Below are positions 1-4,609 of a stretch of DNA of 4,609 bases, piece after piece. The notes beneath the pieces are model-generated. The model saw only the letters and a list, made by a program, of their open reading frames with translations, was not told the DNA's origin and searched no databases. The stretch's first letter is position 1, and each line of letters opens with the position of its first letter. A program made the translations under genes and the position numbers. This stretch comes from a virus (taxonomy: Duplodnaviria > Heunggongvirae > Uroviricota > Caudoviricetes). The stretch lies in IMG/VR virus record IMGVR_UViG_2713896789_000004. One strand, given 5' to 3'.

Positions 1-234
1 AATGAAACTCTGCGTGCTGATGTTGCCGCTGGTCGTAAGCGCCTGCGGATCAACGCCACCTGTCCAGGCTCCGTGCGTGAAGCCCCCACCACCTCCGGCG
101 TGGATAATGCAACCGGCCCCCGACTGGCAGACACAGTTGAACGGGATTATTTCACCCTCAGAGAGCGGTTGATGATGATGCAGAAGCAGCTGGAAGGGGC
201 GCAGGAATATATCCGCACTCAGTGCCTGAAATAA
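1..234 (+). CDS. Rz: Rz-like i-spanin (inner-membrane spanin subunit), C-terminal part; 5' end lies upstream of the window
   Basis: Frame 1 is open from base 1 to TAA at 232-234 and translates to NETLRADVAAGRKRLRINATC...RDYFTLRERLMMMQKQLEGAQEYIRTQCLK, closely resembling the C-terminal half of lambda Rz as recalled. It also carries an embedded Rz1-like gene in the +1 frame, as in lambda. Confidence 0.8.
   Translation, partial: NETLRADVAAGRKRLRINATCPGSVREAPTTSGVDNATGPRLADTVERDYFTLRERLMMMQKQLEGAQEYIRTQCLK
2..172 (+). CDS. Rz1: Rz1-like o-spanin (outer-membrane lipoprotein spanin subunit), embedded in Rz in the +1 frame
   Basis: ATG at 2-4 to TGA at 170-172 gives MKLCVLMLPLVVSACGSTPPVQAPCVKPPPPPAWIMQPAPDWQTQLNGIISPSESG. 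This has a short hydrophobic signal peptide ending in a lipobox-like VSAC, followed by a proline-rich mature region with a PPPPP run, typical of Rz1. The true start could lie upstream of the window edge. Confidence 0.7.
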   Translation: MKLCVLMLPLVVSACGSTPPVQAPCVKPPPPPAWIMQPAPDWQTQLNGIISPSESG

Positions 235-456
235 GTTTTGCTGATGCGCCGTATCGTCGCCGTATTCCCGTATTAACAGAGACCGCAGCCCGACAGGGAG
301 ACTCCTCTGCGAGAGTGTGCGGGGATAATCAAAAACGATACACACCGGGGTTTACCGCGTTAACGGAGCGCGGCGTTGTCCCCTCATAGTCGCCTGTCCG
401 GTGCGATGGTGGAAGAAACTGGATTTGTTGCAACTGATAACCATTATCATTTTCTC

Positions 457-469
457 GGGTCCTTTCCGG
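457..469 (+). other. cosQ-like element (packaging termination signal), about 18-30 bp upstream of the cosN nick
   Basis: The sequence gggtcctttccgg sits immediately upstream of cosN at the position where lambda cosQ lies, and matches my recollection of the lambda right-end sequence. Exact boundaries are approximate. Confidence 0.5.
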
Positions 470-481
470 CATATGGACCCG

Positions 482-503
482 TTACGGGGCGGCGACCTCG
501 CGG
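482..503 (+). other. cosN terminase nicking site; 12-nt cohesive end GGGCGGCGACCT at 487-498, top-strand nick between 486 and 487
   Basis: The string gttacggggcggcgacctcgcgggttttcgctatttatgaaaatttt (481-527) matches the lambda cos junction, with bases 487-527 identical to the first ~41 nt of the lambda left end (GGGCGGCGACCTCGCGGGTTTTCGCTATTTATGAAAATTTT). It lies about 190 bp upstream of the Nu1 start, as in lambda. Confidence 0.85.
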
Positions 504-538
504 GTTTTCGCTATTTATGAAAATTTTTCGGGAAAAAG

Positions 539-650
539 CATGTCAGTTCTTCTTGTTTTTAACCTATTGTTTTTAAAGAAATAATCATCAAGAAAGAAAC
601 GACATCAGAACGCTGAAAAATCTGTCTTTTTTGGCATTTCATGTCGTAAC
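539..650 (+). other. cosB-like terminase small-subunit binding region with three R-like elements (R3-like ~539-555 direct, R2-like ~597-608 inverted, R1-like ~640-650 direct) and an AT-rich, probably bent spacer (~556-596)
   Basis: Three copies of a short motif are present: catgtcag (539-546), its inverted form aaacgacatcag (597-608) and catgtcgtaac (640-650). Their direct-inverted-direct arrangement and spacing parallel lambda R3/R2/R1. The spacer at 556-596 is AT-rich, where the lambda IHF site I1 lies. The sequence diverges from lambda cosB from about base 528 onward. Confidence 0.55.
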
Positions 651-674
651 TGATTTTTGATAAGGAATTGCTGA

Positions 675-1223
675 ATGAATGTTAATAAAAAGAAGCTTGC
701 TGAAATCTTTAATGTCGATATACGCACTATTGATCGCTGGCAAACTCAGGGGCTCCCTCAGATATCTGGTGGAGGAAAAGGTGTTGAGGTCATCTTTGAT
801 TCTGCGAAGGCGATCGAATGGTATGCTCAGCGCGAAGCTGATATTGAAAATGAAAAACTCCGTAAAGAGGTCGAGGATTTGAGGGCGGCCAGCGAATCAG
901 ACCTTCAGCCCGGCACCATTGATTACGAACGTTACCGACTGACGAAGGCACAGGCAGATGCACAGGAACTGAAAAATGCCCGCGACAGTGGGCAGGTCAT
1001 TGATACAGGGTTTTGCCTTTTTGCTCTGGGAAGACTGGCACAGGAGATCTCTGCCATTCTTGACTCCATTCCATTGTCCATGCAGAGACAGTTTCCGGCA
1101 CTGACGCCCGCTATGCTTGATTTCCTGAAAACCGATATAGCAAAGGCGGCAAACCGATGCGCATCAACGGCAGAGAAGTTACCGGAGATGCTGGATGAAT
1201 ACCTCAGAGAAGCAGCTAAATAA
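675..1223 (+). CDS. nu1: Terminase small subunit (Nu1-like), 182 aa
   Basis: ORF 675-1223 has an AAGGA Shine-Dalgarno at 662-666. The protein [39 protein letters not shown]... aligns along its whole length with lambda Nu1 (MEVNKKQLADIFGASIRTIQNWQEQGMPVLRGGGKGNEV...), including the N-terminal winged-HTH region and the GGGKG motif. The central segment [48 protein letters not shown] is nearly identical to lambda. It sits about 190 bp downstream of cosN. Confidence 0.92.
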
Positions 1224-3119
1224 CTTTGCTGTTGTTTGTGGAGTGGCACTTCGTGGGCTTTTACGCCCACTGCCTGTAACCACCGTTGAATGGGCCGATC
1301 AAAATTATTATTTGCCCCCGGAGTCCTCTTATCTTGCTGGGCGGTGGAAGACGTTGCCCTTTCAGGTGGCAATAATGAACTGCATGGGTAATGACCGGAT
1401 CCGCACAATTAATCTTATAAAATCAGCTCGAGTCGGTTACACCAAAATGCTGATGGGCGTTATTGGTTACTTTATTGAGCATAAAAACCGTAACAGTCTT
1501 CTGTTTCAGCCTACGGATTCTGCCGCTGAAGATTTTATGAAGTCTCATGTGGAGTCAACATTACGGGATGTTCCCTGTCTGAAAATTCTTTCCCCCTGGC
1601 TGGGGCGTAAGCACCGGGATAACACACTGACATTAAAAAGATTCACGTCCCGTGTGGGGTTCTGGTGCCTGGGTGGTGCTGCCGCCAAAAACTACCGTGA
1701 AAAATCAGTGGATGTGGTCTGCTATGACGAACTTTCCTCATTCGAGCCGGATGTCGAAAAAGAGGGCTCGCCAACCCTGCTGGGGGATAAGCGTATTGAG
1801 GGCTCGGTATGGCCAAAATCCATTCGCGGCTCGACGCCAAAAATAAAAGGCTCCTGCCAGATCGAAAAAGCGGCCAACGAGTCGGCACATTTCATGCGTT
1901 TTTATGTGCCCTGCCCGCACTGTGGGGAGGAGCAGTATCTGAAATTTGGNNNNNNNNNNNNNNNNNNNNNNNNNNNNNNNNNNNNNNNNNNNNNNNNNNC
2001 ATGGCTGCGTGATCCATCAGTCTGAGCTTGACCAGAGCAACGGGCGGTGGATCTGTGAAAACACGGGCATGTGGACCCGTGACGGCCTGACGTTTTTCAG
2101 CGCTGCGGGTAATGAAATTCCGCCGCCGCGCTCCATCACTTTCCATATCTGGACGGCGTACAGTCCGTTCACCACCTGGGTACAGATAGTCTATGACTGG
2201 CTGGATGCNNNNNNNNNNNNNNNNNNNNNNNNNNNNNNNNNNNNNNNNNNNNNNNNNNGTGAACACCACGCTGGGCGAGACCTGGGAAGAGGCCGTGGGC
2301 GAAAAACTCGATCACCAGGTGCTGATGGATAAGGTCGTGCATTACACGGCAGCGGTGCCTGCCCGGGTGGTTTATCTGACGGCGGGCATTGACTCGCAGC
2401 GTAACCGTTTTGAGATGTATGTCTGGGGATGGGCTCCGGGAGAGGAAGCCTTTCTGGTGGATAAAATCATCATTATGGGGCGTCCTGATGAGGAAGAGAC
2501 GCTGTTACGTGTGGATGCGGCGATCAACAAAAAATACCGCCATGCAGACGGTACCGAAATGACCATTTCCCGTGTCTGCTGGGACACCGGGGGGATCGAT
2601 GGTGAAATTGTTTATCAGAGATCAAAAAAACACGGTGTTTTCCGGGTGCTGCCGGTAAAAGGCGCATCTGTCTATGGCAAGCCGGTGATCACCATGCCAA
2701 AAACCCGCAATCAGCGGGGCGTGTATCTGTGTGAAGTGGGGACGGACACCGCAAAAGAAATTCTCTATGCCCGTATGAAAGCCGATCCCACGCCTGCGGA
2801 TGAAGCCACGTCGTATGCCATCCGTTTTCCTGATGATCCGGAGATTTTTTCGCAGACAGAGGCGCAGCAACTGGTGGCGGAGGAGCTGGTGGAGAAGTGG
2901 GAAAAAGGAAAGATGCGTCTGTTGTGGGATAACAAAAAGCGGCGTAACGAAGCGCTGGACTGCCTGGTGTATGCCTACGCGGCATTACGTGTGTCTGTGC
3001 AACGCTGGCAGCTTGATCTGGCTGTACTGGCAAAATCCCGGGAAGAAGAGACGACCCGGCCAACCCTGAAAGAACTGGCAGCGAAGCTGTCCGGAGGAGT
3101 GAATGGTTACAGTCGCTGA
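1195..3119 (+). CDS. A: Terminase large subunit (gpA-like; ATPase/translocase and cos endonuclease), interrupted by two N-masked blocks (1950-1999, 2209-2258)
   Basis: Three ORF fragments (1195-2025, 1946-2332, 2193-3119) align consecutively with lambda gpA. Fragment 1 ([11 protein letters not shown]...[15 protein letters not shown]...[11 protein letters not shown]...[27 protein letters not shown]...[13 protein letters not shown]) matches lambda MNISNSQVNR...AVEWADANYYLPKE...KSARVGYSKML...[13 protein letters not shown]. Fragment 2 ([11 protein letters not shown]...[17 protein letters not shown]) and fragment 3 ([10 protein letters not shown]...YLTAGIDSQ...CWDTGGID...KGASVYGKP...[10 protein letters not shown]) follow in lambda order. 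The start at 1195 overlaps the Nu1 3' end by 29 nt, with GGAGA upstream; the stop is TGA at 3117-3119. The apparent frame changes occur only across the N runs. Confidence 0.92.
1950..1999. other. 50-nt run of N (masked or unknown sequence) inside the terminase large-subunit gene
   Basis: Bases 1950-1999 are a contiguous run of n. The reading frame before and after differs, and by alignment to lambda about 23 codons are expected here, so the N length does not equal the true sequence length. Confidence 0.95.
2209..2258. other. 50-nt run of N (masked or unknown sequence) inside the terminase large-subunit gene
   Basis: Bases 2209-2258 are a contiguous run of n. The frame shifts across the block, and by alignment to lambda only about 10 codons are expected here, so the N length is a placeholder. 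Confidence 0.95.
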
Positions 3120-3309
3120 ACTGCAGGCGCTGCGTCAGGCGCGCCTTGATTTATTAACCGGTAAACGGGTGGTGTCTGTCCAGAAAGATGGTCGCAGAAT
3201 TGAATATACGGCGGCTTCTCTGGATGAGCTTAACCGTGCGATCAATGATGCGGAGTCGGTACTGGGGACAACCCGCCGTCGCCGTCGTCCGCTGGGAGTG
3301 AGGTTATGA
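3103..3309 (+). CDS. W: Head-tail joining / head completion protein (gpW-like), 68 aa
   Basis: ORF 3103-3309 gives [68 protein letters not shown]. It has the same length as lambda gpW and aligns with it (…[24 protein letters not shown]…RRRGP…). GGAGGA lies at 3093-3098. It overlaps the gpA 3' end by 17 nt, and its stop TGA (3307-3309) overlaps the portal ATG (3306-3308). Confidence 0.88.
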   Translation: MVTVAELQALRQARLDLLTGKRVVSVQKDGRRIEYTAASLDELNRAINDAESVLGTTRRRRRPLGVRL

Positions 3310-4609
3310 AACGAACGCCTGTCCTGATTGATGTGAACGGCGTTCCGCTTCGGGAGAGTCTCAGCTACCACGGGGGCGGTGCAGGATTTGGCGGGCAAAT
3401 GGCGGAGTGGTTGCCACCGGCGCAGAGTGCCGATGCGGCCCTGCTGCCCGCGTTGCGTCTGGGGAATGCCCGTGCAGATGATCTGGTACGCAATAACGGG
3501 ATAGCGGCTAATGCGGTGGCCCTGCATAAGGATCATATTGTCGGGCATATGTTTCTTATCAGCTACCGTCCGAACTGGCGCTGGCTGGGGATGCGGGAGA
3601 CTGCGGCAAAAAGTTTTGTCGATGAGGTGGAGGCGGCCTGGTCGGAATACGCAGAAGGGATGTTTGGCGAGATCGACGTGGAAGGGAAACGCACGTTCAC
3701 GGAATTTATCCGTGAAGGTGTGGGCGTTCATGCCTTTAACGGCGAAATCTTTGTGCAGCCGGTCTGGGATACGGAAACCACGCAGTTATTCCGCACGCGT
3801 TTTAAAGCCGTGAGTCCGAAACGGGTGGACACGCCAGGACACGGTATCGGGAATCGTTTTCTGCGGGCCGGGGTGGAGGTCGATCGATATGGCCGTGCCG
3901 TTGCGTACCATATCTGTGAGGATGATTTTCCTCGCTCCTGGAGTGGACGATGGGAACGGATCCCGCGTGAACTTCCCACCGGGCGTCCGGCCATGCTGCA
4001 TATTTTCGAGCCGGTGGAGGACGGGCAGACCCGTGGGGCCAATCAGTTTTACAGCGTTATGGAACGGCTGAAGATGCTGGATTCCCTGCAGGCAACACAG
4101 CTTCAGTCGGCCATTGTTAAAGCCATGTATGCAGCGACGATTGAAAGTGAACTTGATACCGAAAAGGCCTTTGAATATATCGCGGGGGCACCGCAGGGTC
4201 AGCAGGATAATCCGCTTATTAATATTCTGGAGAAGTTCTCCAGCTGGTATGACACGAATCATGTGACGCTGGGCGGTGTCAAAATTCCGCACCTTTTCCC
4301 CGGGGATGATCTGAAACTGCAGACCGCGCAGGATTCAGACAATGGATTTTCGGCGCTTGAACAGGCGCTGCTGCGGTATATCGCCGCCGGTCTTGGCGTT
4401 TCCTACGAACAGTTGTCCCGTGATTACTCGAAGGTCAGTTATTCAAGTGCCCGCGCCTCCGCCAATGAGTCGTGGCGCTATTTTATGGGACGACGAAAAT
4501 TTATTGCAGCCCGGCTGGCCACGCAGATGTTTTCCTGCTGGCTGGAAGAGGCACTTCTTCGGGGGATTATCCGTCCGCCACGGGCACGTTTTGATTTTTA
4601 TCAGGCGCG
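3306..4609 (+). CDS. B: Portal protein (gpB-like), N-terminal ~434 aa; gene continues beyond the 3' end of the window
   Basis: ATG at 3306 opens a frame that stays open to the window end. The translation MKRTPVLIDVNGVPLRESLSYHGGGAGFGGQMAEWLPPAQSADAALLPALRLGNARADDLVRNNGIAANAVALHKDHIVGHMFLISYRPNWRWLGMRETAAKSFVDEVEAAW... matches the lambda gpB N-terminus almost residue for residue as recalled. Gene order Nu1-A-W-B is canonical. It is absent from the ORF track only because no stop occurs within the window. Confidence 0.92.
   Translation, partial: MKRTPVLIDVNGVPLRESLSYHGGGAGFGGQMAEWLPPAQSADAALLPALRLGNARADDLVRNNGIAANAVALHKDHIVGHMFLISYRPNWRWLGMRETAAKSFVDEVEAAWSEYAEGMFGEIDVEGKRTFTEFIREGVGVHAFNGEIFVQPVWDTETTQLFRTRFKAVSPKRVDTPGHGIGNRFLRAGVEVDRYGRAVAYHICEDDFPRSWSGRWERIPRELPTGRPAMLHIFEPVEDGQTRGANQFYSVMERLKMLDSLQATQLQSAIVKAMYAATIESELDTEKAFEYIAGAPQGQQDNPLINILEKFSSWYDTNHVTLGGVKIPHLFPGDDLKLQTAQDSDNGFSALEQALLRYIAAGLGVSYEQLSRDYSKVSYSSARASANESWRYFMGRRKFIAARLATQMFSCWLEEALLRGIIRPPRARFDFYQA

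What the first reader, a model, noticed from the sequence alone, without database searches (positions are those of the whole stretch)
528..800. Lambda-identical cosN paired with divergent cosB and a divergent Nu1 DNA-binding domain, suggesting an altered packaging-specificity module
Bases 487-527 match the lambda left end exactly, but from about 528 the cosB region diverges. It still keeps three R-like elements in the lambda arrangement (direct, inverted, direct) with a different core motif, catgtc[a/g][g/t]. In parallel, the Nu1 N-terminal winged-HTH region that reads cosB differs substantially from lambda ([19 protein letters not shown] versus GASIRTIQNWQEQGMPVLR), while the rest of Nu1 is highly conserved. 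Co-variation of cosB R elements with the small-subunit recognition helix is how the lambda and phage 21 packaging specificities differ, so this looks like a third specificity or a 21-like one.
Basis: partly seen in the sequence, partly recalled or inferred. Interest (0 to 1): 0.45.

Follow-up and report, generated by a model that had tools for sequence, protein, structure and literature searches.

The report
Phage-21-type cos site, variant recognition contact
This is an ordinary lambda-family DNA-packaging start site and its small terminase subunit, of the phage-21 recognition type rather than the lambda type; it is unusual only in carrying a variant amino acid and a variant base at positions published as controlling which DNA gets packaged.

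Summary
Bases 487-527 equal lambda bp 1-41. Three R-like elements lie at 536-551 (+), 594-609 (-) and 637-652 (+), within 1 bp of phage 21's annotated R3/R2/R1. The window's only IHF-like match (560-572) sits at the I1 position. The Nu1-like TerS has a non-lambda recognition helix.

Two corrections. The rest of TerS is not highly conserved: its C-terminal 42 residues are its most divergent part. From about 1650 rightwards the window is 95-100% identical to the phage 21 head operon.

The module belongs to the phage 21 recognition lineage but is not identical. Published specificity determinants are TerS residues 20 and 24 and R3 bp 56 and 59.
- Lambda: Q20/E24, T56/C59.
- Phage 21: E20/S24, G56/G59.
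- Window: D20/T24, G56/A59.

D20 pairs with A59 on three different TerS bodies, and cosB plus TerS residues 1-45 move together as a cassette. One satellite lineage (107 contigs) pairs a genuine phage 21 DNA-binding domain with this cosB. That argues against a fully separate specificity.

Verdict: a new member of a known kind, present on at least 1000 E. coli contigs and in phage PhiR5_1. A distinct specificity is possible (about 0.25) but unproven.

The parts
457..463 (+). cosQ heptamer GGGTCCT, inside the 12-mer CGGGTCCTTTCC (456-467) that phage 21's record annotates as R4
   Evidence: The 12-mer is identical to M81255 136-147, and the GGGTCCTTTCCG core is also present in lambda's right end. 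That this heptamer is cosQ, at lambda 48473-48479, rests on my own knowledge.
487..498 (+). cosN cohesive-end sequence GGGCGGCGACCT. The nicks are inferred to lie before 487 on the top strand and after 498 on the bottom strand.
   Evidence: Identical to the lambda, phage 21 and phi80 cohesive ends. 487-527 equals lambda bp 1-41.
504..535 (.). AT-rich I2 spacer between cosN and cosB (bp 18-49)
   Evidence: Contains the anchor TATTTATGAAAATTTT, conserved in almost all related cos sites. The extent of I2 (about bp 18-50) is taken from PMC4856287.
536..551 (+). R3, AAGCATGTCAGTTCTT (bp 50-65, core 539-546). bp 56 is G (window 542) and bp 59 is A (window 545).
   Evidence: Same distance from cosN as the R3 of lambda and phage 21. 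Within the class only bp 54 varies.
558..572 (+). I1, the predicted IHF bending site between R3 and R2
   Evidence: The only YAANNNNTTGWTW match in the window is at 560-572. It is at the same position as phage 21's annotated I1 (bp 72-86). Within the class, variation falls in the NNNN positions.
594..609 (-). R2, TCTGATGTCGTTTCTT on the minus strand (core 599-606)
   Evidence: Aligns with phage 21's annotated R2 and is inverted relative to R3 and R1.
637..652 (+). R1, TTTCATGTCGTAACTG (core 640-647)
   Evidence: Aligns with phage 21's annotated R1 and is invariant within the class.
675..1223 (+). TerS (Nu1 family, 182 aa). The DNA-binding domain is residues 1-45 (675-809). The recognition helix is residues 17-24 (723-746), with D20 at 732-734 and T24 at 744-746. 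The C-terminal TerL-binding part is about residues 141-182 (1095-1220).
   Evidence: Pfam Phage_Nu1, E = 1e-81. Gapless match to the lambda and phage 21 DNA-binding-domain structures 1J9I and 7LWR. Helix limits are from PMC9026076. 100% identical to PhiR5_1 Nu1.
1195..3119 (+). TerL (gpA family), interrupted by masked N runs at 1950-1999 and 2209-2258. Residues 1-48 (1195-1338) are the TerS-binding end.
   Evidence: GpA_ATPase and GpA_nuclease domains, found on the N-free PhiR5_1 copy. Residues 1-48 are 42% identical to phage 21 and 50% to lambda; residues 301-642 are 98-100% identical to phage 21.
1640..1700 (.). Approximate mosaic joint. To its right the window carries the phage 21 head-operon allele.
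   Evidence: Sliding nucleotide identity to M81255 rises from 70-78% to 86-99% here and stays at 91-100% to the end of the window, apart from the two sliding windows that overlap the first masked N run.

Best explanation
Bases 457-1223 are the working packaging-initiation module of a lambda-family cos phage.

Inferred mechanism, by homology with lambda and phage 21:
- TerS dimers bind R3 and R2 through their winged helix-turn-helix recognition helices, across a hairpin made by IHF bound at I1. R1 acts as an accessory site.
- This anchors TerL, which is held by the TerS C-terminus, so that it nicks the lambda-identical cosN 12 bases apart.
- cosQ serves termination of packaging.

The recognition part, cosB plus TerS residues 1-45, is a cassette of the phage 21 lineage, so it should not be packaged by lambda-type terminase. 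It carries a derived pair, Asp20 with an A at R3 bp 59, where phage 21 has Glu20 with G.

My best reading is that this is a close sub-variant of the phage 21 specificity with overlapping, possibly asymmetric, recognition. I do not think it is a fully orthogonal third specificity.

Shown here: the anatomy, the homology, the cassette behaviour, and conservation of the elements. Inferred: binding, bending, nicking, and the degree of discrimination against phage 21.
For: Architecture:
- cosQ, cosN, R3, I1, R2 and R1 all sit within 1 bp of phage 21's annotated positions.

Family membership:
- TerS matches Pfam Phage_Nu1 at E = 1e-81. Residues 1-62 align without gaps to the solved lambda DNA-binding domain and residues 1-54 to that of phage 21.
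- TerL has the gpA ATPase and nuclease domains.

Function:
- The module is 99.2% identical to phage PhiR5_1, whose record lists E. coli C as host.
- The exact TerS protein is on at least 1000 contigs.
- Within the class, the R and I1 elements vary at 7 of 63 columns against 29 of 85 for the spacers (Fisher p = 0.0017).

Lineage, from 93 unique combinations of cosB and TerS N-terminus:
- Q20 goes with CGTTTCCG (lambda, phi80).
- E20 goes with C[A/G]TGTCGG (phage 21 type, 37 unique sequences, of which 36 have this R3).
- T20 goes with CAGATCCG (Gifsy-1 type).
- D20 goes with C[A/G]TGTCAG (this class, 8 unique sequences).

Cassette behaviour:
- L051 and L052 share TerS residues 46-182 with the window at 98-100% identity, but carry a Gifsy-type helix and a Gifsy-type cosB.
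- L208 shares residues 1-100 and the cosB type, but has a different C-terminus (55% identity) and a different cohesive end.
- L240, a 194-aa satellite TerS, has D20/M24 and again A59.

Reverse test:
- Every genuine cos site with a non-G at bp 59 of a 21-type R3 encodes D20: 7 of 7 in IMG/VR and 2 of 2 in metagenomes.

Literature:
- Residues 20 and 24 and bp 56 and 59 are the lambda/21 specificity determinants. E24 contacts bp 56, with the C-terminal end of the helix towards the 5' end of R3 (PMC4669245, PMC9026076). That geometry places residue 20 near bp 59, which is my inference.

Overlap with phage 21:
- The changes are conservative (E to D, S to T). T24, M24 and D24 occur naturally with G56.
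- A satellite TerS whose residues 1-100 are 96-98% identical to phage 21 gp1 sits behind this same cosB on 107 contigs.
Against: - No binding or packaging data exist for this module.
- bp 59 is invariant G in 36 unique E20-class sequences and invariant A in the D20 class, while neighbouring bp 54 varies in both classes. This suggests each helix selects its own base at 59, which favours real discrimination.
- The D20-A59 association may reflect one evolutionary origin plus tight linkage. The codon and the base are about 190 bp apart.
- Whether the satellite carrying the phage 21 domain is mobile, and whether its own TerS or a helper's TerS reads its cosB, is unknown.
- The primary genetics paper (Sippy et al. 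2015, Virology 476:115) could not be read here. The residue 20 to bp 59 contact is therefore my geometric inference, not a cited result.
Confidence: 0.6

Rival explanations
1. It is a genuinely separate packaging specificity. The Asp20 to A-T59 contact replaces Glu20 to G-C59. Phage 21 terminase would therefore package this DNA poorly and this terminase would package phage 21 DNA poorly, insulating the phage from co-resident 21-type prophages.
For: - The differences fall exactly on a published determinant residue and a published determinant base pair (PMC4669245).
- D20 pairs with A59 on three different TerS bodies.
- bp 59 is invariant within each class while bp 54 varies.
- All 9 genuine non-G59 sites found by pattern scans encode D20.
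- R3 also differs from phage 21 at bp 62, which lies inside the bp 55-63 contact zone defined by NMR (PMC9026076).
Against: - A genuine phage 21 DNA-binding domain (E20/S24) is paired with this cosB in a satellite lineage on 107 contigs.
- R2 and R1 of this class keep G at the bp 59 equivalent.
- The substitutions are conservative.
- The association can be explained by linkage from a single origin.
Confidence: 0.25
2. It has exactly the same specificity as phage 21, and the sequence differences are neutral drift within the tolerance of the 21-type contact.
For: - The helix backbone RTIxRWQxQG and the core TGTC are shared with phage 21, and the spacing and I1 are the same.
- The satellite pairs a phage 21 domain with this cosB.
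- Residue 24 varies freely among E20-class members (S, T, M, V, D) with unchanged G56.
Against: If bp 59 and residue 20 were neutral, mixed combinations should be common. None was seen in IMG/VR or the metagenomes. E20 sequences never showed A59 apart from the satellite lineage.
Confidence: 0.3
3. Lambda packaging specificity is retained despite the sequence changes.
For: - cosN and I2 are lambda-identical through bp 41.
- The right half of R3, GTTCTTCTT (bp 60-68), is identical to lambda's.
Against: - Both determinant residues (D20/T24 against Q20/E24) and both determinant base pairs (G56/A59 against T56/C59) differ from lambda.
- Lambda E24 is reported to clash with G-C at bp 56 (PMC4669245).
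- Many natural 21-class sites also have a lambda-identical cosN.
Confidence: 0.03
4. It is a decaying prophage remnant whose cosB is no longer under selection.
For: The window comes from an unidentified source, and its TerL is interrupted by N runs.
Against: - The N runs look like masking rather than mutation. PhiR5_1, 99.2% identical, has an intact TerL.
- All ORFs are intact.
- The elements are conserved relative to the spacers.
- PhiR5_1's record lists E. coli C as host.
Confidence: 0.03

Closest known systems
Phage 21 cosB with gp1 (TerS), the '21 packaging specificity' (M81255; DNA-binding-domain structure PDB 7LWR)
   Same: - The order cosQ-cosN-I2-R3-I1-R2(inverted)-R1 is the same, with positions within 1 bp.
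- The R core is [C/G]ATGTC.
- The helix framework RTIxRWQxQG with R21 is shared, and bp 56 is G.
- TerL residues 49-642, W and the portal are the phage 21 alleles at 90-100% amino-acid identity.
   Different: - D20/T24/I16 replace E20/S24/P16.
- R3 has A59 and T62 where phage 21 has G59 and A62. R2 and R1 have TCGT where phage 21 has TCGG.
- TerS overall is only 64% identical. The C-terminal 42 residues are 36% identical and TerL residues 1-48 are 42% identical, so the TerS-TerL interface is a different allele.
Lambda cosB with gpNu1 (PDB 1J9I, 7LW0); phi80 and 434 share this specificity
   Same: - The cohesive end and bp 1-41 are identical.
- The tripartite cosB with I1 is the same, and R3 bp 60-68 is GTTCTTCTT in both.
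- G60 in R3 against T60 in R2 and R1, as in lambda.
- Same protein families.
   Different: - The recognition helix is Q20/N21/E24 in lambda against D20/R21/T24 here.
- The R core is CGTTTCC in lambda against CATGTC[A/G] here.
- TerS is 62% and TerL 65% identical.
Gifsy-1 type TerS and cosB (PDB 7LXS is the Gifsy-1 DNA-binding domain)
   Same: - Tripartite cosB with the same right half of R3.
- In L051 and L052 a Gifsy-type cassette sits on a TerS body 98-100% identical to the window's.
   Different: The helix is VRT[I/V]T[A/G/T]WQSQG (T20/S24), and the R core is CAGATCC.
N15 TerS and its simple cosB
   Same: Lambda-like cohesive end and a Nu1-family TerS.
   Different: N15 has a single R3 and no I1, R2 or R1 (PMC4669245). 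Its TerS is only 36% identical by tblastn, about 40% in the MAFFT alignment.

Membership tests
Lambda-like cos packaging module with complex (tripartite) cosB | 12-base 5' cohesive-end sequence related to lambda's, flanked by the conserved cosN bases | tested here: met
   487-498 is GGGCGGCGACCT, and 481-527 is identical to lambda. Actual nicking cannot be tested with these tools.
Lambda-like cos packaging module with complex (tripartite) cosB | cosQ heptamer upstream of cosN | tested here: met
   GGGTCCT at 457-463, at the same distance from cosN as in lambda and phage 21.
Lambda-like cos packaging module with complex (tripartite) cosB | Three R elements, with R2 inverted relative to R3 and R1, and R3 at about bp 50-65 | tested here: met
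   R3 at 536-551 (+), R2 at 594-609 (-) and R1 at 637-652 (+).
Lambda-like cos packaging module with complex (tripartite) cosB | IHF site I1 between R3 and R2 | tested here: met
   The single consensus-like match in the window is at 560-572, aligned with phage 21's annotated I1. IHF binding itself was not tested.
Lambda-like cos packaging module with complex (tripartite) cosB | Nu1-family TerS with an N-terminal winged helix-turn-helix, followed by a gpA-family TerL | tested here: met
   PF07471 at E = 1e-81, plus PF05876 and PF20454. PDB 1J9I, 7LWR, 7LW0 and 6HN7 all match.
Phage 21 packaging specificity | TerS recognition-helix residues E20 and S24 | tested here: not met
   The window has D20 and T24. 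T24 occurs naturally with 21-type R3; D20 does not.
Phage 21 packaging specificity | R3 bp 56 is G-C | tested here: met
   Window base 542 is G.
Phage 21 packaging specificity | R3 bp 59 is G-C | tested here: not met
   Window base 545 is A. All 36 unique E20-class phage sequences have G.
Phage 21 packaging specificity | DNA is packaged by phage 21 terminase and excluded by lambda terminase (more than 1000-fold) | not testable with these tools
   Needs helper-packaging assays. The only indirect hint is the satellite that pairs a phage 21 domain with this cosB.
Lambda packaging specificity | Q20/E24 helix with T56/C59 in R3 | tested here: not met
   All four positions differ.

The most novel reading that the evidence does not exclude
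The D20/T24 helix together with the CATGTCAG R3 defines an additional natural packaging specificity among lambda-like phages, alongside lambda, phage 21 and N15. It would have been created from the phage 21 type essentially by re-pairing one contact, residue 20 with bp 59. It spreads as a cassette of roughly 320 bp (cosB plus TerS residues 1-45) between different terminase bodies and satellites.
Probability: 0.25. Interest if true: 0.5.

Novelty: new member of a known kind. Interest (0 to 1): 0.3.

Why it matters
Only three packaging specificities (lambda, phage 21, N15) are documented among lambda-like cos phages (PMC4669245). The rules by which the TerS helix reads the R sites rest on a few mutants.

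This module is a common natural allele. It differs from phage 21 at one determinant residue and one determinant base pair, and its R3 differs from lambda's only at bp 54, 56 and 59. That makes it a ready-made natural test of the proposed residue 20 to bp 59 contact, and of how new specificities arise in small steps.

It also bears on which prophages and TerS-encoding satellites in the same E. coli cell can package each other's DNA. If it simply behaves like phage 21, it is an ordinary variant.

Tried and rejected
- The primary genetics paper (Sippy et al. 2015) could not be retrieved by PMC id or PubMed id. The determinants are therefore cited second-hand from PMC4669245 and PMC9026076.
- A search for a paper describing PhiR5_1 found only a preprint that uses the PhiR phage panel. 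It says nothing about packaging.
- The generic repeat finder did not detect the R elements because they are too short. They were located by motif search and by alignment to phage 21's annotation instead.
- The promoter and terminator scan and the Rfam search found nothing relevant in or near cosB.
- I first treated the GF60 hybrid (phage 21 domain with this cosB) as a singleton, because only 1 of 5426 complete genomes has it. I dropped that view when the exact protein turned up on 107 contigs with the same cosB in the three places whose DNA was read.
- 15 of the 17 metagenome pattern hits were chance matches with no cos context.
- I did not predict a structure. The alignment to the solved lambda and phage 21 domains is gapless, and a model without DNA could not address specificity.
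- I considered that R2 might really be a lambda-type R in a shifted register, because CGTTTC-TTTCTT resembles lambda's CGTTTCCTTTCTT. I rejected this as the primary reading because the 21-type register matches the R2 position in all relatives.

Full report
WHAT IS IN THE WINDOW

The window runs from the end of the lysis genes (Rz and the embedded Rz1, 1-234) through a cos site. It then continues into TerS (675-1223), TerL (1195-3119, with two masked N runs), a W-like head-tail joining protein (3103-3309) and the start of the portal gene (3306 onwards). Positions 400-1230 are 99.2% identical to Escherichia phage PhiR5_1 (PV340545), whose Nu1 protein is 100% identical. The PhiR5_1 record lists E. 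coli C as host. The PhiR phages are a panel of lambda-like phages used in spotting assays. The exact TerS sequence is on at least 1000 contigs, all named E. coli. About 18 of 5426 complete E. coli genomes carry this cosB type.

CHECKING THE OBSERVATION

- Window 487-527 equals lambda bp 1-41, and the first mismatch is at bp 42.
- Numbering from the cohesive end, R3 occupies bp 50-65 (536-551), R2 bp 108-123 on the minus strand (594-609) and R1 bp 151-166 (637-652). Phage 21's annotated R boxes lie at bp 50-65, 107-122 and 150-165.
- The motif ATGTCRK occurs four times in 4.6 kb, against 1.89 expected, and three of the four are inside cosB.
- The only match in the window to an IHF-like pattern (YAANNNNTTGWTW) is at 560-572, which is the position of phage 21's annotated I1.
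- cosQ (GGGTCCT, 457-463) and the surrounding 12-mer are identical to those of phage 21, and the GGGTCCTTTCCG core is also identical in lambda.

Two details are wrong. R2 begins GATGTC, not CATGTC. The statement that the rest of Nu1 is highly conserved also fails: identity to lambda is 62.5% for residues 1-40, 77% for 41-100, 60% for 101-140 and only 41.5% for 141-182.

SURROUNDINGS: A MOSAIC

From about 1650-1700 to the end, the window is 91-100% identical at nucleotide level to the phage 21 head operon M81255, apart from the two sliding windows that overlap the first masked N run. At protein level, identity to phage 21 is 90% for TerL residues 49-300, 98-100% for residues 301-642, 98.5% for W and 98.4% for the portal.

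To the left of that joint, the DNA is a third allele, 44-79% identical to both lambda and phage 21. This stretch covers cosB, all of TerS and roughly the first 150 codons of TerL. TerL residues 1-48 bind the TerS C-terminus in lambda (established knowledge from lambda-21 hybrids). Here they are 42% identical to phage 21 and 50% to lambda.

The divergent block is therefore a coherent unit of cosB, TerS and the TerS-binding end of TerL, set in a phage 21 head-gene background and not a lambda one.

WHICH RECOGNITION TYPE

The literature names TerS residues 20 and 24 and R3 bp 56 and 59 as the determinants that separate lambda from phage 21. It places E24 on bp 56, with the C-terminal end of the helix towards the 5' end of R3 (PMC4669245, PMC9026076, both citing Sippy et al. 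2015, which I could not read).

| Type | Residue 20 / 24 | bp 56 / 59 |
|---|---|---|
| Lambda | Q / E | T / C |
| Phage 21 | E / S | G / G |
| Window | D / T | G / A |

I collected about 200 related loci from GTDB genomes, IMG/VR, complete E. coli genomes and phage records. I anchored each on the conserved TATTTATGAAAATTTT. Among 93 unique combinations of cosB and TerS N-terminus, the helix and R3 sort into classes:
- Q20 with CGTTTCCG (lambda and phi80 types).
- E20, with S, T or M at residue 24, with C[A/G]TGTCGGTACT (phage 21 type). Of 37 unique E20 sequences, 36 have this R3; the exception is the satellite described below.
- T20/S24 with CAGATCCG. PDB 7LXS identifies this as the Gifsy-1 type.
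- D20/T24 with C[A/G]TGTCAGTTCT, the window's class, with 8 unique sequences.

The window's nearest helix relative is [15 protein letters not shown] (L135, L210), which carries a normal 21-type R3. Relative to that relative, the distinctive changes in the helix and R3 are I16 and D20 in the protein and A59 and T62 in R3.

IS THE PAIRING MORE THAN SHARED ANCESTRY?

Evidence that it is:
- L208 (E. coli STEC316) keeps D20/T24 and CGTGTCAGTTCTT. Yet it has a different cohesive end, 16% divergence in cosB and a TerS C-terminus only 55% identical to the window's.
- L240, a satellite-like island with a 194-aa TerS, has D20 with M24 and again A59. Its apparent recombination joint lies right after residue 23.
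- Conversely, L051 and L052 have a TerS body 98-100% identical to the window's from residue 46 onwards, but carry a Gifsy-type helix and a Gifsy-type cosB. So cosB plus the first 45 codons travel together as a cassette.
- Pattern scans for any non-G at bp 59 of a 21-type R3 found only D20 loci: 7 of 7 in IMG/VR and 2 of 2 genuine sites in metagenomes.
- Within the class, the R and I1 elements are conserved relative to the spacers: 7 of 63 columns vary against 29 of 85 (p = 0.0017). The one variable R position is bp 54, which also varies in the lambda and phage 21 classes.

The counter-example: a PICI-like satellite, first seen in E. coli GF60, has the gene order int, alpA, helicase, SSB, PerC, major capsid, decoration protein, cos, 194-aa TerS. 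Residues 1-100 of its TerS are 96-98% identical to phage 21 gp1, including E20/S24. Its cosB is nevertheless the window type, with A59. The exact protein is on 107 contigs, with the same cosB in the three places whose DNA was read. If this satellite's TerS reads its own cosB, then the phage 21 helix tolerates this cosB.

MECHANISM AND VERDICT

The anatomy supports the standard lambda/phage 21 mechanism. A TerS dimer sits on R3 and R2 across an IHF-bent I1, R1 is accessory, TerL is anchored to nick cosN, and cosQ serves termination. All of this is inferred by homology; nothing was measured here.

The recognition cassette is of the phage 21 lineage and should exclude lambda terminase. Relative to phage 21 it carries a matched change at a determinant residue and a determinant base pair.

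One possible rationale is speculative and rests on general protein-DNA chemistry. An acidic side chain accepts a hydrogen bond from the cytosine N4 of a G-C pair or from the adenine N6 of an A-T pair. These groups sit at different places in the major groove, which a shorter Asp versus a longer Glu could match.

Given the conservative substitutions and the satellite counter-example, I judge overlapping recognition with phage 21 more likely than full orthogonality. My probability for a truly separate specificity is about 0.25.

NOVELTY

The architecture, families and logic are those of lambda and phage 21, so this is a new member of a known kind. The D20/A59 allele is not mentioned in the papers I could read. 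It offers a direct, inexpensive experimental test of the residue 20 to bp 59 contact.

Noticed in passing
window 1640-4609: Right of a mosaic joint at about 1650-1700, the window is 91-100% identical in nucleotide sequence to the phage 21 head operon M81255, apart from the stretch overlapping the first masked N run. This covers TerL residues 49-642, gp3/W and the gp4 portal. The phage is a phage 21 head-gene phage with a replaced block of cos, TerS and the TerL N-terminus.
   Followed up: yes
window 1095-1338: The TerS C-terminal 42 residues (36% identical to phage 21, 41.5% to lambda) and TerL residues 1-48 (42% and 50%) form a third allele of the TerS-TerL interface. This is the most divergent protein part of the module.
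   Followed up: partly
window 1950-1999 and 2209-2258: Two 50-base N runs interrupt the TerL reading frame. They look like masking rather than biology, because PhiR5_1 has an intact 642-aa TerL.
   Followed up: partly
L212 (NZ_CP172185.1 2567659-2577935); L245-L247: A PICI-like satellite of about 10 kb lies between roxA and phoQ. Its gene order is int, alpA, Icd-like, RepA helicase, SSB, PerC, major capsid, head decoration, cos, 194-aa TerS. TerS residues 1-100 are 96-98% identical to phage 21 gp1, but its cosB is the window type (A59) and its cohesive end is GGGCGTCGACCT. The exact TerS is on 107 contigs.
   Followed up: partly
L240 (GCA_003721875.1 RJDN01000007.1), TerS at 6001-6585: Another satellite-like island (DUF927 primase, SSB, ProQ, PerC). 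Its 194-aa TerS has the helix ISTIDRWQMQG (S17, D20, M24) behind an A59-type cosB. It looks like a recombinant joined right after residue 23.
   Followed up: partly
L051, L052 (IMG/VR); L007, L089, L200, L203: A Gifsy-1-type cassette, with helix VRTIT[A/G]WQSQG and R core CAGATCC, occurs in E. coli prophages. In L051 and L052 it sits on a TerS body 98-100% identical to the window's from residue 46 onwards. PDB 7LXS is the Gifsy-1 DNA-binding domain.
   Followed up: partly
L241-L243; L244; proteins P0004, P0009, P0079: Further natural helix alleles exist. S20/N24 (VRTISTWQNQG) goes with a CAGATCC R3 in 194-aa satellite TerS. E20/D24 (LRTIERWQDQG) goes with CATGTCGG. T20/N24, T20/G24 and Q20/A24 were seen only as proteins. 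Helix diversity is wider than the three documented specificities.
   Followed up: partly
L019-L021, L023-L027, L030, L034-L038, L040-L042, L045, L046: Assemblies of non-enteric organisms (Kitasatospora, Paenibacillus, Bradyrhizobium, Psychrobacter, Limosilactobacillus and others) hold short contigs carrying a lambda-type nu1; where the upstream cosB DNA was read (L019, L020, L023, L026, L045) it is essentially lambda's. This is most likely lambda DNA contamination of those assemblies.
   Followed up: no
window 590-609: The R2 region also reads as a lambda-like R core in a register shifted by 5 bases: CGTTTC-TTTCTT against lambda's CGTTTCCTTTCTT, one base shorter. This may be a trace of common ancestry of the R types or a coincidence.
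   Followed up: no
window 2-234: The left end carries the tail of an Rz-like spanin gene, ending at 234. A complete Rz1-like lipoprotein ORF is embedded in another frame (2-172, MKLCVLMLPLVVSACGS..., proline-rich).
   Followed up: no
window 549-563 and 681-695: A 15-nt inverted repeat, 87% complementary, links the R3/I1 boundary with TerS codons 3-7. Both arms are A/T-rich, so it is probably chance.
   Followed up: no
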